Source: Myxococcales bacterium | GTDB taxonomy: Bacteria; Myxococcota; Myxococcia; Myxococcales; 40CM-4-68-19 | Direction of reading: 5' to 3' | Assembly: GCA_020201435.1 (NCBI GenBank) | Contig: JAIVGS010000189.1 | Span: 14,404 to 78,403 of the forward strand | Length of the DNA: 64,000 bases | In this document: positions 1 to 64,000 of the stretch, in pieces | How the letters are laid out: each line of letters starts with the position of its first letter | Numbering within the stretch: the stretch's first letter is position 1 | Notes under the pieces: generated by a model | What the model was told of the DNA's origin: nothing | The model's database searches: none | Seen by the model: the letters and a program-made list of their open reading frames with translations, nothing else | Position numbers and translations under genes: made by a program

Positions 1-120
1 CGGCAGGATCTGCCGGTCCATTCACCGCGACCGCGAGCCGCACCGAATCCTGGGCGCTGACCGCGCTGGTGGCGGTGAAGCGCTAGTACTGCGGCCGGGT
101 TCGGGCGTACGTAGTGCGGC

Positions 121-1215
121 ATGATCGCGCCGCTCACGATCGCCGTGCCCGACGAAGTGCTCTCGGACCTGCGGGCGCGGATTCGCAATACGCGCTGGCC
201 GCCGCCGGCGCCCGGCGTCCCGTGGGAGCAAGGCGCGGATGTCGAGTACTTGAAGGCGCTCCTCGACGACTGGGCGGCGTTCGACTGGCGCGCCCGCGAG
301 CGTGAGCTGAACCGGTTTCATCACTTTCGCGCCGAGATCGATTCGGTCTCGATCCATTTCGTCCATGCGCGTGCCCGCGGCGGCCACGGGATTCCGTTGC
401 TCCTCCAGCACGGCTGGCCGAGCGCGTTCGTGGAATATCTCCCGCTCGTTCCGCTGCTGGCCGAATTCGACCTCGTCATCCCGTCGCTGCCCGGATACGG
501 ATTCTCGCAGCGGCCACCGCGCGCCAACTACCGTTCGGTCGCGGCGCTGTGGCACGAGCTCATGTCCGAGCTCGGCTACACCCGCTACGGGGCCGGCGGC
601 GGAGATTTCGGCGCCGGCGTCGCGACGCTGCTCGCGATCGACCACCCTGAATCGGTGATCGGCGTCCACCTGAGCAATCTCGAGATCATGCCCGAGATCG
701 TCTCGCCGCCCAGCGAAGCCGAGCGGGTCTACCTCGCGCAAAAGCAGCGCTGGGACGAGGTCGAGCGGGGCTACAGCGCGATCCAGTCGACCCGGCCGCA
801 GACGGTCGGTTTCGGGCTGACCGATTCTCCCGCCGGCCTCGCGGCATATCTCGTCGAGAAGTGGCGTTCGTGGACCGACAGCGGCGGCAATCCCGACCGC
901 GTCGGCCGGGAGTTCCTGCTCACGCTCCTGACCATCTACTGGTGCACGCGATCGATCACGACCTCGATGCGCGACTATTTCGACAACCGCTGGCACGGCG
1001 TGAAGCTCGCGGCGGGTGACCGAGTGCGCGTCCCGACCGCGATCGCGAGCTTCGACCACCAGTTCGCGTTCGAGGGTTCGCCGCCGCGCGAGTTCGCCGA
1101 GCGGCTTTACGACATCGAGCGCTGGACCGAGATGGCCCGCGGCGGGCATTTCGCGCCCATCGAGGAGCCCGAGCTCCTCGCGCGCGACATCTCGGCGTTT
1201 TTCGGCGGCCGCTAG
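121..1215 (+). CDS. epoxide hydrolase-family alpha/beta hydrolase
   Basis: 364-aa ORF. N-terminal epoxide-hydrolase-type region 'FHHFRAEIDSVSIHFVH', 'HGWP' oxyanion motif and 'GGGDFGA' nucleophile elbow. Strong G/C-ending codon bias. Confidence 0.8.
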   Translation: MIAPLTIAVPDEVLSDLRARIRNTRWPPPAPGVPWEQGADVEYLKALLDDWAAFDWRARERELNRFHHFRAEIDSVSIHFVHARARGGHGIPLLLQHGWPSAFVEYLPLVPLLAEFDLVIPSLPGYGFSQRPPRANYRSVAALWHELMSELGYTRYGAGGGDFGAGVATLLAIDHPESVIGVHLSNLEIMPEIVSPPSEAERVYLAQKQRWDEVERGYSAIQSTRPQTVGFGLTDSPAGLAAYLVEKWRSWTDSGGNPDRVGREFLLTLLTIYWCTRSITTSMRDYFDNRWHGVKLAAGDRVRVPTAIASFDHQFAFEGSPPREFAERLYDIERWTEMARGGHFAPIEEPELLARDISAFFGGR

Positions 1216-1289
1216 CGAGTGTCGGCAGGGGAGCGCTTGTCCCGCGGTCGGCCTGCGATTTCACGGCGAGTGGAGTAGCCTCGGCGCCC

Positions 1290-2744
1290 ATGAGCGAACA
1301 GCGCGTAACCACGGGCATTTCCGGACTCGACGACATCCTCGCCGGCGGCCTCCCCGCGCGGCGGCTCCACCTCGTGCAAGGCGACCCCGGCGCGGGGAAG
1401 ACCACCATCGGACTCCAGTTCCTGCTCGAGGGCGTGCGGCGCGGAGAGCGCGGCCTTTACATCACGCTCTCCGAGACCCGCGAGGAGCTCACCGAGGTCG
1501 CTGCCTCGCACGGCTTCGACATCTCGAAACTGGCCCTCTTCGAGCTCGCCTCGACCGGGGCGCGGCTCGACATCGAGGAACAGAACACGCTCTTCGAGCC
1601 GTCCGAAGTCGAGCTCGCCGAGCTGACCCGCGCGCTGCTCGCCCAGATCGACGACGTGAGGCCGAAACGGGTGGTGTTCGACTCGCTGTCGGAGATGCGG
1701 CTGCTCGCCCAGAGCCCTCTTCGCTACCGTCGGCAAGTGCTCTCGCTCAAGCAGCACCTCGCCGAGCGCGGCTGTACCGTACTGATGCTCGACGACCAGA
1801 CCAGTGAGGTCGGGGACCTGCATCTCCAATCGCTGGCCCACGGCGTGATCGTCCTCCAGCACCTCTCGCCGCTCTACGGGGCCGAGCGGCGCCGGTTGCG
1901 GGTGGTCAAGATGCGCGGCGTCGCGGTCCGCGGCGGCTTCCACGACTTCCGCATCCGTTCCGGCGGCGTGCAGGTCTTTCCCCGGCTGGTGGCCGCCGAG
2001 CACCACGATACGTTCCCCGCCGGGTTGATCGAGAGCGGCCTGCAGCCGCTCGACGAGTTGCTCGGAGGCGGTCTCGACCGCGGGACCAGCGCGCTGTTCA
2101 TGGGGCCGGCAGGCACCGGAAAGTCGGCGCTCGCGATGCACTTCGCCGTCTCCGCGACCCGTCGCAACGAGGCCGCCGCGGTCTACGCGTTCGACGAGGG
2201 CCTCTACACGCTGGGGCTCCGCTGCGCCGCGCTGGGCATCGACCTCAAGGGGCCGATCGCCTCGGGCAAGCTGCGGATCCGGCAGGTCAATCCGGCCGAG
2301 CTGTCGCCGGGCGAGTTCGTCGCCCAGGTGTGCTCCGACGTGGAGCGCAACGGGGCCAAGGTCGTCGTCATCGACAGCCTCAACGGCTACATGACGGCGA
2401 TGCCGGAGGAGCAGTTCCTCACCATCCAGATGCACGAGCTGCTCACCTTTCTCCGCCAGCGTGGAGTGGTGATCATCCTGGTGGTGGCGCAGCAGGGTCT
2501 GATCGGCTCGATGAGCACGCCGGTCGAAGTGAGCTATCTCGCCGACACGGTCGTCCTCCTGCGCTTCTTCGAGACGGCCGGCGCGGTGCGCAAGGCGATC
2601 TCGGTGCTGAAGCGGCGCAGCGGCCGCCACGGCTCGAAGATCCACGAGCTCTCGATGGACGCGAACGGCATCCGGGTCGGTGCCGCCCTCGACAAGTTCG
2701 TCGGTGTCCTGACCGGTGTGCCTCACCCGGCGGCGGCTCCGTGA
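1290..2744 (+). CDS. KaiC-like double RecA-fold ATPase
   Basis: 484 aa with two KaiC/RecA-type halves, each carrying a Walker A motif (GDPGAGKTT; GPAGTGKSA). 'GISGLDDILAGGLP' N-terminus. Stop overlaps the next start (GTGA at 2741-2744). Confidence 0.8.
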   Translation: MSEQRVTTGISGLDDILAGGLPARRLHLVQGDPGAGKTTIGLQFLLEGVRRGERGLYITLSETREELTEVAASHGFDISKLALFELASTGARLDIEEQNTLFEPSEVELAELTRALLAQIDDVRPKRVVFDSLSEMRLLAQSPLRYRRQVLSLKQHLAERGCTVLMLDDQTSEVGDLHLQSLAHGVIVLQHLSPLYGAERRRLRVVKMRGVAVRGGFHDFRIRSGGVQVFPRLVAAEHHDTFPAGLIESGLQPLDELLGGGLDRGTSALFMGPAGTGKSALAMHFAVSATRRNEAAAVYAFDEGLYTLGLRCAALGIDLKGPIASGKLRIRQVNPAELSPGEFVAQVCSDVERNGAKVVVIDSLNGYMTAMPEEQFLTIQMHELLTFLRQRGVVIILVVAQQGLIGSMSTPVEVSYLADTVVLLRFFETAGAVRKAISVLKRRSGRHGSKIHELSMDANGIRVGAALDKFVGVLTGVPHPAAAP

Positions 2745-4231
2745 ACCTGGAGGACCGCATCCTGATCTTCGCGCCGGTCGGCCGCGACGGGCCGCTGGCG
2801 CTGACGGCGATCGAGGGAGCCGGGATGGAAGCGCAGCTGTGCCGCAACATGGGCGAGGTTTGCGAAGAGATCGCGGCTGGCGCGGGCGCGGCGCTGCTCA
2901 CCCAGGAGGCGCTCGATTCGGGCGGAGCGATCCAGCTCGCCGAGACGCTCGACGGCGAGCCTCCGTGGTCGGACTTTCCGGTCGTGCTCTGCGCCGGGAC
3001 GCTTCTGCCGGAGCTCGGGCGGCTGGCGAACTTCACCGTGCTCGAGCGGCCGGTGCGGATGCGCACGCTGCTCAGTACGCTGCGGTCGGCCCTGCGGTCG
3101 CGGCGCCGCCAGTACCATGCGCGGGCGATGATGGAAGAGCTGCGACAGTCGGTCCGCGACCGCGACCAGTTCCTCGCCATGCTCGGGCACGAGCTGCGCA
3201 ACCCGATCGCGGCGGTGCTGATCGCGAGCGAGGTCATGGAGCGCAGGGGTGGACAGGCCTTGGCGCAGGAGCGGCAGATCATCGCCCGGCAGGCGCGCCA
3301 GCTGGGCCGGCTGGTAGACGATCTGCTCGACGTCGCCCGGGTCACCTCGAACAAGATCACGCTGCGGCGTGCGCCGGTCGACCTCGAAGGGCTGCTGCGC
3401 CGTGCGCTTCCGCAGTGGGAAGCGCAGGCGGCCGAGCGCCGCCTGGCGCTGTCGCTTCGGATCGACTCGCCGGCGCGGGTGATGGGCGACTCGCTCCGCC
3501 TCGACCAGGTGCTGACCAACCTGGTGGGCAACGCCTTCAAGTACACGCCGGCCGGCGGTCGCGTCGAGATCTCGCTCGCAACAGGCCAGGCCGAGGCGCG
3601 GCTGCGCGTGACCGACACCGGGATCGGCATCGAGCCGCGGATGCTGCAACGGATCTTCGACCTGTTCATCCAGGCGGAGGGCGCGCTCGACCGTGCGCAG
3701 GGGGGCATGGGGATCGGCCTCACCGTGGCGAGGCGGCTGGTGGAGCTCCACGGAGGCACGCTCAGCGCCGCCAGCGAAGGCGCGGGTCGCGGCAGCACGT
3801 TCGAGATCCGCCTTCCCCTTTTCGTTGGCGTGGCGGATTCGCCGGCGCTGCCCGCCGCCACGGCCCCATCGCGGCGGCGGGTGCTGGTGGTCGAGGACAA
3901 CCCCGATACGCGCGAGGTGCTCCAGCTCGCCCTCGAACAGGCCGGCCACGAGGTCGTCGTTTCACCGGACGGCGCCGACGCTCTCGACCGCGCCCGCAGG
4001 CACCAGCCGGAGGTGATGCTGATCGACATCGGACTGCCGGGCGGCGACGGCTACGCTCTCGCCCGCGAATTGCGCAGCGTGTTGGGCGGGGGACCGATCC
4101 TGATCGCGCTCACCGGCTACGGCCAGGCCGACGATCGCCGCCGCGCGCTGGAGGCGGGGTTCGACTTCCACTTCACCAAGCCGGTCGATCTCGAAACGTT
4201 GCAGGACGCGATCGCTTCGCGCCGGAGCTAG
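2741..4231 (+). CDS. hybrid sensor histidine kinase (pseudo-receiver N-terminus, HisKA/HATPase core, C-terminal receiver)
   Basis: Start re-set to GTG 2741, in frame with track ORF 2330..4231. H-box 'HELRNPI', N/G boxes 'GNAFKYTP', 'DTGIGI', 'GGMGIGL'. Receiver 'VLVVEDNPD...MLIDIGLPGGDG...TKP'. Confidence 0.85.
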   Translation: MNLEDRILIFAPVGRDGPLALTAIEGAGMEAQLCRNMGEVCEEIAAGAGAALLTQEALDSGGAIQLAETLDGEPPWSDFPVVLCAGTLLPELGRLANFTVLERPVRMRTLLSTLRSALRSRRRQYHARAMMEELRQSVRDRDQFLAMLGHELRNPIAAVLIASEVMERRGGQALAQERQIIARQARQLGRLVDDLLDVARVTSNKITLRRAPVDLEGLLRRALPQWEAQAAERRLALSLRIDSPARVMGDSLRLDQVLTNLVGNAFKYTPAGGRVEISLATGQAEARLRVTDTGIGIEPRMLQRIFDLFIQAEGALDRAQGGMGIGLTVARRLVELHGGTLSAASEGAGRGSTFEIRLPLFVGVADSPALPAATAPSRRRVLVVEDNPDTREVLQLALEQAGHEVVVSPDGADALDRARRHQPEVMLIDIGLPGGDGYALARELRSVLGGGPILIALTGYGQADDRRRALEAGFDFHFTKPVDLETLQDAIASRRS

Positions 4232-4665
4232 CGCTGGTGCGCCTTGCGGGTGCGTGCGGCCTTGCGCGCTGCCGCCTTGCGCGCTGCCTTCGGCCGGCGG
4301 CGAGCGGCCGAGCGGGCCTGCCGCGACAGCGCCGCGCGCGACGCCGTGCGGTGAGGCTCGCGCTCGAGCGCCCGTTCGACTGCGCGCGATCTGCGCGGCG
4401 ACGGCCGCTTGTGGCTGTGAGACTTCGACAGATCGCGGCGAGCCTGCCGGCGGCTGCTCCGCGAGCCCCCCGGCGGCAGCTTCACGCCGGCGCGGCGGGC
4501 CTTGGACAGCCCGATCGCGATCGCCTGTTTCGTCGAGCGCGCGCCGTGCTTCCCGTGGCGGATGTGCTCGATCTCTTCGCGGACGAACTCGCCCGCCTGC
4601 GTCGAGGGCGACTTGCCTTGCGCCTTGTCGCGGCGAGCGCGCTCCAGTGTCTCTTTGTCTGGCAT
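4228..4665 (-). CDS. small basic protein, DUF6496-like N-terminus with Lys/Arg/Ala-rich tail
   Basis: 145 aa. 'KSPSTQAGEFVREEIEHIRHGKHGARSTKQAIAIGLSKARRAGVKLP' matches my memory of the DUF6496 family. The C-terminal half is histone-H1-like low complexity. Confidence 0.6.
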   Translation of the reverse strand: MPDKETLERARRDKAQGKSPSTQAGEFVREEIEHIRHGKHGARSTKQAIAIGLSKARRAGVKLPPGGSRSSRRQARRDLSKSHSHKRPSPRRSRAVERALEREPHRTASRAALSRQARSAARRRPKAARKAAARKAARTRKAHQR

Positions 4666-4678
4666 GGGGCGAAGCTAT

Positions 4679-5662
4679 TCATCCCGCCAGCCGTTGCACG
4701 AGCCAGAACGCGCCGAGCACCGCGACGATCGCCGACAGCGGCGCGGCGAATCGGTGCAGACGGCGAACCAGCGGCAGCGCGATCACCACGATGCAAACCT
4801 GTCCGACCTCGACGCCGAGGTTGAAGGAGACGAGCCCGGTGGCGAGGACGTTGCGCGGCAGGTCGAGCCCGCGCAGCACCGAGGCGAACCCGAACCCGTG
4901 CACGAGGCCGAAGCCGAGCGTGACCATCCAGCGGTGGCGCAGCGCCTTCTCGGCCGCGCGCTTGCGAAGCGCCCAGAGATTCTCGACGCCGATGAAGACG
5001 ATGCTGGCCGCGATCAGCGGCTCGACCACGCGCGGCGAGGGCGCGAAGACGTTCAGCGCGGCGAGGGCGAGAGTGATCGAGTGCGCGACGGTGAAAGCGG
5101 TGACGATCTTGACCAGCTCGCCGAGCCGGCCGCCGAGAAGCAATAGGCCGATCAGGAACGCGATGTGATCGTAGCCGGTGAAGATGTGCTCGATGCCGAG
5201 GCGCAAGAAGCGCCAGAACTCCTCGCCCACGCTGCGGCTGCGGCGGGCTTCGAAGGTCGGTTCCTCCACCTGCACCGCGCGCTGCGAGATCTCGTCCGGC
5301 CCGAAGCCGATGCGCGAGAGGTGCGTGGCGCCGATCGGAAACCAGTCGAGGAACTCGACGCGGACGCTGACTTCCTCGATCTCGGCCGGGCAGATCCAGG
5401 ATGCCTTGATCGAAATCCCGTCTTCTCCGTCGGGAGCCGCCCTCGCCCCCGGCTGCAGCGCGCAAGGCTGACCGGACGACTTCACCACGTATGAATCGAG
5501 AAGCACTCCGGCCGGCTGGTTGCGCACGTCGGCCAGCGCGAATCGCAATTCGCCCGTGATCTCGCGACCATGGACGTCGAGCTCGCTGTAGGAGACGGTC
5601 GCCTGATGTGCGACAGCCGCGATCGGCAGCAGCGCCGTCGCGAGCAGGGCCTCAGTGCGCAA
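4679..5662 (-). CDS. HupE/UreJ-family membrane protein
   Basis: 327 aa. Signal peptide, then 'GYDHIAFLIGLLLLG...FTVAHSITLALAAL...HGFGFA', typical of HupE/UreJ_2. Confidence 0.7.
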   Translation of the reverse strand: MRTEALLATALLPIAAVAHQATVSYSELDVHGREITGELRFALADVRNQPAGVLLDSYVVKSSGQPCALQPGARAAPDGEDGISIKASWICPAEIEEVSVRVEFLDWFPIGATHLSRIGFGPDEISQRAVQVEEPTFEARRSRSVGEEFWRFLRLGIEHIFTGYDHIAFLIGLLLLGGRLGELVKIVTAFTVAHSITLALAALNVFAPSPRVVEPLIAASIVFIGVENLWALRKRAAEKALRHRWMVTLGFGLVHGFGFASVLRGLDLPRNVLATGLVSFNLGVEVGQVCIVVIALPLVRRLHRFAAPLSAIVAVLGAFWLVQRLAG

Positions 5663-6194
5663 GCGGAAGGACGCCGGCGAGGAGGCGGTTGTTGCCGTCG
5701 TCGCGGCCGCGGCCGGGCGTGTTCAGCGTCAGCCGGTTGTCGCCCTGCGTGTAGAAGCCGAGAAAGAGGAACAGCGGATTGTGCCCGGGGATGAACCAGA
5801 ACGAATCCGCGATCACGTCACCGGGCTTCCACGCGTCGGTCGGGAAGCGGCCGCCGGCGGGATCGTGCTCCGCGTGGATGCGCTCGCCGGTCCCGGTCGC
5901 GTCGTCGAGGTGGACGAAGATGTGCCACGCCTCCATCTCGGCCTTGCATCGCCAGTAGAGGGTCAGCTTCGATCGCTGCCCGGGGACCAGCGAGGGCGGC
6001 TCGAGCTTGTACGCGACCAGCTCGGCGGAGTTGCCGAACAGCGCTCCGACCGGCGTCGCGTCGGCCGGCGGCGGGACCAGCACGTCCCGCAGCGCCGAGC
6101 GATCGACCTGCGCCCGCGCCGCCGGCGGGCCCTCCTCGAACGGCCGTTCGATGCAGGCAGCGCAAAGGACCACGAAAATGCCCAATCGTCGCAC
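5652..6194 (-). CDS. putative lipoprotein (domain resembling the C-terminal domain of family-39 glycosyltransferases)
   Basis: Track ORF 5652..6239. I prefer GTG 6194, which gives 'VRRLGIFVVLCAAC' (signal plus lipobox-like Cys). 'LTLYWRC...WHIFVHLDD...FPTDAWKPGDVIAD' pattern. Confidence 0.55.
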   Translation of the reverse strand: MRRLGIFVVLCAACIERPFEEGPPAARAQVDRSALRDVLVPPPADATPVGALFGNSAELVAYKLEPPSLVPGQRSKLTLYWRCKAEMEAWHIFVHLDDATGTGERIHAEHDPAGGRFPTDAWKPGDVIADSFWFIPGHNPLFLFLGFYTQGDNRLTLNTPGRGRDDGNNRLLAGVLPLAH

Positions 6195-6247
6195 GGGCGC
6201 ATAGTAGCAGTTGCGCAAGCCGCCAGCCGCAGGCCGCAAGCCGTGCT

Positions 6248-6673
6248 ATGTCGGCGAAAGTGGAACCGCTCGGCGCCTGGGAGCCGTACGTCGCGCATTC
6301 GCTGGCGCTCGGCATCGGCGTGCTGGCGGTGCTGGCGGCGGCGGTGCTGCTCGAGCTGTCGCGCACGCTCGCCGAGACCTACCGCGGCCGGTGGTTCGCG
6401 GGGAACGGCCGCGACGTCTTTCACGTCGGCGCGGCGGGCGTGCTCGCGGCGGCGCTCTTCGTCAACGGTCTGCCGCCCGCGCTCGCGTGCCTGGTCGCCG
6501 CGTCGCTGCTCCTGCTGCCGCTGGTGGTCCTCGATTCGCTTCCGCCGCGCCGTCCGGTGCGCCTCGCGCTGCTGCTCGCGCTGGTCGGCCTCGCCGCGGC
6601 GCCGCCGCTGATCGAGCCGCGGTCGATCGTCGGGACCGCGAACCTCGTCGCCCGCTACCTCTTTCCTCACTGA
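6248..6673 (+). CDS. hypothetical integral membrane protein
   Basis: 141 aa with about 4 hydrophobic helices and good GC3 bias. No recognisable motif. Confidence 0.5.
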   Translation: MSAKVEPLGAWEPYVAHSLALGIGVLAVLAAAVLLELSRTLAETYRGRWFAGNGRDVFHVGAAGVLAAALFVNGLPPALACLVAASLLLLPLVVLDSLPPRRPVRLALLLALVGLAAAPPLIEPRSIVGTANLVARYLFPH

Positions 6674-6918
6674 AGCAGCGGGTCGAGCTCGCCGCGCTCC
6701 TCGAGCGCGTAGAGATCGTCCGAGCCGCCGACGTGCTTCTCGCCGATGAAGATCTGCGGCACCGTCCGGCGGCCGGTTCGCTCCATGAGATTCATCCGCG
6801 CCTCGTCGTCGCCGGCGATGTCGATCTCCTCGTAGGGGACTTTCTTCCGCTCCAGGAGGCGCTTGGCGCGAACGCAGAAAGCGCAATACGGCGTGGTGTA
6901 GATTTTGACGGGCTTCAT
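6667..6918 (-). CDS. grxC: glutaredoxin (Grx3-like)
   Basis: 83 aa. 'KIYTTPYCAFCVRAKRLL...TVPQIFIGEKHVGGSDDL'. The active site reads CAFC rather than CPYC. Confidence 0.8.
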   Translation of the reverse strand: MKPVKIYTTPYCAFCVRAKRLLERKKVPYEEIDIAGDDEARMNLMERTGRRTVPQIFIGEKHVGGSDDLYALEERGELDPLLQ

Positions 6919-6927
6919 CCGTTGAAT

Positions 6928-7758
6928 CTAGAAACTCCGCGACTGCCCGCCATCGACGGTGACGCAGCAGCCGGCCATCCAGCTCGCTCGTGGGCTGAGC
7001 AGGAAGGCGATCACGTCGCCGATCTCTTCGGCGGTGCCGAAGCGGCCGAAGGGGATCTCCCGTTGCACGAACGCGACGGTGGTCGCCGGGTCGTTTTTCA
7101 GCCTGCGCTCCCACGAACCGCCCGGGTGCAGGATGCTGCCCGGTGCGAGGCTCAGAACGCGCACGCCGCGGGGAGCCAGCTCTCGCGCCTGCTCGTGGGC
7201 CAGCGCGATGAGCGCCGCCTTGGCCGTGTTATAGGCGAGCGGCCCGCCGCCCTCGCGTCCCCAGATGCTGGCGACGTGAAGGACGACGCTGGCGTCGCGC
7301 ACGGCCTGCGGCTCCTGCATCGCGGGAACCGGCTCTGAGAAGCCGCGCCGTGCGGCGCTGGCGATCAAATGAGGCAGCGCGTATCGGCTCGCGCGGATGG
7401 CCGGCCACAGGTTGCGCTCGTAGGCCGCTTCCCAATCCGCGCCAGAAAGCTCAGCCGTTCCGCCAGGTTGCGAGCCGCCAACGAGCGTGACCAGCGCGTC
7501 GAGCCCGCCGAACTCGGCGGCGGTCGCCTCGATCGCTTTTTTCAGGGAGGCCGGATCGGTCGCATCCGCCGCGATCCCGATCGTTTTTTCCGCGCCTGCC
7601 TTCAAGCATTCCGACGCTTTCGCTTCGACCGCCGCAGCCGTCCGCGCGACCACCGCGACCTTCGCTTTCTCCCGCGCCAGAGCAACGGCCGCCGCGCCAC
7701 CCAGCCCACGCCCCGCGCCGATGAGCAGGACCGATCTTCCGGCGAGTTGCAAGTCCAT
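6928..7758 (-). CDS. SDR-family oxidoreductase
   Basis: 276 aa. Gly-rich NAD(P) motif 'LIGAGRGLGGA', catalytic 'YNTAKAAL' (YxxxK), C-terminal 'VTVDGG'. Confidence 0.8.
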   Translation of the reverse strand: MDLQLAGRSVLLIGAGRGLGGAAAVALAREKAKVAVVARTAAAVEAKASECLKAGAEKTIGIAADATDPASLKKAIEATAAEFGGLDALVTLVGGSQPGGTAELSGADWEAAYERNLWPAIRASRYALPHLIASAARRGFSEPVPAMQEPQAVRDASVVLHVASIWGREGGGPLAYNTAKAALIALAHEQARELAPRGVRVLSLAPGSILHPGGSWERRLKNDPATTVAFVQREIPFGRFGTAEEIGDVIAFLLSPRASWMAGCCVTVDGGQSRSF

Positions 7759-7770
7759 GGAGCGACAGTA

Positions 7771-7809
7771 CCAAAATGCAAAGGCCCGCCGGTTTCCCCG
7801 ACGGGCCTT
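7771..7809 (-). terminator. intrinsic terminator downstream of groEL
   Basis: Minus strand reads AAGGCCCG-13 nt loop-CGGGCCTT, followed by TGCATTTTGG. It sits 38 nt after the groEL stop. Confidence 0.6.
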
Positions 7810-7846
7810 CGCTGAACGAACCGGTAGCCGGCAGCCGGTGGCCTGA

Positions 7847-9774
<1,928 letters not shown>

Positions 9775-9796
9775 GGTCTTTCTCTCCTTAGAGGTG

Positions 9797-9823
9797 TTGG
9801 CACTCAGCACAGGTGAGTGCCAA
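9797..9823. promoter_or_regulatory. CIRCE operator (HrcA binding site)
   Basis: TTGGCACTC-N9-GAGTGCCAA, a perfect 9-bp inverted repeat. Consensus is TTAGCACTC-N9-GAGTGCTAA. Located between the promoter and the groES start. Confidence 0.9.
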
Positions 9824-9832
9824 GGCGGGCGC

Positions 9833-9860
9833 AATGTAACCGGCTGGAAACCCATGTCAA
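9833..9860 (-). promoter_or_regulatory. sigma70-like groESL promoter
   Basis: Minus strand TTGACA (9860-9855) -N16- TACATT (9838-9833). CIRCE begins 9 nt downstream. Confidence 0.6.
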
Positions 9861-9909
9861 GGGGGTCGGCAACTTGCGGACCGGCCGGTCTAACGTACTA
9901 TTTTGAAGC

Positions 9910-10506
9910 ATGACCGACGACCCGGTTCTGTCGCCGCAGTCATTACGGGAGTTCTTTCGCGACCTCCTTCAGCGCGCTTTGGAGAACCAGCGCGCGCAGG
10001 TCCAGCCGTTCACCGAGCTCTACCTCGTGAACCTGCTGCACGAATTCCTCCTCTCCGAGGCGCTCTACGTGCAGGCAGACGACGGCACCTGGCAGCAGAA
10101 GCCGCTTGCCTTCCTGCTCAAGGAGGCGCTGGAGGAGGCGGGACCGTCCCGGGTGCATCTGCTGAGACGGCTGGGCGACACGTCGCTGTTCGTCTCCGGC
10201 TTTTTCCCTGATTCGCTCGCGCGCAGGTCGTCGCTGGTCGACGTCGACTACTACATCGCGATGGGCGGGCGGGCGTACGACGCGGTCGGCGTCCTCGGCG
10301 GCCACCGCGACCTCTGGGCGGAGCTGTCGTCGCGGTTCCGGCTTCTCGTCGACCTCCTGAACGAAGTGAGCGAGCGTACCCAGGCGTCGACCAACGCCGG
10401 CCTGGTCCGCCTTTACGAGCGTTGGAAGAAGACCGGGTCGGAGCGGCTCGCCTCGCTCCTCGTCCGACAGGGCGTGACGCTCTCGCTCAAGGGCTTCGTC
10501 CAGTGA
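9910..10506 (+). CDS. hypothetical protein
   Basis: 198 aa with good GC3 bias. Stop overlaps the next start (GTGA at 10503). No motif recognised. Confidence 0.55.
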   Translation: MTDDPVLSPQSLREFFRDLLQRALENQRAQVQPFTELYLVNLLHEFLLSEALYVQADDGTWQQKPLAFLLKEALEEAGPSRVHLLRRLGDTSLFVSGFFPDSLARRSSLVDVDYYIAMGGRAYDAVGVLGGHRDLWAELSSRFRLLVDLLNEVSERTQASTNAGLVRLYERWKKTGSERLASLLVRQGVTLSLKGFVQ

Positions 10507-11150
10507 GCGAACGCGCGCTGCTCGGGCTCGCGCAATTGCAGCGGTTGTTGTCGTCGGTGCACGGGGTTTCGGCCGCGCCGGTCGCCGAGTTCCTCGTCGA
10601 TCGCACGCCGTTCCCGGCGCCGGAAGCGTTGCTCATCTCGGAGCACGGCTCCGAGCTGCGCGTCGGACTTTTCCTGGAAGACTCGGTACTTGCGCAGCTG
10701 TCCCGCTCGGCTTCCGAGCCCTGGACGCACGAGCGGCTCTCCGGTTTCTGCGCGGCTGCCGAGGGCGTTTCGCACTTTTTGTACATTTCGCACCGAGCCG
10801 GAGAGGGTAGGCAGGTCTCCCACCTCGAGCTGGAGGCGCAAGCCGAGCTCGACAAGTACCTCGCGGTCCTGTTGCAGCTCTGGGCGACCGGCCGCCGCGC
10901 GGCTTCGCCCGCGCTTCGCCATCGTCTCTTCGATCGCTGGTCGCCGCGACCGGGGTTGAGCGGAGCCGAACGCGATCGGTATCGTCTCGCGAGCGCCCTG
11001 GCGGCAGCGTGTGCGCGCGCTCTGGAAGCCCGGTACGTGATCGCCGGCCGGCTGGAGGCGCTCCTGCGCGACGTTCGCCGCCTGTACCGTCTGTCGGGCG
11101 GCGAGAAGTTCTCCGCCCTCGCCGAGGGCGCGGTGGCCTGGGCGGCCTGA
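10503..11150 (+). CDS. hypothetical protein
   Basis: Start re-set to GTG 10503, in frame with track ORF 10422..11150. 215 aa. Translationally coupled to the upstream gene. Confidence 0.5.
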   Translation: MSERALLGLAQLQRLLSSVHGVSAAPVAEFLVDRTPFPAPEALLISEHGSELRVGLFLEDSVLAQLSRSASEPWTHERLSGFCAAAEGVSHFLYISHRAGEGRQVSHLELEAQAELDKYLAVLLQLWATGRRAASPALRHRLFDRWSPRPGLSGAERDRYRLASALAAACARALEARYVIAGRLEALLRDVRRLYRLSGGEKFSALAEGAVAWAA

Positions 11151-11205
11151 CTTGCCTTGAGGCGGTGTCGAGGGCAAAGTCGGGCTCGTTCTTTGGGGGA
11201 GCCCG

Positions 11206-11427
11206 ATGCCCAGGTACAAGCCCAGCGACGACGGCACCGTTGTCGAAGGCAAGGTCGTCGTCTACATGGGGAAAGGTCCCCAGTCGACCGCACTGCTCGA
11301 TCGGTCGGCGAAAGCCGCAGTGGCCAAGGCGACCGCGGCCGCCCTCGCCGCCGCCGCGAAGCGTGGCGCTCCCCTGTGCGAGGATTGCGAACGGGCCCGC
11401 CGTGAGCTGGAGGGGAAGCGCCGGTGA
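11206..11427 (+). CDS. small hypothetical protein (Ala-rich, C-terminal 'PLCEDCERA')
   Basis: 73 aa. Its stop overlaps the GTG start of the DUF4123 gene (GTGA at 11424-11427). Confidence 0.5.
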   Translation: MPRYKPSDDGTVVEGKVVVYMGKGPQSTALLDRSAKAAVAKATAAALAAAAKRGAPLCEDCERARRELEGKRR

Positions 11428-12350
11428 CAGCCGCGGCGCAAGTTCTGGCTACGCTCGGGAAGGGGCCGACGTACGCCGTCCTCGACGGGGCGCGCGACCC
11501 ACGGGTCGCCGGGCTGGCCAAAGGAGAGCTGGTCCGCTGCCTCTATCGCGGGACGCTCCCGAAAGAAGTCGCCGAGGCGGCGCCGTACCTGATGCGGGTT
11601 TGGCCGGGAAACGAGCCGACCGAACGATTCTTCAGTCAGGGGTGGCAACAGGCGTGGGGCGTGCTGCTCGCGTACGCCGGGCCGATCAAGGCGCTCTACC
11701 GGCACCTGCGGCAGTTCTTGCGTGTCCGCGGCGAGGACGGACGCGCGTTTGCCTTTCGCTGGTACGACCCGCGCGTCCTGCGCGTCTACCTGCCGACGTG
11801 CACTCCCGCGGAGATCGGGCGATTTTTCGGGCCGATCGAGGCATTCGCGGTAGAGGACGAGGCCCCGGACACGTTTCACGTCTTCCGCCGGGCGATGCGC
11901 GGGTTCGAGCAGCGGCGGGTCTCGCGGAACGATCCCTCACGGCTCTTGCGCACCTGGGATCACGCCGAGGCACCCGACCGGCGCGACCCGCTGATCCTCT
12001 TCCGCGCGCGGCAGCTGCGGGCGTTCCAGGAACGCATGGACGAGCGTTACCTGGATCAGTTGATCCGCATGCTGCGAAAGCAGCTGCCGCTCCAGTTGAC
12101 GGGCTTCCCGCACAGCCGGATCCGCGACCGATGCCGCGACGCGCTGACGCGGGCCGCCGCCTACGGCTTGCGCGGCGACGACGTGCTCTCGTTCATCGCC
12201 ATGACGTGGACCATCTCGCCGCACTTCGATTCCCATCCTTCTTTCCGGGAGATCTTCCGCGACTCCACCATCGCGGGCTCGCGAAAGCTGCCGGCGATCT
12301 TCGAGCGGGTGGGGTCGCGCCAATGGATCGAGGCGAGGCGGCTCGACTAG
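11424..12350 (+). CDS. DUF4123 domain protein (T6SS Tap/Tec-type adaptor family)
   Basis: 308 aa. 'YAVLDGARDPRV...LY...AAPYLMRV...AFRWYDPRVLRVYLPTCTPAEIGRFFGPI' matches the DUF4123 pattern as I remember it. Confidence 0.7.
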   Translation: MTAAAQVLATLGKGPTYAVLDGARDPRVAGLAKGELVRCLYRGTLPKEVAEAAPYLMRVWPGNEPTERFFSQGWQQAWGVLLAYAGPIKALYRHLRQFLRVRGEDGRAFAFRWYDPRVLRVYLPTCTPAEIGRFFGPIEAFAVEDEAPDTFHVFRRAMRGFEQRRVSRNDPSRLLRTWDHAEAPDRRDPLILFRARQLRAFQERMDERYLDQLIRMLRKQLPLQLTGFPHSRIRDRCRDALTRAAAYGLRGDDVLSFIAMTWTISPHFDSHPSFREIFRDSTIAGSRKLPAIFERVGSRQWIEARRLD

Positions 12351-12357
12351 ACCGGGG

Positions 12358-13680
12358 TTGCGCATGCTGGACGAAGTTCGCGAGCAGGTCGATCGGGCGG
12401 CGGAGCACCTCGGGCGCGGCCACGTCGCCGACGCGGCGGCGGCGTTCGAGGACGCGGTGCGCCTCGCCCCCGGCGAGATCACCCTGCGGCAGCGGCTGGC
12501 CGACGTCTATCTGCGCCTGGGGCATCGAGCCCACGCGCTCGCCGAGTACCAGCACATCGCCGGAAGGTACGCGGCCGAGGGCGAGCTGTTCAAGGCGATC
12601 GCCGTGTGCAAGCTGATCGGCGCGATCGAGCCCGGCCGCCGGCAGACGTTGCAGGCCATCACCGAGCTCTATGCGCTGCAGCGCGGCGGCAGCGCGACCG
12701 CGATGCTGCCGGCGAACATGAGCGGCGCCGTGGCGGCGCAGGAGCCCGCGCCGGATCTCGATCTCGAGTCGCTCGACGTTTTGCGCAATGGCCTGCCCCC
12801 GGCCTCCGACCAGGAAGCGGCGGCGCTGCCGCTGGAGGGCGCGGTCGAGATCGACCTCGGCCCGCTGCCGCAGTCGCCGCTCTTCTCCGCGCTCGACAAG
12901 GACGGATTCGCGGCGCTGGTGGACGCGGTCGAGCTGCGCTGGATGCGGTCCGGCGCGACGATCGTCGAGGAAGGCGCGCGCGGCGAATCGATGTTCGTCG
13001 TGGTCCAGGGCGCCGTCGACGTGCGGCGCGGCGAAAAGGCCGTGGCGGTCATCGGGGAGGGTTCGTTCTTCGGCGAGATGGCGCTGGTCACCGACTCGCC
13101 GCGGCTCGCGACGGTGGCGGCGGCGCGCGACGGATTGCTGTTCGAGCTCCACCGTTCGAAACTTGCGGAGATCGTCGCGCGGCACCCGGCGGTGGGAAAG
13201 GTCATCGACGACTTCTATCGCGACCGGTTGCTCGCGAACGTGATTCGGGCCAGCCCCGTGTTCCGGCCGTTCAGCGAGCACGAGACGGCGAGCATCAGCC
13301 AGCGTTTCGTGCGCCACAGCCTGCCGCCCTCGAACGTGGTGCTCCGGCAGGACGAGCCCGGACGCGGCTTTTTCGTCATCCTGCGCGGCAGGTGCGACGT
13401 CGTCCACGAGACCGCGCAGGGCGAGGTGCCGGTGCGGCAGATGCGGGAGGGCGACGTCTTCGGCGAGATCTCGCTGCTTCTCGACGGACCGTGCACCGCG
13501 ACGGTCCGCACCGCCTCGGCGTGCGAAGTGCTGGAGCTGCAGCGCGACGACTTCCGCGCCCTCGTGCTGCCCAATCGGCAAGTCCGCGAAATGATTGAGA
13601 AAATCGCGAACGAGCGGCTGGCGCGGACGGCCGACCTGTTGGAGCGCCAGCCGCGCGTCCTGCGCGACTACAACGTCTGA
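12358..13680 (+). CDS. TPR plus tandem cyclic-nucleotide-binding-domain protein
   Basis: 440 aa. N-terminal TPR-like helices, then two CAP-ED domains ('EGARGESMFVVVQGAV...FFGEMALVTDSPRLATV' and 'QDEPGRGFFVILRGRC...VFGEISLLLDGPCTATV'). Confidence 0.8.
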   Translation: MRMLDEVREQVDRAAEHLGRGHVADAAAAFEDAVRLAPGEITLRQRLADVYLRLGHRAHALAEYQHIAGRYAAEGELFKAIAVCKLIGAIEPGRRQTLQAITELYALQRGGSATAMLPANMSGAVAAQEPAPDLDLESLDVLRNGLPPASDQEAAALPLEGAVEIDLGPLPQSPLFSALDKDGFAALVDAVELRWMRSGATIVEEGARGESMFVVVQGAVDVRRGEKAVAVIGEGSFFGEMALVTDSPRLATVAAARDGLLFELHRSKLAEIVARHPAVGKVIDDFYRDRLLANVIRASPVFRPFSEHETASISQRFVRHSLPPSNVVLRQDEPGRGFFVILRGRCDVVHETAQGEVPVRQMREGDVFGEISLLLDGPCTATVRTASACEVLELQRDDFRALVLPNRQVREMIEKIANERLARTADLLERQPRVLRDYNV

Positions 13681-13944
13681 TTACTTGCCGCGGCCGTGCG
13701 GGACGGCGGCCGCCGGCAGCTTCTCGTTGTCGTACTGGCCCTCGAGGGCCGCGCGCACCGGGCGGTCGAACCGGACCTTGCCGGTCGCCACCTCGCGCAG
13801 CGCGAGCACGGGCGGCTTGTCCTTCGCCTCGATCAGCGGCCGCGCGCCGGCCATCAGCTGCCGCGCCCGCTTGGTGGCGAGCAGCACCAGCGCGAAGCGG
13901 TTGTCGACCAGCGGAAGGCAGTCCTCTACGGTGACGCGAGCCAT
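13681..13944 (-). CDS. rpoZ: DNA-directed RNA polymerase subunit omega
   Basis: 87 aa. '[30 protein letters not shown]'. Confidence 0.9.
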
Positions 13945-14001
13945 CTACGACTCCTGGAAAGGGACGGGCTGAATATTCGATTCGGCGCGAAATTGCAACG
14001 A

Positions 14002-15408
14002 TTACGGCTTGCTCGCCTGCACGCCCGCATCCGGGCTTCCGGGAGGCGGCTGGTCGAGCGCGTCTGCGAGCTTCCACGGCCAGTCGTCGACGGTCGCCTT
14101 CTCGACGCGCGCCAGCTTGTCGACGCCGTCGGCCAGCGCGTACCGCTTGCCGTCCTTCTCGGCGCCAAGCCGGATGCGGGCCAGCACCTTGTCGTTTTCG
14201 CCCAGTAAAGTCGCGGTCTTGTCGAAGCCGTACTTCTTGAGATCCCTGGGGACCGGGCCGTCGAACGCGGCGGCCTTCAAGGACGTCATCGAGTACGACG
14301 CCGACGACATCTTCCATTTCTTCGCCGGACCGTGTCCCACGACCTCGTACTTCTCGTCGGGGAACCCGCCGTCCGGCGGCGTCAGCTTCGTCCGCGTGAC
14401 CTCGACCTTTCCCGACGGCGACTCGAAGACGAACTTCCGGATCTGATCGCGCTCCGCCTTCACCAGCGTCTTGTCCTGCAGGTCGAACGGCTCTTTCTCG
14501 AGATCCTTCAGGATCGAAGCATCGACCTCGTAGATCACCGGGCTGTCGTCGCGCCTGGCCAGCGTCTTCGAGTCCTTCTGGCCGAATACGACGGTGCGCG
14601 TGAACGTGTCCTTGCCGGACGTAACCGAAAGCTTTGCCACCGCCTTCGGCTTGTCGAGACCGAACTGCGCAGCGGTCGCTGCGGTTTCCGCGGCAACGGC
14701 CGTCGCGCGAAGCTGTTTCACCGCGCTGACCACGCGGTCCGCCGCCGCGGAATCGGCAGCCGCGCCGCCCACTTTCCACCCCGACCCGTCCTTCTCCAGC
14801 ACGTACGGCGTCTTCACGCCGGTCACGTCGACGCGCTTCACGTCCGCGCTGTCGTCGAGGTGCGCGACCTTCTTGTCGCGCAGGTCGAGAAGCGACTTGT
14901 CGAACATGTTCTTGTTGTACCCGTCGACGATCCGGACGGTCGCGTCGCCGGTCTTCTTCACGTAGAGCGTGTTGTCGAACGAGTTGTCGACGCCGAGCAG
15001 CAGGCCCTGCTCCTTGCCGTCATCGAGCTCGACGGTGAGCGAGGACCGGGGCGCGTCCAGCCCATAGGCCTTCAGGTCCTTCTCTTCGCCGAGGTCTTTC
15101 TTCTGCTTGAGCGAAGTCAGCGAGCCCAGGAGCGAGTCGACCATCCCGTCGTCGGCTTCGGCCTTGATCGGCTCGTCGACCTTCCAGCCCTTGTCGTCCT
15201 TCGAGACCGCGGCGACGAGCTTGCCGTCCTTTTCCAGCCGCAGGCTGCGCGCGTGCGCCTTGTCGAACTCGAAGATCTTCTCGCTCTTCTCCTTGGCCTC
15301 GGTCTTCGCGGCCTCGTCCTTCCGGGTCCAGAAGGCGATCCCACCGACCGCGCCCGCCACCACCAGCAGCGCGAGCAACCCCAAGAGCGACTTCTTGATC
15401 TGGCTCAC
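14002..15408 (-). CDS. DUF4340 domain protein (accessory to the GldG-type ABC system)
   Basis: Carved from the 1113-aa read-through ORF. GTG 15408 gives 'VSQIKKSLLGLLALLVVAG' (TM anchor), then repeated 'DGxxWKV' beta-rich units. The start overlaps the GldG-like gene's stop (GTGA). Confidence 0.7.
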   Translation of the reverse strand: MSQIKKSLLGLLALLVVAGAVGGIAFWTRKDEAAKTEAKEKSEKIFEFDKAHARSLRLEKDGKLVAAVSKDDKGWKVDEPIKAEADDGMVDSLLGSLTSLKQKKDLGEEKDLKAYGLDAPRSSLTVELDDGKEQGLLLGVDNSFDNTLYVKKTGDATVRIVDGYNKNMFDKSLLDLRDKKVAHLDDSADVKRVDVTGVKTPYVLEKDGSGWKVGGAAADSAAADRVVSAVKQLRATAVAAETAATAAQFGLDKPKAVAKLSVTSGKDTFTRTVVFGQKDSKTLARRDDSPVIYEVDASILKDLEKEPFDLQDKTLVKAERDQIRKFVFESPSGKVEVTRTKLTPPDGGFPDEKYEVVGHGPAKKWKMSSASYSMTSLKAAAFDGPVPRDLKKYGFDKTATLLGENDKVLARIRLGAEKDGKRYALADGVDKLARVEKATVDDWPWKLADALDQPPPGSPDAGVQASKP

Positions 15409-16913
15409 CGGCTCTTCCTCGTCTGCCAGACCACGAGGCCGGCGAAAAGAAGCCCGAACGGCAGCAGGTCGAAGGCGAACAGCGTCATCCGATGCTTCTG
15501 CTCGGCCGAGAGGAACAGGTGGTTCGACTGGCGCTGCTTCGGCCGGATCGAGATCCGCGACTCCTCGTGCGCGCTCCAAGCCACTGAATTCAGGGCGAAA
15601 TCCTTGTTGCCCGACAGGCGCAAATACCCGTTGGCGGCGAACAGGGAGTTCCCGATCACCACCACCCGCGACTCGCCCTTCGAGGCCGAGGTCGCGAGCG
15701 TCACCGGCCCCTTCAGGTCCTGGCCGGGGTCGAACTTCACCTGCCCCGACGTGAGCGAGCTCGTCTCGCCCCAGGCCCGAGGCCCGGTCTTGGCGAGCTC
15801 GACCACCGTCCACCCCGCCGGCGGCGTGGAGAACTTCGACACCGAACGGGCGACCGGGAAGATGGTCGCGAGCTGGAACGCCGAATTGCGCGGCTGCGTG
15901 ATCGGGTGCTCGGTGTACTGCTGGGCGATGGCGATCTCCGGGTTCTGCGCCTCCGGATCGATCACCTCGTCCTTGCCGAGCTGGATGCCCCACGACTGGA
16001 ACGCGCCCTCGAATCCGGTGGTGACGCCCGGATCGATCATCGCGACGATCTTCCCACCTTTGTCCACCCAGTCCTTGACGAGCTTCACTTCGCCGTCGGT
16101 GAACTGGCCGACCGGACCGGCGACGACGAGCGCCGCGACGTCCGCGGGCATCTCCTTGTGCTCGGCGAGGACGATCTCGTCGGTCTGGTACCCCTCCGAC
16201 TTGAGGCTCTCGACCAGCAGCTTGAGGCCCCGCTCCGTCGAATCGGCGACGGCGTGCTCGCCGTGGCCCTTGGTGAAGTAGACCTTCTTGGCCGATCCGC
16301 GGGTCACGTCGATGAGCGCGTTGGTCAGCGCCTCCTCGGTGATCTCCTTGGCGCGCGATTCCTTCGACCCGCTCTTCACGATCACCCGCGGACCGGTCTG
16401 CGAGATGTTCATCTCCTTGACCATCGCCGGGTGCTTGAACGGGTCCACGTACTCGACCTTCAGCTTGTCGCTCTGCGCGCTGTACTGCCGCAGCCGCTGC
16501 TCGAGCTCGGGATACTCGGGCTCGCTCGCGGCGTAGAACGCGCTGACCTTGACCTCGTCCTTCAGGCCCTTGAGGACGCCGGTGGTCTGGTCGCTCAAGG
16601 TGAAGATCTTGTCCTTGGTGAGGTCCCAGGACTTGGGCTTCTTGACCGCGATGTAATTCACGCCGACGAGCGCCGCGACCAGCACCGCCGCGCTCACCGC
16701 GCTGATGGTGCCGTAGAACGCGCCGCGCCCGAGCGGATGCTCGCTGCGGTTGGTGATCAGCCAGAAGGCGACGCCGGCGACGCCGAGGACGAGCCGCGCG
16801 ATCACGCCCGCGCTCGCGATGCTGCCGGTGACGAACAGCCAGTTGAACACCGCGCTGAACAGGACGACCAGTCCGAACAGACCGCCGATGCGGCCCCAAG
16901 CTTTTGAATTCAT
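15405..16913 (-). CDS. GldG-family ABC transporter auxiliary protein
   Basis: 502 aa. N- and C-terminal TM helices flank a large periplasmic domain. Position downstream of the ABC-2 permease is typical of GldG. Confidence 0.7.
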   Translation of the reverse strand: MNSKAWGRIGGLFGLVVLFSAVFNWLFVTGSIASAGVIARLVLGVAGVAFWLITNRSEHPLGRGAFYGTISAVSAAVLVAALVGVNYIAVKKPKSWDLTKDKIFTLSDQTTGVLKGLKDEVKVSAFYAASEPEYPELEQRLRQYSAQSDKLKVEYVDPFKHPAMVKEMNISQTGPRVIVKSGSKESRAKEITEEALTNALIDVTRGSAKKVYFTKGHGEHAVADSTERGLKLLVESLKSEGYQTDEIVLAEHKEMPADVAALVVAGPVGQFTDGEVKLVKDWVDKGGKIVAMIDPGVTTGFEGAFQSWGIQLGKDEVIDPEAQNPEIAIAQQYTEHPITQPRNSAFQLATIFPVARSVSKFSTPPAGWTVVELAKTGPRAWGETSSLTSGQVKFDPGQDLKGPVTLATSASKGESRVVVIGNSLFAANGYLRLSGNKDFALNSVAWSAHEESRISIRPKQRQSNHLFLSAEQKHRMTLFAFDLLPFGLLFAGLVVWQTRKSR

Positions 16914-16919
16914 TGCGCT

Positions 16920-17705
16920 TTAGCTCCAGCGATGAGCCTCGACTGCGCGGTTCGTCGCGAACAGGCCGAGGACGATGATGGAAAGGAAGTAGACGACGTC
17001 CTTCACGTCGAGGGTGCCCTTGCTGAAGGAGTCGAGGTGGCTGACCGACGCGAGGTAGGTCACGAAGTCGCGCACCCAGCCCTCCGCCTCGCCCGCGGTC
17101 CAGCCGATGATCCACGTCATCAGAAGGACCACGAAGGTGATCAGCGCGGCGACCACCTGCGACTCGGTCAGCGAGGAGATGAAGAGCCCGATCGCCATGT
17201 ACGCCGCGCCCATCAGGAACAGGCCGCCGTAGCCGAGCAGCACCGAGCGCCACTCGACGCCGTTCGAGTCCCCGGCGTTGAACTGGACGAGCAGCGGGTA
17301 GGTGAGGGTGAGCGCCAGTGCGATGACGAGGATCGCGAGGCACGCCAGGTACTTGCCCCAGACGATCTGACCCGGCGTCACCGGCGTCGTGTAGAGCAGC
17401 TCGATGGTCTTCTGCCGCTTCTCCTCGGCGACCAGCCGCATGGTGAGGAAGGGCACGATGAAGATCAGGATCACGCCCAGGTTGCCGAAAAGGTTGCGGA
17501 AGATCGCGTCCTGGAAGTTCAGCCGGCTCATCATTTCCGGCGCCTGGAAGCGCATGTACGCGAGCGACGCCTGCTCGTACGCGCCGAGCAGCCGGAGGAA
17601 GAAGTACGACCCGATGACGACGAACAGCGTGAACATCACGTACGCGATCGGCGTCGCGAAATAGATGTTGAGTTCCTTCTTGGCGATTGCGATTGCGTTT
17701 TTCAT
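16920..17705 (-). CDS. ABC-2 type transporter permease (GldF-like)
   Basis: Start re-set to ATG 17705 ('MKNAIAIAKKELNIYFATPIAYV'), 261 aa, 6 predicted TM segments. Confidence 0.8.
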   Translation of the reverse strand: MKNAIAIAKKELNIYFATPIAYVMFTLFVVIGSYFFLRLLGAYEQASLAYMRFQAPEMMSRLNFQDAIFRNLFGNLGVILIFIVPFLTMRLVAEEKRQKTIELLYTTPVTPGQIVWGKYLACLAILVIALALTLTYPLLVQFNAGDSNGVEWRSVLLGYGGLFLMGAAYMAIGLFISSLTESQVVAALITFVVLLMTWIIGWTAGEAEGWVRDFVTYLASVSHLDSFSKGTLDVKDVVYFLSIIVLGLFATNRAVEAHRWS

Positions 17706-17803
17706 CCAGTGCACCACCTGTGAAGCAGTTGGGGGGTCCAGGGGGGAGCGAGCTCCACCCTGGTGGAGGCGCCGCAGGCGCCGGATCGAAAGGCGTCTCG
17801 GGG

Positions 17804-18550
17804 TCAGGCGGACGTCAATTTCAAGAAAATCTCCTCTAACGACGGAGCGGGACCGGCCTGGCCGTCGGCGGTGAGCGCCCCGGCGTGCGTGCGCTGCAGG
17901 CCTTCCAGGGTATCGTCGGCGACGACCTTTCCCTGGGAGATGATCAGCACCCGCTGGCAGGTCGCGACCACCTCGGGGAGGATGTGCGTCGAGAGCACGA
18001 TGGTGTGCTTGCCGGCGAGCGACTTGATCAGCTGGCGCACCTCGATGATCTGCGCCGGGTCGAGTCCGACGGTGGGCTCGTCGAGGATCAGCACTTCCGG
18101 ATCGTTGAGCAGCGCCTGCGCGAGCCCGACCCGCTGCCGCTGGCCTTTCGAGAGGTTGCCGATCACGCGGTGGATGAACTGCCTGCAGTTGGTCTGGGTG
18201 GCGACCTTCTCGACCTCGCCCTCGCGCTGGGAGCGGCGAACGCCCTTGATCTCGGCGACGAAGCGCAGGTACGCGCGCACCGTCATGTCGGTGTAGACGG
18301 GCGGCGTCTCGGGCAGATATCCGATCCGCCGCTTCACCTCCATCGGCCGCTCGAACACGTCGTAGCCGGAGACCTTCACGCTGCCGCTGGTGGGCGGGAG
18401 AACGCCGGTGATCATCCGCATCGTCGTGGTCTTGCCGGCGCCGTTGGGACCGAGAAAGCCGACGATCTCGCCCTTTTCGACCTTGAAGGTGACGTCCTGG
18501 ACCGCCTTGAGATCGCGATAGCTTTTCACCAGATGAGAGACTTCGATCAT
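17804..18550 (-). CDS. ABC transporter ATP-binding protein (GldA-like)
   Basis: Start re-set to ATG 18550 ('MIEVSHLVKSY'). Walker A 'GPNGAGKTT', signature 'LSKGQRQRV', Walker B 'LILDEP'. Confidence 0.9.
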   Translation of the reverse strand: MIEVSHLVKSYRDLKAVQDVTFKVEKGEIVGFLGPNGAGKTTTMRMITGVLPPTSGSVKVSGYDVFERPMEVKRRIGYLPETPPVYTDMTVRAYLRFVAEIKGVRRSQREGEVEKVATQTNCRQFIHRVIGNLSKGQRQRVGLAQALLNDPEVLILDEPTVGLDPAQIIEVRQLIKSLAGKHTIVLSTHILPEVVATCQRVLIISQGKVVADDTLEGLQRTHAGALTADGQAGPAPSLEEIFLKLTSA

Positions 18551-18682
18551 CGATTTTCCTCGCGGTTTGCGGCGGTGGAACAAAGGACGCTGCGACTCGC
18601 TTCCCTGGAAAAAACGGCGGCAATCTAGAGCAAGTCGGCGCTGTGTCAAGCAGGCAGGCGGGCGGTCGGGTAGACTTAAGTC

Positions 18683-19807
18683 GTGGGCGTGATCGTGCAG
18701 AAATACGGCGGCTCGTCGGTGGCCGACGTGCAGAAGATCCAGCGGGTGGCCGAGCGGGTGGCGGCGACGCGCGGTCGCGGTTCCCAGGTGTGCGTGGTCG
18801 TCAGCGCGATGGGCGACACCACCGACGAGCTCCTGAAGCTCGCGCAAAGAGTATCGGACGGGAATCCGCACCGGCGAGAGCTCGACATGCTCTTGACCGC
18901 CGGCGAGCGGATCTCGATGGCCCTCCTCGGCATGGCGCTGCACGCGCGCGGCGTCGAAGCGGTCAGCTTCACCGGGTCGCAGAGCGGCATCATCACCGAC
19001 GGCGCGCACACCAACGCGCGGATCCTCGAAGTGCGGCCGGTGCGGATCCTCGAAGAGCTGGGCCGCGGCAAGGTCGTGATCGTCGCGGGATACCAAGGCG
19101 TCTCGCGCGAGAAGGAGATCACCACTCTCGGCCGCGGCGGCAGCGACACGACCGCGGTCGCGCTCGCTGCCGCCCTGGAGGCGGAGGTCTGCGAGATCTG
19201 CTCCGACGTCGACGGCGTGTTCACCACCGATCCGCGGATCGCGCCGGGAGCGCGGCGGCTGTCGGAGCTGTCGCACGAAGAGATGCAGGAGCTGGCCCTC
19301 GCCGGCGCCAAGGTGCTGAACGCGCAGGCGGTGGAATTCGCGCGCGATCGCGGGATCACCATCCACGCGCGCAGCAGCTTTCAGAGCGGCCCGGGGACGG
19401 TGGTGCGGAAAAGTGCGACACGCGAGCTGCGCATCTCGGGAATCGCTCTCGACGCGGAAGTATTGGTCGTCCGCGGCGCTCCCCTCGAATTGCTGCAGAA
19501 GCACGGCGCCTGGCCGCGCGAGGCGTGGGACGATCGCGCGATCGTGCCGCTCGAGAACGTCCACGGCCTCCCGGCGCTGCTCGCGGATCTACGCGGGTAC
19601 GAAGTCTCGAACGACCTCGCCCAGGTCTCGATCGTGGGGACCGGCATCGGCGCGTCGAAGGAGCCGCTCGACCGCGCGCTCGCTGCGCTCGAGCTGACGC
19701 CGCGCTCGACGCTGGTCGCGCCGCTGCGCATCGCCTTCCTGGTTCCCCGCGACGCCGCCAAGGACTGCGTGCGCCGGCTGCATTCCGAATTCATCGAGAG
19801 GAGCTGA
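18683..19807 (+). CDS. lysC: aspartate kinase
   Basis: 374 aa. '[19 protein letters not shown]...[14 protein letters not shown]...[16 protein letters not shown]'. The C-terminal regulatory region is short. Confidence 0.85.
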
Positions 19808-19810
19808 CAC

Positions 19811-20329
19811 TTGCCGACCGCGAAGAGATCGTCGCCGAAGAAGTCCGCCGAGCCTTCGTTGAAAGCCCGCGTGGCCAAGGCGTTGGGCGTGAGCGAGGCC
19901 GAGGCCGAGGAGCGCGCGCTGCGCGAGCTGGCGGATTCACTGGGGTTGCTCGACAAGCCGAAGCCGGCAGCCTCTTCGAGCCCGCCGGAGGCGTTGGCGC
20001 ACGGTCAGCCGTCGGGCCATTACCTGCCGCAGCGCCTCTATCTTCTCCTCGACGGCCGCGGCCTCGACGGGCGCGGCATGCCGATCGAGGTGATCGACCT
20101 GCCCTGCATCATCGGCAGCGAGAAGAAATCGAACGTCTGGATCAACTCGCCGCAGATCGAGACGCACCACGCGCGCATCACGCACGGCGACGAGGGCTGG
20201 GTGATCGAAGACATGGGCAGCGAGCACGGCACCTTCTTCGGCGACCACAAGATCAAGCGGCGCGTGATCAAGAGCGGCGACGAATACCGGCTGGCGGGGT
20301 ATCTGCGCCTGCGGACCGAGTTGAGGTGA
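19811..20329 (+). CDS. FHA domain-containing protein
   Basis: 172 aa (TTG start in track). C-terminal FHA 'CIIGSEKKSNVWINSPQIETHHARITHGDEGWVIEDMGSEHGTFF'. Confidence 0.7.
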   Translation: MPTAKRSSPKKSAEPSLKARVAKALGVSEAEAEERALRELADSLGLLDKPKPAASSSPPEALAHGQPSGHYLPQRLYLLLDGRGLDGRGMPIEVIDLPCIIGSEKKSNVWINSPQIETHHARITHGDEGWVIEDMGSEHGTFFGDHKIKRRVIKSGDEYRLAGYLRLRTELR

Positions 20330-20708
20330 GTCGCGGCCGTTCCCGCTTTTGGTTCAACTGGGAAAACGACGGCTACGCGCAGGGCCAGTGATCGTGTATC
20401 GAAAAAGTCAGGATCTCTCCCTGGACACCGGTTGGTTGAATTCCTGCTTTCGGGACGCATTGCAGCAGGGCAGAGCGATTCAGAACGAATTGTACGACAG
20501 GATCTGCTCACACTGCGGGCCTCTGCCGCAGTTGAATGACGTCAAGGAAGAGGCCATTCGCACGTCTCATTGCGATTCTCAACTGGAGCCCTGACTTCTT
20601 CGCGAGCCGCCACGCGCGGTCGGTTTGGCGGGAAAGGTCGCGCAGAGCGCGACTGTGGTCATCGGCATCGCGCGCTCGTCTCGGGCGGTCGACTGCCGTG
20701 AGCAACTC

Positions 20709-20737
20709 TTGACCTGGATGAAAACATACGCTATTCA
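20709..20737 (+). promoter_or_regulatory. candidate sigma70-like promoter of the RAYT-like gene
   Basis: TTGACC (20709-20714) -N17- TATTCA (20732-20737). The GTG start lies only 6 nt downstream, implying a near-leaderless mRNA. Confidence 0.35.
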
Positions 20738-20743
20738 AATTAT

Positions 20744-21328
20744 GTGAAGCAAACGAGCTTCCCTTTTCCAAAGCCCAAGACCTGGGGCGGCAAGCGCAAA
20801 GGCGCGGGGCGGCCGCGGAAGCGATCACATCCGGGCCTGGTCGGCCCCGGAGTGCCGCACGCCAGGAGGCCCGAGCACAAAGCGCGGCACCCGGTGCATT
20901 TGACGTTGCGGGTGCGGCCGGGTGTCCGCTATTTGCGCGCGCAGCGTCAGGCGAGCTTGATCGTCAACGTCATCAACGCCGTGCAGTCGGACGACTTCCA
21001 GGTGGTCGACTACGTGATCCTCGGAAACCACCTGCACCTGATCGCCGAGGCGGAAGACGCAAAGGCCCTGTCACGGGGGATGCGGCGGTTGGAAATCAGA
21101 ATCGCGAAACGTCTGAATTCATTACAGAATCGTCGGGGGCCGGTGTTCGTCGACCGCTACCACGCGCATGCGCTCGAGACGCCGCGCGAAGTGGCGCATG
21201 CGACGCGCTACCTCCGTACGAATTATCGCAGGCACGCGCACGAGTACTTGCCGCCGCGGTGGCTCGATCCGCTCGCGACGCGCGTCGCGAAGCCGCGCAC
21301 GTGGCTGCTCGCGACCTCGCCGCCATGA
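20744..21328 (+). CDS. IS200-like / REP-associated tyrosine transposase (RAYT)-family protein
   Basis: 194 aa. 'HPVHLTLRVRPG...DYVILGNHLHLIAEAEDAKALSRGMRRLEIRIAKRLN...VFVDRYHAHAL...ATRYLRTNYRRH' (HuH 'HLH' plus C-terminal Tyr region). Confidence 0.75.
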   Translation: MKQTSFPFPKPKTWGGKRKGAGRPRKRSHPGLVGPGVPHARRPEHKARHPVHLTLRVRPGVRYLRAQRQASLIVNVINAVQSDDFQVVDYVILGNHLHLIAEAEDAKALSRGMRRLEIRIAKRLNSLQNRRGPVFVDRYHAHALETPREVAHATRYLRTNYRRHAHEYLPPRWLDPLATRVAKPRTWLLATSPP

Positions 21329-21329
21329 G

Positions 21330-21638
21330 TCACTTCTCGACGAACATCTTCAGCCGCTGCAGCGCTTCGTCCCACTGCTTCGACTTCAACTCGAGGAACG
21401 CCTGCGCCTGCCTCAGCCGTTCGGCGTCGAGCTCCCACACGTTCTCACGGCCCTGCCAGGTGTTGCGGACGAGGCCCGCGTCCTCGAGCACGCGGAGGTG
21501 CTTGGTGATCGCCTGGCGCGTCACCCGCGTGCCCCGGGTGAGCTTCGCGATCGAGAGCCGGCCGCGCTCGCCGAGCCGGTTCACGATCCGCAGCCGCGTC
21601 TCGTCCCCGAGCGCGGCGAAGACCCGTTCAGGACGCAA
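21330..21638 (-). CDS. ArsR/SmtB-family transcriptional regulator
   Basis: 102 aa. 'FAALGDETRLRIVNRLGERGRLSIAKLTRGTRVTRQAITKHLRVLEDAGLV' winged helix-turn-helix. Confidence 0.85.
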   Translation of the reverse strand: MRPERVFAALGDETRLRIVNRLGERGRLSIAKLTRGTRVTRQAITKHLRVLEDAGLVRNTWQGRENVWELDAERLRQAQAFLELKSKQWDEALQRLKMFVEK

Positions 21639-22116
21639 CGTACTTCCCGAGCAGCCGGATCTGCGCCGCCCAGCCGCCCTCGTTCATCTCGAACGCCTTG
21701 GCTCGGCGCGACGGCGGGAGCTTGTCGAAGCCCGTCTCGGTGACCGTCAGCTGCGTTCCGCCGGAGACTTCCTCGAGCGTGAAGACGACCAGCGTCATCG
21801 GCTCCCGCGAATAGTCGAAATCCGGCTCGATCGCGTACGGATGCCAGCGAAAGGAGAACAGCCTTTCCGGCTCGATCTGGTCGACCACGAAGTCGAAGGC
21901 GAACCCTTCGTACTGCTTCTGCATCTTCGCGACCTCGGGGTCGACGGTGGTCGGCGTCATCTTGCCGCGGATCTGCGCGCCGGGGCTGAAGGCGCCGTCG
22001 AGGCGGACGCCGAACCAGCTGCCGAATTCGCGCGCGTCGCTGATCGCTTTCCAGACCCGGCTGCGCGGCGCTTTGAGGAAGACCTTCTTCTCGATCCGGT
22101 CGGTGCTCGAGGGCAT
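21628..22116 (-). CDS. SRPBCC/AHSA1-family protein
   Basis: Carved from track ORF 21628..23598. ATG 22116 ('MPSSTDRIEKKVFLKAPRSRVWKAISDAREFGSWF'), 162 aa. Overlaps the arsR start by 11 nt. Confidence 0.8.
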   Translation of the reverse strand: MPSSTDRIEKKVFLKAPRSRVWKAISDAREFGSWFGVRLDGAFSPGAQIRGKMTPTTVDPEVAKMQKQYEGFAFDFVVDQIEPERLFSFRWHPYAIEPDFDYSREPMTLVVFTLEEVSGGTQLTVTETGFDKLPPSRRAKAFEMNEGGWAAQIRLLGKYVAS

Positions 22117-22138
22117 ATGCAACCTCCGGGTTGCATAT
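22115..22138. promoter_or_regulatory. operator palindrome 1 (putative ArsR-family site)
   Basis: ATATGCAACC-TCCG-GGTTGCATAT, perfect 10-bp arms. It overlaps the SD (GGAGG), a -10-like TATATG (minus strand, 22139-22134), and 2 nt of the ATG of the SRPBCC gene. Confidence 0.55.
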
Positions 22139-22156
22139 ATCAACGGCTGAAAAGAC

Positions 22157-22178
22157 ATGCAACCAAAAGGTTGCGCAT
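22157..22178. promoter_or_regulatory. operator palindrome 2 (putative ArsR-family site)
   Basis: ATGCAACC-AAAA-GGTTGCGCAT, core TGCAACC-N4-GGTTGC. Centred 40 bp from palindrome 1. It overlaps a -35-like TTGCAT (minus strand, 22162-22157). Confidence 0.5.
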
Positions 22179-23077
22179 TCAGATCTCCCGCAGATCGGCC
22201 GCGGCGGCGATGCTCGGGTGGATCGACCGGGCTTCCTCGGCGACCGTCTCGCCGATCACGCTCGGCGAGAAGTGCGTCAAGACCAGCGTCCCGGCGCGCG
22301 CGTCGGCGGCGATCCGCGCGGCTTCCACGCCGGTCGAGTGTCCGCGCTGGCGCGCCAGCTCGGCGCGGGCGTGCTCGTACGTCGCTTCGTGAACCAGCGC
22401 ATCGACGTCGCGGCCGAGCTCGACGGCCTGCGCGCAAGGCACGGTGTCGAGCACGTACGCCATCGACATGCCGCGCTTCGAAGGGCCGATCAGACCCCCC
22501 GGATCGACGACGCGCCCGTCCGCGAGGGTCACCGCGCGGCCGGCCTTGAGCTCGCCGAGCAGCGGCCCTTTCGGCACGCCGGCCGAGAGCGCGGCCTGCA
22601 CGTCGAGCGAGCCCGGCCGGTCGGGCAGCGCCACGCGATATCCGAAGGTCGCGACCCGATGCTCGAGCGGCCGGCTCTCGACGTGAAAGCCGTCGAGGGA
22701 GATCTGGCCGCCCGCGCCGCGCTGCTCGAAGACGCGCACTTCCATGTCGCCGGTGCCGAGCGAACCGGCGCGCGCGAGATGCTGCAACAGGTCGGCGATG
22801 CCGGCCGGCCCGGCGACGATCAGCGGCCGCTGGCGCCCTTCGAGGCCGAGCGTGCCGAGCAGCCCGGGCAATCCGTTGAAGTGGTCGCCGTGGAGGTGCG
22901 TGATCAGCACCGCGTCGAGGCGCGACAACGAAAGCCCGACCCGCTGCGCCGCGATCTGCGCGCCCTCTCCGCAGTCGCAGAGGACCCACGAGCCCTCGGC
23001 GGCGACCGCGAGCGCGGAAGCGCCGCGGGTCAGCGTCGGCCGACCCGCCGACGTTCCCAGCGGAATCAGGCGCAATT

Positions 23078-23081
<4 letters not shown>
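22179..23081 (-). CDS. rnz: ribonuclease Z / MBL-fold hydrolase
   Basis: Carved from the 1302-aa read-through ORF. GTG 23081 ('VKLRLIPLGTSAGRPT'), 'ITHLHGDHFNGLPGLL' motif. The start overlaps the treZ stop (GTGA). Confidence 0.8.
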
Positions 23082-24727
<1,646 letters not shown>

Positions 24728-24739
24728 TGCGGCAATCTA

Positions 24740-25192
24740 TCAACGGGCGGGCTGCGGTTCGAACTTGAACGGGTACGCGACGCGCAGCTTCCCGCCCGAC
24801 TGCGGCTTCTCGAACTCCCACTTCCGCACCGCGGTCACCACGCAGAGGATGAGCTCCTTGTCCGACATCCCGTCCGCGGTCGCGCCGATCACTTTCCCGT
24901 TCGGCCCGATGTCGAACCGCGCCACCAGCTTGCCCATCAGCGTCGGGCGCTCCTGCAGGCGCCGCGCGTAGCAGTCGCGGATCTCCGCGCTGTTGTCGCG
25001 GATGTAGTCGCCGATCGCCTTGCGCTCCTCGCCCTGCGGCACCGGCGGCGGCGCCTCGTCGCCCGGCTCCTCCGACTCGATGATCATCTGCGCCGTCTTC
25101 GGCTTGGCATTGTCGCCGCCCGCGCCCTGGGGCTTCCCGCCCGGCGGTTTCGGCGGATCGGCTGCGAGAGCCAGGAGGAGGAAGAAGATCAT
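24740..25192 (-). CDS. secreted AgmX/PglI-C-terminal (TonB-C-like) domain protein
   Basis: 150 aa. Pro/Gly-rich linker, then 'IRDCYARRLQERPTLMGKLVARFDIGPNGKVIGA...VRKWEFEKP'. Confidence 0.6.
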   Translation of the reverse strand: MIFFLLLALAADPPKPPGGKPQGAGGDNAKPKTAQMIIESEEPGDEAPPPVPQGEERKAIGDYIRDNSAEIRDCYARRLQERPTLMGKLVARFDIGPNGKVIGATADGMSDKELILCVVTAVRKWEFEKPQSGGKLRVAYPFKFEPQPAR

Positions 25193-25195
25193 CGT

Positions 25196-26272
25196 CTACT
25201 CGAAGGAGAGCGCACGCTCGAAATCGCTCGGGTTGGACGCCGCCGCCTTGGCGACGTCCAACGTCACCGCGCCCGCCTTGTAGAGCTCGGAGAGGTGCTG
25301 GTCGAAGCTCTGCGTGCCGTACACGTCGCGGTTCTTCGCCAGGTAGTCGGTGATCTCGTGCGTCCGCTCCGGGTCGGTGATGTACTCCTTGATGGCTTCG
25401 GTGGAGACCATGATCTCCGCGGCCACGACCCGTCCCTTGCCCTGGGCCTTGGGCAAAAGTCGCTGTGAAATCGTGCCCTTGAGGTTCTCGGCCAGCCGGT
25501 GTCGCAGGGGGCCCTGCGCGTCGGCGGGGAACGCGTCGCACAACCGGCCGATCGTCTTCGCCGCGTCGGTCGTGTGAACGGTCGAGAGCACCAGGTGACC
25601 GGTCTCGGACGCCTTCAGGGCGATGTCGATCGTCTCCGGGTCGCGCATCTCGCCGACCAGGATCACGTCCGGGTCCTGCCGCAACGCAGCGCGCAGCGCC
25701 TGCGCGAACGTTCCGGTATCCGGCCCGATCTCGCGCTGCGTCACCCGCGAGAGCTTGTCCTCGTGCAAAAACTCGATCGGGTCTTCGATGGTGAGGATAT
25801 GTGCGCGCGTCGTCTCGTTGATCTGCCGCACGATCGCGGCGAGGGTCGACGACTTCCCCGATCCGGTCACACCGGTCAGCAGCACCAGCCCGCGCTCGTA
25901 CTCGGCCATCGATTTCACGACCGGCGGCAGGCCGAGCGTCTCGACGGTCGGCACCTCGAACGGGATCGCGCGCAGGACCAGCGCCACGTTTCCCTTCTGC
26001 CGGAAGATGTTGACGCGAAACCGGCCCACGTCCTGGACGGCGTAGGAGGTGTCCCAGTCGCGCAGATCGTCGATCTCGCCCTTCCACCGCGCCGCGGCGA
26101 GGACGAATTGCGCGATCGCCAGCGTGTCCTCCGGCATCAGCGCCGGCACCTTGACGGGGAGGAGCGATCCCGAGATCCGCAGCGCCGGCGGGGCGCCCGA
26201 TTTGAGGTGGATGTCGGAAGCCCCGTTCTTCACCGCCGCCGCGAGGAGCTGGTTGAACGTTCGTTGTTCCAT
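25196..26272 (-). CDS. pilT: type IV pilus retraction ATPase PilT
   Basis: Carved from track ORF 25196..27811. ATG 26272 ('MEQRTFNQLL'), 358 aa. Walker A 'GVTGSGKSS', 'ILTIEDPIEF', 'ILVGEMRDPETI', 'GHLVLSTVHT'. Confidence 0.92.
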   Translation of the reverse strand: MEQRTFNQLLAAAVKNGASDIHLKSGAPPALRISGSLLPVKVPALMPEDTLAIAQFVLAAARWKGEIDDLRDWDTSYAVQDVGRFRVNIFRQKGNVALVLRAIPFEVPTVETLGLPPVVKSMAEYERGLVLLTGVTGSGKSSTLAAIVRQINETTRAHILTIEDPIEFLHEDKLSRVTQREIGPDTGTFAQALRAALRQDPDVILVGEMRDPETIDIALKASETGHLVLSTVHTTDAAKTIGRLCDAFPADAQGPLRHRLAENLKGTISQRLLPKAQGKGRVVAAEIMVSTEAIKEYITDPERTHEITDYLAKNRDVYGTQSFDQHLSELYKAGAVTLDVAKAAASNPSDFERALSFE

Positions 26273-26766
26273 TATCCCCCCGCCTTGGCGCGCGCTTCGG
26301 CGAGCTTGGCGTTCGCTTTCCGCAGGCGGTCGGAAAGGGCCCCGCAGAAGCACTTGTAGACCTTGATCGCCAGCTTGTCGTTCGAGGCGATCAGCTTCTC
26401 GAACTCGCGCCGGGGGATGACCAGCACCTCGAGCGGACCCTTGGTGACGACGTCGGCCGAGACCAGCTGGTCGTCGATCAGGCTCATTTCGCCGAACAGC
26501 TCGCCGGGAGCGAGCGTCGCCAGCTCCTTCTCGACGCCGGTGATCGGGTCCCGCCGCCGAACGATCGCCGCCCCCTCCTTGAGGATGTAGAGCGCCTGCC
26601 CCAGCGAATCCTGGTGGAGGACGACCGCGCCGTCGGGCTTCGACTCGATCCGGCAGATGCCTGAGAGCGCCATCGTCTCGCTGAAACCGAGCGTGCGGAA
26701 CAGCGGCACGCGCTGCAGGAGATCGACTCCCGGCGTCATCGGAAGGTCGAGGCTGATCTCGTCCAT
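26272..26766 (-). CDS. single-domain cyclic-nucleotide-binding protein
   Basis: 164 aa. 'HQDSLGQALYILKEGAA...GELFGEMSLIDDQLVSADV'. Its stop overlaps the pilT start by 1 nt (TAATG). Confidence 0.8.
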   Translation of the reverse strand: MDEISLDLPMTPGVDLLQRVPLFRTLGFSETMALSGICRIESKPDGAVVLHQDSLGQALYILKEGAAIVRRRDPITGVEKELATLAPGELFGEMSLIDDQLVSADVVTKGPLEVLVIPRREFEKLIASNDKLAIKVYKCFCGALSDRLRKANAKLAEARAKAGG

Positions 26767-26860
26767 GAGAGCTTGAGACTAGGTGGATCCGCCTCTCGGG
26801 GTCAACGAAACGGCCGCAAGGAATGCGTGGCCGGGCGCGGCGCGTTAACGTCTGAAGGAT

Positions 26861-28012
26861 ATGCGGCGCTGGCGCTTCTACATCGTGATCCTCGGCTTCA
26901 CGCTGCTGCCCCAATTGCTGGCGGCGGGGGACCTCGTCCGCTGGCTGGCGGACGAGGGTCAGCTCGCGCTCGGCCTCTCGGTTCCGGGGGTGCTGCTGCT
27001 GCTCAACCTGCCGATGATCGGCGAGGTCCTGCGCCGCAAGCAGAAGGCGCGGCTGCCGCGCGTCCTGGCGGCTGCGTTCCAGACGCCATGGACGGTCTGG
27101 TGGCTGGGTAGCCTTTTCTACGCGCTTCTCCTCCTCGTCTGGACAATTGTCCACCTCGGTCCGGCGCCGATGCCGGTGCCGGTCGCGCTCGCTCCGTACG
27201 CGCTCGCGCTCTACGGGTGCAGCTTCGGCGCGCACGTGCTGCGACGCGAGCGGGTGACGGTCCCGGTCGAGGGGCTGCCGCCCGGCTGGCGCGGCGCGCG
27301 CATCGTGCAGCTCTCCGACCTGCACTCGGGCCGCCACGTGACTGCCCAGAGGCTGCAGCGGATCGCGCGTCGGGCGGCCCGGCTCAAGCCGGACGTGCTG
27401 GTGATCACCGGCGACATCGTCCACAACTCGCCGGCGTTCGCGCGCCAGGCCGCGGAAGCGATCGCCGCCATTCCGACCAGGCACGGCGCTTTCGCCTGCC
27501 TCGGCAATCACGATTTCTGGGCCGGCGCCGACGCGGTCGAGCGCGAGCTGGAACGGGCCGGAATCCGTGTCCTTCGCAACCGCGGCGTTCTCCTCGACCG
27601 CCACGGCGACGGCCTCTGGCTCTGCGGGGTCGACGATCCGTGGAACGGCCGGTTCGATCTGCCGGCGGCGCTCAAAGGCCGTCCCGACGGCGCGGCCACG
27701 GTCCTGCTTTCGCACCAACCCAACACCTGGCGGCGCGCCCAGAAGCTGGGCGTCGAGCTGCAGCTCTCGGGTCACACCCACGGCGGCCAGGTCGCGATGC
27801 TCTGGCTGCACCGCAGCCTCTCGCTCGCGCGCCTCGTCACCCCGTTCGTGGCCGGCCTGTACCGGGCGGGAAAGAGCTTCCTCTACGTCAACCGCGGCGC
27901 CGGCGCCGTGATGCCGATGGTCCGCATCGGCGCGCGTCCGGAAGTGACCGAGCTGACCCTGGTCGATTCCACCGCGGAGGACGTCGCGATCCCTGCGGAA
28001 ACCGTCGCGTAA
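26861..28012 (+). CDS. membrane-anchored metallophosphoesterase (YaeI-like)
   Basis: 383 aa. N-terminal TM helices, then 'IVQLSDLHSG', 'ITGDIVHN', 'LGNHDFW', 'LSGHTHGGQ'. Confidence 0.85.
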   Translation: MRRWRFYIVILGFTLLPQLLAAGDLVRWLADEGQLALGLSVPGVLLLLNLPMIGEVLRRKQKARLPRVLAAAFQTPWTVWWLGSLFYALLLLVWTIVHLGPAPMPVPVALAPYALALYGCSFGAHVLRRERVTVPVEGLPPGWRGARIVQLSDLHSGRHVTAQRLQRIARRAARLKPDVLVITGDIVHNSPAFARQAAEAIAAIPTRHGAFACLGNHDFWAGADAVERELERAGIRVLRNRGVLLDRHGDGLWLCGVDDPWNGRFDLPAALKGRPDGAATVLLSHQPNTWRRAQKLGVELQLSGHTHGGQVAMLWLHRSLSLARLVTPFVAGLYRAGKSFLYVNRGAGAVMPMVRIGARPEVTELTLVDSTAEDVAIPAETVA

Positions 28013-28029
28013 GTTAGACTGCGCGCGGG

Positions 28030-29331
28030 ATGCGCGTCCACCTCTTCGACCTCACCGACGCTGCGTGGCGCGCGGACGAGATGCTCGTCGCGATGGAGCA
28101 GCCCGCTCGCGACGAGCTCGCTCGCGAGGCGCAAAGGCGCGCGTCGGCGCTCGGCCTCATGCGCGGCCCTGCGCCGATTCCCCTCGTACTTTCGCCATGT
28201 TCGCTGCCGCGCGAGGAGCTGGCCGCGCTCGGACGGGGAGCGCAGAAAATCACCAGCGCGCTGGTCGAGGTCGCGCGCGAGTTGATCGAGAAGCGGCCCG
28301 ACAAAGCGCGGCTCCTCTTTCATCACCTCTCGCCGCTCGAGACCGAAGCGCTCGCGACCCGATGGCGCGAGGCCGAAGATCTCCTGCACTCGCGCATCGA
28401 CTGGTTCGTCGACGCGCAGGGGAGCGTGAAAGCGCTGGAAGTCAACGCGACCATCCCGGCGATGCAGGTCTACTCCGACGCAGCCGTCCGCGGCTGGGTC
28501 CAGGCCGTGCGCCCGGGACGTGAACCCGCAGTCTCGTCGAATCCGAGCAACGCCGAGTGGCTCCTCGACGCGCTGCTGAAAGCCGCTCGCAACCGGGTCC
28601 AGCCGCTGAAAGTCCAGCTGCTCCATCGCGAGGGAGATCCGCAGGTCACCGAGCTGACCGCGCTGGCCGAGATGCTCACGGCCCGCGGCGTCGAGGCGCG
28701 CACGTGCACGCCCGCCGACGTCGCCCTCGACGGCGACCCGCACCGTGTCCTCTACCGGCATCTCTTCGCTCGCTACGTGGAGCCCAACAGCGCGCTGGGA
28801 CAGGCATTTCTCGACCCTGACAGGCACGGCATCTGGAACCGCGTCGACGGCTGGCTGGAGACGAAAGGGCTCTTCGCCGAGCTCTCGGCCCAAGCGAAGG
28901 AGTACGGCATCGACGATCTCGTGCCGTGGACGCGCCTGCTCGACGACATCGAGGACGCGGCGCTGAGGGACGGCGACGGGTTCGTCCTCAAGAAATCGCA
29001 CGATTACGGCGGAAAGAGCGTCGTCATCGGCCGCGAGGCCGGCCCCTCGGCCTTCCGCCAGGCGCTCGCCCGCGCGCGCACCGACGAGCCGGGCAGCTGG
29101 GTGGCGCAGGAGCTCATCGACGCCCCGGCGATCGACCGTTTCCTCTGCACCGCGACGGGCGCCCGCCGCGCGCCGATGCATCTCGACGTCAGCACGTATG
29201 CTTCGTCGATCCCCCGCGTCCCCGACGGCGGCAGCGTCGTCCGCGCCGCTCCCGGCCGCATCGTCAACATCGTCGGCGGCGGCGGAGTCGCGCCGCTATT
29301 TGCCGACGACGTCCTGCTTCAGCTGGTTTGA
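28030..29331 (+). CDS. ATP-grasp-like protein (glutathionylspermidine-synthase-like fold, weak call)
   Basis: 433 aa. 'VKALEVNATIPAM', 'FVLKKSHDYGGKSVVIG', 'WVAQELI', 'IVNIVGGGGVAP' resemble ATP-grasp blocks. No search was done. Confidence 0.45.
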   Translation: MRVHLFDLTDAAWRADEMLVAMEQPARDELAREAQRRASALGLMRGPAPIPLVLSPCSLPREELAALGRGAQKITSALVEVARELIEKRPDKARLLFHHLSPLETEALATRWREAEDLLHSRIDWFVDAQGSVKALEVNATIPAMQVYSDAAVRGWVQAVRPGREPAVSSNPSNAEWLLDALLKAARNRVQPLKVQLLHREGDPQVTELTALAEMLTARGVEARTCTPADVALDGDPHRVLYRHLFARYVEPNSALGQAFLDPDRHGIWNRVDGWLETKGLFAELSAQAKEYGIDDLVPWTRLLDDIEDAALRDGDGFVLKKSHDYGGKSVVIGREAGPSAFRQALARARTDEPGSWVAQELIDAPAIDRFLCTATGARRAPMHLDVSTYASSIPRVPDGGSVVRAAPGRIVNIVGGGGVAPLFADDVLLQLV

Positions 29332-29586
29332 CCGCCGCTCGGCGATCTCCTCGAGAAAGCTGACCGCGAGCGCATGGCGCAACAAATCGATGCACGGATA
29401 ATGCGGGGCGTGACAATACTGCTCGTGGAACCGGCACAGCTGGCCGTGGCGATCGCGGCAGAACGCGTCGTAGCCGCCCTCGTCGCAGGGATCGTCGATG
29501 AAGGAGGCGACTTTCGCGGTGCGCTCGGCCGTGAGCAGAGGCTCGTCGTCGTCGTTTGCTGCGTGACCGAGCATCTTTTCGGGCAT
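29296..29586 (-). CDS. small Cys/His-rich hypothetical protein
   Basis: Start re-set to ATG 29586 ('MPEKMLGH'), 96 aa. 'CDEGGYDAFCRDRHGQLCRFHEQYCHAPHYPC'. The 3' end overlaps the convergent ATP-grasp-like gene by 36 nt. Confidence 0.5.
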   Translation of the reverse strand: MPEKMLGHAANDDDEPLLTAERTAKVASFIDDPCDEGGYDAFCRDRHGQLCRFHEQYCHAPHYPCIDLLRHALAVSFLEEIAERRSNQLKQDVVGK

Positions 29587-29620
29587 CCGAGCCTCCAAAC
29601 GACCGTGGGAGTGTAACAGG

Positions 29621-30616
29621 ATGAGTCCGCAGGTCACGTTCAAGAGCAGCGAAGAGAAGACGCCGGAAGCGGCCGGCGGTCAGGCTGCGCCGCGGTTGTG
29701 CGATACGGTGGCTGCGCCGTATACCCCCAGCCATGGGAGGGCGCCCCGCGAGCTGCCACAGCGGCCGGTGGGTCTGCAGGACCTCGGGCCGGCTCCGGCG
29801 CTGCGCGTCACGGGGCCCGACCGCGAGAAGTGGCTGCAGGGGATGCAGAGCAACGATCTCTCGGCGGCGCCGTTTGGCGGTGCGGTCGCGGGCCTGTTCC
29901 TCGGCGGCAAGGGCCGCCTCGTCGCGCAGGGGCTTCTCTGGCGGCGGCCGGAAGAGGTGATCGTCACCAGCGAGCGAATCGACGTGCTGCGGCCGCACCT
30001 CGACAAGCTGCTGATCATGGAAGACTGCGAGCTTTCCGAGCTCGACGGCTTGCGCCGGCTGCGCTGGTGGCCCTCGTCGACGCCGCCGCGCGCGCCGGAA
30101 CCGGTCACCGGAAGCTGGCAGCCGCTCGGGTTCGAGATGCTGCTGCCGGAAGCCGAGGCTCAGCAGCTTCTCGAGGCGCTGCGCGAGCGGCCGCGGCCGG
30201 ATCAGATGGAAGCGTGGCGGATCGCGACGGGCGTTCCTGCCTGGGGCGCGGAGCTGACCGAAGAGACGACGCCGATCGAAGCCGGCCTCGACCCGCTGCT
30301 CTCGTTTTCCAAGGGGTGCTACGTCGGCCAGGAAGTGGTCGCGATGGCCACGTATCGTGGCCGGGTGGCGTGGAACCTCGTCCGCCTCGAGGTCGACGGC
30401 GAGGCGCCGAAAAGCGGCGCGCTCATCGACCCTGCCCGCGGCGCTCGCGGAAAAGTGACCTCCTCGACGCAGATCGGCGCGAGCGGCGTCTTTCTCGGCT
30501 GGGTCCACAAGGAGCTGATCGTGCCCGGCTCGCGGGTCGAGCTGGAAGACGGCCGCGAGGCGACCGTCCTCGGCCTCCCCTACGGCTCGCTTCCGGGCGC
30601 AGGAGTGTGCGCGTGA
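29621..30616 (+). CDS. ygfZ: YgfZ/GcvT-type folate-binding protein
   Basis: 331 aa. Signature 'SFSKGCYVGQEVVAMATYRG'. Confidence 0.8.
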   Translation: MSPQVTFKSSEEKTPEAAGGQAAPRLCDTVAAPYTPSHGRAPRELPQRPVGLQDLGPAPALRVTGPDREKWLQGMQSNDLSAAPFGGAVAGLFLGGKGRLVAQGLLWRRPEEVIVTSERIDVLRPHLDKLLIMEDCELSELDGLRRLRWWPSSTPPRAPEPVTGSWQPLGFEMLLPEAEAQQLLEALRERPRPDQMEAWRIATGVPAWGAELTEETTPIEAGLDPLLSFSKGCYVGQEVVAMATYRGRVAWNLVRLEVDGEAPKSGALIDPARGARGKVTSSTQIGASGVFLGWVHKELIVPGSRVELEDGREATVLGLPYGSLPGAGVCA

Positions 30617-30957
30617 AAATCCTCGCCGCGATCCACGACCTGATGTTCTCGTCGAAAGTGAACGCCGCCGCGCGCGGCAAGTCGATCGAGTGGCTCAAGC
30701 GCGGCACCAAAGTGACCGAGCAGGTGCGGGCGTCGAAGCCCGACGTGCTGCTCATCGATCTGGCTGCGCCGCAGCTCGACGCGGTCAACGCGATCCGCGA
30801 GATCAAGAGCGGCGAGAACAAGTCCGTCACCGTGATCGGGTACGTCGATCACACGCGGGAAGACGTGATCGAGGCCGCCCGCGCCGCGGGGTGCGATCAG
30901 GTCCTGTCCAAGGGCGAGTTCGCGCGCCGGTTGCCCGAGCTTCTCGAAGGCATCTAG
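30613..30957 (+). CDS. receiver-like (possibly pseudo-receiver) single-domain protein
   Basis: GTG 30613 overlaps the ygfZ stop (GTGA), 114 aa. 'DVLLIDLAAPQLDAVNAIREIK...VIGYVDH' is CheY-like, but the N-terminal acidic pair is absent. Confidence 0.55.
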   Translation: MKILAAIHDLMFSSKVNAAARGKSIEWLKRGTKVTEQVRASKPDVLLIDLAAPQLDAVNAIREIKSGENKSVTVIGYVDHTREDVIEAARAAGCDQVLSKGEFARRLPELLEGI

Positions 30958-31595
30958 AAGAGCGACGCGGCCACGACGCGAGGGCCGTCGTCCAACCCGA
31001 CCTCCGGCCCGGCGAGGATCAGACGCGCCTTCGGCGCCCGTCCGGCGACTGCGCGGGCGGCATCGTCGACCTCACGCAGCGACGCGTTCGGCCTCAACCG
31101 GCAGGTGACGAGCACGTCGCGCGCCTGCGGTACGGCGTCCGCGACCGAGCGATGGAGCAGCGCCGCGCGCGGGCTGATGAGCTGGTGGATCTCGCGCGGC
31201 TCGACGCCGATCAGGCCGAAGACCGCGAGGGGCTCGACGAAACAGCGCACCGCGTCGGACCACGTCGCCGGCTCGATCGGCCGCACCACGCACGCCTGCG
31301 TCAACCGCGCCGCGCGCTCGAGCCGGGCCGTCGCCTGCGGACCAGGGTTCACGGGGAGCGCGGGCAGCACGACCAGAGGCATCTGCCGGAAGATCCGGGC
31401 GACCTTCGCGGCCGCGGCGAGCGCCGGGTCGTCCGCCTCGGCGCAGAGCACGACCAACACCGAGCCGCCCGGCGTCCGCTTGATCTCCCGGAAGTCGTTG
31501 GCGACCAGCACGCACGAGAGCGCCGTCGCGTCGAGGGTTGCCGCGTCGCGAAAGGGGGCATCGCCGAGAGCGACCACGGTGCCGGCGTACTGCAT
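30954..31595 (-). CDS. hypothetical protein with degenerate FtsZ/tubulin-like layout
   Basis: Start re-set to ATG 31595; codons upstream of it lose GC3 bias. 213 aa. Its order of blocks parallels FtsZ (see findings), but no GGGTGS/TG loop is present. Confidence 0.45.
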   Translation of the reverse strand: MQYAGTVVALGDAPFRDAATLDATALSCVLVANDFREIKRTPGGSVLVVLCAEADDPALAAAAKVARIFRQMPLVVLPALPVNPGPQATARLERAARLTQACVVRPIEPATWSDAVRCFVEPLAVFGLIGVEPREIHQLISPRAALLHRSVADAVPQARDVLVTCRLRPNASLREVDDAARAVAGRAPKARLILAGPEVGLDDGPRVVAASLF

Positions 31596-31751
31596 GTACT
31601 TAGAGGTAACACCAGCTCCTACCCGCCGAAAGCCCACCGCTGTGCGGGACTGTCGGGATGCAGATCGAGCGCGAAGATCTTCCTCGTCTGCGGCGATCGG
31701 CTGGCGATCGATACCTGGATCCGTCGCTGGTGCCCGAGCCGCTGCGCACGT

Positions 31752-32123
31752 TCATGCCCCAGGCGCGAGCACACTGATCGGCAATTCCCGCCGCGCGCAG
31801 GCCACCACCAGCGCGGGCGGCAGGACGATCGAGCCGCGTCCCTCGTCGGCATGCATGACGATCTCGAGGTCGAGCTGCAGCCCGCCGACCCGCATCTTCT
31901 CGAACGACTCCGCGCGCTGATCCATCAGCCAGATCGCGGCCTTCCGCAGGCTGGGCGCGGCGTCTCCGTACGCCACCTCGAGGCGCGCCGAGGCGAGCGG
32001 CGGATCCTCGCTCACCGCGGCGACCCGCTCTTCGAGGCCGAGCGGCCCGAGGATCTCCTCCTTGCGCACCGGCTCGCCCTTCGGCTTGCGCGCGCGGAGC
32101 GAGATGGAGACGCGGTCCGCCAT
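31752..32123 (-). CDS. hypothetical protein
   Basis: ATG 32123 ('MADRVSISLRARKPKG'), 123 aa. Overlaps the hbd stop by 1 nt (TGATG). Confidence 0.5.
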   Translation of the reverse strand: MADRVSISLRARKPKGEPVRKEEILGPLGLEERVAAVSEDPPLASARLEVAYGDAAPSLRKAAIWLMDQRAESFEKMRVGGLQLDLEIVMHADEGRGSIVLPPALVVACARRELPISVLAPGA

Positions 32124-32977
32124 CAGTACTTGTAGAAACCCTCGCCCGATTTCTTTCCGAGCTTGCCCGCGCGCACCAACCGCCGCAGCAGCTGCGGCGG
32201 CCGGAACCGCTCGCCCAGCTCCTTCAGGAGGTGCTCCGCGATCGCCAGCCGCACGTCGAGGCCGACCTGATCGGTCAGCTTCAAGGGACCCATCGGATGG
32301 CCATAGCCGAGCTCGATCGCGCGATCGATCTCTTCGGCGGTCGCCACGCCCTCCTCGAGCATCCGGATCGCTTCCATCGCCAGCGCGATCCCGAGCCGGC
32401 TGGTGGCGAAACCGGGCGCATCGCGGACCACCACCACTTCCTTGCCCATCCGCGCCCCGACCGCGCGCGCCGCGGTGACGACCAGCGGATGCGTCCGCTC
32501 CCCCTGCACGATCTCGAGCAGCTTCATCGCCGGGACCGGATTGAAGAAGTGGAGCCCGATCACCCGCTCGGGATGCGTCGCCGCGGCCGCGATGGCCGTG
32601 ATCGGCAGCGAGGACGTATTCGTCGCGAGGATCGCGTCGGCGCGCGCCGACTTCGACAGGCGGGCGAATAAATCCCTTTTCAATTCGAGATCTTCCGGCG
32701 CCGCCTCGATGATCAGGTCGGCTTCGGCCGGCATCTGGGCGGCGACCGAGAGCCGCGCCAGCGCTTGATCGCGTTCGGCGGCCGTGCAACGGCCCTTTTC
32801 GACGGCCCGGCCGAGCGAGTCGCCGATCCGTTCGAGCGACTTCTGCGCCGCGCCCGGCACGACGTCGAAGAGCTCGACCCGGTAACCGGCGCGCGCCGCA
32901 ACCTGCGCGATCCCGGTCCCCATGGTCCCCGCGCCGATCACCGCGACGCGCTGCACGTCGAGCACGGTGATGGCCAT
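32123..32977 (-). CDS. hbd: 3-hydroxyacyl/3-hydroxybutyryl-CoA dehydrogenase
   Basis: ATG 32977 ('MAITVLDVQRVAVIGAGTMGTGIA'), 284 aa. 'TNTSSLPIT', 'GLHFFNPVPAMKLLEIV', 'DAPGFATSRL', 'GYGHPMGPLKLTD'. Confidence 0.9.
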   Translation of the reverse strand: MAITVLDVQRVAVIGAGTMGTGIAQVAARAGYRVELFDVVPGAAQKSLERIGDSLGRAVEKGRCTAAERDQALARLSVAAQMPAEADLIIEAAPEDLELKRDLFARLSKSARADAILATNTSSLPITAIAAAATHPERVIGLHFFNPVPAMKLLEIVQGERTHPLVVTAARAVGARMGKEVVVVRDAPGFATSRLGIALAMEAIRMLEEGVATAEEIDRAIELGYGHPMGPLKLTDQVGLDVRLAIAEHLLKELGERFRPPQLLRRLVRAGKLGKKSGEGFYKY

Positions 32978-33459
32978 CAGACGTTTCCGAAGTAGACGCC
33001 GCGCTTCTGCTCGAGGGCGTGGTCGAGCACCTTCTGGACCTGCTCGAAGACTTCGGCCCATACGTCGCCGAGGGTCGGCTCTTTTCCGAGGCGCGAGCGG
33101 GCCGCGGTGATCATCGCCTCGATGTCCTCGGGGCTCGCGAAATCGCCCTGGCCGCTCTTCATCGCGTCGGCGGGCTTCTTGCCGAGCTCGTCGCGGGCGA
33201 CGTCGAGCGCTTGGCGCAGGTCCTCCGCCTGCTGCCTCGTCAGCGGCCGTTCGTTGACCAGCTGCTCGAGCACCGGCTCGATCGCGGCCTTTCCCTTCGG
33301 CGCGTGCAGCCGCAGCTGGTAGAGGAAGATCGCCCAGTCGCCGCGCGAGCAGACCCGCTCCGCGGCCTCCCACGGGTGGTCCTTGAGCCACTGCTCCCAC
33401 TCGGCGTCGCCCCACTTTCCGAAGCCGTCGGGGGGCGCCACGCTCAGGTAGACGGACAC
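32977..33459 (-). CDS. hypothetical protein
   Basis: 160 aa, Trp/Glu-rich, good GC3 bias. Its stop overlaps the hbd start (TGATG). Confidence 0.5.
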   Translation of the reverse strand: MSVYLSVAPPDGFGKWGDAEWEQWLKDHPWEAAERVCSRGDWAIFLYQLRLHAPKGKAAIEPVLEQLVNERPLTRQQAEDLRQALDVARDELGKKPADAMKSGQGDFASPEDIEAMITAARSRLGKEPTLGDVWAEVFEQVQKVLDHALEQKRGVYFGNV

Positions 33460-33487
33460 GGCGGATCGTCTATCACGAGTTTCACCG

Positions 33488-33916
33488 CTACTGCACGCCG
33501 CCGTCGGAGAGCGTGAAGCGGCAGGACGATTCGCCGCCGGCCTTGACCAGCATCGTCCGCGACGGGCCGCCGGGGACGGTGAGCGTGTAGCGGCCCTCGT
33601 TGAGCGCCGGCAGCGTGCAGTGCATCACCCGCTGGATGCAGCCCTGGTCGAGGCACGCCCCGCTGAGGAAGCTGATGCACTGGTCCTGCGTCACGTCGAG
33701 CGCGACCGAGGCGTTGCGCAGGAGCGCGGTGCAGCTCGGCATGTCGCTGCAGCCGTTTCCGCACAGCTCGCGGACCTCGATCACCGAGGGGATGCCGGGG
33801 GCGATCGACGCCGGCAGGCAGACGTCGCCGACGTCGGCGGTCTTGTTGTCGCAGCTGTCGCCGTTGTCGGTGCACGCGCAGGTCAGAAGGATCGCGCCGG
33901 CGGCGAGAAAGCGCAT
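33488..33916 (-). CDS. secreted Cys-rich protein (12 Cys)
   Basis: 142 aa. Signal 'MRFLAAGAILLTCAC', with 12 cysteines spread through the mature part. Lies 9 nt downstream of the preceding membrane-protein gene. Confidence 0.6.
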   Translation of the reverse strand: MRFLAAGAILLTCACTDNGDSCDNKTADVGDVCLPASIAPGIPSVIEVRELCGNGCSDMPSCTALLRNASVALDVTQDQCISFLSGACLDQGCIQRVMHCTLPALNEGRYTLTVPGGPSRTMLVKAGGESSCRFTLSDGGVQ

Positions 33917-33925
33917 CGCCGTTCC

Positions 33926-34243
33926 TTACATCGCGGCGAGCAGGCGGGAAAGGTAGAAGAGGACGTCGAGCGCGACCAGCGACAATGCGGTGGCGGCGGC
34001 GATCGTCAGCGGGGTGCGGCGAGGTGGGAGCTTCCAGGCGATGGCCGCGGCCGCGAGCGAGGCGATGGAGGCGACGATCAGGTCGCCGTAGTAGCGCATC
34101 TGCACGGCGTTGGTGACGCGGCCGAAATGAGCGCCGCGCGCGACCGGGTCGTAGATCAGGACCGGCAGTTGGAGCGTCCCGGGCAACAGGTATCCGACGG
34201 CGAACGCGCCCACCGCCGCGAGCGCTGTCCGCAGCTCTCTCAT
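33926..34243 (-). CDS. small 3-TM membrane protein
   Basis: Start re-set to ATG 34243 ('MRELRTALAAVGAFAV'), 105 aa. Overlaps the upstream stop (ATGA). Confidence 0.55.
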   Translation of the reverse strand: MRELRTALAAVGAFAVGYLLPGTLQLPVLIYDPVARGAHFGRVTNAVQMRYYGDLIVASIASLAAAAIAWKLPPRRTPLTIAAATALSLVALDVLFYLSRLLAAM

Positions 34244-34674
34244 ACCGAATGGCGCGCGGTGACGTAGAGGCCGATCGCCGCCGCCGTCCAGAGGAAGGCG
34301 GCGCCGGTGCAGGAGAGGGCGGCGACCGGCCATGGCGTTTCTTCGTCCGCCTTGCGGCCGGCGAAGGCCGCGCCGATCACGAGCGCAAGGGCGAGCGCGG
34401 CGAGGTGCTCCTTGAGATCGAAGAGCTGCACCGCGATCGGGGCGCTGCGCTCGAGGTCGGCCGCGCGCACGTTGACGCGGTATGCCGGATAGATGGCGAG
34501 CCCGGTCACGGCCTGGGCGAGGATCGAGGCGGGGGCGATCCAGCCGAACCGGCGCAGCGCGCGCGCCTGCGGTTTCCCGAGCGCGGCGAGCACCGCGTGC
34601 GCGGCGTGGTGGGTGGCCGCGAAGACGGCGGTGAAGCCGAGGATCGCGTGCGAGATGAGCAGCGCCTTGATCAC
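34240..34674 (-). CDS. 4-TM membrane protein with His cluster in TM1
   Basis: 144 aa. 'ISHAILGFTAVFAATHHAAHAVLAAL'. Its GTG start overlaps the rSAM stop (GTGA at 34671-34674). Confidence 0.6.
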   Translation of the reverse strand: MIKALLISHAILGFTAVFAATHHAAHAVLAALGKPQARALRRFGWIAPASILAQAVTGLAIYPAYRVNVRAADLERSAPIAVQLFDLKEHLAALALALVIGAAFAGRKADEETPWPVAALSCTGAAFLWTAAAIGLYVTARHSV

Positions 34675-35876
34675 AGGACGTGCAACTTCCTGGGGACGCG
34701 AAGGCGCGGCTGCGCCGCGGCCATCATCTCCCCGGCACGGTATTCCTGCACGCGCGGGCAGCCGGGATCGGGAGCGGCGAACGCGCCGTGCGCGGCGGAC
34801 ACCGCCCGGCAGCCGCCGCGGCAGAGGCGAAGGTAGTCACAGGACGCACACGGCTCGGGCGCGGCCGCGACGTAATCGCGAAATTCGCGAAATGCGCCCG
34901 GCCACGCGGTTTTCATCGAGCCTTCGACTCGCGCGTCGGCCGCGGCCTGCGCGGTGAAGGAGCAGCCGGTGAACGCGCCTTCGGGCTGCACGGCCGCGAG
35001 CACGTCGCCGCCGACGCAGCCTTGCACGCCGAAGAACGCGGCGGCTGTTCTGGACGGCTTGTGCCAGAAGACCATCGGGGCGAACGAGCAGTCGAGCTTG
35101 ACGCGGATTCGATGGCGAAAGACGAGCCGGCGCGCCATCGGGAACAGCTCTCGAGCCTGCTCCTGCGTCAGCTCCTCGTCGAGCCGCGCGCCGCGGCCGA
35201 CCGGCTTGAAGCGCAACAGCTCGAGCTCGTTGAGCCGCAGGTTTCGCACCAGCCGCGCGACCTCCGGCACCTGGTCGAACGAGCTGCGGCTGACGACGCA
35301 GTTGACGCCGACCTCGGGTTTGACTGCGCGCAGCAGCCGGAGCGCCCGCTCCGCGTGACGGAAACCATCGAATCCACGGGCTTTTTCATACGCGGGCCCG
35401 ACGCCGTCGACGCTGACGTTGATCTGGCCGAAGACCGCGCACTTGCGCGCGGCGGCCTCGTCGACGCCGAGGCCGCTGGTGGTCAGGTTTGGCGTGATGC
35501 CTTTCGAGCGGGCGTGGGCCGCGACCGCGAACAGATAGTCGAGCTCGAGCGCCTCGCCGCCGCCGAGCGCGACGTGGAAGACGCCCATCGCAGCGAGCTC
35601 GTCGAGGATCCGGCAGGCATCCTCGAACGGGAGCGCCGCGCCTTGGGGAGTGGCGTCGACGTAGCAGCCCTTGCATCCGGCGGCGCAGCGGCGCGACAGC
35701 ACGACGTGCACCTCGGTCGGAGCGCTCAAGGGCCCTTCTTCCGGCAGGTCCCAGAGCGGCGACTCCGGCTCACCCAGCTCGCGCATCATCTCGCGGTCGA
35801 CGTGCAGCAGCGCGCGCGGCCGCTGCAGCTCGACGATGCCGCCGAACCGCTCGGCGCGGACCCGCGCGACCTTCAC
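34671..35876 (-). CDS. radical SAM / SPASM-domain enzyme (peptide-maturase type)
   Basis: Carved from the 720-aa read-through ORF. GTG 35876, 401 aa. CX3CX2C 'CAAGCKGC', 'GGGEAL', and a SPASM Cys pattern 'GCVGG...GAFTGC...CASCDYLRLCRGGC...GCP'. Confidence 0.85.
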   Translation of the reverse strand: MKVARVRAERFGGIVELQRPRALLHVDREMMRELGEPESPLWDLPEEGPLSAPTEVHVVLSRRCAAGCKGCYVDATPQGAALPFEDACRILDELAAMGVFHVALGGGEALELDYLFAVAAHARSKGITPNLTTSGLGVDEAAARKCAVFGQINVSVDGVGPAYEKARGFDGFRHAERALRLLRAVKPEVGVNCVVSRSSFDQVPEVARLVRNLRLNELELLRFKPVGRGARLDEELTQEQARELFPMARRLVFRHRIRVKLDCSFAPMVFWHKPSRTAAAFFGVQGCVGGDVLAAVQPEGAFTGCSFTAQAAADARVEGSMKTAWPGAFREFRDYVAAAPEPCASCDYLRLCRGGCRAVSAAHGAFAAPDPGCPRVQEYRAGEMMAAAQPRLRVPRKLHVL

Positions 35877-36034
35877 CGCCGATCCCGCCGCAGAAGCGAG
35901 CCGAGCAGCACCGCCATCGCGCTGGCGAAGACGGCGCCGAACAGCAGGAACGTGACGTCGACTCCCAGCGAGCTGGAGTTCGGGTTGCAGCCGAACGTGG
36001 CCTGCAGCACGCGGCCGCGGCGGAAGAGCTTCAT
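35873..36034 (-). CDS. unlisted 53-aa ORF: Gly-Cys / TM helix / Arg-cluster mini-protein (candidate rSAM substrate)
   Basis: Manual translation gives MKLFRRGRVLQATFGCNPNSSSLGVDVTFLLFGAVFASAMAVLLGSLLRRDRR*. 50 of 53 codons end in G/C. Its TGA overlaps the rSAM GTG (GTGA). It starts 9 nt after the upstream stop. Confidence 0.65.
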   Translation of the reverse strand: MKLFRRGRVLQATFGCNPNSSSLGVDVTFLLFGAVFASAMAVLLGSLLRRDRR

Positions 36035-36043
36035 TCCGCCATG

Positions 36044-37117
36044 CTACTTCTTGTTGTCGCTCGCGTGTGGATGGGGCGCGGGTCGGGAAGCGGGCGGGGC
36101 GGCGGGTGCGGCTCGGGCCGGAGGAGGCGGCGCGTAATAACGCATGCCGCCGCCGCCGCGGGGCCCGCTCGGACGTGCACCCGGGCCCGGCCCGCTCGGA
36201 CGTGCACCCGCACCCGGCCCGCTCGAACGAGGCGCCCCGGTGTACGGCCGCGGGGCTGCGCCGGGCCGTCCGACGGGGGCCGGCGCGGCCTCGGCGCGGG
36301 GCCTCGCCTGGACCGGAGAGCGCATCGGATCGCCGGCCGTCCGCATCGGCGCCGGAGAGGACGTCGCGCGCGGCCGGATCACGTTCGCCGCCGCGACGCG
36401 CGGGACCGGCTGGCCGACCGCGCGCTGGATGCCCGCGACCGGCGGTCCGAACGAACCGGTTCGCATCGGCCGCGCGCTCGGCCCGCCCAGCGGCCGCGCG
36501 GTGGTCACGATCGGCGCGGTCTGCTGCGTCGGCACCGCGGCGCGCGGGATCGGCTGCGTGAAGTGACGCTCGGGGACTGCGACCCACGCCGGATGGCGGT
36601 AGCCGAAGACGACCCCGTCCGGTCCGAGCGGACACCACGCGGCGTACCCGCCGCCGTAGCGCCAGCTCACCCAGGCCGGAGCCCAGACGCGGCCGGGGAT
36701 CCAGTACCAGCCGACGCCGATCCCGAAGTTCCAGCGGCCGTAGTGGTACGCGGCCCAGCCCCACGGATCGTCCGAGACGAAAGTCCAGCCCCAGTCGGTC
36801 AGGACCCAGCGCCCGTAATAGTAGGGGCGCCAACCGTACCCGACGGCGGGGATCCAGACCCGGCCGTATGGGGCGACATACGTCCAGGTGCCGTACGGCG
36901 AGAGGCCGCCGTAAAAGACGTCCTCGTCGGCGATCTCGCTGCCGGCGGGCGGCGGCGGCTCCTGCGTCTGATAGCTGGAATCGGGCGGGACGGTGTCAGG
37001 CCCCGGGGGAGGCGGCGCAGCCACGGTCGGCTCGGGTTCGCGCTCGTACGGGCGTTCGACGATGCAGCCGAACGACGCGGTGAGAGCCAGAGTCAGGATG
37101 GTGCCCAATGAACGCAT
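36044..37117 (-). CDS. YXWGXW-repeat lipoprotein with Pro/Arg/Gly-rich C-terminal tail
   Basis: Start re-set to ATG 37117 ('MRSLGTILTLALTASFGC', lipobox). Repeats 'YGRVWIP', 'YYGRWVLTDWGWTF', 'PWGWAAYHYGRWNF', 'GWYWIPGRVWAPAWV'. Confidence 0.7.
   Translation of the reverse strand: MRSLGTILTLALTASFGCIVERPYEREPEPTVAAPPPPGPDTVPPDSSYQTQEPPPPAGSEIADEDVFYGGLSPYGTWTYVAPYGRVWIPAVGYGWRPYYYGRWVLTDWGWTFVSDDPWGWAAYHYGRWNFGIGVGWYWIPGRVWAPAWVSWRYGGGYAAWCPLGPDGVVFGYRHPAWVAVPERHFTQPIPRAAVPTQQTAPIVTTARPLGGPSARPMRTGSFGPPVAGIQRAVGQPVPRVAAANVIRPRATSSPAPMRTAGDPMRSPVQARPRAEAAPAPVGRPGAAPRPYTGAPRSSGPGAGARPSGPGPGARPSGPRGGGGMRYYAPPPPARAAPAAPPASRPAPHPHASDNKK
36163..36233. repeat. 27-bp tandem repeat (about 2.6 copies) inside the YXWGXW gene tail
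   Basis: GCCCGCTCGGACGTGCACCCGGGCCCG / GCCCGCTCGGACGTGCACCCGCACCCG / GCCCGCTCGAACGAGGC... It encodes GARPSGPG units on the minus strand. Confidence 0.85.
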
Positions 37118-37144
37118 GCGGTTCTCCTCGGCTTTTTGACGGCC

Positions 37145-37174
37145 GGAAAACCCCTGCGATTCAAGACCCGCAGG
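37145..37174 (-). terminator. weak intrinsic terminator between the SDR-aminotransferase gene and the YXWGXW/rSAM operon
   Basis: Minus strand reads CCTGCG-10 nt-CGCAGG, followed by GGTTTTCC. Confidence 0.35.
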
Positions 37175-37202
37175 TCGTTGTTTCGCCCACATTGTAATGC
37201 GT

Positions 37203-38864
37203 TCAGGGGCTGAGCGCCCGTCTGGCAGCGGACACCGCCCGGTCGTTCTGGGCGCGGCGGCCGAGGGGGACGACGACGGCCGAGGGGTCCCAGTGCGCCT
37301 CCTGGACGGGCAAGCCGGCAGCCTGCAGGGCGAAGAGCAGGCGGGCCGCCGCCGGATGTCTGACGAGCAGGACGGGGGCTGGACTCTCGGAGACCGCGCA
37401 GCCGAGCTCGCGAAGGGCGGCGGCGATTCTTGCCCGCTCGCGGACGAGCAGCAGCCCGGCGCGCCGGGTGCGCTCCGGACGATCGAGGACGGCGTCCGCC
37501 GCGGCGATCTGCGGCGCGCCGAGAGGAAACGGCAGCTCGAGCTTGCGCAGCAGGGCGATCTGCTCCGGCGGGCCGATCGCGTACGCGACGCGCATCGCGG
37601 CGAGACCCTGCAGCTTGCTGAACGAGCGAATCCGGATCGCGCCAGACGGCTTCGGCGGTTCGAACGACCACGCTTCGTCGAGGACGAGAGGAATTCCGGT
37701 GCGCTCCAGGAGCGATCCCTCGCCTGCGGGCAGGGTCGCGCCGGTCGGGTTGTCGGGCGAGGCCACGTAGAGCAGCCGCGTCCGCGGGCCGATGGCGGAG
37801 AGGAGCGGAGCGGCGGAGTGGGCCGGCTCGAACAGACCGTCCGGCCTGCGGCGCGCGGGCACGGCGCGGTGGCGGACGCCTTCCCGCGAGCAGAGCGCGG
37901 AGAGAACTTCGAAGGTCGGGAAGGGGCTGACGATCTCGTCCCCCCGCGAGCAGAAGACGCGGATCGCGCGCTCGATCAATTCGGTCGCGCCGCCGCCGGA
38001 GAGCGCGACGCAGCTTTCGTCGACGCCGTGCAATGAGGCGATGCGCGCGGCGAGGCGGGCGGCGCCGCGAGGGTAGGCCTGCAGTGGAATCGATTTCAGC
38101 GCGGCGCGGACCCGTGGCGACGGTCCGCGGCCAGGCTCGGCCTCGAGCGGCGGCTCGCGGAACGGCTCGACGTCGGCGAGCCGGCCGTCGCCCGCGAGCG
38201 CAGCGGCGGGATCCAGTTGCAGCGCCTCGGCGTCGAGGATCCGGCCCGTCCCCGGGAGCGCGGCGGCCGTGATCACGAGCGGTGCGATCTCCTCGGCCGA
38301 GGGGAATTTCTCGAGCCATTCCGCTGGTGTACCGGCGTCGACGTGCAGCTGCGTACGGACCGGGCCGAGGCAGAGCGCGTTGGCGCGGGCGCGGGGCCAG
38401 CACTCCTCCGCGAACGTGCGCACCATCGATTCCAGCGCCGCTTTGGCGGCGGTGTACGGGCCAGCACCCGGCATCGGCGGCCGCCGCGTGGCGAGGCTCG
38501 AGAGAAAGAAGACATGCTTCGCGCCCCTCCGAAGGAGCGCACCGGCCGCCACCGCCGGGGCCACCGCGTTGGAAAAAAAATGTTTTTTCATTTTTTCTGC
38601 GCCGGCGTCCTCGAGGGCCACCGCCCGGTGGGCCGAGCCGACGCAGATCAGCGCCAGGTCGACCGCGCCGGCCGCCGCCGCGAACTCCTCCGCGCCTGCA
38701 TCGGTCGACACGTCCGCCACGATCGCCCGCGCGCCGGTCTCGGCCGCGACGGCGCGGATCTCGTCCGCCGTCCGCGCGCAGATCGTCAGCTCGGCGAGCC
38801 CCCGCAGCGCGCGGGCGCACGCGGCGCCAATTCCGCGCCCGGCGCCCGCGATGGCGACTTTCAA
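37203..38864 (-). CDS. fusion protein: N-terminal SDR plus C-terminal class I/II (HisC-like) aminotransferase
   Basis: 553 aa. SDR part: 'IAGAGRGIGAA', 'YTAAKAALESM'. Aminotransferase part: 'SPDNPTG', 'VLDEAW', 'RSFSKLQGLAAMRVAY' (PLP Lys). Confidence 0.75.
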   Translation of the reverse strand: MKVAIAGAGRGIGAACARALRGLAELTICARTADEIRAVAAETGARAIVADVSTDAGAEEFAAAAGAVDLALICVGSAHRAVALEDAGAEKMKKHFFSNAVAPAVAAGALLRRGAKHVFFLSSLATRRPPMPGAGPYTAAKAALESMVRTFAEECWPRARANALCLGPVRTQLHVDAGTPAEWLEKFPSAEEIAPLVITAAALPGTGRILDAEALQLDPAAALAGDGRLADVEPFREPPLEAEPGRGPSPRVRAALKSIPLQAYPRGAARLAARIASLHGVDESCVALSGGGATELIERAIRVFCSRGDEIVSPFPTFEVLSALCSREGVRHRAVPARRRPDGLFEPAHSAAPLLSAIGPRTRLLYVASPDNPTGATLPAGEGSLLERTGIPLVLDEAWSFEPPKPSGAIRIRSFSKLQGLAAMRVAYAIGPPEQIALLRKLELPFPLGAPQIAAADAVLDRPERTRRAGLLLVRERARIAAALRELGCAVSESPAPVLLVRHPAAARLLFALQAAGLPVQEAHWDPSAVVVPLGRRAQNDRAVSAARRALSP

Positions 38865-40615
38865 TGCCGGTACCCGTGCGCGATCGGAAAGCGCCAGCCC
38901 TCCCCGAACGCCCGCGCCGTCACCCGCAGCGCCGGGGCTGCCTGCCGCCGCTTGTACTCGCTCTGGACCACGAGCTTGAGCACGCGCCGGACGAGATCCT
39001 CACTGAATCCGCGCTCTTTCAGCGCCTCCGCGCCGAGATGCTCCTCGACGTGTCCGCGCAGGACGCGATCGAGCTGGTCGTACGGCGGCAGCGTGTCCTG
39101 GTCGGTCTGATTCTCGCGCAGCTCGGCTGTCGGCGGCCGCTCGATGATGCGCGCCGGGATGATCTCGCGCTCCCGATTGAACCACCGGGCGAGCGCGTAG
39201 ACCGCCGTCTTCGACAGGTCCCCGATCGCCGCCAGCCCGCCGGCCATGTCGCCGTACAGCGTGCAGAAGCCGGTGGCGAGCTCGCTCTTGTTGCCGGTCG
39301 AGAGAAGCAGGGCGCCGGTCTTGTTCGAGAACGCCATCAGGAGCGTCCCGCGGATGCGCGCCTGGAGGTTCTCCTCGGTCACGTCCGGCTTGCGGCCGGC
39401 GAAGATCGGCGCCAGCGCCTGGAGGTACGCCTGGAAGATCGGCTCGATGGCGATCGTACGGTGGTGCACGTCCAGCCTTCGGGCGAGCAGCTCGGCGTCG
39501 TCGTTGCTCATCGACGCGGTGTAGCGGGAAGGCATCGCGAAGGTCGTGACGTTGGCCGATCCGAGCGCGCGCGCCGCTAGGACTGCGGTCACGGCCGAAT
39601 CGATCCCGCCGGAGAGTCCGAGCACGGCGGTCTTGAAGCCGGTCTTGAGCGTGTAGTCGCGGATTCCGAGGGTCAGCGCGTCGGCCAGGTCGCTGCAGGA
39701 TTCGTCAGTGAATTCGGACTCATACGCGGCCACGACGGCGAGCGCGCCCGGGGTCGGTTCGGCGATCTCGTCGCAGATGATCGACGAGCCGCCCTCCTGC
39801 ATCGGCCTCGCCGATCGCGCCGTCTGCGCCGGCGAAGGCGCGAGCTCGTCGACGACGAGGTCCTCGGCGAATGCCTTCAGCTCGCGCCGCACCTCGCCTC
39901 CGGCGCTGACCAGCAGCGATCGGCCGTCGAAGATGAGCGAGTCGTTTCCGCCGACGAGATTGCAGAGCGCGATCGGCAGCCGGTGGCGCCGCGCCGCCGC
40001 TGCCACCATGTCGCGTCGCACCTGCGGCTTTCCCACCGCGTACGGAGAGGCCGAGAGGTTCACGATCGCCTCCGCGCCGCGCCCCGCGAGCTCTTCGATC
40101 GGATCGCGCAGGTACCGCTGCTGCCGCCAGAATTGCTTGTCGTTCCAAAGGTCTTCGCAGATGGTCACGCCGATCCGCGCGCCCGCGATCTCCATCACGG
40201 TCGGGTGCGCCCCGGCGTCGAAATAGCGGCCCTCGTCGAAGACGTCGTAGGTGGGCAAGAGGCACTTGCGCACGATTCCGGCGATGCCGCCGCCCTGCAG
40301 CAGCGCGACCGCGTTGAACAGGCCGGCGCCGGGCCCGCCGTGGCGCTCGGGAAATCCGACCAGCGCCGGGGTCTTCCGGAACACGGCGTTCTCGGCCAGC
40401 TGGTCGAGCGCCGACCGGCAGCGGGCGACGAACTCGTCGAGCTCGAGGAGGTCCTTGGGCGGGTAACCGCACAGCGTCAGCTCGGGAAAGACGACGAGCT
40501 GCGCACCCTGCTCGGCCGCTTTCGCCGTCTGCGCGACGACCTTCGCGGCGTTGCCGGCGAAGTCGCCGACCGTGGTATCGATCTGTGCAAGTCCGATCCG
40601 CACGCCTGGTGCCAT
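38861..40615 (-). CDS. nadE: glutamine-dependent NAD+ synthetase
   Basis: Nitrilase-like N-domain ('VVFPELTLCGYP') plus synthetase domain ('VLGLSGGIDSAV'). ATG 40615 is preferred; the track start at 40639 is a TTG directly after the upstream TGA. Confidence 0.88.
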   Translation of the reverse strand: MAPGVRIGLAQIDTTVGDFAGNAAKVVAQTAKAAEQGAQLVVFPELTLCGYPPKDLLELDEFVARCRSALDQLAENAVFRKTPALVGFPERHGGPGAGLFNAVALLQGGGIAGIVRKCLLPTYDVFDEGRYFDAGAHPTVMEIAGARIGVTICEDLWNDKQFWRQQRYLRDPIEELAGRGAEAIVNLSASPYAVGKPQVRRDMVAAAARRHRLPIALCNLVGGNDSLIFDGRSLLVSAGGEVRRELKAFAEDLVVDELAPSPAQTARSARPMQEGGSSIICDEIAEPTPGALAVVAAYESEFTDESCSDLADALTLGIRDYTLKTGFKTAVLGLSGGIDSAVTAVLAARALGSANVTTFAMPSRYTASMSNDDAELLARRLDVHHRTIAIEPIFQAYLQALAPIFAGRKPDVTEENLQARIRGTLLMAFSNKTGALLLSTGNKSELATGFCTLYGDMAGGLAAIGDLSKTAVYALARWFNREREIIPARIIERPPTAELRENQTDQDTLPPYDQLDRVLRGHVEEHLGAEALKERGFSEDLVRRVLKLVVQSEYKRRQAAPALRVTARAFGEGWRFPIAHGYRH

Positions 40616-40639
40616 AACGGGCGCGCTGGCGCAGGTCAA

Positions 40640-43600
40640 TCAGGGACGGACCTGCACCGTTCCGGTTCGTGCGAGCTTGCCCCAGCCGACCGCGAATCCC
40701 GCGAGCGCGTTCCAGAGCGAGCGAATCAGCGCGACCCAGAGGAGTTGCCGGTAGGCGATTCGCTGGACGAACAGGCCCGCGAGCAAGCCGAGATCCTCTC
40801 CTTCGAGCAGCACCGCGACCGCCGAGAGCAGCAGGTCGAGCGCGAAGAAGAGCAGGTAGTAACCCGCAGTCGCCAGCGCGCGACCCCGCAGGAGCGAAAC
40901 GAGCAGGAGGATGTCCACCACCGGGGCCACGAACGGTACGATGAATTGATAGATGGCGAACGCGGGCAGGATCGCCCACCCGAGGACGCCGCCGCCGCGC
41001 CGGAACAGCCGCGACTTGTGCTTCCAGCACGCCTGGAGGACGCCGTACGTCCAGCGGAACCGTTGTTTCAAGAGCGATTCCGCCGTCTCCGGCGCCTCGG
41101 TATACGCGAGCGCCTGATCGGCGTAGACGACGCGGAATCCGGCCGCGATCAACCGCAGGGTCAGATCGGTGTCCTCGGCGAGCGTGTCCTCGTGGAATCC
41201 GCCGGCGTCGAGGACGGCCTTTCGCCGCCAGGCGCCGACCGCGCCGGGAACGACCGGCACCGCGCCGGCCAGGTCCCACGCGCGCCGCTCGAGGTTCTGC
41301 GCGGTCACGTACTCGAGGGCCTGCCACCGCGTCAGCCGGTTGACGCGATTGCCGACTTTCGCGTTGCCCGCGACCGCTCCGACGCGCGCGTCGGCGAACG
41401 GCGCGGTCAGGCGGGCGACGGTCTCCGGCGTGAAAATCGTGTCGCTGTCCAATGCGACGACGACCTCGCCCCGGGCTTCCGCAAATCCGAGATTGAGCGC
41501 GCTTGCTTTGCCTCCGTTCGGCTTGCCGAAGATGCGCACCCGCGGATTGCCGTCGAATTTCTCGTGTAAGACCGCAAGAGTACGGTCCTTGGAGCCGTCG
41601 TCGACGCAGACCACTTCCGCTACTTGAGGCTCCTGCGCGAGCAGAGAATCGACGGTGCGCGCGATCACCGCTTCCTCGTTGTAGGCCGGCACGACGACCG
41701 AAACCGTCAGCCCCGGCGGCGGCCGCTGCAGCCCGTTGCGGCGCGCCCGCCGCGCCTGCAGCGGCGCGAGCACCGCGAGGATGACGGCGCGCAGCGCGAG
41801 CAGCGCGATGGCGAACGCGAACAGCGGTCCGAGCGCGCGCGCGATCCCGCCGAGGATGCCGAAGACGACGCTGTCCGCGCTCGCCACCAGCGCCGACGCC
41901 GGCGCACGCGGAGCGGGCGGCAGCAGCTGATCGCGCGTGAACCCGGTCATCTCTTCCGGAGTGGCCAGCGCCAGACCCTTCGCCGCGAGCCCGTCGAGGA
42001 TCAGGGGCAAGGCCGCGAGGGTCGCCGACCGATCGCCGCCGCCGTCGTGCAGCAGGATCACCGATCCCTTGTCGACCTGCGCCAGCACGCGCGACGCGAT
42101 CACTTGCGGATCGCGCTCGGCGAAGTCCTCCGGATCGATGTCCTGGCCGAGCGTCAGGTACCCCATCTGTGACGCGCGTGCGATCACCTGCGCGTTCTGC
42201 GCTTCGTCGAGCGCCTCGTCGGAGTGATACGGCGGCCGGAACAGGCGCGGCTGCCGTCCGGTGATCCACTCCAGCAGCCGCTCGTTGACGTTGAGCTCGA
42301 CCTCCAGCCGCAGCGGCGAGACGCGCGAGAGATCCGGGTGGGTATAGGTGTGATTCCCGATCTCGTGTCCCTCCACATACTCGCGCCGCACCAGGTCCGG
42401 GCGTGCCTGCGCGTTCTCGCCGATGAGGAAGAACGCGGCTTTCGCACCCCGTGCCTTCAGGAAATCGAGGATCTCCGGCGTCCACTTCGGGTCCGGCCCG
42501 TCGTCGAACGTGAGCAGCACTTTTCCCGCCGGCTTCGCGCCGTGGCGCTCGAGGATCCATCCCGACGGGTACTGCTGATAATCGACCCGCGCGACGTGCC
42601 CGGCCGGATCCCACGCCACCGTCCGCCGCCCCGACTGCGGCCGCGCTTTGAGCGAGAAGACCTCGCCCTCACCGACCAGCGCGACGTCGTCGGGATCGTG
42701 CGCGGTGATGACGCCGTCGAGGCGCTGCCGCGCCAGGCTCTCGTCGAACCGGCGCTGCTCGGGAGGCCTGGCGAAGAGATCGAACACCCGCGGGTCCTCG
42801 GCACCGAGCCGCCAGATGGCGACGCCGCGGACGTGGAGCGGCTCGAGCGCCTCGAGCTGCGCGGCCATCGCCGGCGCGTCGAGGAAACGCACCTCGTGCT
42901 TCTCGTGCGCCTGGTCGTCGTCGTACTCGAAGTACGAGGTCTTCGAGTCCTGGTCCCACTCGATCGGGACCTCGTTCTCCCGCGCCAGAGCCAGCGCCTG
43001 GCCGAACGCGAGCTCGTCCGCCGGCCGCGCCGTGTCCCCGTCGGAATCGAGCGGCCAGTCGTAGCCATAGGCGCCGAGGGCGACGACGATCCTGTCGGCG
43101 GGCGCGCGCCGAAGGTATGCCGCCGCGCTCTCGGCGACGTAGTCCGGCGTCGCGATCGGCCCCGGATTGTCGGTCGAAGCGTGCTGGTCGTACGCCATCA
43201 CCACCAGAAAATCGGTCGCGGCCGCGAGCCGTTCGACCGGAACGCCGCGCAATTCGGCCGGCACGTCGACGCTCAGCAGGAAGCCGCGCGGATGCAGCTC
43301 CGTCCACGCCTGCTCGACGAACGCGGCGAGCTCCTGCCACAGCCTCGGATCGAGGTCCTCGAAGTCGAGGTTGACCCCGGCGAACCCGCGCTCCTCGCAG
43401 AGCCGCGCGAGCCGCTGGGCGCCGTCTTTTCGGGAGAGGAACGTCTTCACCAGCTCGCGCCGGAACTGCCCGTCCGCATAGTTCGAGACCGTCGGCGTCA
43501 ATTCCAGCCGCGCCGCCGCCTGCGCCAGGCGAGGATCCTCCTCGATCAGGAAGCTGCCGTCGCGATCGAGCCGGATCCACTCCGGCATCGCGTGCGTGAG

Positions 43601-43978
43601 CTGGTCGGCATGCGCCTGCAGCGAGGTCAGGCTCTGCGGATCCCAGTTGACCGCGAATCCCGCCAGCACCGGCTCCCGCGCATCGGCCGGTTTGCGCCGC
43701 CGCTGCGCGGCCTGTGCCTCGGTCAGTAGCGTTTTGAGACGGGCAGCCTCGTTTCGATACGCCCGTTCCCGCGCCTTGCTCTCCAGCGGATGGCCGGCCG
43801 GCAAGACGCCGCGGCCCACCGGCGCAGGCTCGGGCTCCGCCGCGCTCCTGCTCCACGGCGCAGGAAAGATCGAGACGAGAAACACGCCGAGCGCCGCCAC
43901 GGCTCCCGCCGCGCCGAGCACCGACGCGGCGCGAACCGCGCGTCCGCGCACTCCCGATTCATCACGAAACACGCTCAT
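40640..43978 (-). CDS. triple-domain exopolysaccharide enzyme: GH18-like, CE4 polysaccharide deacetylase and family-2 glycosyltransferase (PgaC/NodC-like)
   Basis: About 1112 aa from ATG 43978 (track start 44017). GH18-like 'GVNLDFEDL'. NodB 'LLTFDDGPDPKWTPEILD...GNHTYTHPDL'. GT2 'VSVVVPAYNEE...VCVDDGS...ALDSDT...QRFRWTYG'. Multiple TM helices. Confidence 0.8.
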   Translation of the reverse strand: MSVFRDESGVRGRAVRAASVLGAAGAVAALGVFLVSIFPAPWSRSAAEPEPAPVGRGVLPAGHPLESKARERAYRNEAARLKTLLTEAQAAQRRRKPADAREPVLAGFAVNWDPQSLTSLQAHADQLTHAMPEWIRLDRDGSFLIEEDPRLAQAAARLELTPTVSNYADGQFRRELVKTFLSRKDGAQRLARLCEERGFAGVNLDFEDLDPRLWQELAAFVEQAWTELHPRGFLLSVDVPAELRGVPVERLAAATDFLVVMAYDQHASTDNPGPIATPDYVAESAAAYLRRAPADRIVVALGAYGYDWPLDSDGDTARPADELAFGQALALARENEVPIEWDQDSKTSYFEYDDDQAHEKHEVRFLDAPAMAAQLEALEPLHVRGVAIWRLGAEDPRVFDLFARPPEQRRFDESLARQRLDGVITAHDPDDVALVGEGEVFSLKARPQSGRRTVAWDPAGHVARVDYQQYPSGWILERHGAKPAGKVLLTFDDGPDPKWTPEILDFLKARGAKAAFFLIGENAQARPDLVRREYVEGHEIGNHTYTHPDLSRVSPLRLEVELNVNERLLEWITGRQPRLFRPPYHSDEALDEAQNAQVIARASQMGYLTLGQDIDPEDFAERDPQVIASRVLAQVDKGSVILLHDGGGDRSATLAALPLILDGLAAKGLALATPEEMTGFTRDQLLPPAPRAPASALVASADSVVFGILGGIARALGPLFAFAIALLALRAVILAVLAPLQARRARRNGLQRPPPGLTVSVVVPAYNEEAVIARTVDSLLAQEPQVAEVVCVDDGSKDRTLAVLHEKFDGNPRVRIFGKPNGGKASALNLGFAEARGEVVVALDSDTIFTPETVARLTAPFADARVGAVAGNAKVGNRVNRLTRWQALEYVTAQNLERRAWDLAGAVPVVPGAVGAWRRKAVLDAGGFHEDTLAEDTDLTLRLIAAGFRVVYADQALAYTEAPETAESLLKQRFRWTYGVLQACWKHKSRLFRRGGGVLGWAILPAFAIYQFIVPFVAPVVDILLLVSLLRGRALATAGYYLLFFALDLLLSAVAVLLEGEDLGLLAGLFVQRIAYRQLLWVALIRSLWNALAGFAVGWGKLARTGTVQVRP

Positions 43979-44049
43979 TTCGAGACCCTTTGACGCACGC
44001 GCAGCCGCTTCATGCAACGGGTGTGCCGGCCTGTGTTACACACCCACCC

Positions 44050-45099
44050 GTGCACGACGATCTCGAGCAACGCAAGTCGCAACATCTCGATCTGGTCCAG
44101 CGATCCGAGGTCGAGCCGGAGGGCTCCGATCCTCTCTTCGACTGCGTCAAGCTCGTGCACCGCGCGCTGCCCGAGCTTGCGCTCGACGGGGTCGATCTCT
44201 CGACCGAGCTCTGTGGCCGCCCGCTGAAAGCGCCGCTCATGGTCACAGGCATGACCGGCGGGACCGAGCGGGCGGGGCAGATCAACCGCGATCTGGCGGC
44301 GCTGGCGCAGGAGGCAGGGATCGCGTTCGGCGTCGGGTCGATGCGGATCCTGCTCGATCAGCCGGAGCTGTTGCCGACGTTCGCGGTGCAGTCGCGGCCG
44401 CCGCTGCTCTTCGCCAACCTCGGCGCGCAGCAGCTCGTCCAGCGCGGGACCGACGCGGCCCTCAAGCTCGTCGATCTGATCAAGGCCGACGGCATCGCCA
44501 TCCACTTGAACGCCGCGCAGGAGCTGGTCCAGGAGGGCGGCGATCGCGACTTTCGCGGCCAGATCGATGCCATCGCCCGGCTCGTTCCGCAGGCGAACGT
44601 GATCGTCAAGGAGACCGGCTGCGGAATCTCGCCCGCGGTCGTCGCCGACCTGTGGGATGCCGGAGTTCGCGCGCTCGACGTCAGCGGGCAGGGCGGCACG
44701 AGCTGGCCGCGCGTCGAGCAGCTTCGGGCGAAAACGCCTGAATCCCGCGCACTTGGCGGGCTGCTCAGCGACTGGGGCATTCCTGCCGCGGCCTGCATCG
44801 CGGCAGCGCGTGAGGCGAGTCCGCAGATGCAGATCGTCGGTTCCGGCGGCATCCGGTCGGGCCTCGACGCGGCCAGGGCGATCGCGCTCGGCGCCGACGT
44901 CGCCGGCTTCGCGCTGCCGATCGTCCGCGCGCACCAGCAGGGCGGCGTCGCGGCTGCGCGCGAGACGCTCCGCGGCAGCATCGCGGCGCTGAAGGCCGCG
45001 TTCCTGCTCTGCGGCGCGCGAAATGCCGTCGCGCTCCGGGCGTCGCGGCCGGTCATCCTCGAGCCGTTGAAGACCTGGATCGAGGGGCTCGCGGAATGA
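44050..45099 (+). CDS. fni: type 2 isopentenyl-diphosphate delta-isomerase
   Basis: 'RKSQHLDL...PLMVTGMTGG...GVGSMR...VKETGCGIS...SGGIRSGLD'. GTG 44050 is preferred; the track start at 43990 would overlap the divergent gene. Confidence 0.85.
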   Translation: MHDDLEQRKSQHLDLVQRSEVEPEGSDPLFDCVKLVHRALPELALDGVDLSTELCGRPLKAPLMVTGMTGGTERAGQINRDLAALAQEAGIAFGVGSMRILLDQPELLPTFAVQSRPPLLFANLGAQQLVQRGTDAALKLVDLIKADGIAIHLNAAQELVQEGGDRDFRGQIDAIARLVPQANVIVKETGCGISPAVVADLWDAGVRALDVSGQGGTSWPRVEQLRAKTPESRALGGLLSDWGIPAAACIAAAREASPQMQIVGSGGIRSGLDAARAIALGADVAGFALPIVRAHQQGGVAAARETLRGSIAALKAAFLLCGARNAVALRASRPVILEPLKTWIEGLAE

Positions 45100-45914
45100 G
45101 CGTCGGGCGCGCGCCGGGAAAGGTGATCCTTCTCGGCGAGCACGCGGTCGTCTACGGCGAACCGGCGCTGGCCGCGGCGATCGACCGGCACATCCAGGTG
45201 TCTGTCGAGCCCGCCGATGCGGCCGACGCTCCCGACGCGTTCATCGCCATCGCCCGCGAAGCGGGCTGGACGGGCGGGTTCAGCGTTCGAATCGAGAGTC
45301 AGATCCCGTACGGCAATGGACTCGGAAGCTCGGCGGCGCTGGGCGTCGCGCTCGCCCGCGCGTTCAAGCCGGGCTGTTCGGTGGAGGAGGCGGCGAGGCT
45401 CGCGATGCACCTCGAGCGGGCGGTCCACGGCAAGCCGTCCGGCGTCGATCCGGCGGTTTCGGCTCACGGCGGCGTCATTTTTTTCCTGAAGGGCGCCGTC
45501 GAACGCGTCGGCGGGTCGGCCTGGCTCTGCGTCCTGCAAAGCGGAATCGAGCGCGGGACGAAAACCACCGTGCTCGGCCTCGCCGAGCGGCGCAAGACCG
45601 ATCCGGTGATCGATCGCAGCATCCGATCCCTCGGCGAGCTGGCCCGCCAGGGGCGCAGCTTTCTCGAGCTCGGCGATCTCCGCGGCCTGGGCAAGGCCTT
45701 CGACACCGCGCACTCGTATCTGCGCGACGGCCTCGGCGTGTCTTGCCTCGAGCTCGAACGCGCGGCCGACGCGCTGCGGGCCGCCGGCGCGCTCGGCGCG
45801 AAGTTGACCGGCGCAGGCGGCGGCGGCGCCGCGATCGGCCTCGCGCGCGACCAGGCCCATGCAGGCGAAATCGCTGAAAAAACCGGCGGTTTCGCGGTAG
45901 GAATCGGGTCGTGA
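45096..45914 (+). CDS. mvk: mevalonate kinase (GHMP kinase)
   Basis: 272 aa. 'APGKVILLGEHAVVYGEPALA', 'IPYGNGLGSSAAL', 'GAKLTGAGGGG'. ATGA overlap with fni. Confidence 0.8.
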   Translation: MSVGRAPGKVILLGEHAVVYGEPALAAAIDRHIQVSVEPADAADAPDAFIAIAREAGWTGGFSVRIESQIPYGNGLGSSAALGVALARAFKPGCSVEEAARLAMHLERAVHGKPSGVDPAVSAHGGVIFFLKGAVERVGGSAWLCVLQSGIERGTKTTVLGLAERRKTDPVIDRSIRSLGELARQGRSFLELGDLRGLGKAFDTAHSYLRDGLGVSCLELERAADALRAAGALGAKLTGAGGGGAAIGLARDQAHAGEIAEKTGGFAVGIGS

Positions 45915-46846
45915 AAGCGACCGCCGTCGCCCACGCGAACATCGCGCTCGTCAAGTACTGGGGAAAGCGCGACGACGCCTTGCATCTGCCGCAGGCGGCC
46001 TCGCTCGCCGTCGCGCTCGACCGCCTGCGCACCGAGACCAGCGTCGACCTGGGCGGAGCCGAGGACATCCTCGAGCTCGACGGCAAGCCGGCGTCGCCGG
46101 AGCAAGTGCAGCGGGCGCGGGCACTGCTCGATGCCGCCGGAATTCGCGAGAAAGCGCGGATCGTCTCGCGCAACGACTTTCCCACCGCTGCCGGGCTCGC
46201 CTCCAGCGCTTCGGGCTTCGCCGCCCTCGCCGTCGCCGCCTGCGCGGCCGCGGGAAAGAAGCGATCGCTCGAAGAGCTGTCCGCGCTCGCGCGGCTGGGC
46301 AGCGGCTCGGCGGCGCGCAGCGTCCCGGGCGGCTGGGCGGTGTGGGAAAACGAGAGCGCGCGGCAGGTCTTTTCTCCCTCGCACTGGGACCTCCGCTTCT
46401 GCGTCGCGATCTGCGCGCTGGGACCCAAAGCGACCGGCTCGCGCGACGGGATGCGGGCGACCCGCGAGAGCTCGCCGTACCACGCCGCGTGGATCGAGCA
46501 GTGCCGGCGCGATCTTCCCCGCGCGCTGCACCTCCTGGCCGGCAAGAACCTGGACGGTCTTGGCGCTCTCGCCGAATCGAACGCACTGCGGATGCACGCC
46601 GACGCGCTCGCCGCCGAGCCGCCGCTGTTGTACTGGGAACCGGCCACCGTCGGATGTCTCCAGGCGTTGCGGTCGCTGCGCGAGGAACGCGTCCAGGCCT
46701 GGGCGACGATCGACGCCGGGCCGCACGTCGTCGCCATCTGCGCGCCCGAGACGGCGAAACAAGTCGAAACGCGGCTGCGCGCGGTTTCCGGTGTACTCGA
46801 CGTGTTGGTCTGCTCGCCGGCGGAGGGCGCGCGGGTCGTCTCATGA
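45911..46846 (+). CDS. mvaD: diphosphomevalonate decarboxylase
   Basis: 311 aa. 'AHANIALVKYWGKRD', 'NDFPTAAGLASSASGFAAL'. Overlaps the mvk stop. Confidence 0.88.
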   Translation: MKATAVAHANIALVKYWGKRDDALHLPQAASLAVALDRLRTETSVDLGGAEDILELDGKPASPEQVQRARALLDAAGIREKARIVSRNDFPTAAGLASSASGFAALAVAACAAAGKKRSLEELSALARLGSGSAARSVPGGWAVWENESARQVFSPSHWDLRFCVAICALGPKATGSRDGMRATRESSPYHAAWIEQCRRDLPRALHLLAGKNLDGLGALAESNALRMHADALAAEPPLLYWEPATVGCLQALRSLREERVQAWATIDAGPHVVAICAPETAKQVETRLRAVSGVLDVLVCSPAEGARVVS

Positions 46847-47865
46847 CGCAGCATCTGTCAGCACCGGGAAAGGTCTTTCTCGCCGGCGAGTACGCGGTGC
46901 TCGACGGGCGGCCGGCGCTCGTCGCCGGTATCGATCGGGCGCTGCACGCCTCCTGGCAATCTGTAAAAAATGTACAGATCGTCCATGCCCCGTCGGGGAT
47001 CATCTGGGATGGCGGCCGGCCGCCGGAAGAGCTGCGGTTCGCCGTCCGCGCAGCCGAGCTCGCGCTCCGGCTGTGCGAAGAGGAGGACCTGCAACACCGC
47101 GGTTTTCGTCTCGTTTTCGAGGATGATTTCGTTTCCGAGGAAGGCGTCAAGCTCGGCCTCGGCGGCAGCGCGGCGGCCTCGGTGATCGCGGCGCGGGCCG
47201 CCTGCGCCGCGCAGGGACGGCTCCTGCCCGAGAAAGAGGCGCTCGCGCTCGCTCTCGCCGCGCATTTCATCGAGCAGGGCGGCTCCGGCAGCGGCGCCGA
47301 CGTGGCCGCCTGCGCTCTCGGCGGGGTCCTGCGGGTCCGGGCGCGGATTCCCTGGCGCTCGGCAGAGGAAGCGATGGCCGCTCCGGCGCGCGAATTGCTC
47401 CATGCCCACGCGATCGAAGCCGAGCGCGTCCGGGTCCCTGCCGATCTGCGGCTCCTGCTCGCCTTCACCGGAACAGCGGCGGACTCCCGCATCCTCGTCC
47501 GCAAGGTCAGCGCGTTCATCCGTGGCGATCCGCGCAAGTGGGCGAGGACGGCCGACGAGATCGGCGCCCAATCCGAATCGCTGCGCGAAGCTCTCGAATC
47601 GGGCGCCCGCGACGAAGCTCTCGCCGCCGTCCGGGCCGGAGCCGCGGCGATGGCGAGGCTCGGCGAGGAAGCCGGCGCCGGGATCATCACCGCCGACCTT
47701 GCCCTCGCGTGCGCGCTCGCGGCCTCGGCGGGCGCGGCCGGCAAGCCGAGCGGCGCGGGCGGCGGAGATTCGGCGGTCGTGCTCGCCTTCGGCGACGAGG
47801 TCCGCGATCGCGCCGAAGCCGCGTTGCGACAGCACTTTTCCGTCTTTCGCGTCGTCCCGGCATGA
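46843..47865 (+). CDS. phosphomevalonate kinase (GHMP kinase)
   Basis: ATG 46843 overlaps the mvaD stop (ATGA), 340 aa. 'APGKVFLAGEYAVLDGRPAL', 'GLGGSAAAS', 'GKPSGAGGGD'. Confidence 0.75.
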   Translation: MTQHLSAPGKVFLAGEYAVLDGRPALVAGIDRALHASWQSVKNVQIVHAPSGIIWDGGRPPEELRFAVRAAELALRLCEEEDLQHRGFRLVFEDDFVSEEGVKLGLGGSAAASVIAARAACAAQGRLLPEKEALALALAAHFIEQGGSGSGADVAACALGGVLRVRARIPWRSAEEAMAAPARELLHAHAIEAERVRVPADLRLLLAFTGTAADSRILVRKVSAFIRGDPRKWARTADEIGAQSESLREALESGARDEALAAVRAGAAAMARLGEEAGAGIITADLALACALAASAGAAGKPSGAGGGDSAVVLAFGDEVRDRAEAALRQHFSVFRVVPA

Positions 47866-50429
47866 TCCTCGCGCTGGTTTTCAGCCTGCTCGCGACCGGC
47901 GAGAACGTGCGCGAGCCCGTGGCGCAGCCGCAGCCGGCAGCGCCGCAGATCGCGCAGTTTCCCGAGGTGGTCGAGTCGGTCACCCCTGACTACCCGCCCG
48001 CTCGCCTCGAGCGCGGCGAGACCGCGGTGGTTGTGCTGACCATCGACATCGACGAGCAGGGCAACGTCGTCCGCGCCGAGGTGGCGAAGGGCGCCGGGGC
48101 GGATTTCGACCAGAGCGCCCTTGCCGCGATCCGGAAGTTCCACTTCTCGCCGGCGAAAGACACGACCGGCAAGCCGCTGCTCGTGCGCGTCCCGTTCACG
48201 ATGCGCTTCGTGGTCGCGAAGAAGGCCGTGCAACATGAGATTTTGACCGGCGTCGTGCGCGGCATCGTGCGCGAGGCAGGCACGCGAAGGCCGATCGCCG
48301 GCGCCGACGTGATCTCCGACGCCGGCCGCTCGGCGATCACCAACGCCGAGGGCCGCTACCAGATCGACCTCAACCCCGGCGAGCGCGTGCTCACCATCTC
48401 CGCCCCCGGCTACGAGCAGCGCGAGGTCAAGGTCACCGCCGCGCTCGATTCGATCGTCGAAGCGCCGGCGACGTGGCTTCACCGCACGGTCGTCGGGGGC
48501 CTCGAGGCGACCGTCCCCGGCGAGAAGCCGAAGGACGCCCCGACGCGCCGCACGCTCACCCACGACGAGCTCGTCAACGTGCCGGGATCATTGAACGATC
48601 CGATCCGCGCCGTGCAGAACCTGCCGGGGCTCGCGCGCTCGCCGTTCCTCGGTGGCCAGCTCCTCGTCCGCGGCTCGCCGCCGGCGGATACCGGCACCTA
48701 CCTCGATGGACACCGGATTCCCCAGCTCTACCACTTCCTCGGCGGGCCGTCGGTGATCAACGAGCAGCTCCTCGACCGGATCGATTTCTTCCCCGGCGGC
48801 TACGGCGCGTACTACGGCCGCAACCTCACCGGCGCGATCGACGTCGGCACTCGCAAGGGAGACCAGCAGGGACTGCACGGCCAGGCGTCGCTCGATCTGA
48901 TCGAAGCGGTCGGATTCGTCGAAGGCCCGGTCGACTCGAGCACGCAGGTCGCGGTCGCGGCCCGGCGCAGCCACATCGATCTCTTCCTGCCGCTCTTCAT
49001 CCCCAACGATCCGAACCGCGGCGTCACCAGCATCGTCCCGATCTATTGGGACTACCAGGCGCGGGTCGATCACGAGAACCTCTCGCTGCTGGTCTTCGGC
49101 AGCAGCGACGCGCTCACCGTCATCGAGAAAGGCGGGCGGAGGACGCTGCCGCTCTCGATCGACACCCGCCTCGGCTTCCACCGCGCCGTCATGACCTGGA
49201 AGCACGACCTCTCCGAGACTCTGTCGCTGAACCTCTCGCCCGCGCTCGGCTGGACCAGGCAGTCGTTCAGCGCCGAAGGCGCCGGGCCGGGCGCATTCGC
49301 CCAGCCGCAGACCGGGGACGTCACCATCCTCACCGGCGAATTCCGCGCTGACCTGCGCTGGAAGGCGCGCAACTGGATCGAGGTGCGCGCGGGAACCGAC
49401 GTCGAATTCGACCGGGCCGCGTACAGCTTCGACATCCAGTCCTCCCTGCAGCTTCGCAACCTCGGCATCCTGATCACCCAGCGCGACGTCTTCTCGCGCG
49501 TGCAACCGGCTCAATTGTGGGGAGAATTTGCCGAAGCCAAGATGACGCTCGGCAAGCTCGAGCTGACGCCGGGCCTGCGGTTCGACCAGTATCACTGGCG
49601 AGAGCATGCGCGGTGGTCGATCGATCCGCGGCTGTGGGGCCGGTACGCGCTCTCCGACACCTGGGCGGTCAAGTCGTACGTCGGGCTGTACCACGAGCCG
49701 CCCAACGGGCAGCAGATCGACATCGACGTCGGCAATCCCGACCTCGGCCTGGAGTGGGCGCTGCAGGTCGGCGCCGGCGTCGAGCACCGGATCTCCGATG
49801 TCTGGAACGTGAGCGCGGAGGTCTTCTACAACCGGCGCGGCTCGCTGATCGTCCGCGTCGACCCGGTCCTGCAGCCCGACCAGACGGTCTACAACCCGCG
49901 CCTGCTCAACAACGGCATCGGCCGCTCGTACGGGCTCGAGCTGTGGATCCGGCGCGAGATCACGGCCAGGCTCTACGGCTGGCTCGCGTACACACTGTCG
50001 AAGAGCGAGATCCTGCCGAATCCGGGCGACCAGTGGCGGGCGTTCCAGTTCGATCAGACGCACATCCTCACGCTCGTGGTCGGGTATCGGCCGACGCCGG
50101 GATGGGAGCTCTCGACCCGGTACCGCCTCGTGTCGGGCAATCCGATCGCGCCGGTCGACTACGCGACGTTCGACGCCGATACCGGCAGCTTCATCCCGAC
50201 CCGGGGCACGTTCGGCGATGCGCGCGAGCCGCTCTTCAGCCAGCTCGACGGGCGCGCGCAGTACACCTGGACGTGGACGTACTGGCAGCTCTCGCTCTAC
50301 CTCGACGTGCAGAACGTGACCAACCGGACCAACGAGGAGTTCCACGTCTACGACTACCGGTATCGCGATCAGGGCAGCATTTCGGGGCTGCCGATCCTGC
50401 CGACCTTCGGCGTAAAGGGAAAGTTCTGA
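47862..50429 (+). CDS. TonB-dependent-receptor-like outer-membrane protein with N-terminal TonB-C and carboxypeptidase-regulatory-like domains
   Basis: ATG 47862 overlaps the pmk stop (ATGA), 855 aa. 'VTPDYPPARLERGETAVVVLTIDIDEQGNV', 'GVVRGIVRE...TNAEGRYQI', plug 'PGSLNDPIRAVQNLPG', terminal '...LPTFGVKGKF'. Confidence 0.8.
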   Translation: MILALVFSLLATGENVREPVAQPQPAAPQIAQFPEVVESVTPDYPPARLERGETAVVVLTIDIDEQGNVVRAEVAKGAGADFDQSALAAIRKFHFSPAKDTTGKPLLVRVPFTMRFVVAKKAVQHEILTGVVRGIVREAGTRRPIAGADVISDAGRSAITNAEGRYQIDLNPGERVLTISAPGYEQREVKVTAALDSIVEAPATWLHRTVVGGLEATVPGEKPKDAPTRRTLTHDELVNVPGSLNDPIRAVQNLPGLARSPFLGGQLLVRGSPPADTGTYLDGHRIPQLYHFLGGPSVINEQLLDRIDFFPGGYGAYYGRNLTGAIDVGTRKGDQQGLHGQASLDLIEAVGFVEGPVDSSTQVAVAARRSHIDLFLPLFIPNDPNRGVTSIVPIYWDYQARVDHENLSLLVFGSSDALTVIEKGGRRTLPLSIDTRLGFHRAVMTWKHDLSETLSLNLSPALGWTRQSFSAEGAGPGAFAQPQTGDVTILTGEFRADLRWKARNWIEVRAGTDVEFDRAAYSFDIQSSLQLRNLGILITQRDVFSRVQPAQLWGEFAEAKMTLGKLELTPGLRFDQYHWREHARWSIDPRLWGRYALSDTWAVKSYVGLYHEPPNGQQIDIDVGNPDLGLEWALQVGAGVEHRISDVWNVSAEVFYNRRGSLIVRVDPVLQPDQTVYNPRLLNNGIGRSYGLELWIRREITARLYGWLAYTLSKSEILPNPGDQWRAFQFDQTHILTLVVGYRPTPGWELSTRYRLVSGNPIAPVDYATFDADTGSFIPTRGTFGDAREPLFSQLDGRAQYTWTWTYWQLSLYLDVQNVTNRTNEEFHVYDYRYRDQGSISGLPILPTFGVKGKF

Positions 50430-50446
50430 TGCAAAAGCAAAGGCAT

Positions 50447-50523
50447 ACCACTGAGACACGGAGGGCACAGAGGTCGGGTCTACAAGACCGAATCATCTCC
50501 GTGTCCTCTGTGCCTCGGTGGTG
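50447..50523. repeat. REP-like imperfect palindrome of the 'CACGGAG' family
   Basis: ACCACTGAGACACGGAGGGCACAGAGG...CTCCGTGTCCTCTGTGCCTCGGTGGTG. It starts 17 nt after the receptor gene's stop. It is related to the perfect copy at 63597..63683. Confidence 0.7.
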
Positions 50524-51385
50524 TGCGGTTGCCTTTGTCGCTGCCGCCGCCGCGTGCACGCCGAGCTTCCAGGCCCCGAGCGACGTGAACGACCTGCGCA
50601 TTCTCGCGGTCCAGGCCGAGCCTCCCGAAGCGCAGTACGACGACACCAGCGCCGACCCCGTCCACCTTCGCATCCTCGCCGTCGATCCGCCCAACGAGGG
50701 CGCCTTCGCGCTGATGAAGTGGGACATCTGCGCGCCCACCGACTCCCGCCGTTGCCTGGACGGCCCGATCATCCCGCAGGCGGCCGGGTCGCAGACCCGC
50801 CACGGCGGCCACGAGTTCTCGGCCGACATCGTGATCCCGTCCGGCCTCGTCTCCCTCCTCGTCGGCAACGACAAGCTCGGGGGCTACCTGGGGACCTTCT
50901 TCGCCCAGTTCTCCTTCTCGGTCGACGACGGCGACCCCCACTCGCCGATCTACGCCGACAAGTCCCTCGTCTACTCGCGCCGCGGCAGCCCTCCGAACCA
51001 CAACCCGCTGCTGACCGGCCTCGCACTGACCATCAACGGCGCTCCCGACCGCACGCTGTCGCCCGGCGAAATCCTGACCCTCAAGATCGGCGTCGAGTAC
51101 GGCATCCGCCCGCTCCTCGCCGCTGACGCGCGCGAGACGTACGACACGACCGATCTCACCGGCAAACCGGTGCACTTGACGGAGCAGCCGGGCTACTCGT
51201 TCTTCACCACGCCCGGCGCCGAGTTCGACCGCGACACCGCCGACGAGCCGTTCGACGGCGTCGCCCCGCCCGACGGCCTCACCCGCATCGACGCCTTCCG
51301 CGCTGGATCGGGGACGATGTGGGTGGTGGTGCGCGACGGGCGCGGCGGCGAGTCGTGGATCGAGGTTCCCTGGACGTCGAGCTAA
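50510..51385 (+). CDS. hypothetical lipoprotein
   Basis: I prefer GTG 50510 ('VPRWCAVAFVAAAAAC'). The track ORF would otherwise read through the palindrome. 291 aa with no recognised motif. Confidence 0.55.
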   Translation: MPRWCAVAFVAAAAACTPSFQAPSDVNDLRILAVQAEPPEAQYDDTSADPVHLRILAVDPPNEGAFALMKWDICAPTDSRRCLDGPIIPQAAGSQTRHGGHEFSADIVIPSGLVSLLVGNDKLGGYLGTFFAQFSFSVDDGDPHSPIYADKSLVYSRRGSPPNHNPLLTGLALTINGAPDRTLSPGEILTLKIGVEYGIRPLLAADARETYDTTDLTGKPVHLTEQPGYSFFTTPGAEFDRDTADEPFDGVAPPDGLTRIDAFRAGSGTMWVVVRDGRGGESWIEVPWTSS

Positions 51386-51774
51386 CCGGTGCGCCGGTGC
51401 GGATGTCCGTTTGGACCGCCGGTCAGGTTGTGGACCTTGCCGAGCAGCTCGTCGAGATCGAACGGCTTGGCGAGATAATCGTTGGCGTGCAGCTTCACCG
51501 CGTGGCCCTGGACCGAGCGATCGGCGCTGAGGATCAAGAGGGGCGCGTGCCGCATTCCACGCTTTTCCAGCTCGGCCACGAACTGCCACCCGTCCATCAC
51601 CGGCATCATCAGATCGAGCAGGATGCAGGCCGGCTGTTCCTTCGACAGGATGTCGAGCGCTTCCTGGCCGTTCGATGCCATCAACACGCGATACCCTTCG
51701 GTGGAAAGGCAGAGCGCCAGGGTCTGTAGGATGTCGGGATCGTCGTCGACAACGAGGATCAGTCGCTCCGCCAT
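51382..51774 (-). CDS. single-domain response regulator (CheY-like)
   Basis: 130 aa. 'ILVVDDDPD...ILLDLMMPVMDG...ILSAD...YLAKPFDLDEL'. Confidence 0.88.
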   Translation of the reverse strand: MAERLILVVDDDPDILQTLALCLSTEGYRVLMASNGQEALDILSKEQPACILLDLMMPVMDGWQFVAELEKRGMRHAPLLILSADRSVQGHAVKLHANDYLAKPFDLDELLGKVHNLTGGPNGHPHRRTG

Positions 51775-51883
51775 CGTAACCTGTCATAGAGGTGTCCGTC
51801 GGCCGGGTCAATCGGAGGATCACCCGAGTTCTCGCTTTTCAACTCATTGAAAACCCAGAGCGTTTGACTTACACACACCCAGA

Positions 51884-52066
51884 ATGACCCACCGCTGTCC
51901 AACCTGCCGCGGAGCCGTGAAGTCGAGAGAAGAGAACGCCGCCTACCCGTTCTGCTCGCCGCGTTGCCGGGCCGTCGATCTCGGCAAGTGGTTCACGGGG
52001 AGCTATCGCGTTGCGGGGAAACCGGCGCCGGGCTCGCCGCCGCAGCGGGACGAAGACGAGCAGTAG
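51884..52066 (+). CDS. yacG: DNA gyrase inhibitor YacG (zinc finger)
   Basis: 60 aa. 'CPTCRG...PFCSPRCRAVDLGKW'. Confidence 0.8.
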   Translation: MTHRCPTCRGAVKSREENAAYPFCSPRCRAVDLGKWFTGSYRVAGKPAPGSPPQRDEDEQ

Positions 52067-52102
52067 ACCGCCGCTCCAAGGCGTGTTACGCGGCGGGCCC
52101 CG

Positions 52103-53152
52103 ATGGCCAAAATCGTCCTGCGCACGGTGCTTTCGCTGGCGATGAGTGCGCTCTTCGTCTGGCTCTCGCTGCGCCACACCGACGTGCGTGCGGTGCTCGC
52201 CGCGATGGCCGCGGCGGACCCTTTGCGCATCGCTCTCTACATCGTCGTACTGCTCGCGATTCACCTGGTTCGGACGGTGCGCTGGGGCATCCTGCTCGAG
52301 CCCCTCGGCAAGGTCTCGTTCAAGCGGCTCAATTCGGCGAGCGCGGTCGGCTGGATGCTCTTGATGGTGCTGCCGCTCCGACTCGGCGAGTTCGCCCGGC
52401 CGCTGCTCATCGCCCGGCCCCCGGACGGCGGCGGCGCGCCGCTGCGCCGGAGCGGGGCGCTGGCCTCGATCGTCGTCGAGCGGATCGTCGACGGCATCTT
52501 CATCGGCATGCTCGGCATCGTCTCGCTGCGGATGTTGGGCAACTCCGCGTCGGGCAAGTATCTCGAGTTCGCGCGGAGCGCGTCGGTGCTGGTGGCGGTC
52601 GGATTCTTCGCGCTCTGCGTCGGGCTGGTGCTGGCGGTCCTCTTCCGCGAGCGAGCGCTGCGGCTGTCGCAGCGGGTGCTGCGGCCGTTCCCGCCGCGGA
52701 TCGCGGAGCGCGTGGCCGGCATGCTCGACGCGTTCATCTCGGCGGTGCACGTCGGGTCGGGGTGGAAGCTGCTCGGGTTTTTCATCCTCACCGGGACGTA
52801 CTGGACGCTCAACGCGATCGGGCTCGGCATCGTCGCGCCCGCCTTCGGCTTCACCGCGCTGACGCCGTTGATGCTGGCGGTTATACTTACTATACAAGTT
52901 GTCGGCGTGATGGTCCCGGCGGGCCCCGGGATGGTCGGAACCATGCAGTTCTTCACGCAGGCAGGGCTGTCGCTGTTCGTCGTCGACGGCTTCTCGGCTC
53001 GCGGCGCGGGTTACGCCAACACCGTCTGGCTGCTGCAGTTCGGCGAGCAGGTCGCGCTCGGCCTCGTCTTCCTCGTCGCCGGCCACGTCTCGTTGAAAGG
53101 CCTTCTCGGCCCGGCCGCGATGCAGGACGAAGCGGCTCCGGCCGCGCCTTGA
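52103..53152 (+). CDS. flippase-like / lysylphosphatidylglycerol-synthase TM-region (UPF0104) membrane protein
   Basis: 349 aa, about 8 TM segments. 'VRWGILLEPLG...LPLRLGEFARP' pattern. Confidence 0.65.
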   Translation: MAKIVLRTVLSLAMSALFVWLSLRHTDVRAVLAAMAAADPLRIALYIVVLLAIHLVRTVRWGILLEPLGKVSFKRLNSASAVGWMLLMVLPLRLGEFARPLLIARPPDGGGAPLRRSGALASIVVERIVDGIFIGMLGIVSLRMLGNSASGKYLEFARSASVLVAVGFFALCVGLVLAVLFRERALRLSQRVLRPFPPRIAERVAGMLDAFISAVHVGSGWKLLGFFILTGTYWTLNAIGLGIVAPAFGFTALTPLMLAVILTIQVVGVMVPAGPGMVGTMQFFTQAGLSLFVVDGFSARGAGYANTVWLLQFGEQVALGLVFLVAGHVSLKGLLGPAAMQDEAAPAAP

Positions 53153-53189
53153 CTGCATCTGAGGCCGCCGCTATCTTCCGCGCCCTTTC

Positions 53190-53266
53190 GGTGGCGTAGC
53201 TCATCCGGTTAGAGCGGCGGTCTCATAATCCGCAGGTAGGTGGTTCGAGTCCACCCGCCACCACCA
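53190..53266 (+). tRNA. tRNA with CAU anticodon (elongator Met; Ile2/lysidine type not excluded)
   Basis: Hand-folded cloverleaf. Acceptor GGTGGCG/CGCCACC, D arm GCTC/GAGC, anticodon loop CTCATAA, T arm GGTGG-TTCGAGT-CCACC, encoded CCA. The G1:C72 pair argues against an initiator. Confidence 0.9.
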
Positions 53267-53269
53267 CCT

Positions 53270-53887
53270 TCACGGCATCCCGTCGAAGAATTCGACCTCG
53301 CCGGTGGCGAGCTCGTACACGCCGCCGACCACGGCGAGGCCGCGCTCGAGGACCATCCGCTCGATGATCTCGGAGCCGTGCCGCAGTTGATTCGCGCTGG
53401 CGCGGACGTTGGCGCGGGTGGCCACGCGGGCCAGCGCGTCCGGATCGCGCGCGAGGTCGGTCTGCAACAGGGGCTCGATCGCCGGGCGGATGCGGTCGAC
53501 GATCGCCATCAGTCCGCGCGACCCCGCCTTGGCCCGTCCCTGAAGCACGTCGAGCGTCGCGCCCACGCCGCCGCAGAAGGTGTGACCGAGGACCACCACC
53601 AGCGGCGTCTGGAACCGCTCGACCGCGAACTCCACGCTTCCGACCTGCGAGGGCGCGACGATGTTGCCCGCCACGCGGATGACGAACAGGTCGCCGAGAC
53701 CCTGGTCGAAGACGATCTCGGCGGGGACGCGCGAATCGGAACAGCCGAGCACGACCGCGAACGGGTTCTGCCCGTGGACGAAATCGGCCCGCCGCACCTG
53801 GCTCAGAATCGGCTCCGCTCCACGCACGTTGGCGATGAAGCGCGCGTTGCCCTGCTTCAGCTTTTCCAATGCCTCGGGCGCGTTCAT
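53270..53887 (-). CDS. beta-class carbonic anhydrase
   Basis: ATG 53887 ('MNAPEALEKLKQGNARF'), 205 aa. 'LGCSDSRVP', 'FVIRVAGN', 'VLGHTFCGG'. Confidence 0.88.
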   Translation of the reverse strand: MNAPEALEKLKQGNARFIANVRGAEPILSQVRRADFVHGQNPFAVVLGCSDSRVPAEIVFDQGLGDLFVIRVAGNIVAPSQVGSVEFAVERFQTPLVVVLGHTFCGGVGATLDVLQGRAKAGSRGLMAIVDRIRPAIEPLLQTDLARDPDALARVATRANVRASANQLRHGSEIIERMVLERGLAVVGGVYELATGEVEFFDGMP

Positions 53888-53911
53888 GCGCGAGGTTATA
53901 CAATCGCCCGC

Positions 53912-54742
53912 ATGAGAATACCGGCTGTCGTCTCCAGCTTTGTCCACCGCGGACTGCGCATCTCGTTTCGCGAGTACGGCCACGGGCCCCGCGCGATCGT
54001 GCTGGTCCACGGCCTCTTGATGGACGGCAGCATGTTCGAGAAGGTCGCGCCCCCGCTCGCCGAGCGGGGACATCGCGTGATCGTCGTCGATCTGCCCGGC
54101 CACGGCGCGTCCGATCAGCCGCACGACATGGGCGCGTATTCGATGACCGCGTACGGCCGGGACGTGATCGCGCTGCTCGATCACCTCGGGCTCGAGACGG
54201 CCGTCATCGGCGGGACGTCTCTGGGCGCGAACGTCGGTCTCGAAGCCGCGGTCGCCGCTCCCGAGCGGGTGCGCGCGCTGGTCCTCGAGATGCCGGTCCT
54301 CGAGAAGGGCATCACCGGCGCCGGCGTCCTCTTCGTGCCGCTCGCGTTCGTGCTGCGCTTGAGCCAGCGCGGCATGCGCGCGGTCTCGCGGGCGACGCGG
54401 AAGATCCCGCGGACGCTCTTCCTCCTCGATCTTCTGATCGATTTCGCCCGGCGCGATCCGGCTTCGTCTCTGGCGGTCCTCGACGGAATCACCTTTGGAC
54501 GCGTCGCGCCGCCCCTCGAGGATCGGCGTCGCATCGCGCATCCGACGCTGGTGATCGGCCACCCCTCGGATCCGATCCACCCGTTCAGCGACGCCGACCG
54601 GACCGCCCGCGAGCTGCCCCGCGCGCGGATGATCGAAGCGCGATCGATCTACGAATGGCGCGTCCGTCCGGCGCGGCTGAACGCGGAGCTCGCGTCATTT
54701 CTGGACGGCGTCTGGGCCGAGCCCGCAGCGCGCGTCGGCTGA
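53912..54742 (+). CDS. alpha/beta hydrolase
   Basis: ATG 53912, 276 aa. 'IVLVHGLLMDGSMF', nucleophile elbow 'GGTSLGA'. Confidence 0.8.
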   Translation: MRIPAVVSSFVHRGLRISFREYGHGPRAIVLVHGLLMDGSMFEKVAPPLAERGHRVIVVDLPGHGASDQPHDMGAYSMTAYGRDVIALLDHLGLETAVIGGTSLGANVGLEAAVAAPERVRALVLEMPVLEKGITGAGVLFVPLAFVLRLSQRGMRAVSRATRKIPRTLFLLDLLIDFARRDPASSLAVLDGITFGRVAPPLEDRRRIAHPTLVIGHPSDPIHPFSDADRTARELPRARMIEARSIYEWRVRPARLNAELASFLDGVWAEPAARVG

Positions 54743-54833
54743 CCGCCGCTGGGACGGGCGATCCCACTTCCGGACGATCATCCGCACGGCTTCGTCTCAC
54801 GCCGGTGGCATGCATTTCGCTGCCGATCGAGCC

Positions 54834-57203
54834 ATGAACGACCTCCGCGCGGCATTCCGTCTGTTGCGGCGCAGCCCGGCCTTCGCCGGAGTCGTGATCC
54901 TCACGCTCGCGGTCGCGATCGGCGCGACCACCAGCGTCTTCAGCGTCGTCCGCGGCCTGTTGCTCAAGCCGCTGCCGTTCCGCGAGCCGCAGAAGCTGGT
55001 CCGTTTCTACGGTTCCTGGACGCTGTTCGGGCGCGGCACCATTTCCGCCTCCGAATTCCGCAACGATTACGAGCAATTGAAGACGATGAGCGGCGTCGCC
55101 GGGTGGGCCTGGGGCAGCGCCGCGCTCGCGGGCGAGGGTCCGCCGGAGCACATCGGCCTCGGCCGCGCCACCGCTTCGCTGCTGCCGGTGCTCGGCGTGC
55201 AACCGTCGATCGGCCGCTGGTTCACGAGCGACGAGGAGCAGCCCGGGCACAGCCGGGTGATCGTCCTCGGCCAAAAGCTCTGGCAGCGGCGATTCGCGAG
55301 CGATCCCGGCATCGTCGGGCAGACGGTCCAGATCTCGGGCGTGCCGTTCCGCGTCGTCGGCGTTCTCGCGGAAGAGCTCGAATTGCCGGAGAATTTCGAC
55401 GCCTGGCGGCCGTTCGAATTCAGTCCCGACCAGCTCACGCCCCAGGCGCGCCCGCGCCGCGGCATGCGCGTCATCGGCCGGATCGCGCGGACCGCGTCGC
55501 TCGCCGATCTGCGCGCGGAAATGGCCGTCGTCTCCGCGCGGCTGCGGGCGTCGTATCCGGCGGTCTATCCCGCCGACGCGGGCTTCTCGATGGTCGCCGT
55601 CCCGCTCCTCGACCAGATGGTCGGCAATGTCCGCGCGACCCTGTGGATGCTCTTCGGCGCTGTCGTCCTCGTGCTGCTCATGGCCTGCGCGAACATCGGA
55701 AATCTCATGCTCGCGCGCGCGACCGCCCGGGAGCGGGAGCTGGCGGTCCGGGCTGCGCTCGGCGCCGGCCGCGCGGTGCTCGCGCGCCAGATGCTGGTCG
55801 AGAGCGTCTTTCTCGCGCTCCTCGGCGGCGCGCTCGGAGTCGTGATCGCCGTGTGGGGCGTCGATCTGTTGCTGGCGGCGGGTCCTGCCGATCTCCCTCG
55901 CGCCCGGGAGGTCCACGTCGACGGCGCGGTGCTCGCGTTCGCTCTCGGCGCGTCGGCCCTGAGCGGGATCCTCTTCGGCCTCCTGCCGGCCTTGACCGCG
56001 ACGCAGGCCAACCTGCACGACGTGCTGCGCGGTGGCAACGCATCGGCAGCGCCGAGCCCGCGGCGGCTGCGTCGCGCGCTGGTCGCCGCCGATGTCGCGC
56101 TGGCGCTGGTGCTGGTCTCGGGCGCGGCGCTACTCTTGCGCAGCTTCGGGCGCATCGTCGACGTCGACCCCGGATTCCAGCCGAACGGAGCGGTCGCGTT
56201 CACGGTGGGCGTCAACAAGAATTGGGAGACCACTTTTCCGGCCGCCCTGCAGCGGCTGCGTGAGCTGCCCGGCGTCAGCGCTGCGGGCGGCGTCGACTAC
56301 GCGCCCCTCAGCGGGGTGGCGAACGACCAGAACTTCGAGATCGAGGGCAAACCGGTCCCGGTCGGGACCCAGCCGCCCGACGAGGAGATCCGTATCGTCA
56401 CGCCCGGCTGGTTCGAGGCGATGGGCATCCCGCTGCGCGACGGCCGCACGCCGAACGAGTCCGACTTGAAGGACAGGGCGCCGATCGTCGTGGTCAACGA
56501 ATCGTTCGCCCGCAAATACCGGATGTCGCTCGGAAGCCGCCTGCGCATCGCCGGCGACGAGCGTTGGTGGTCCCTGGCGGGGATCACCGGCGACGTCCGC
56601 GAGTTCGGCCTCGACGCCGACGTCAAACCGACGATGTACTTTCCCTTCGCGCAGATGCCCAACAACACGCTGACGCTCGTCGTCCGGTCGAAGGCGCCGG
56701 CGCGGGAGGTGGTTCGGCAGGCGCAGGAGGTCTTCGCCGGGATCGATCCGCTGGCGGCGGCGTACCAGCCGCACCCGTTGAACGAGATGCTCTCGGCGTC
56801 GCTGGCCCAGCGGTCGTTCTCGCTCGAGATCCTGCACGGGTTTGCCGCGCTGGCGCTGTTGCTGGCGGGACTCGGCCTCTACGGCGTGCTCGCGTACGCC
56901 GTGACGCAGCGCACGCGCGAGATCGGCGTCCGCATGGCGCTGGGGGCGCGACCGGCACAGGCGCTCGCGCTGGTCGCGCGCGAAAGCGCGGCGGTCGTCG
57001 GCGCCGGCCTCGCGCTCGGGTGTGCCGGGGCGCTGGCGTCGGCCCGCTCCTTCTCCGGTCTGCTCTTCGGCGTCGGACCGGCCGACCCGATCGCCCTCGC
57101 CGCGGCAGTGCTCGTCCTCGGCGCGGTGGCCGCGCTCGCGACCCTCCTTCCGGCGCGACGCGCGGCGCACGTCGACCCGGCCATCGCGCTGCGCGCCGAA
57201 TGA
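54834..57203 (+). CDS. duplicated FtsX/MacB-type ABC permease (ADOP family)
   Basis: 'MNDLRAAFRLLRRSPAFAGVVILTLAVAIGATTSVFSVV' N-terminus. Two FtsX-type 4-TM modules, with the terminus 'AAHVDPAIALRAE'. Confidence 0.8.
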   Translation: MNDLRAAFRLLRRSPAFAGVVILTLAVAIGATTSVFSVVRGLLLKPLPFREPQKLVRFYGSWTLFGRGTISASEFRNDYEQLKTMSGVAGWAWGSAALAGEGPPEHIGLGRATASLLPVLGVQPSIGRWFTSDEEQPGHSRVIVLGQKLWQRRFASDPGIVGQTVQISGVPFRVVGVLAEELELPENFDAWRPFEFSPDQLTPQARPRRGMRVIGRIARTASLADLRAEMAVVSARLRASYPAVYPADAGFSMVAVPLLDQMVGNVRATLWMLFGAVVLVLLMACANIGNLMLARATARERELAVRAALGAGRAVLARQMLVESVFLALLGGALGVVIAVWGVDLLLAAGPADLPRAREVHVDGAVLAFALGASALSGILFGLLPALTATQANLHDVLRGGNASAAPSPRRLRRALVAADVALALVLVSGAALLLRSFGRIVDVDPGFQPNGAVAFTVGVNKNWETTFPAALQRLRELPGVSAAGGVDYAPLSGVANDQNFEIEGKPVPVGTQPPDEEIRIVTPGWFEAMGIPLRDGRTPNESDLKDRAPIVVVNESFARKYRMSLGSRLRIAGDERWWSLAGITGDVREFGLDADVKPTMYFPFAQMPNNTLTLVVRSKAPAREVVRQAQEVFAGIDPLAAAYQPHPLNEMLSASLAQRSFSLEILHGFAALALLLAGLGLYGVLAYAVTQRTREIGVRMALGARPAQALALVARESAAVVGAGLALGCAGALASARSFSGLLFGVGPADPIALAAAVLVLGAVAALATLLPARRAAHVDPAIALRAE

Positions 57204-57207
57204 CGGC

Positions 57208-57912
57208 TCAAGTCCGCGTCTTCATGTGCGGCAGCGGCGGCTCGAGGACGTGGCCGTTCTGACAGCACTGCACCGGGTGCTGCACCTCGGGCGCCCTCGT
57301 CCAGGCCTGCTGAACGGCCGTGTAGAGCTTGCTCGACGCGACCCGCGCGATCACGTCGCTTCGCACGAACGTGACGCCGACATCGCCGCCCGGGTCCGCG
57401 CGCACGACCTTCACCCGGCCGAGCACACCCGGCATCGGCGGCTCGGCGCCCATGATCCGCATCTCGGCATCGGTCCCCGCCCTCATCCCCGCCGCGCCGG
57501 TCACGCGGGCGCCGTTCATGGCGACGTCGATCATCCGGCCCAGGTACGGCATGCCGCGGACCTTGATCTCGACCATCATGTCGCACCCGATCCGCCGCTG
57601 GTGCCGGCCGACGAAGGCCTTCATGCCCTGGTCGAGCTTGCGGGCGAGCTTGGCGTCGGGAAACTCGATCCAGGCTCCGGTCTGGCCGCCTTCGCCGTCG
57701 AGGCGCGAGAGCACCGCGCCGCGCATCGTGGTCGCCTGCTCGCTGTCGGCGAAGGAGAATTCCATCACCACGCGCGAGGCGCCGGTGAAGCTCGCCATGC
57801 GCGGGTCGCGGTAGAAGAACAGCGTCCGCCCTTCGACCACGTGCAGATGCCTCTGCATCTGCAGGAAAGTCCCGAAGCGGTACTTGAGCAGGGCCGCCGC
57901 ACGCGAATCCAC
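57208..57912 (-). CDS. PilZ-domain protein
   Basis: 234 aa. 'GRHQRRIGCDMMVEIKV...GRMIDVAMNGARV' approximates the RxxxR...D/NxSxxG c-di-GMP motif. Starts 15 nt after the BMC-T stop. Confidence 0.55.
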   Translation of the reverse strand: MDSRAAALLKYRFGTFLQMQRHLHVVEGRTLFFYRDPRMASFTGASRVVMEFSFADSEQATTMRGAVLSRLDGEGGQTGAWIEFPDAKLARKLDQGMKAFVGRHQRRIGCDMMVEIKVRGMPYLGRMIDVAMNGARVTGAAGMRAGTDAEMRIMGAEPPMPGVLGRVKVVRADPGGDVGVTFVRSDVIARVASSKLYTAVQQAWTRAPEVQHPVQCCQNGHVLEPPLPHMKTRT

Positions 57913-57927
57913 CGCATTTGTCTAGGG

Positions 57928-58485
57928 CTAGAGCGCGACTCCGCGCAAGTCGCGGTGGGGACGCGCGATGATCTCAGCCCCGGCCAGCAGGCCGTCGCCG
58001 GCCGCTTGCGTGGCGGCCGCGACCGAGGCTTCGACGGAATGGAGATCGCCGCGCACGATGAACCAGGCTTTCCCGCCGATTCCGCGGGCGAGATGGAGCA
58101 GCTGGAGCCGCACCTGGGCGGCCTTGCAGGCGGCGTCCGCCGAGCGCAGCGCGGCCGCGACCGAATGCACCTCGATTAGACCCGCGGTCTCCTCGGCGGC
58201 GTCGTGGACGAAGCCTTTCGCGCCGGCGCGGATGGCAGGCAGGAGCTGCTCGTGCGCTTGTGGCAAAAACAGCCGATCGACGAGGGCTTCGGCAGCGGCA
58301 GCCGCGCCGGCGGCCTGCGACTCGTCGACCTCGGCGACGCCGCCCGCGAAAAGGATCAGGTACTTCCCGGGGCTGACCGGCTCGCACTGGATCAGCTCGA
58401 TCGACGCGCGCTTCGCGACCGCGTCCGCCACCACCACGCCGCGGGCGAGCGAGGCCACTTCGAGGAGGGCCAGTGCTTCAGACAA
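57928..58485 (-). CDS. BMC-T shell protein (tandem BMC domains, PduT-like)
   Basis: 185 aa. Two BMC repeats: 'LALLEVASLARGVVVADAVAKRASIELI...PGKYLILFAGGVAEVDES' and 'GLIEVHSVAAALRSADAACKAAQVRL...GGKAWFIVRGDLHSVEAS'. Confidence 0.85.
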   Translation of the reverse strand: MSEALALLEVASLARGVVVADAVAKRASIELIQCEPVSPGKYLILFAGGVAEVDESQAAGAAAAAEALVDRLFLPQAHEQLLPAIRAGAKGFVHDAAEETAGLIEVHSVAAALRSADAACKAAQVRLQLLHLARGIGGKAWFIVRGDLHSVEASVAAATQAAGDGLLAGAEIIARPHRDLRGVAL

Positions 58486-59932
58486 TGCGGAACTTGTCCT
58501 TGAGCGTGCAGCGGCGCTCGCGGGTGTAGGTGCGGGCGGTGGTCAGGCCGTCGCCGGAGGAGCCGGCGATGGTCCACGCCGTATATCCCTCGCCGCCGAC
58601 GCCCAACCCAGCGTAAGAAGGCGCGTTTTTGACGAAGAGTGAAGTGTTCACCGCGCGCGCCATGTTGTGCAGGTTGTCGATGCTCTTCGAGTGCATCACG
58701 GCGGTGTGGAAGAAGCCGTGCTCGGCCTTGACCGCTTCGCGGATGGCGACGTCGACGTCCTGCACGCGCACCATCGGGAAGACGGGCATCAGCATCTCGA
58801 GCTGGACGAACGGGTGACCGGCGTCGACTTCGGCGAGGAGGATCTTCGGATCCCCCTCGACGCGGATGCCGGCGGCGTCGGCGATCTTGCGCGCGTCCTT
58901 GCCGATGAAGTCCCGGTTGACGTGGCCGTCCTTGGTGACGACGGTCCGTTCGAGCCTGCTCAAAGCAGCGCCGTCGACCGCCCAGGCGCCGTTCCGGATC
59001 ATCTCGCGCTTCAAGGCGTCGGCGATGCTCCGCACCGCGAACAATTCCTTCTCGACGATGCAGATGATGTTGTTGTCCATCGCCGCGCCGAGGACGACGT
59101 CGCGGCCGGCCTGCTCGAGGTTGGCGGTCTCGTCGACGACGACCGGCGGATTTCCCGGTCCGGCGCAGATCGCGCGCTTGCCGGAGGCCATCGCCTGCTT
59201 CACGACCGCGCCGCCGCCGGTGACGACCACGACCTTGATGCCGGGATGCTTCATGAGAGCCTGGGCGCTCTCGATGGTCGGCTCGGCGATGCAGGCGACG
59301 AGATCCTGCGGCCCGCCGTTGGCGAGGATCGCCTCGTTGATCCAGGTGATCACGGTCCGCGAGATGTTCTTCGCGCCGGGGTGGACGTTGAAGACGACCG
59401 AGTTCCCGCCGGCGATCATGCTGATCGCGTTGTTGACGATGGTCTCGGTCGGGTTCGTCGACGGCGTGATGCTCAAAAGGGTTCCGAACGGCGCCCGCTC
59501 GTGCAGCGTGAGGCCGTCGTCGCCGGTGAAGGCGAGGGTGTCGAGGATTTCGAGCCCCGGCGTCTTCTCGATCGCGACGCGGTTCTTGATGATCTTGTGA
59601 TCGACCCGGCCGAGGCCCGTCTCGGCGACGGCCTTCTCGGCGATCTCCTCGACGCGATCGAGGCAGACCCTGCGGATCGCGGCGATGCACTTCGCCCGCG
59701 TCTCGACTCGGATTTCCTTCCAGATCTCGAATGCTTTGCCGGCCGCGGCGACGGCCTGATCGAGGTCGTCGAAGACCCCGGGCTGCGCGCTGCGCACGTA
59801 TGCCGGGCTGCGGCCCTCGCGGACGGCAAACCCGCGGCCCGCGCCGTCAGCGCCCGCGCCCTCCTGCGGCAAGCCGCGCAGCTTCTCGACGACTTTCTCG
59901 ACGAGCTTGTCGATCTGGTCCGGTGGCAGCAC
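58478..59932 (-). CDS. acylating aldehyde dehydrogenase (PduP/EutE family) with N-terminal encapsulation-peptide-like helix
   Basis: 484 aa. N-terminal amphipathic 'PDQIDKLVEKVVEKL', catalytic region 'MDNNIICIVEKE', 'PFGTLLSITPSTNPTET'. Overlaps the BMC-T start by 8 nt. Confidence 0.85.
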   Translation of the reverse strand: MLPPDQIDKLVEKVVEKLRGLPQEGAGADGAGRGFAVREGRSPAYVRSAQPGVFDDLDQAVAAAGKAFEIWKEIRVETRAKCIAAIRRVCLDRVEEIAEKAVAETGLGRVDHKIIKNRVAIEKTPGLEILDTLAFTGDDGLTLHERAPFGTLLSITPSTNPTETIVNNAISMIAGGNSVVFNVHPGAKNISRTVITWINEAILANGGPQDLVACIAEPTIESAQALMKHPGIKVVVVTGGGAVVKQAMASGKRAICAGPGNPPVVVDETANLEQAGRDVVLGAAMDNNIICIVEKELFAVRSIADALKREMIRNGAWAVDGAALSRLERTVVTKDGHVNRDFIGKDARKIADAAGIRVEGDPKILLAEVDAGHPFVQLEMLMPVFPMVRVQDVDVAIREAVKAEHGFFHTAVMHSKSIDNLHNMARAVNTSLFVKNAPSYAGLGVGGEGYTAWTIAGSSGDGLTTARTYTRERRCTLKDKFRIV

Positions 59933-59944
59933 GGCTGACGCCCC

Positions 59945-60232
59945 TTACTTGGTGTAGGTCTGGCGGCCCTCGAGCTCGATCGCGTCGACGATCGCCATGA
60001 TCGTCGCGTCCACCGGCCGGTCCTTGGTGACGCGGGTCTGCCGCGCCGACGAGCCGCTGGCGTAGAGGACGACTTCGCCGAGGCCCGCGCCGACGGCGTC
60101 GATGGCGACCACCAGCGGCCCGGTCGCGTTGCCTTCCACGTCGGCGCCGCGCACGAGCAGGAGCTTGAGCCCGTTGAGCTCCTGCTCCTTGGTGGTGGAG
60201 ACGATGGTCCCGATGACGCGCCCGAGCAGCAT
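59945..60232 (-). CDS. BMC-P pentameric vertex protein (EutN/CcmL family)
   Basis: 95 aa. '[27 protein letters not shown]...[23 protein letters not shown]'. Confidence 0.88.
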
Positions 60233-60235
60233 CGG

Positions 60236-60406
60236 CTATCTCCGCGATCCGACGAGCAAAAAGAGCGCGCCCACGGCGATCAGCCCGTAGCTCAGGATGT
60301 GCTTCACGTAATGGTGGTTGCCCCAGGTCACGCCGGTCGGCGTGGTGAAGAGGAAGTACCCGCCCGCGACGAGCAGCACGATCCCGATGACGGCGGGCCC
60401 CTTCAT
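60236..60406 (-). CDS. unlisted 56-aa two-TM membrane protein inside the BMC operon
   Basis: Manual translation gives [56 protein letters not shown]. 52 of 56 codons end in G/C. Its ATG overlaps the BMC-H stop (TAATG). Its stop lies 3 nt before the BMC-P ATG. Confidence 0.6.
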
Positions 60407-60735
60407 TACTTCTTCGTGCCGGAAGCGTTCCCGCCGCCGAGCTCGCGGCGGGCGTCGTCGCTGCGGCCGAGCGGCAGCGCGAGGTCGATGTTCGCGTGCG
60501 GCCGGGGAATGACGTGCACGCTGACCAGCTGTCCGACGCGTTCGGCGCCCCGGGCGCCGGCTTCGGTGGCGGCCTTCACCGCCGCGACGTCGCCGCGGAC
60601 GATCGCCGTCACGTACCCGCCGCCGATCTTCTCGTACCCGATCAGCTCGACCTTGGCGGCCTTGACCATCGCGTCGGCGGCTTCGACCATGCCGACGAAG
60701 CCCTTGGTCTCGATCATCCCCAGCGCGTCTGCCAT
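60406..60735 (-). CDS. BMC-H hexameric shell protein (PduA/EutM-like)
   Basis: Start re-set to ATG 60735 ('[56 protein letters not shown]'), 109 aa, with a charged C-terminal extension. Confidence 0.9.
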
Positions 60736-60804
60736 GAAGTGTTCTCTCCGTCCGGTGAGGGCTGGACTGCTAGCACGTAAGACCAAAGGCGTGCAATGCG
60801 TCAG

Positions 60805-61455
60805 CTACATCCGATAGCCGACCACGATCTCGGTCGTGAACGCGAAATCGGTCGGCGAGTTCGCGTACGAGTAGAACTGGGGGCCGAACTTCACGTTGAG
60901 GCCGACCAGCAGGTTGCGATCGACGTTGTATTCGGCGGCAAATCCGAACTGCGGGCCGATCTCGAAGTACGCCGTATGCGACCAGTTGATCGCCATCGTC
61001 AGATCGGCGCTGGCGCTGATGCGCAGGTCGGGGGTGGCCTGGATGCCGAGCGTGCCCCCGACTGGAAACCGGGTGAAGAAATTCGAAGTATTGTTCTTGG
61101 TGTACAGCCGCACGCCGGGTTCGATGTGCAGCCCGATCAGCACTTTTTCGTGCCGGTTGACGACCAGCCGCAGCGGCACATCCGCGCCCGCGCCGAACGT
61201 GGAATTGTTCGTGTTTTCGGCGGCGTAGAGCAGGGCGATCCTGAACCCGAAGTCGGAGCGGTCGGAGAGCCCGTGCAGGTAGCCGAAGGTGAGGCCCGGC
61301 CAACCCATCTCGAACGAGATCGCGTCGCGATCGGGGCTCACCGTCTCGCCGGTCGCGATCGACCAGTGGCCGGCCGCGCCGGGCGCGACGGCGGTGACGG
61401 GAACGCTGGCGGGAGCGGCGGCGGCGAGGACGAGGCTAAGACTTGCTATCACCAC
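60805..61455 (-). CDS. signal-peptide-bearing beta-barrel (OMP-like) protein
   Basis: Natural composition and alternating beta-strand pattern ('[12 protein letters not shown]','[15 protein letters not shown]','[13 protein letters not shown]','[13 protein letters not shown]'). GTG 61455/61452 follows AAGGAAG. The signal would be '[15 protein letters not shown]'. Start is uncertain (track start 61551). Confidence 0.6.
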
Positions 61456-62077
61456 GGACTTCCTTGCCGCTGACCCCCTGAATCGCGGCGGTTGCGGCAG
61501 CGGCAGCGCTGTCGATCTCGGCTTCGTCGCCCGACATGTAGAGGCGACCAAACGCGCCGAACGGCGTCACGTCAATCAGCCGCACGTCTGCGGCCTTTTC
61601 GGCCTCGTTGGCGGCGAGGACCGCGTACGCGGCCGGCTCGGTCTCCATGATGAACAGGCTGCGTCCCGGCTCGATCATCGAGCCGAAGCGGATCTTGTCG
61701 ATGATCATCGCGTGCATCGGCTCGATGGCGCGGATGATGGTGTTGGAGACGACCTTCGGCCTGGCCCGGTCCTCTTCCTTCGCGCCGAGGTGCTTCAGGA
61801 TCGCGTCGCCCGCGCTGCGGACTTCGCCCTTGTCCTCGTGATGCACTTCGAGCATCCCGAACGCGCGCTCGACGACCAGGGTGGCCGGATGCACGCCGGT
61901 GTTCTTGAGCGCGGTGTCGATCACCTGGTGGATGGCCATCCCCGGCGCGATCTCGACGAACAGCGAGGCGACGTACGGGACCGGAAAGTAGCCGCGGCAG
62001 GTGGTGCAGATGTGCGCGGCCAGCTGCGGCTGGAGCGAGTCGAGGAAGACGTACGCGCGAAGGTTGGTCTGGGCCAT
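61436..62077 (-). CDS. BMC-T shell protein (CsoS1D-like tandem type)
   Basis: ATG 62077 ('[23 protein letters not shown]'), 213 aa. '[46 protein letters not shown]' is a BMC domain. The N-half '[20 protein letters not shown]...FGMLEVHH' is a second one. Confidence 0.8.
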
Positions 62078-62133
62078 TGGCGCCCGCGCAAGTAGCACGG
62101 GCGACCTTGGCCGGCAACCGGCAACGGAACCGC

Positions 62134-62251
62134 GGAACGGAACGGAACGGAACGTTCACGGTGAGGGGTGAGGGGTTTGGGGTTGCGGGTTGGGGTCCCT
62201 GAACCTACACCCTCACCCCGATCCCCTGAACGTTCCGTTCCGTTCCGTTCC
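62134..62251. repeat. 118-nt palindromic element with (GGAAC)4 arms and a G-rich centre
   Basis: Arms GGAACGGAACGGAACGGAACGTTCA (62134-62158) and TGAACGTTCCGTTCCGTTCCGTTCC (62227-62251) are perfect 25-nt reverse complements. Partial pairing continues inward. Confidence 0.9.
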
Positions 62252-62278
62252 TTTGCCTTCTCCGTTACAGTGAGGGCG

Positions 62279-63583
62279 ATGCCCGTCATCAAGAGTTGGG
62301 CCCGCACCGACGTCGGGCACAAGCGGAAGCACAACGAAGACGCGTACTTGATCGACAAGGAGCTCGGTCTCTACGCGGTCGCCGACGGGATGGGCGGGCA
62401 CGCCGCCGGCGAGGTCGCGTCGGGGCAGGCGGTCAAGTCGATCCGCGACGCGCTCGCCGAGGGAAAGCCGATCCTCGAGGCCTTCGCGAAATCGCCGACC
62501 GTCGAATCGCGCGAGCAGATCGCGTCGCTGATGGAGCGCGCCATCCACAAGGCGTGCTCGGACATCCACTCGCTGGCGACCAGCGATCTGGGAAAGCGCG
62601 GCATGGGAACCACCGTCGTCGCGCTGCTCGCGGCGGGCCGGAAAGCCGTGGTCGGCCACGTCGGCGACAGCCGGGTTTATTTGTTTCGCAACGGAAGGGC
62701 GCACCAGCTCACCGAGGATCACACCATCATCCAGGAGCAGCTCAAGCGCGGGTTGATCACCAAGGAGCAGGTTCCGACCGCGGACAACAAGAACGTCATC
62801 ACCCGCGCGGTCGGCATCCAGCCGTCGGTCGCGGTCGACACCCTCGTCACCGACCTGCTGCCGGGCGATCTCTTCGTCCTTTGTTCGGACGGGCTTCACG
62901 GTTACCTGCAGGACGACGAGCTGCCCGGGCTGCTCGCGCAGGATCGCGAGAAGCTGCCGGATGTACTCGTGGATCTCGCATTGCAGCGGGGCGGCAAGGA
63001 CAACGTCACCGCGGTCTGCCTCTCGATCGAGGCCGACGAGGACGAAGAGACCAGCGACGTCGAGGGCAAGACCGAGATCCTCCGCCGCATCCCGCTCTTC
63101 CAGCACATGACCTACAAGGAGCTGCTCGCCATCCTCGGCATCGCCCGCGGCCGGCAGTTCGAGAAGGGCCAGAGCATCATCAAGGAAGGGGAGCAGGGCG
63201 ACGAGCTGTACGTCCTCTTCCGCGGCAAGGTCGACGTGCTCAAGGGCGGGCTCAAGATCGCGCAGCTCAAGGCCGGCGGGCACTTCGGCGAGATGGGCCT
63301 CGTCGACCAGGCCCCGCGCTCGGCGACGGTGACGGCGGCCGAGGACACCTCGGCGATCTCGATCGACCGCGACAGCCTGCTCAAGCTGATGCGCCGCGAT
63401 TCGCTTCTCGCGGTCAAGTTGCTGTGGAGCTTCGTGCAGGTCCTGTCCGAGCGGCTGCGCAACACCAACGACGCGCTGACGGCGCTCAACGCCGAGCTCG
63501 ACCAGGTCCGCGCCAAGAACACCGCGCCCGCTCTCGAAGCCGCCCCTCCAAAAAAATCCGGCCCGCCACCTTTTGGGCAATGA
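62279..63583 (+). CDS. PP2C-family Ser/Thr phosphatase fused to a cyclic-nucleotide-binding domain
   Basis: ATG 62279 ('MPVIKSWARTDVGHKRKHNEDAY...AVADGMGGHAAGEVAS...LCSDGLHG...GGKDNVTAV'). C-terminal CAP-ED 'GEQGDELYVLFRGKV...HFGEMGLVDQAPRSATV'. Confidence 0.88.
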   Translation: MPVIKSWARTDVGHKRKHNEDAYLIDKELGLYAVADGMGGHAAGEVASGQAVKSIRDALAEGKPILEAFAKSPTVESREQIASLMERAIHKACSDIHSLATSDLGKRGMGTTVVALLAAGRKAVVGHVGDSRVYLFRNGRAHQLTEDHTIIQEQLKRGLITKEQVPTADNKNVITRAVGIQPSVAVDTLVTDLLPGDLFVLCSDGLHGYLQDDELPGLLAQDREKLPDVLVDLALQRGGKDNVTAVCLSIEADEDEETSDVEGKTEILRRIPLFQHMTYKELLAILGIARGRQFEKGQSIIKEGEQGDELYVLFRGKVDVLKGGLKIAQLKAGGHFGEMGLVDQAPRSATVTAAEDTSAISIDRDSLLKLMRRDSLLAVKLLWSFVQVLSERLRNTNDALTALNAELDQVRAKNTAPALEAAPPKKSGPPPFGQ

Positions 63584-63596
63584 GCAACTGCAACTG

Positions 63597-63683
63597 CTCA
63601 CCACGGAGGCACGGAGGGCACGGAGTCTTGTTCTCAAAAAAATATGTTTTGTTTCTCCGTGCCCTCCGTGCCTCCGTGGTGAG
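63597..63683. repeat. REP-like perfect palindrome ('CACGGAG' family), likely also a bidirectional terminator
   Basis: CTCACCACGGAGGCACGGAGGGCACGGAG (63597-63625), a 29-nt A/T-rich loop, then CTCCGTGCCCTCCGTGCCTCCGTGGTGAG (63655-63683). It starts 13 nt after the PP2C stop and is followed by TTTTTGCTTTTT. Confidence 0.9.
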
Positions 63684-64000
63684 TTTTTGCTTTTTGGAGA
63701 GCGCCGCGTGTCCGAAGCCGCAGACGATTGCCGGGCCGATGCCGGAAGCGAGCGCGTTGTATGCGCAGGCGCAGGCCGCTCATCGAGCGCCCGAGTCCTT
63801 GACGTGCGACGCGAAGGCGATCGTCGATGCGCCGGAAAATGCCGGACGATACGCGCTGCATCTGTCGGTCAAGCGGCCGGCTTCGGTCCGGATCGAGGCG
63901 CTGACCCCGCTGGGCGATCCGGCGGCGGTGCTGGTCGCCGACCAAGGCAAGTTCGCCCTCCTCGATCTGCGCAACGGCGTCTTCTACCGGGGCCCGGCGA
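63628..64000 (+). CDS. partial LolB-like / DUF4292-like outer-membrane lipoprotein (runs off the window; start unresolved)
   Basis: Open frame to the window end reads '...SAACPKPQTIAGPMPEASALYAQAQAAHRAPESLTCDAKAIVDAPENAGRYALHLSVKRPASVRIEALTPLGDPAAVLVADQGKFALLDL'. Possible TTG/GTG starts lie at 63628-63694, inside the palindrome. Confidence 0.45.
   Translation, partial: MFSKKYVLFLRALRASVVSFCFLESAACPKPQTIAGPMPEASALYAQAQAAHRAPESLTCDAKAIVDAPENAGRYALHLSVKRPASVRIEALTPLGDPAAVLVADQGKFALLDLRNGVFYRGPA

Follow-up and report, generated by a model that had tools for sequence, protein, structure and literature searches.

The conserved core of the gene chain described here, as judged from homologous loci, is a pair consisting of a 53-aa membrane peptide and a radical SAM (rSAM)/SPASM enzyme. 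With a probability of roughly 0.55, we favor a reading in which these two genes form a module of a cytoplasmic enzyme and its dedicated mini-protein (~53–80 aa across the family), which spans the membrane once and would be post-translationally modified by the enzyme. The role of the peptide as the substrate is proposed from precedent and from its linkage to the enzyme. The pair was not found in the libraries or literature searched.

Gene chain and conservation of its neighborhood

The window is the whole 64-kb stretch of DNA analyzed, and the chain under study occupies positions 33488–37117 on its minus strand. The six open reading frames given in an earlier note are all present (Table 1), and the start codons chosen agree with the N-termini of homologues. 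The junctions along the chain are, in order, a 9-nt gap, GTGA, GTGA, ATGA and a 9-nt gap; thus the 9-nt gaps lie at both chain ends as described, while three overlaps are found instead of the four claimed. The "weak terminator" at 37145–37174 (6-bp stem, 10-nt loop and T4 run) was not called by the terminator scan and is absent from the minimum-energy fold of the intergenic region. Taken as a whole, the observations in the earlier note were partly confirmed and its interpretation was partly supported.

Table 1 Features of the gene chain and their positions in the window.
Feature	Position	Strand	Remarks
DUF6600 (YxWGxW-repeat) lipoprotein, Pro/Gly-rich tail	36044–37117	-	Pfam PF20245, E 5.7e-31; upstream neighbor
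53-aa single-pass membrane mini-protein	35873–36034	-	MKLFRRGRVLQATFGCNPNSSSLGVDV + TM + RRDRR; proposed rSAM substrate or partner
NPNSSS codons (residues 17–22)	35969–35986	-	Translation checked; proposed modification site
Radical SAM/SPASM enzyme, 401 aa	34671–35876	-	GTG start overlapping peptide stop codon (GTGA); Pfam Radical_SAM and NCBIfam SPASM matches
rSAM N-terminal extension, residues 1–45	35742–35876	-	Three β strands and a helix; possible peptide-docking (RRE-like) element
CX3CX2C motif (CAAGCKGC), radical-SAM [4Fe-4S] cluster binding	35664–35687	-	From translation; C64, C68, C71
SPASM region, two auxiliary clusters	34758–35090	-	C263, C287, C305, C343, C346, C352, C356, C373
144-aa 4-TM protein (tm4)	34240–34674	-	GTG start overlapping rSAM stop codon; accessory partner
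105-aa 3-TM protein (tm3)	33926–34243	-	ATGA overlap; always paired with tm4
142-aa Cys-rich lipoprotein	33488–33916	-	20 loci, all in the window's clade; downstream neighbor

The view of the six genes as one conserved unit was not borne out. The full chain was found at 15 loci only, all from close relatives with rSAM identities of at least 72%, and wide conservation was observed only for the peptide and the rSAM enzyme. In the rSAM-seeded search, a peptide homologue was linked to the enzyme in 66 of 74 informative loci (rSAM loci whose flanks were long enough), and this linkage extended to enzymes of 43% identity. The pair occurs across Myxococcota, including soil myxobacteria, and also in MAGs of WOR-3 and Bdellovibrionota. 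The peptide gene usually lies directly upstream of the rSAM gene, with a 4-nt overlap or a gap of <150 nt, and the order is inverted in the WOR-3 MAG. The peptide is missing at eight amply flanked rSAM loci (L035, L046, L048, L049, L068, L070, L075 and L079). The peptide-seeded look-up found rSAM immediately downstream in 4 of 6 peptides. No rSAM gene was present within 10 kb of the peptide at L081/L090 or on the 3.5-kb contig of L084 (~1.6 kb on each side), and a DUF4397 lipoprotein gene lies downstream of the peptide in its place at these loci. Two divergent copies are present in one MAG (L004 and L022), and each is accompanied by a separate peptide and a separate 4-TM/3-TM pair, which argues for specific pairing. 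The rSAM orthologues keep conserved neighbors, contrary to the lack of synteny that the earlier note had named as counter-evidence.

The 4-TM and 3-TM proteins are, by their recurrence beside the enzyme, linked accessories. The former is linked to rSAM in 36 loci in two different gene orders and the latter was found together with it in 35 loci; the two co-occur in ~35 of 81 loci, and most loci lack both. The 4-TM family has 383 representatives, in which H9 and H22 are conserved along with two motifs, G-x3-YP-x-YR-x2-VR and FD-x-KE. The "His cluster" previously noted in TM1 of this protein is thus retained in part: H9 and H22, 13 residues apart, are conserved and the other two of the four histidines are not. 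Its AlphaFold2 (AF2) model (pLDDT 91) consists of four helices and gave no significant PDB fold match, and the 3-TM protein has no conserved histidine. Binding of heme or a metal by these membrane proteins is a guess, because only H9 and H22 are conserved and the 4-TM protein has no significant structural relative.

The two lipoproteins, hyp160 and hbd were found only in the window's own clade (rSAM identity ≥67–72%) and look like inherited synteny, i.e. neighbors by descent. Matches to the DUF6600 lipoprotein by tblastn were confined to loci with at least 67% rSAM identity, and a TPR-like membrane protein (f8) takes its position in other clades. The "secreted 12-Cys protein" is present and Cys-rich as reported, but a conserved N-terminal cysteine after the signal sequence identifies it as a lipoprotein; this lipobox cysteine and ~10 further cysteines are conserved. 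It is missing from L005, L020 and L023, though the rest of the chain is there. Both lipoproteins are lineage-specific and probably outside the core. Pfam and NCBIfam searches with the six proteins gave no match to a PqqD/RRE, protease or ABC-exporter family, in line with the earlier note, and no such family was seen among those common to at least 4 of 81 neighborhoods. These recurrent families were judged by inspection, with Pfam scans confined to f8 and f20.

Radical SAM/SPASM enzyme and mini-protein

C64, C68 and C71 of the enzyme are invariant in 48 homologues, and all eight cysteines of the full SPASM set are likewise in invariant columns. The SPASM domain was recognized by NCBIfam TIGR04085 (34.6 bits, cut-off 27). 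The top HMM matches were MftC, GeoRSP, NirJ and PqqE, of which the mycofactocin MftC model (TIGR03962) was the best curated family (E 4.5e-34, residues 50–376), and no curated family cut-off was reached among the matches listed (25 of 40 matched NCBIfam families). Sub-threshold scores at a similar level were also obtained for the tetrapyrrole-modifying NirJ/AhbC/AhbD models. The best PDB sequence match was PqqE (6c8v, E 6.6e-16, residues 50–379), and a Foldseek search with the AF2 model (pLDDT 87) gave SuiB, anSME, SkfB, PqqE and CteB as the best matches, with the lipid-modifying GDGT-MAS among the weaker ones. By HMM, PDB sequence and predicted fold, the enzyme groups with peptide- or protein-modifying SPASM enzymes. 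It appears to stand outside the curated families, in line with the earlier note, and with no sulfatase signature in the window it does not appear to be a sulfatase maturase.

The N-terminal extension of the enzyme was modeled with strands at residues 3–9, 12–17 and 22–27 and a helix at 28–33, and R7, E9, F11, G12, P20, L23 and W42 are invariant. It had no match in Pfam or in PDB sequences, and 4 of 16 diverse members gave weak matches to the NCBIfam MftB model TIGR03967 (best E 0.0068). These features weakly suggest an RRE-like docking element. The previous statement that no RRE is present is therefore correct as regards separate genes, but the enzyme itself carries this conserved β-β-β-α element with its weak resemblance to the MftB chaperone.

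The peptide family comprises at least 2,895 clusters, none of which is named. A sequence logo of 184 members indicated a basic N-terminus followed by RGRIL-x-IKWG-x-NPNSSSLGVDV, a single TM helix and an LRWR flank. Approximately 28 consecutive positions are near-invariant in these sequences; within the motif, the first four residues (NPNS) reach 100% conservation and the last two serines 99%. The soluble NPNSSS loop is the most conserved part, above the TM helix, and the position of the helix is as conserved as the motif. To our knowledge, no substrate motif described for rSAM/SPASM enzymes corresponds to the invariant residues N, P, N and S. The peptide has no invariant cysteine or aromatic residue and no C/S-x-P-x-R motif. 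For its 12 core codons, 279 synonymous and 49 non-synonymous differences were counted over 60 loci. On this codon evidence the peptide gene is genuine and under strong constraint, and the synonymous excess together with synteny recurring in many species-level genomes indicates that the arrangement is non-random.

The likeness between "SFGC" of the DUF6600 lipoprotein and "TFGC" of the peptide is real in this sequence, but a lipobox in the peptide was rejected: its cysteine is clade-specific, with M, Y, V, A, L or T at this position in other clades, and is not preceded by a signal-peptide h-region. The invariant feature is NPNSSS and not the Gly-Cys previously emphasized. The net charge of the N-terminus is +4.5 versus +1.4 for the C-terminal flank, from which an N-in orientation is predicted; the conserved segment would then face the cytoplasm and be reachable by the enzyme.

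Proposed modification and alternative explanations

In the favored reading, the basic strand-like segment RGR-I/V-L-x-I/V-K-W/F-G would dock on the β-β-β-α element of the enzyme by adding a strand to it, in the way that RRE domains bind leader peptides. Docking would place the invariant juxtamembrane loop N-P-N-S-S-S-L-G-V-D into the SAM/[4Fe-4S] barrel, where the 5'-deoxyadenosyl radical may abstract a hydrogen atom from one invariant residue. Because the invariant residues of the peptide include neither cysteine nor an aromatic residue, a sactionine or a Trp/Tyr crosslink is less likely than a Ser/Asn-centered oxidation, an epimerization or a backbone/side-chain crosslink. The pair is not accompanied by a protease or exporter, and the position of the TM helix is conserved as strongly as the motif; the product would therefore probably remain an inner-membrane protein whose modified loop faces the cytoplasm. 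The earlier proposal of an envelope-localized module rather than a secreted product agrees with this insofar as a cell-retained product is the better reading of a membrane peptide with no exporter, while the modification itself would occur at the inner membrane face and not in the envelope proper. In some lineages the 4-TM/3-TM pair may act as an accessory membrane partner, either as a receptor for the modified peptide or as an electron sink for the auxiliary clusters.

Conservation over nearly the whole length of the peptide, including the TM helix position and the basic flanks, is a pattern as typical of structural subunits and membrane anchors as it is of RiPP precursors. It is conceivable, though clearly less probable, that the mini-protein anchors or activates an rSAM enzyme acting on a lipid, quinone or tetrapyrrole, possibly with the 4-TM and 3-TM proteins. 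The lack of a recurring protease or exporter, the NirJ, AhbC and AhbD scores alongside those of the peptide maturases, the weaker GDGT-MAS match and the two TM1 histidines of the 4-TM protein agree with such a role. However, the closest sequence and fold relatives modify peptides or proteins, conservation peaks in the soluble loop and not in the TM helix, the additional N-terminal β-sheet element is of the peptide-binding kind, and most loci lack the 4-TM/3-TM pair.

Crosslinking or oxidation of the NPNSSS region followed by excision by unlinked proteases, giving a diffusible redox cofactor like PQQ or mycofactocin, is improbable. A conserved TM helix would be pointless in a diffusible product, the MftC score is far under its cut-off, no further pathway genes of the expected kind (MftD/E/F or PqqB/C/F homologues) recur in the neighborhoods inspected, and the peptide lacks the residues modified in mycofactocin (C-terminal Val-Tyr) and PQQ (a Glu/Tyr pair), even though MftC and PqqE are the closest HMM and PDB relatives, the peptide gene is directly upstream as in mft and pqq, and the N-terminal segment has weak MftB-like matches. 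Thioether formation on Cys-rich proteins is an established activity of some SPASM enzymes, and the fold matches include CteB and SkfB; with ~10 conserved cysteines in the same tightly packed chain, the Cys-rich lipoprotein (or the DUF6600 lipoprotein) could be the true substrate, crosslinked before export as QhpC is by QhpD. We regard this as very unlikely, as both lipoproteins are confined to the window's clade, with absences at L005, L020 and L023, and neither is found at any locus with less than 67% rSAM identity, although the enzyme persists there; the enzyme is tracked by the peptide and not by the lipoproteins. A role in anaerobic sulfatase maturation, with Ser or Cys converted to formylglycine and the neighbors unrelated, is hardly credible and would leave the tight peptide linkage unexplained. 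Beyond the fold match, a PDB sequence match to anSME covers the SPASM region and a 913-aa sulfatase is encoded 4–7 kb downstream at L087 and L088, but these are only two related loci, the entire window has no sulfatase signature, the peptide has no C/S-x-P-x-R, and no anSME model is among the matches listed (25 of 40 NCBIfam families).

Comparison with known systems

Mycofactocin (MftA, MftB and MftC) resembles the present pair in the best-scoring curated model, in the translationally coupled small peptide gene directly upstream and in the weak MftB match of the N-terminal segment. It differs in the score (118 bits versus a cut-off of 265), in having a separate MftB, which is absent here, and further cofactor-pathway families, which do not recur in the neighborhoods inspected, and in the peptide, which here has a TM helix and NPNSSS instead of C-terminal Val-Tyr. 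GeoRSP (TIGR04303/TIGR04304) is an rSAM/SPASM system delineated by bioinformatics, in which the enzyme has a small partner and is not known to have an assigned chemistry. Compared at the level of the enzymes, it gave the second-best curated model (92.8 bits, residues 50–373), far below the 400-bit cut-off. For the PQQ system (PqqA, PqqD RRE and PqqE), PqqE is the best solved-structure sequence match and a top fold match, and a (here proposed) peptide substrate is encoded beside the enzyme. However, TIGR02109 scored 86 bits versus a cut-off of 381, PqqB/C/D genes are absent, and the peptide is membrane-anchored, 2–3 times the length of PqqA and without the conserved Glu/Tyr pair.

Among the structural matches, the streptide enzyme SuiB/StrB ranks first (Foldseek E 3.9e-15, TM 0.70, ~430 aligned columns), with 14–15% sequence identity. 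Both enzymes have an N-terminal domain ahead of the rSAM barrel, which is a fused RRE of the full winged-helix type in SuiB and a β-β-β-α element of ~45 residues here; the peptide lacks the conserved Lys/Trp pair, and exporter and protease genes are absent. The anSME/AtsB enzymes differ in the C/S-x-P-x-R motif, which the peptide lacks, in the sulfatase, which the window lacks, and in giving no family-level HMM match among the matches listed. Nevertheless, they match in fold (E 1.6e-14) and act on Ser or Cys residues of proteins that are not cleaved afterwards, and they offer the closest analogy for a protein-retained modification of the Ser-rich loop.

Layout of the six-gene chain

All six minus-strand ORFs that the earlier note had listed were found, and the start codons chosen for them agree with the N-termini of their homologues. 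The junctions read from the sequence are, in order, a 9-nt gap, GTGA, GTGA, ATGA and a 9-nt gap, and three overlaps were thus counted where four had been given. A weak terminator had also been placed at 37145–37174; this hairpin (6-bp stem, loop of 10 nt, T4 run) was not called by the terminator scan and does not form part of the minimum-energy structure of the 88-nt RNA between the genes. The terminator/promoter scan indicated neither a minus-strand terminator nor a sigma-70 site in 31500–38000. The pattern search for sigma-54 sites, whose matches in the window were overall fewer than chance, gave none upstream of the chain; a sigma-54-like motif with one mismatch is present at 44014–44028 on the minus strand.

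Coordinates of the genes in the six-gene chain
Feature	Position	Strand	Basis
DUF6600 lipoprotein	36044–37117	-	ORF; Pfam DUF6600, E 5.7e-31
53-aa peptide	35873–36034	-	ORF
rSAM/SPASM enzyme, 401 aa, GTG start	34671–35876	-	ORF
4-TM protein (tm4), 144 aa	34240–34674	-	ORF
3-TM protein (tm3), 105 aa	33926–34243	-	ORF
Cys-rich protein, 142 aa	33488–33916	-	ORF

The five non-enzyme proteins, including the DUF6600 lipoprotein, were unmatched in NCBIfam and PADLOC, and the four other than this lipoprotein had no match in Pfam either. The lipoprotein gene contains a 27-nt tandem repeat (36162–36229, 2.5 copies, 92% matches) encoding a repeated GxGARPSGP stretch of its Pro/Gly-rich tail. Directly upstream of this gene, beyond a structured spacer of 85 nt (fold z-score −2.5), a 553-aa protein is encoded in which a short-chain dehydrogenase/reductase (SDR) is fused to a class I/II aminotransferase (37203–38864, minus strand). 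Further upstream, a 1,093-aa fusion of GH18, polysaccharide deacetylase and family-2 glycosyltransferase domains (40640–43921, minus strand), which is chitin/PNAG-synthase-like, is conserved upstream of the chain in 29 loci. These two fusions, NadE and Hbd look unrelated to the module. The G+C content of the window is ~70%, and very long alternative-frame ORFs, such as one of 720 aa at 34671–36833 (minus strand) running across the rSAM, peptide and lipoprotein genes, are artefacts of this composition that confound simple longest-ORF gene calls.

Conservation of the peptide–enzyme pair and of its neighbours

Scanning one genome per species yielded 251 relatives of the enzyme, and the loci of the best 80 of these 251 were compared by tblastn, by all-against-all clustering of genes called with our own GC3-based method, and by HMM searches of six-frame ORFs. 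All 80 derive from metagenome-assembled genomes (MAGs) and are mostly of Myxococcota, with Kofleriaceae, Archangiaceae, Haliangiales and Polyangiaceae among them; one locus each is labelled Bdellovibrionota, WOR-3 and Thermodesulfobacteriota. Of 81 loci, 66 encode a peptide homologue; 7 of the 15 misses have less than 300 nt of upstream sequence, and leaving these out gives 66 of 74 informative loci. Its usual place is directly upstream of the rSAM gene with a 4-nt overlap or a short gap, and the pairing persists to 43% enzyme identity. The most distant occurrence seen, at that identity, is in a WOR-3 MAG (locus L056, 4971–6350), where the peptide (…IRIQLEYNPNSSSSTSFG…) is encoded directly downstream of the rSAM gene and not upstream.

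Six look-ups seeded with the peptide, which do not depend on the rSAM seed, gave an rSAM gene directly downstream in four cases (L083, L085/86, L087/88 and L089). In the other two, a DUF4397 lipoprotein of ~512 aa follows the NPNSSS peptide instead (L081/L090, 10001–11830; L084, 1615–3484). No rSAM gene lies within 10 kb of the peptide in L081/L090, and none is present on the 3.5-kb contig of L084, which covers ~1.6 kb on each side. A fragment of f8, a TPR-like membrane protein, is located 9.7 kb upstream in L090 and suggests a broken-up locus. A small candidate precursor gene that adjoins the enzyme gene and co-varies with it, as expected of a RiPP system, is thus observed. Conserved synteny, on which the earlier note had made its proposal depend, holds for the peptide–enzyme pair and does not extend to the six genes as one unit; the complete chain occurs in 15 loci only, all with at least 72% rSAM identity.

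A sub-clade of six rSAMs (L046, L048, L075, L079, L068 and L070) has a longer basic N-terminus and retains the R-x-E-x-F-G element, and no peptide with the NPNS motif was found within 10 kb of any of them. A PpsR-like gene lies downstream in all six and a LysR-type regulator upstream in L046, L048, L075 and L079. Two divergent copies of the module are present, as binned, in each of two MAGs, JANYKT01 (L004 and L022) and JAYUUC01 (L035 and L040). One JANYKT01 copy has the window-like order peptide–rSAM–tm4–tm3–Cys-rich and the other the order phosphoesterase–tm4–tm3–f8–peptide–rSAM, with a separate peptide and a separate tm4/tm3 pair in each copy.

The remaining genes vary with the clade. The tm4 and tm3 genes always occur as a pair, for which linkage to the enzyme was seen in about 35 loci, downstream of it in the clade of the window, L039 and L043, and upstream in an Archangiaceae-like clade (phosphoesterase–tm4–tm3–f8–peptide–rSAM). 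This linkage survives rearrangement, which argues for a functional tie with the enzyme; in the large clade of Kofleriaceae, neither gene was found within 10 kb. The f8 gene (~270 aa) lies upstream of the peptide gene in 28 loci and never in the clade of the window, where the DUF6600 lipoprotein occupies that position. This lipoprotein, the Cys-rich protein and two genes that continue the chain downstream, a 160-aa hypothetical gene and hbd, occur only at rSAM identities of at least 67%. The Kofleriaceae flanks, a PpsR-like kinase/phosphatase and a ClpS fusion among them, look unrelated. Four Kofleriaceae-type loci (L085, L087, L088 and L089) have in common a long conserved block at ~0–12 kb in the order PALP enzyme, polysaccharide deacetylase, AstA-like protein, two unknowns, sigma-54 activator (response regulator), f8, peptide, rSAM, sometimes a Clp_N/ClpS fusion, and then the PpsR-like kinase/phosphatase. 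Among the recurrent families inspected in the 81 neighbourhoods, no protease or ABC/MFS exporter was found.

The tm4 family comprises 383 representatives at 50% identity, and 67 distant members gave scattered weak matches with no consistent Pfam family. The tm4 model is a confident four-helix bundle (pLDDT 91) with no significant fold match in the PDB; the best matches, at E 0.3, are bundles like oxidase subunit III. Gly58, Tyr62, Pro63, Phe85 and Lys88 are invariant, and His9 (66/67), Val69, Arg70, Glu89 and Gly135 nearly so. Of the His cluster reported in TM1, His9 and His22 (57/67) proved to be conserved, while His23 and His26 are clade-specific. The spacing of the conserved pair, 13 residues apart on one helix, would fit heme ligation, though partner ligands are lacking, and tm3 has no conserved His. 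The envelope or heme roles that had been proposed for the accessory genes are not supported by these results, and heme binding by tm4 is conjectural.

Features of the enzyme and the peptide

The sequence of the enzyme is identical to that of an annotated protein of a "Myxococcales bacterium" MAG (P0001). Its domain matches assign it to the radical SAM superfamily with a SPASM domain, with 47.7 bits for Radical_SAM (PF04055, cut-off 29.5) and 34.6 bits for SPASM (TIGR04085, cut-off 27). The cysteines of CAAGCKGC (CX3CX2C, residues 64–71) are invariant in 48 homologues, and so are eight in the C-terminal part (Cys263, Cys287, Cys305, Cys343, Cys346, Cys352, Cys356 and Cys373). The enzyme has the seven-Cys SPASM pattern (C-x9-17-G-x4-C, gap, C-x2-C-x5-C-x3-C, gap, C), which corresponds to two auxiliary clusters. 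Beyond the generic hits, it reached no curated family cut-off in NCBIfam, Pfam and PADLOC; the highest score is that with MftC, and then come GeoRSP (93 bits with a cut-off of 400), NirJ (88 bits with a cut-off of 515) and PqqE. By sequence, PqqE is the closest solved structure (E 6.6e-16), and SkfB, anSME, CteB and SuiB come next. A Foldseek search with the AlphaFold2 model (pLDDT 87, pTM 0.86) gave SuiB, anSME, SkfB, PqqE and CteB as the nearest structures, all of which are peptide or protein modifiers.

Three strands and a helix (residues 3–33) precede the barrel in the model. The N-terminal element of ~45 residues to which they belong contains residues that are invariant throughout the family (Arg7, Glu9, Phe11, Gly12, Pro20, Leu23 and Trp42), and it matched neither a Pfam family (PqqD included) nor a PDB sequence. 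In 4 of 16 diverse members, this element gave a weak match (best E 0.0068) to the NCBIfam model for MftB, the chaperone that binds the peptide in mycofactocin synthesis. No separate RRE gene was found, and the enzyme carries the fused beta-beta-beta-alpha element. An RRE-like docking role for it is a lead rather than a finding.

The peptide family comprises at least 2,895 clusters in the profile search, all annotated as "hypothetical" with no Pfam domain in any, from Myxococcota of soil and sediment. In the 184 sequences from which its layout was drawn, a basic N-terminus (net charge +4.5) is followed by the motif R-G-R/K-I/V-L-x-I/V-K-W/F-G-x and then by the segment N-P-N-S-S-S-L-G-V-D-V-T-F-L-L, of which N, P, N and S are each 100% conserved. 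A TM helix, L-L-R-W-R-K/R and a variable Pro/Glu/Ala-rich tail come after this segment. The charge bias predicts a cytoplasmic N-terminus, which a cytoplasmic Fe–S enzyme could reach. No Cys, Trp or Tyr of the peptide is invariant. The core 12 codons differ by 279 synonymous and 49 non-synonymous changes, the latter mostly at the position of the Cys in "TFGC". The earlier note had likened this motif to a lipobox; the Cys is kept in 11% of the members (replacements include Met, Tyr and Val), and the likeness is therefore taken as coincidental. Only 15 residues precede this Cys, mostly polar or basic with no signal-peptide h-region pattern, and a lipoprotein nature of the peptide was rejected.

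Candidate substrates and relation to known systems

The reading we prefer is that the enzyme modifies the peptide, to which we give a probability of roughly 0.55. The strand-like basic N-terminus of the peptide would dock on the N-terminal sheet of the enzyme, the invariant NPNSSS loop would then enter the barrel, and the 5'-deoxyadenosyl radical would take a hydrogen atom there. Since the peptide has no invariant Cys or aromatic residue, the reaction common to the family is unlikely to be a thioether or Trp/Tyr crosslink and would more probably be an oxidation centred on Ser/Asn, an epimerisation or some new crosslink. With a conserved TM helix and no recurring protease or exporter, the product would be expected to remain in the membrane, and the earlier suggestion of a cell-retained rather than a secreted product is borne out to this extent. 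The results establish the linkage, the conservation and the fold class of the enzyme; that the peptide is the substrate, how it docks, its topology and the chemistry are inferred from them.

The conserved TM helix is equally what one would expect if the peptide were a membrane anchor and the enzyme acted on a lipid, a quinone or a tetrapyrrole; this is doubtful, and the nearest structures are peptide or protein modifiers. We consider it quite unlikely that a prosthetic group borne by the peptide and anchored in the membrane is what the module makes, with the 4-TM/3-TM pair as a heme-type electron relay where present. In this reading the mini-protein is tail-anchored, and its invariant N-P-N-S loop would be oxidised or crosslinked by the enzyme. 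Once modified, the peptide would serve as a redox or catalytic cofactor where it sits, on the cytoplasmic side of the inner membrane, and tm4/tm3, with two conserved His in TM1, would connect the quinone pool with the auxiliary clusters or with the modified peptide. If so, a peptide-derived cofactor would never be released from its precursor or the membrane, and radical SAM chemistry would occur on a motif without Cys or an aromatic residue. It is improbable that the peptide is the precursor of a diffusible cofactor like PQQ or mycofactocin. In favour of this reading, PqqE is the closest solved structure by sequence; against it, no other families of a cofactor pathway recur in the neighbourhoods inspected.

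It is more improbable still that the enzyme acts on the Cys-rich lipoprotein. This protein has about ten conserved Cys, but it was rejected as the primary substrate on its narrow distribution and its absence from L005, L020 and L023. That the enzyme is an anSME is hardly credible, near as the anSME structure is. An anSME would be expected beside a sulfatase substrate with the motif C/S-x-P-x-R, and no sulfatase signature is present in the 64-kb window. Among the 25 NCBIfam families listed of the 40 matched, there is no anSME model and none that reaches its cut-off. A sulfatase occurs as a neighbour in L087/L088 only; the 913-aa protein (PF00884 and SGSH_C) is encoded 4–7 kb downstream of the rSAM gene (L087, 18014–20189; L088, 15291–18032) in two related loci and is not a conserved neighbour.

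Enzymes of the rSAM/SPASM type with small peptides have repeatedly been a source of new chemistry and cofactors, such as PQQ, mycofactocin, streptide and sactipeptides. Our pair is abundant. No entry for it was found in Pfam, NCBIfam or PADLOC, and the literature searched gave nothing relevant on the NPNSSS peptide, DUF6600 or myxococcal SPASM precursor peptides. The claim of the earlier note that the chain has no recognisable precedent therefore stands for the literature and libraries searched; its observation was largely right and its interpretation partly right. The minimal testable system is two genes, and four of the six are unneeded to define the module. The pair departs from the usual RiPP logic in that its presumed substrate spans the membrane once, is highly conserved and has no invariant Cys, Trp or Tyr, with no protease or exporter alongside, and a putative recognition element, fused to the enzyme, seems reduced to ~45 residues. 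Should the peptide be modified, the chemistry at N-P-N-S would probably be new and the product would be a modified micro-protein retained in the cell, not a secreted natural product.

Among known systems, the pair would work most like MftA/MftC, PqqA/PqqE and SuiA/SuiB, but it falls outside them in cut-off scores, substrate motifs and accessory genes. The enzyme scores 118.1 bits with MftC (TIGR03962), under the equivalog cut-off of 265, and 86 bits with PqqE (TIGR02109), under the cut-off of 381.35. The MftA peptide has a Val-Tyr end and MftB/D/E/F are expected nearby, whereas our peptide ends in a TM helix and a basic tail with no conserved Tyr, and no mft gene families are among the neighbours of the module. 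The gene set expected beside pqqE is pqqA/B/C/D, and no pqq genes were found in the neighbourhoods. RiPP clusters have a leader protease and/or an exporter to release the mature peptide, and neither is among the recurrent families inspected around our module. We rate the pair as an rSAM/SPASM enzyme with a cognate peptide that is new in its conserved membrane-anchored partner without release machinery.

Follow-up and report, generated by a model that had tools for sequence, protein, structure and literature searches.

Pairs of a SPASM-domain radical SAM (rSAM) enzyme and a small peptide have repeatedly led to new chemistry, as in PQQ, mycofactocin, streptide, the sactipeptides and darobactin. 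In the stretch of Myxococcales DNA analysed here (64,000 nucleotides, hereafter the window), an rSAM/SPASM gene on the minus strand is preceded by an open reading frame of only 53 codons, which an earlier note on this DNA took for a candidate membrane-tethered substrate of the enzyme. This raises the question of whether so short a frame is a gene at all and, if it is, what its product has to do with the enzyme.

A conserved 53-codon gene

Translation of the minus strand from ATG 36034 to TGA 35875-35873 (35873..36034) gave 53 codons and exactly the membrane peptide that had been proposed, MKLFRRGRVLQATFGCNPNSSSLGVDVTFLLFGAVFASAMAVLLGSLLRRDRR, which carries an NPNSSS motif. The earlier count of 50 sense codons out of 53 with G or C in the third position was also reproduced, the exceptions being GGA24, CTT47 and GAT51. 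The frame-specific peak of third-position GC (GC3) moves from the rSAM frame to that of the mini-ORF at about 35870, and upstream of 35876 the rSAM frame reads, as had been noted, as Arg/Ala/Pro-rich junk with a GC3 of only 0.49. A high GC3 does not by itself go far towards proving a gene, since open 53-codon frames with 50 or more GC3 codons start at 6% of all window positions.

The decisive evidence is comparative. An identical 53-aa protein is already present at NCBI as 'hypothetical protein LC689_12560 [Myxococcales bacterium]', hence the frame is not hidden, as it had been called. A protein database search returned 273 close homologues (73-100% identity among the best 120 of the 273), and a profile search extended the family to 296 clusters at 50% identity with E<=1e-3, 90 of them with E<=1e-10. 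Family members were matched in more than 500 metagenome stretches and are abundant in soil metagenomes; the family occurs at least in Myxococcota and Desulfobacterales MAGs, and the two distant clusters that bear an organism name come from Desulfobacterales and 'Deltaproteobacteria' MAGs. A 1445-aa repeat protein (P0416) was discarded as a false positive of the profile search, and four peptide-rSAM fusions that resemble deletions or assembly errors (P0361, P0363, P0437 and L105) were not used as evidence. No paralogous copies of the peptide were found in the window.

The mini-ORF is present in every related locus having upstream DNA, and the invariant residues of NPNSSSLGVDVTFLLFG are all encoded by more than one synonymous codon, with AGC<->TCN switches among those for serine. 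The pN/pS ratio is 0.26 for the peptide core and 0.66 for the hydrophobic helix. Conservation of the frame in syntenic loci, on which the earlier note had staked its claim, is thus decisive. The homologues, the presence in related loci and the synonymous variation at invariant residues place the mini-ORF far beyond chance: it is a genuine gene, very strongly conserved and under purifying selection at the protein level.

It might still be argued that the ORF arose by chance in high-GC DNA or shadows some other feature, and that the rSAM protein in fact starts upstream and reads through this region, because long spurious ORFs abound in high-GC genomes: 12 kb here are overlapped by 82 ORFs of 40 aa or longer, and the rSAM frame stays open up to 36833. 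This explanation has next to no probability. Apart from the drop in GC3 and the selection on the peptide, the overlapping plus-strand ORFs fail a coding-composition filter, and the N-terminus of the enzyme (V/M-K-.. straight after an NTGA junction) is kept in all lineages, which fixes the enzyme start and contradicts one further upstream. Judged by the aligned sequences, this rival is already refuted.

Coupling to the rSAM gene

The peptide gene and the rSAM gene overlap by a GTGA stop/start (35873..35876, minus strand), which was read directly at 35876-35873 and agrees with the overlap of TGA and GTG described before. Such a pairing of a small co-oriented ORF with a maturase gene is conserved: among the 113 loci with enough downstream DNA, the same rSAM/SPASM gene follows directly and in the same orientation in 106, and 101 of these 106 adjacent pairs share an NTGA junction (54 GTGA, 43 ATGA and 4 TTGA). 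The junction persists although the length of the peptide C-tail varies from 0 to about 40 aa. In the window the chain is longer, four genes being connected by NTGA overlaps: those for the peptide, the rSAM enzyme, a four-helix membrane protein and a 105-aa membrane protein. Other arrangements occur too. In a Desulfobacterales MAG (L038) the rSAM gene is adjacent to the peptide gene but convergent; at three loci (L121, L122 and L127) the peptide gene adjoins a TPR-TM gene and no rSAM gene follows; and at one (L068) neither an rSAM gene nor another of the tested partner genes was detected.

Architecture of the peptide

The layout that had been recognised in the single sequence was confirmed for the family: a basic N-terminal part, then a polar loop, then a single hydrophobic helix and lastly a cluster of Arg. 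The family consensus reads [RK]G[RK][IV]L.[VI][KR].G.NPNSSSLG.D, and beyond it lie the TM helix and the basic cluster. In more than 100 loci the peptide has an ORF of its own, 50-110 aa long, with N- and C-terminal extensions that vary. Neither Pfam nor NCBIfam holds a family model for it, and a literature search did not find the 'NPNSSS' motif.

Column statistics delimit a basic N-terminal segment with alternating hydrophobic residues, R5-G15 (RRGRVLQATFG; 35990..36022, minus strand), with the family consensus [RK][RK]G[RK][IV]L.[VI][KR][WLF]G; its pattern would suit a beta-strand recognition element. It leads into the signature loop G15-x-N17-P-N-S-S-S-L-G24 (35963..35992, minus strand), defined by conserved columns and codon variation and present in all 138 representatives. 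In a 63-sequence family alignment G15, N17, N19 and S20 never vary, and conservation at the remaining positions of the motif is at least 90%, with P18, S21, S22 and G24 as near-invariant columns. The loop is the candidate modification site.

The cysteine of 'FGC', to which the earlier note had given the key role, does not belong to the invariant block, which is G-x-N-P-N-S-S-S-L-G. Position 16 among the representatives at 50% identity is Tyr (47), Leu (30), Met (21), Val (15), Phe (10), Ala (6) or Cys (4); Cys16 is found in the clade of the window only, with Val or Ala in other Myxococcota. Because Cys16 is not conserved, the product cannot be a Cys thioether family-wide, contrary to the chemistry suggested before. 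A reading of 'FGC' as a lipobox was likewise rejected, the Cys being variable and no hydrophobic signal-peptide core lying ahead of it.

The single hydrophobic helix, V27-L48 (35891..35956, minus strand), was located by Kyte-Doolittle analysis and pN/pS. Its sequence is variable but always hydrophobic (mean Kyte-Doolittle value of 1.89 over 23 residues in 254 family members), and D26/T28 are conserved at its N-terminal edge. The basic cluster RRDRR (35876..35890, minus strand), read from the sequence and compared across the family, corresponds in relatives to LR[RK], beyond which the C-terminus varies as a tail of 0-40 aa rich in Ala, Pro and Glu. Hence, of the two motifs whose conservation was in question, the RR tail is kept as LR[RK] and FGC is not. 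Both flanks of the helix are basic, with a mean of 4.24 K/R in the N-flank versus 3.19 in the C-flank, the N-flank being richer in 70% of members; the N-terminus of the peptide is therefore probably cytoplasmic.

Relation to sorting tails and to the upstream gene

A short signature motif, a hydrophobic helix and a basic cluster are also the shared layout of the MYXO-CTERM (TIGR03382), PEP-CTERM and LPXTG signals, and the peptide had been compared with the first of these. The model concerned is TIGR03382 (GC_trans_RRR, cutoff of 15.85 bits) rather than TIGR03901 as previously given, and the peptide did not match it, with or without upstream residues, even at E<=10. The helix followed by an Arg-rich cluster is present, but the Gly-Cys is not conserved, and the peptide is not the extreme C-terminus of a larger secreted protein. 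It differs from all three signals in being a stand-alone gene with its own start and in its NPNSSS motif, and its conserved neighbour is an rSAM enzyme, not a sortase-like protease.

Upstream lies a gene for a DUF6600 lipoprotein of the YXWGXW type (36044..37192, minus strand; PF20245, E 6.5e-31). It ends with TAG 36046-36044, and the mini-ORF begins, as had been noted, 9 nt past this stop and in the same frame (KK*HGGMKLF). The ORF could accordingly be seen as a MYXO-CTERM-like tail of the lipoprotein, cut off by mutation or sequencing error or joined by read-through: one TAG and three codons separate the two, the tripartite layout of motif, TM helix and Arg cluster would suit such a tail, and one distant family member gives a sub-threshold hit to TIGR03382 (11 bits vs 15.85), confined to the TM+RR part. 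We consider this hardly credible. The stop ahead of the ORF is TAG, TAA or TGA in different loci, the upstream gene of other clades is a different one, in another frame or hundreds of nt away, and the variable N-terminal extensions begin with their own start codon; the window peptide itself lacks both the TIGR03382 match and a conserved Gly-Cys. Read-through and pseudogene versions were rejected on the first two of these grounds. The ORF is independent of the upstream gene, which is syntenic only in the window's clade and is operon context outside the conserved core.

The radical SAM/SPASM enzyme

The enzyme has 401 aa and starts at GTG 35876 (34671..35876, minus strand). Its class and fold are established: it matches PF04055 and the SPASM model TIGR04085 (34.6 bits, above the cutoff of 27), and its AF2 model has a pLDDT of 91. 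It carries both the CX3CX2C motif of the radical SAM cluster (C64, C68 and C71; 35664..35687, minus strand) and, in the SPASM region (34758..35090, minus strand), the auxiliary-cluster cysteines of a maturase, eight invariant residues (C263, C287, C305, C343, C346, C352, C356 and C373) that include a CX2CX5CX3C motif.

The best equivalog models all scored below their cutoffs: MftC (TIGR03962) with 118 bits of 265, GeoRSP with 93 of 400 and PqqE (TIGR02109) with 86 of 381. No MftA- or MftB-like genes were found in the operon, and no pqq gene context (pqqABCD) around the enzyme. One homologue, P0311, is named 'mycofactocin radical SAM maturase', probably an over-annotation. The closest solved sequence relative in the PDB is PqqE (E 1.4e-12). 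In a Foldseek search peptide-bound SuiB was the best match (E 1.9e-16, TM 0.71), followed by anSME (E 2e-14), SkfB, PqqE and CteB; all these nearest fold relatives act on peptides or proteins.

Ahead of the barrel lies an N-terminal extension (residues 3-33; 35778..35870, minus strand), predicted by AF2 with a pLDDT of about 93 to form three beta-strands (3-9, 12-17 and 22-27) and a short helix. Its motif, E.FGGI[VL].L..P.AL..VDR, with the invariant residues R7, E9, F11, G12 and P20, is conserved in distant lineages. The modelled sheet looks like a partial RRE and may dock the peptide; it has no PqqD/RRE match in Pfam, and its AF2 model lacks the helices that would complete a winged-helix RRE.

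Membrane proteins and other neighbours

The gene downstream of the enzyme, d144 (34240..34674, minus strand), starts with a GTG that overlaps the rSAM TGA as GTGA and encodes a 144-aa integral membrane protein, whose AF2 model (pLDDT 90.5) contains four helices. It has an invariant His9, a T21-H22 pair that is invariant in the window's clade and the motifs YP.YR..VR and FD.KEH, and it co-occurs with the peptide-rSAM pair in both Myxococcota clades. It falls into no family of Pfam or NCBIfam, and its fold matches are weak (CtaE/cytochrome oxidase subunit III type, E 0.08). The last gene of the chain, m105 (33926..34243, minus strand), whose ATG overlaps the d144 TGA as ATGA, encodes a 105-aa three-TM protein without an NCBIfam family; it belongs to a '133-aa' family that adjoins the system in a distant Myxococcota clade (HMM E 2.7e-7). 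In most other lineages a TPR+4TM protein with a signal peptide is encoded in front of the peptide gene. Homology of d144 to the TM part of these TPR-TM proteins was rejected, the hhalign probability of 13.6% not being significant.

No protease or exporter was found to be conserved near the peptide-rSAM pair. AhpC/TlpA-like thioredoxins occur near the system, periplasmic metallophosphoesterases recur near it in several lineages, and in the window's clade a large GH18-deacetylase-GT2 gene lies in the same gene string.

The last two of these might be taken to mean that the loop is the target of an rSAM-unrelated modification, either N-glycosylation of N19-S-S, which is formally an N-X-S sequon, or phosphorylation and dephosphorylation of Ser, the rSAM linkage being one of shared regulation. 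We regard this as very unlikely, because the glycosyltransferase and the phosphoesterase do not occur throughout, whereas the rSAM gene accompanies the peptide in the 106 loci mentioned above, and the stop/start overlap binds the peptide specifically to that gene.

Substrate or adaptor

The peptide is thus the product of a real gene coupled to that of the rSAM enzyme, and this part of the earlier proposal stands. On balance we regard it as a small single-pass, tail-anchor-like membrane peptide that is a dedicated partner of the enzyme, and its best candidate partner or substrate; the substrate role itself we infer. That the peptide is a membrane-tethered substrate, modified in the NPNSSS loop by the SPASM rSAM enzyme encoded downstream, seems to us somewhat the likelier reading. 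The motif is kept (eight consecutive residues invariant or at least 90% conserved) where the enzyme has drifted to about 46-50% identity, and such invariance despite drift is what substrates of the PqqA/MftA type show, not what a passive anchor would.

Its chief competitor takes the peptide for an adaptor that is not itself a substrate: a small stoichiometric subunit that tethers the soluble rSAM enzyme to the inner membrane and to d144, m105 or the TPR-TM protein. The enzyme would then act on another target, be it a lipid, a polysaccharide, a cofactor (haem, for example) or one of the membrane proteins. NTGA coupling implies roughly 1:1 synthesis, and genes coupled 1:1 so strictly in translation more typically encode the subunits of a complex than an enzyme and its substrate, which counts against the substrate reading. 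Moreover, all co-conserved partners are membrane proteins, the peptide accompanies the TPR-TM gene even without an adjacent rSAM gene, and the enzyme also matches the haem-modifying NirJ and AhbD (E 1e-25 to 1e-21) and, more weakly, the lipid enzyme GDGT-MAS. The nearby thioredoxins, together with the TPR membrane proteins, recall cofactor-maturation systems. Nevertheless, we think the adaptor rather unlikely, given that peptides or proteins are the targets of the enzyme's best relatives in sequence and fold, that it would be unusual for a passive anchor to keep an eight-residue polar loop so constant over deep divergence, and that no alternative substrate gene is conserved across lineages. 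The computed evidence presented here fits a substrate and a tightly bound subunit alike.

Discussion

The closest known parallels are PqqA/PqqE and MftA/MftC, in which a tiny, highly conserved peptide is likewise encoded beside a SPASM rSAM enzyme. In sequence the enzyme stands nearest to MftC and PqqE, a few residues of the peptide are (near-)invariant over wide divergence, and no exporter is needed. The differences are nonetheless considerable: the enzyme scores far under the MftC and PqqE equivalog cutoffs, there is no separate PqqD/MftB chaperone here, and the peptide, unlike those precursors, has a transmembrane helix. It also lacks the precursor motifs, which are E-X3-Y in PqqA and a C-terminal GVY in MftA. 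A literature search for SPASM precursors with TM helices returned general RiPP reviews only.

Streptide biosynthesis (SuiA/SuiB) offers the best fold match of the enzyme in peptide-bound SuiB, and the RRE-containing SPASM RiPP maturases SuiB, CteB and SkfB likewise place a beta-sheet element N-terminal to the rSAM barrel, although the element found here, of about 35 aa with three strands and one helix, is not a full winged-helix RRE. Unlike their substrates, the peptide has no Lys-Trp or Cys donor motif and is membrane-anchored, and neither a protease nor an ABC exporter is present. The anSME system is comparable in that a SPASM enzyme there acts on a short conserved motif of a protein substrate, oxidising the side chain of a Ser or Cys; the fold match is strong, and the signature of the peptide has three conserved Ser (one invariant, two at least 90% conserved). 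The anSME substrate motif is (C/S)-X-(P/A)-X-R. This motif does not occur in the peptide, there is no sulfatase gene nearby, and in sequence the enzyme matches anSME only at the SPASM Cys motif.

We infer the following scheme for how the peptide docks, where and by what chemistry it is modified, how it is oriented in the membrane and what the membrane partners do. Ribosomes that end the peptide at its TGA would re-initiate on the overlapping GTG, so that peptide and enzyme would be made together. The segment RRGRVLQATFG may then pair as an extra beta-strand with the N-terminal three-stranded sheet of the enzyme (E.FGGIV.L..P.AL..VDR), which would act like a cut-down RRE, and such docking would put the loop G-x-N-P-N-S-S-S-L-G in the SAM/[4Fe-4S] active site, where a 5'-deoxyadenosyl radical would take a hydrogen from an Asn or Ser. 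The two SPASM auxiliary clusters would handle the electron, and the outcome could be a cross-link, a dehydrogenation or an epimerisation, but not a Cys thioether. The hydrophobic helix and the Arg cluster would hold the product, its N-terminus probably in the cytoplasm, in the inner membrane, where the peptide may work together with d144 and the 105-aa protein in the window and with the signal-peptide+TPR+4TM protein in most other lineages.

From a practical point of view, ORFs of less than 60 aa that overlap the starts of enzyme genes merit systematic comparative checks. As to the biology of the family, we consider it possible, if somewhat short of an even chance, that these loci represent an undescribed, widespread class of membrane-tethered, rSAM-modified peptides of about 300 clusters, in which GxNPNSSSLG is converted to a fixed chemical structure. 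The TM helix in the precursor, the lack of an exporter or protease and the dedicated membrane partners point to a product acting in the membrane, which would be a cofactor, a signal or an assembly factor rather than a secreted natural product. If this is true, a cofactor or cross-linked head group made from a cytoplasm-proximal loop would stay anchored in the inner membrane and work there with dedicated partners (TPR+4TM, d144 and m105), as a 'RiPP that never leaves the membrane'.

The peptide gene and its conservation

The 53-codon open reading frame (mini-ORF) at 35873-36034 (-) is a real and strongly conserved gene. Translated on the minus strand, the frame between ATG 36034 and TGA 35875-35873 gave 53 residues, identical to the product quoted in the earlier note, and 50 of the 53 sense codons end in G or C, as had been stated there. 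In a sliding frame-specific GC3 profile, the coding signal moves from the frame of the radical SAM (rSAM) gene into that of the mini-ORF at about 35870; across the mini-ORF, the rSAM frame had been called junk, and indeed its GC3 is only 0.49 and its translation Arg/Ala/Pro-rich. In this window of 69% GC, open 53-codon frames with at least 50 G/C-ending codons start at about 6% of all positions. GC3 by itself is thus weak evidence of coding, and the verdict on the mini-ORF, including the minor alternative of a spurious frame, rests on comparative data.

A protein database search found 273 homologues of the peptide, the best 120 of which have lengths of 51-92 aa and share 73-100% identity with it; an identical protein is present at NCBI as 'hypothetical protein LC689_12560 [Myxococcales bacterium]'. 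When species-representative genomes were scanned with the rSAM protein, 37 loci were obtained, all from Myxococcota MAGs, and wherever a locus included upstream DNA, the peptide gene stood directly ahead of the rSAM gene. Across 33 loci, the amino acids of a 17-residue block, NPNSSSLGVDVTFLLFG, are almost invariant over synonymous variants at every codon, including switches between the AGC and TCN serine families, and pairwise pN/pS is 0.26 in the N-terminal core and 0.66 in the helix; these patterns show purifying selection on the protein, in the mini-ORF frame.

Searched with a profile, 1.8 billion cluster representatives yielded 296 clusters at E<=1e-3, of which 90 at E<=1e-10; one long repeat protein among the 296 was discarded as a false positive. 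Scanning metagenome contigs for the pattern GxNPNSSS[LI]G gave at least 504 confirmed relatives among the matches listed. The family consensus, [RK][RK]-G-[RK]-[IV]-L-x-[VI]-[KR]-[WLF]-G-x-N-P-N-S-S-S-L-G-x-D-[VIL]-[TS], is preceded by a variable N-terminal extension and followed by a variable hydrophobic helix, LR[RK] and a variable Ala/Pro/Glu-rich tail. In one related locus (L105 818-2074) and three database proteins (P0361, P0363 and P0437), the peptide is fused in frame to rSAM fragments, for example at a shared RRPR/RPRALL micro-homology; these joins are more suggestive of deletions or misassembly than of natural fusions.

Upstream gene and sorting-signal likeness

The upstream gene, encoding a Pfam DUF6600 lipoprotein (36044-37192 (-)), ends 9 nt ahead of the mini-ORF ATG, which is the gap reported before. 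A point absent from the earlier note is that the two are in frame, with one TAG and three codons between them (KK*HGGMKLF), so that the peptide might be a severed or read-through C-terminal tail. This minor alternative was rejected: the preceding stop is TAG, TAA or TGA depending on the locus, and other clades have junk in the upstream frame, another preceding gene, or one that lies far off. The C-terminal half of the lipoprotein itself is long, rich in Pro/Ala/Gly and marked by near-repeats (GPGAGARPSGPGPGARPSGP). The tripeptide FGC occurs in both proteins, within a lipobox-like ASFGC in the lipoprotein, probably by coincidence.

The peptide had also been likened to MYXO-CTERM-type tails under the accession TIGR03901. 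The NCBIfam MYXO-CTERM model is actually TIGR03382, and it gave no match to the peptide at E<=10, even with upstream residues spliced on. The tripartite layout of motif, helix and basic cluster stands, and this layout is all that the peptide shares with C-terminal sorting signals; neither the assignment to that family nor a chemistry centred on Cys holds up. The cysteine of FGC (Cys16), proposed earlier as a place to look for a mass shift, is confined to the window's clade, and its place is taken by V or A in the Archangiaceae-like clade; family representatives have Y (47), L (30), M (21), V (15), F (10), A (6) or C (4) at this position, which rules out a Cys thioether as the chemistry of the whole family.

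Gene linkage and neighbourhood

Four genes at 33926-36034 (-) are chained by 4-nt stop/start overlaps: those of the peptide, the rSAM enzyme (34671-35876 (-)), a 144-aa membrane protein, d144 (34240-34674 (-)), and a 105-aa three-TM protein, m105 (33926-34243 (-)). The overlaps are GTGA at 35876-35873, where the mini-ORF TGA shares bases with the rSAM GTG 35876-35874 as previously described, GTGA at 34674-34671 and ATGA at 34243-34240, all on the minus strand; they suggest one translationally coupled unit. Among all 113 collected loci with enough downstream DNA, the rSAM gene follows immediately on the same strand in 106, and the claimed coupling is borne out by NTGA at 101 of these 106 junctions (54 GTGA, 43 ATGA, 4 TTGA), kept despite peptide C-terminal tails that range in length between 0 and about 40 residues. 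A Desulfobacterales MAG of 30% GC has the pair side by side but in convergent orientation.

The d144 protein is modelled with confidence (pLDDT 90.5) as a four-helix membrane bundle, with weak and generic fold matches only; His9 is invariant, the T21-H22 pair is invariant in the window's clade, and the motifs YP.YR..VR and FD.KEH are present. It accompanies the system in both Myxococcota clades. In the window's clade it comes after the rSAM gene; most loci of the other clade have it 1-2 kb ahead, and in L023 the distance is up to about 3 kb and the strand is the opposite one. The m105 family (HMM E 2.7e-7) also flanks the system in a distant Myxococcota clade (L028 4514-4915, L023 2857-3237). 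The longest m105 ORF (33926-34333) extends over the end of d144, and the true start is probably ATG 34243. Family-model scans returned no model for the peptide, the rSAM subfamily, d144 or m105 (Pfam and NCBIfam for the last two), and no paper on them was found in the literature searched.

Straight after m105 lies a gene for a Cys-rich 142-aa putative lipoprotein (33488-33916 (-); MRFLAAGAILLTCAC...), kept in the window's clade only and without a family match. Upstream, in the same orientation as the peptide gene, are an SDR/aminotransferase fusion (37203-38864 (-)), glutamine-dependent NAD+ synthetase NadE (38861-40639 (-)) and an 1125-aa GH18, polysaccharide deacetylase and GT2 protein (40640-44017 (-)); synteny of these three and the DUF6600 gene with the system is limited to the window's clade.

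In most other lineages, the peptide gene is preceded by one for a protein that carries a signal peptide, a TPR region and, at the C-terminus, four TM helices (TPR-TM; L038 4870-6045(-), L121 3-1094, L123 3884-4984, L126 45-1220, L127 3757-4905, L128 3705-4961, L028 4902-5756). These proteins are 284-418 aa long where complete and poorly conserved, and a Pfam scan assigned them to no family with significance, showing nothing beyond faint TPR matches. Recurrent but not universal neighbours are AhpC/TlpA-like thioredoxins, carbamoyltransferases and periplasmic metallophosphoesterases, the last calcineurin-like or purple-acid-type (L020 2421-3449, L115 3081-4130, L121 1847-2299, L128 564-2078). 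In one database protein (P0464), which may be a chimera, the peptide is joined to a partial phosphoesterase. A carbamoyltransferase follows the system at L127 6335-8083, and in a single lineage an Rce1-like CPBP intramembrane protease adjoins the TPR gene (L123 3113-3772(-)), with two more rSAM/SPASM genes just downstream (L123 6522-10189(-)), one of them fused to a carbamoyltransferase. No conserved protease or exporter was found in the neighbourhoods of the loci examined.

The radical SAM/SPASM enzyme

The enzyme carries CX3CX2C (C64/68/71) and, in its C-terminal part, eight invariant cysteines including CX2CX5CX3C; it passed the SPASM domain model TIGR04085 and fell under every equivalog cutoff (MftC 118/265, GeoRSP 93/400, PqqE 86/381). 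Its closest solved sequence relative is PqqE (1.4e-12). The best fold match of the AF2 model (pLDDT 91) is SuiB with bound peptide (E 1.9e-16, TM 0.71), followed by anSME, SkfB, PqqE and CteB, all of which work on peptides or proteins. Three beta-strands (3-9, 12-17, 22-27) and a short helix precede the barrel in the model (pLDDT ~93); the predicted element resembles the sheet half of an RRE, without a PqqD Pfam match. Underlying this element is the motif E.FGGI[VL].L..P.AL..VDR..M..LG.P.SP.W, which ranks with the best-conserved stretches of the enzyme in each of the lineages examined. The rSAM call of the Desulfobacterales MAG (L038 2054-3586 (-)) has about 135 extra N-terminal residues with an RRXRR Pfam match and a RuvC-like GIDPGTNNIGVAV motif (IscB/Cas9-like); the ORF was probably called too long, or the extra part is a remnant.

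Substrate or adaptor

On balance, we lean towards the peptide being the dedicated partner of the rSAM enzyme and most probably its substrate. This role is preferred to that of an anchor because the nearest rSAM relatives work on peptides or proteins, and because eight consecutive polar residues are invariant or at least 90% conserved while the enzyme has drifted to about 46-50% identity; PqqA and MftA have the same pattern of motif conservation. The main rival, which we consider rather unlikely, is that the peptide serves as a stoichiometric membrane adaptor and the enzyme acts on another target. In its favour are the strict peptide/rSAM coupling, a partner set made up entirely of membrane proteins, and the TPR-TM/peptide gene pairs of L121/L122 and L127, which have no rSAM gene after them.

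As a substrate, the peptide would be co-produced with the enzyme through the stop/start overlap, and its basic alternating segment RRGRVLQATFG could add a strand to the N-terminal sheet of rSAM. The GxNPNSSSLG loop would then enter the active site, where Asn or Ser may be modified by cross-linking, dehydrogenation or epimerisation; modification of the N-S-S sequon or the serines independently of rSAM is a minor alternative. The K/R content is 4.24 in the N-flank vs 3.19 in the C-flank, and the N-flank count is greater in 70% of members, which mildly favours a cytoplasmic N-terminus, with the loop within the enzyme's reach. The helix and basic cluster would anchor the product to the inner membrane, and its partners there would be d144/m105 or the TPR-TM protein.

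In the way it works, the system parallels the peptide/rSAM pairs PqqA/PqqE, MftA/MftC and SuiA/SuiB, although it failed the membership test of each of these families. For an rSAM/peptide system, it would be unusual to have a precursor that is transmembrane, apparently not exported and paired with dedicated membrane partners.

Follow-up and report, generated by a model that had tools for sequence, protein, structure and literature searches.

What kind of bacterial microcompartment (BMC) is encoded where shell genes accompany a single enzyme, and which of the genes interleaved with them belong to the organelle? The question is raised by seven intact, contiguous genes on the minus strand at positions 57928-62077 of the window (the whole 64-kb stretch of DNA analyzed here). 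A sequence-only reading of the window had described this BMC set, with a PilZ gene directly downstream and a PP2C-cNMP phosphatase gene divergently upstream; every one of these genes is confirmed in place (Table 1), and the NCBI annotation calls the same eight genes, the 56-aa ORF included. The region very probably holds the main locus of a BMC of the "HO type I" class, from an uncultured soil Myxococcales MAG (GCA_046262975.1), and it is this main locus that is read here.

Table 1. Features of the BMC locus and its flanks (window coordinates)
Feature	Position	Strand	Basis
PilZ-domain protein, 234 aa	57208..57912	-	Pfam PilZ E 6e-7
BMC-Ts, PduT-like, 185 aa	57928..58485	-	two BMC domains; PDB 3pac, 5dih
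CoA-acylating aldehyde dehydrogenase (AldDh; EutE/PduP type, predicted), 484 aa	58478..59932	-	NCBIfam NF011927; PDB 5jfl, 4c3s
Encapsulation-peptide-like amphipathic helix, AldDh residues ~4-20, PDQIDKLVEKVVEKLRG	59873..59923	-	conserved in 23 orthologues
BMC-P, 95 aa	59945..60232	-	Pfam EutN_CcmL E 2e-29; PDB 5v74
TM56, 56-aa two-helix membrane protein	60236..60406	-	GC3 0.93, TAATG junction
BMC-H, 109 aa	60406..60735	-	Pfam BMC E 2e-30; PDB 5djb/5v74
Outer-membrane beta-barrel protein (OMP), 215 aa	60805..61452	-	signal peptide, AF2 model, Foldseek
BMC-Tdp, 213 aa	61436..62077	-	Pfam BMC; PDB 5v74
~130-nt near-perfect palindrome	62126..62256		TRF
PP2C phosphatase with C-terminal cNMP-binding domain, 434 aa	62279..63583	+	Pfam PP2C + cNMP_binding

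Shell proteins, aldehyde dehydrogenase and class

The genes are closely packed, with gaps of -17 to +69 nt; Tdp and OMP overlap by 17 nt, H and TM56 by 1 nt, and 15 nt separate Ts from PilZ. Gene spacing alone suggests a transcription unit, with which the PilZ gene is possibly cotranscribed; a sigma-70 scan upstream of the operon gave no convincing promoter. Upstream of the operon, between it and the divergent PP2C-cNMP gene, lies the palindrome, with arms (GGAAC)4/(GTTCC)4 (TRF). Its pattern has five matches against 0.21 expected and its RNA fold reaches -107 kcal/mol (z = -8.3); in the closest relative, L014, the intergenic region measures 65 nt and lacks it.

Pseudogenized shell genes, a prospect raised in the sequence-only reading, were not found: the five BMC genes are full-length and without frameshifts, with GC3 of 0.85-0.97, as for expressed genes of this genome. 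The order Tdp-H-P-AldDh-Ts is common to about 20 Myxococcota loci, and orthologues of the locus are 60-97% identical among many MAGs with equal minimal content, which indicates purifying selection. The locus could in principle be the remnant of a once larger metabolosome locus, decaying or silent, stripped of its enzymes and no longer forming a functional organelle, as the lack of a signature enzyme, phosphotransacylase (PTAC) and alcohol dehydrogenase (ADH) in the window and the evident complete loss of BMC genes from some sister lineages (L032-L034) might suggest. Given the intact genes, their conservation and the robust assembly of the Haliangium ochraceum counterparts (PMC4207490, PMC11924220), such a remnant is scarcely credible.

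The best solved structure for BMC-Tdp is HO-5816 (5v74; E 7e-75, 62% identity), followed by CsoS1D (3f56; E 6e-59) and CcmP; its precomputed Pfam domains are CsoS1D_N and BMC, and the NCBIfam CcmP model scores 244 bits, under the model cutoff. It is the predicted orthologue of H. ochraceum HO-5816 (T2), of the CsoS1D/CcmP-like kind. BMC-H aligns to HO-5815 (5djb/5v74; E 1e-46, 85% identity) and BMC-P to HO-5814 (5v74; E 6e-33, 64% identity), and these are the putative orthologous hexamer shell protein and pentamer vertex protein, respectively. The likeness to "incomplete core" H. ochraceum-type loci, which the sequence-only reading had pointed out, is thus borne out by alignment.

BMC-Ts matches PduT (3pac; E 7e-35) slightly better than HO-5812 (5dih; E 2e-31). 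In the alignment to 3pac, it carries Ser (PVSPGKY) at the PduT pore Cys (TICPGKF). The PduT pore Cys ligates a [4Fe-4S] cluster; with Ser at this position, a PduT-type Fe-S BMC-T was rejected for BMC-Ts. The branch of HO-5812 itself is long in the tree of Sutter 2021 (PMC8217296), and BMC-Ts is the presumptive counterpart of HO-5812 (T1).

The AldDh scores 642 bits against NCBIfam NF011927 (cutoff 403), its best PDB matches are the BMC-associated acylating AldDh 5jfl (E 5e-131) and 4c3s (E 9e-122), and its catalytic-Cys motif NNIICIVEKE aligns to NNLPCVAEKE in the PDB alignment. With the family assignment firm and the catalytic motif conserved, it is by sequence an EutE/PduP-type CoA-acylating enzyme. 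Its N-terminal motif, DQIDKLVEKVVEKLR, is kept across 23 orthologues; the linker after the helix varies from ~14 to 50 aa among them, and in the window it is Gly/Ala-rich and extends to about residue 50. This succession of conserved helix, variable linker and catalytic domain is encapsulation peptide architecture, so the helix, already likened to such a peptide on first reading, is a putative encapsulation peptide (EP). [quoted passage not shown]

The H. ochraceum locus was listed as MIC (Axen 2014, PMC4207490), and the class was later renamed "HO" (Sutter 2021, PMC8217296). MIC loci have an AldDh and lack PTAC and/or AlcDH (Axen 2014), and the same holds here. An HO type I main locus consists of shell genes and one pfam00171 AldDh (Sutter 2021, PMC8217296), which is what Pfam and NCBIfam find. 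Comparison of the shell proteins and AldDh with the catalogs and HMMs, a check proposed with the sequence-only reading, points to HO type I by gene order, orthologues and AldDh, the fit of Ts to HO-5812 being the poorer one.

Cargo and the proposed organelle

Neither PTAC (PF06130/Pta) nor ADH has a family match in the whole 64-kb window (Pfam; tblastn), where aldolases are also missing and a signature enzyme is likewise missing, as had been noticed from the sequence; the ~7.5 kb beyond the window end (contig JBHELR010000173.1) holds no aldolase, PTAC, ADH or signature enzyme. The AldDh is the single enzyme at the locus besides the shell genes (Pfam, NCBIfam); the two embedded extra genes are not enzymes. 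No further BMC genes occur in the window (tblastn) or in ~7.5 kb past its end; L016 and L018, two more distant loci, have a second Tdp ~7 kb upstream. In the catalog, HO type I genomes carry a satellite-borne second BMC-Tdp of the CcmP clade, and 24 of 30 have a satellite with a class II aldolase (pfam00596) and two BMC-P; in HO type II the aldolase and two BMC-P are within the main locus, and some HO genomes have a DeoC-type aldolase on a satellite (Sutter 2021, PMC8217296). Because the candidate signature enzymes are placed on satellites, the description of the AldDh as the only recognizable cargo stands for this locus and does not necessarily extend to the organelle.

Going by homology with the HO shell of known structure, the facets of a ~40-nm icosahedral shell would be tiled by H hexamers and T trimers and its vertices capped by P pentamers, and the AldDh helix would dock the enzyme onto the inner shell surface. 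Inside, a short-chain aldehyde, NAD+ and CoA would be converted to acyl-CoA and NADH, the shell keeping the reactive aldehyde from the cytoplasm. A satellite locus in another part of the genome would be expected to supply the aldehyde-generating enzyme and two further BMC-P paralogues. Since neither PTAC nor ADH is present locally, NAD+ and CoA would either be recycled by the products of other loci or be exchanged via the gated CsoS1D-like BMC-Tdp pore. This handling of substrate and cofactors is inferred; the HO BMC was described in 2025 as having "a yet unknown function" (PMC11924220).

The same gene content could also be read as a minimal, self-sufficient compartment with the AldDh as sole cargo, a general scavenger or detoxifier of aldehydes in no need of a satellite signature enzyme. 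Aldehydes would then diffuse in from the cytoplasm, with NAD+/NADH and CoA/acyl-CoA exchanged via the large gated BMC-Tdp pore. In about 20 related loci, no gene but that of the AldDh regularly accompanies the shell genes, and the neighbors of the distant HO loci are mutually unrelated (sigma-54 activator, thioesterase, peptidase, endonuclease/phosphatase), both of which would suit such a compartment. To our knowledge, however, all characterized metabolosomes encapsulate the aldehyde-producing step, and the cataloged aldolase, accompanied by BMC-P genes on the type I satellites or in the type II main locus, argues for a dedicated upstream enzyme. MIC loci possibly have no strict need for cofactor recycling (Axen 2014, PMC4207490) and Tdp pores may pass large cofactors (Sutter 2021, PMC8217296); weighing these points together, we consider a self-sufficient compartment rather unlikely and prefer an HO type I main locus served by a satellite.

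Embedded and flanking genes

The gene between Tdp and H, labeled OMP-like on first reading, matches Pfam OMP_b-brl under threshold. The label proved apt: the protein has a signal peptide and a strongly conserved mature region, its AlphaFold (AF2) model is all-beta with 12-13 strands (pLDDT 86), and the top PDB matches in Foldseek are all outer-membrane barrels (Pla, OmpT, OmpA, OmpG). TM56, first noticed as a 56-aa transmembrane ORF, is likewise a credible gene. The TM56 ATG and the stop codon of BMC-H overlap; the gene encodes two hydrophobic helices, and its length and His-rich loop are conserved in six orthologues. The family has 37 database matches only. It lies between BMC-H and BMC-P in nine of nine contexts examined (the window and L001, L003, L004, L005, L031, L035, L036 and L037, the gene layouts of L035 and L036 being identical), and it is missing from many loci, including L014, where 12 nt separate H from P. 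TM56 is the only embedded gene that looks BMC-specific.

These genes might be functional parts of an envelope-linked organelle, the barrel serving as an outer-membrane substrate channel, TM56, coupled to BMC-H, as a membrane tether or an aid to assembly, and PilZ as a means of c-di-GMP control. The operon-like junctions, an arrangement kept in more than 12 loci, the exclusive position and conserved loop of TM56, and the unusually well conserved mature part of the barrel are all in keeping with this. The distribution of the genes argues otherwise. In L032 and L033, OMP and PilZ are adjacent and keep their neighborhood without any BMC gene, and L034 has the OMP gene with the same upstream neighborhood but neither BMC genes nor an adjacent PilZ; in NJ trees, these BMC-less loci nest among BMC-plus lineages. 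Conversely, the OMP gene is missing from L008, L009, L012, L013 and L016-L018, and the H. ochraceum gene numbering leaves no room for it. The Tdp/H junction also accepts unrelated genes, such as a chemoreceptor gene in L005, and the patchy occurrence of TM56 tells against an integral role for it as well.

An envelope-linked system is therefore very doubtful, and a role of OMP and PilZ as BMC-specific parts is largely refuted by the BMC-less loci. The beta-barrel and PilZ genes stand side by side in related genomes without BMC genes too, and are therefore resident chromosomal neighbors, interleaved with or abutting the BMC genes, and not organelle parts; their place in or next to the set, as first described, holds for position only. 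PilZ follows the locus in L001-L007, L009, L021, L031 and L035. Most BMC-plus relatives have PP2C-cNMP next to the locus; the three BMC-less loci lack it.

Comparison with known microcompartments

A carboxysome was rejected, there being no RuBisCO; the beta-CA gene at 53270-53950 is a conserved neighborhood gene. This beta-CA gene is also present in the BMC-less L034.

Like PDU and EUT loci, the locus pairs an EP-bearing PduP/EutE-type AldDh with a PduT-like trimer and EutM/PduA-like hexamers; unlike them, it has no diol dehydratase, ethanolamine ammonia-lyase, PduL/Pta or ADH, and its Ts carries Ser in place of the PduT pore Cys. MIC7 (Latescibacteria/Eisenbacteria) resembles it in having an EP-AldDh alone besides the shell proteins, but differs in its two BMC-H and BMC-P triplet within the locus, its satellite Tdp, its phyla and an AldDh closest to SPU3.

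The nearest non-myxobacterial AldDh relatives, by identity alone (about 48-53%), come from loci with multiple BMC-P genes, probably SPU loci of subtypes 5 and 7, which share the N-terminal EP and a CsoS1D/CcmP-like Tdp; the two Spirochaetes loci inspected among them also hold PduS and TPI and are thus SPU-like. The catalog places the HO AldDh next to SPU5/SPU7 (Sutter 2021, PMC8217296). SPU loci, however, contain a DeoC aldolase and RpiB, often with TPI, PduS and a Cys-bearing PduT, none of which is seen here, and a full BMC-P triplet in one locus against one BMC-P here. An SPU BMC was rejected, as neither a DeoC-type aldolase (pfam01791) nor RpiB (pfam02502) was found in the 64-kb window (Pfam).

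HO type I, as represented by Hoch_5812-5816, differs in the genes around the shared set: here an outer-membrane beta-barrel gene separates Tdp from H and the 56-aa ORF separates H from P, PilZ directly follows and PP2C-cNMP is divergent upstream, and BMC-Ts resembles PduT proteins more closely than HO-5812. The set itself is the same, with Tdp, H, P, EP-AldDh and Ts in the order of Hoch_5816 to Hoch_5812; both main loci lack a signature enzyme, PTAC and ADH, and both have a single BMC-H, a Ts bearing Ser at the PduT pore Cys and a Myxococcota host. The locus is another example of the cataloged and named HO class rather than a new system.

Gene content and flanking elements

In the window, whose G+C content is ∼69%, ORF listing combined with third-position GC resolves a compact minus-strand run of eight genes from 57208 to 62077, in which neighbors overlap by up to 17 nt or are separated by up to 69 nt. 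The NCBI annotation of the 130-kb contig JBHELR010000173.1 (GCA_046262975.1), on which the locus lies, contains the same eight genes, the 56-aa ORF (herein TM56) included, and a protein recorded at NCBI for a Myxococcales metagenome-assembled genome (MAG) matches the outer-membrane-protein (OMP)-like protein at 100% identity. The gene list and coordinates proposed in the sequence-only reading proved exact in ORF, domain, and structure-sequence searches, and domain searches likewise recovered the PilZ gene immediately downstream and the PP2C-cNMP gene divergently upstream. Because every ORF is full length, pseudogenization is excluded; a decaying remnant is an unlikely explanation of the locus, its genes being both intact and conserved. 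A scan for sigma-70 promoters and terminators was uninformative.

Features of the microcompartment (BMC) locus. HO-58xx, Haliangium ochraceum shell proteins Hoch_58xx; Tdp, double-stacking BMC-T; Ts, single-layer BMC-T.
Feature	Coordinates	Strand	Evidence
PP2C phosphatase with cNMP-binding domain	62279-63583	+, divergent from operon	Domain search
BMC-Tdp	61436-62077	-	Best PDB match HO-5816, E 7e-75; next CsoS1D, CcmP
OMP-like protein, 215 aa	60805-61452	-	Pfam OMP_b-brl, sub-threshold only
BMC-H	60406-60735	-	HO-5815, best natural PDB match
56-aa ORF (TM56)	60236-60406	-	No family match
BMC-P	59945-60232	-	HO-5814, best match
Aldehyde dehydrogenase (AldDh)	58478-59932	-	NCBIfam NF011927, 642 bits; best structures 5jfl, 4c3s
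BMC-Ts, PduT-like tandem BMC-T	57928-58485	-	Sequence search against structures
PilZ protein	57208-57912	-	Domain search

Both of the structures that best match AldDh are BMC-associated acylating enzymes. Its N terminus, PDQIDKLVEKVVEKLR, is conserved in 23 orthologs, where it is followed by a linker of ∼14 to 50 residues and then by the conserved catalytic domain. In PduT, a pore Cys ligates an Fe-S cluster; the BMC-Ts of the window aligns a Ser at this position, so its sequence would predict no Fe-S cluster. A Ser is also known from HO-T1 at the equivalent site. The PilZ domain carries an RxxxR-like motif (RHQRR) and has DVAMNG at the canonical c-di-GMP motif (D/N)xSxxG; the substitution of Ala for Ser makes it uncertain whether the domain binds c-di-GMP.

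The PP2C gene is bracketed by two long hairpins. The first, a near-perfect palindrome of ∼130 nt (62126 through 62256) in the divergent Tdp/PP2C intergenic region, has arms of (GGAAC)4 and (GTTCC)4 around a G-rich inner hairpin (RNA fold, −107 kcal/mol; z = −8.3). It has no second copy in the window and is absent from the 65-nt Tdp/PP2C spacer of the closest relative, locus L014; one arm is present in the related locus L031. The second is a very long perfect hairpin directly 3′ of the PP2C stop codon (63596 through 63684), with CACGGAG(G) repeats forming a 30-bp stem around an AT-rich loop and a U-tract behind it (fold energy, −74.6 kcal/mol; z = −11.8). This element is probably a terminator or a palindrome of a related kind. 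When riboswitches that could point to the inducer were sought with Rfam, the only matches were sub-threshold ones to microRNA models, on two long hairpins.

Further from the operon, the window encodes a 1131-aa fusion of GH18, polysaccharide deacetylase, and chitin-synthase-like family-2 glycosyltransferase (40640 through 44035, minus strand), an unusual design that would unite the making and the modifying of polysaccharide in one protein. Two more architectures are unusual: a fusion of short-chain dehydrogenase with class I/II aminotransferase (37203 through 38999, minus strand) and a TonB-dependent-receptor-like protein in which TonB_C precedes CarboxypepD_reg and Plug (47127 through 50429, plus strand). 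Second-messenger proteins are dense, with three cNMP-binding proteins (12205 through 13680, 26272 through 26778, and 62279 through 63583) and the PilZ protein in the window and two MshEN proteins just past its end (L030 flank).

Related loci and probable loss of the microcompartment genes

A scan of genome contigs with AldDh returned 25 BMC loci, that of H. ochraceum not among them. With relatives counted as complete or up to the end of each contig, tblastn mapping places the order Tdp-OMP-H-(TM56)-P-AldDh-Ts-PilZ, with PP2C divergent, in related loci L001 through L007, L010, L011, L014, and L021; the identical layout is also present in L031, L035/L036, and L037. The survey shows that loci of H. 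ochraceum (HO) type I are abundant in an uncultured clade of soil Myxococcales and that their metagenomic relatives number in the hundreds. Distant Myxococcota loci (L008, L009, L012, L013, and L016 through L018) have the plain order Tdp-H-P-AldDh-Ts, except that no Ts was seen in L012, and their neighbors are mutually unrelated and nonrecurrent. The comparison also shows repeated remodeling of the HO type I locus, with foreign genes set into the Tdp/H junction and the H/P junction.

The Tdp/H junction is tolerant of foreign genes. In L005, an inserted methyl-accepting chemotaxis protein gene (7347 through 9086, minus strand) separates the OMP gene from BMC-H; different inserts are present at the junction or close to it in L008 and L009. 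In L031, where the HO locus is otherwise intact, the PP2C-cNMP gene is split into several tblastn pieces in different frames (7790 through 9230) and is either a frameshifted pseudogene or the product of assembly errors.

The OMP-like protein carries a signal peptide, and conservation is strong across its mature part. Its AlphaFold model (pLDDT 86, pTM 0.75) is an all-β barrel of 12 to 13 strands, and the top PDB matches of the model are all outer-membrane barrels (Pla, OmpT, OmpA, and OmpG). Homologs at 58 to 70% identity occupy the same neighborhood in L032 through L034, where a Tad pilus, an ECF sigma factor, two MshEN genes, and a hypothetical gene precede the OMP gene; the PilZ gene directly follows it in L032 and L033. 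These three loci have neither the BMC genes (Tdp, H, TM56, P, AldDh, and Ts) nor PP2C, and no remnants were detectable. In neighbor-joining trees of OMP, PilZ, and the nearby LPG-synthase, the BMC-less loci nest among BMC-plus loci, which argues for a clean loss of the organelle genes. The simplest reading is that the BMC genes flanking a resident OMP-PilZ pair were lost secondarily, and it makes the barrel and PilZ neighbors of the organelle rather than parts of it. The OMP-like gene does lie within the contiguous set, as first described, but its persistence in BMC-less loci speaks against a place in the organelle. An envelope-linked extended system is by the same evidence largely refuted for OMP and PilZ and is retained, at low probability, only for TM56.

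A β-class carbonic anhydrase gene (53270 through 53950) shares the strand of the BMC operon; genes for a MacB-type ABC permease and an α/β hydrolase lie between it and PilZ. In L031, the PilZ stop codon and the start of the carbonic anhydrase gene overlap. As this gene also lies near the OMP gene in BMC-less L034, we rejected a functional link to the BMC, and the association is probably just synteny.

Coding bias is strong in TM56 (GC3 0.93), whose ATG overlaps the stop codon of BMC-H, to which it is translationally coupled. The protein comprises two hydrophobic helices and a conserved 11-residue loop, and it has only 37 database relatives. In every context examined in the soil Myxococcales clade it sits between BMC-H and BMC-P, and by tblastn mapping it is missing from many loci, the closest relative L014 included. 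That TM56 is an undescribed BMC accessory factor (for example, an inner-membrane organelle tether or a substrate hand-over partner) is a long shot. The presence or absence of the entire BMC gene set in sister lineages could, for its part, open a phylogenetic-profiling route to the missing HO cargo. The locus by itself leaves HO function no more tractable, with two exceptions: TM56, which is a cheap experimental lead, and the BMC-plus/BMC-minus polymorphism among close relatives, which is a comparative handle in that genes co-varying with the shell genes would be candidates for the signature enzyme and the cofactor-recycling steps that the locus lacks.

Missing cargo and proposed mechanism

Pfam searches covered ∼55 ORFs, nearly all of those that codon bias supports in the 64-kb window, and turned up no aldolase of class II or DeoC type, no PduL/Pta, no alcohol dehydrogenase, and no BMC or EutN domain beyond those of the locus. 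When all proteins of the locus were used as tblastn queries, no shell-gene or cargo paralogs appeared elsewhere in the window. In the NCBI gene calls for JBHELR010000173.1, the ∼7.5 kb past the right end of the window hold a hypothetical protein, two MshEN-domain proteins, an HD-domain protein, an ECF sigma/anti-sigma pair, and Tad-pilus genes, with no satellite shell genes or cargo. The original observation that signature enzyme, phosphotransacylase, and alcohol dehydrogenase are all lacking thus holds across the window and this flank. A profile of the divergent BMC-P from loci resembling the sugar-phosphate utilization (SPU) type, run against a protein collection in search of satellite BMC-P genes, gave 7969 matches, saturated with Spirochaetota and other phyla; of the best 120, not one was attributable to Myxococcales or to the source MAG. 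No recurrent cargo emerged from the inserts in L005, L008, and L009 or the neighbors of distant HO loci L012, L013, and L018, which comprise a chemoreceptor, HEAT/vitellogenin-like proteins, a sigma-54 activator, an M20 peptidase, an Exo_endo_phos protein, a CCG/Fe-S protein, and, only in L013, a 4HBT thioesterase. This last gene, a divergent 4HBT-family acyl-CoA thioesterase immediately upstream of BMC-Tdp (7874 through 8425, minus strand), could be a CoA-releasing alternative to phosphotransacylase in this one distant HO locus.

Parts list, encapsulation-peptide architecture, and conserved minimal content are direct observations. By homology, H, Tdp, Ts, and P would assemble an HO-like icosahedral shell into which AldDh would be loaded through its encapsulation peptide. 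A short-chain aldehyde would be oxidized to acyl-CoA within the shell, with NAD+ and CoA recycled elsewhere or exchanged via a gated Tdp pore, and the aldehyde-forming enzyme and further vertex proteins would be encoded on satellites. A satellite with a class II aldolase and two BMC-P genes is present in 24 of 30 HO type I genomes, and HO genomes carry a second Tdp elsewhere (Sutter 2021, PMC8217296). The main rival, a truly minimal compartment that scavenges aldehydes, appears improbable but deserves some weight.

Comparison with known microcompartment types

The nearest non-myxobacterial relatives of AldDh (48 to 53% identity) lie in loci with multiple BMC-P genes; two inspected Spirochaetes loci among them also encode PduS and TPI and are therefore SPU-like. 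The closest relatives of HO AldDh are those of SPU5 and SPU7 (Sutter 2021, PMC8217296). The compartments in a 2025 preprint on the Asgard "AMC" that come from deep-branching Myxococcota are of SPU type, not HO.

The H. ochraceum locus was listed among metabolosomes with an incomplete core (Axen 2014, PMC4207490), and its type was later named HO, with 41 loci (Sutter 2021, PMC8217296). We found no functional assignment of HO BMCs after 2021 in the literature; the HO shell serves structural work and synthetic biology as the main model of a bacterial microcompartment, and its native function was still called unknown in 2025 (PMC11924220). The resemblance first proposed for the shell proteins is borne out by classification: H, Tdp, and P have HO proteins as their best PDB matches, with 85, 62, and 64% identity, respectively, to their crystallized H. 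ochraceum counterparts, AldDh belongs to NF011927, and the genes, in the order Tdp-H-P-AldDh-Ts, are arranged as in Hoch_5816 to Hoch_5812. The conserved AldDh N terminus and the Ser in BMC-Ts agree with the description of the HO type (Sutter 2021, PMC8217296), and the SPU-like setting of the AldDh relatives would fit it. The analysis confirms the initial observation and supports its first interpretation; the locus is a fresh example of this catalogued kind.
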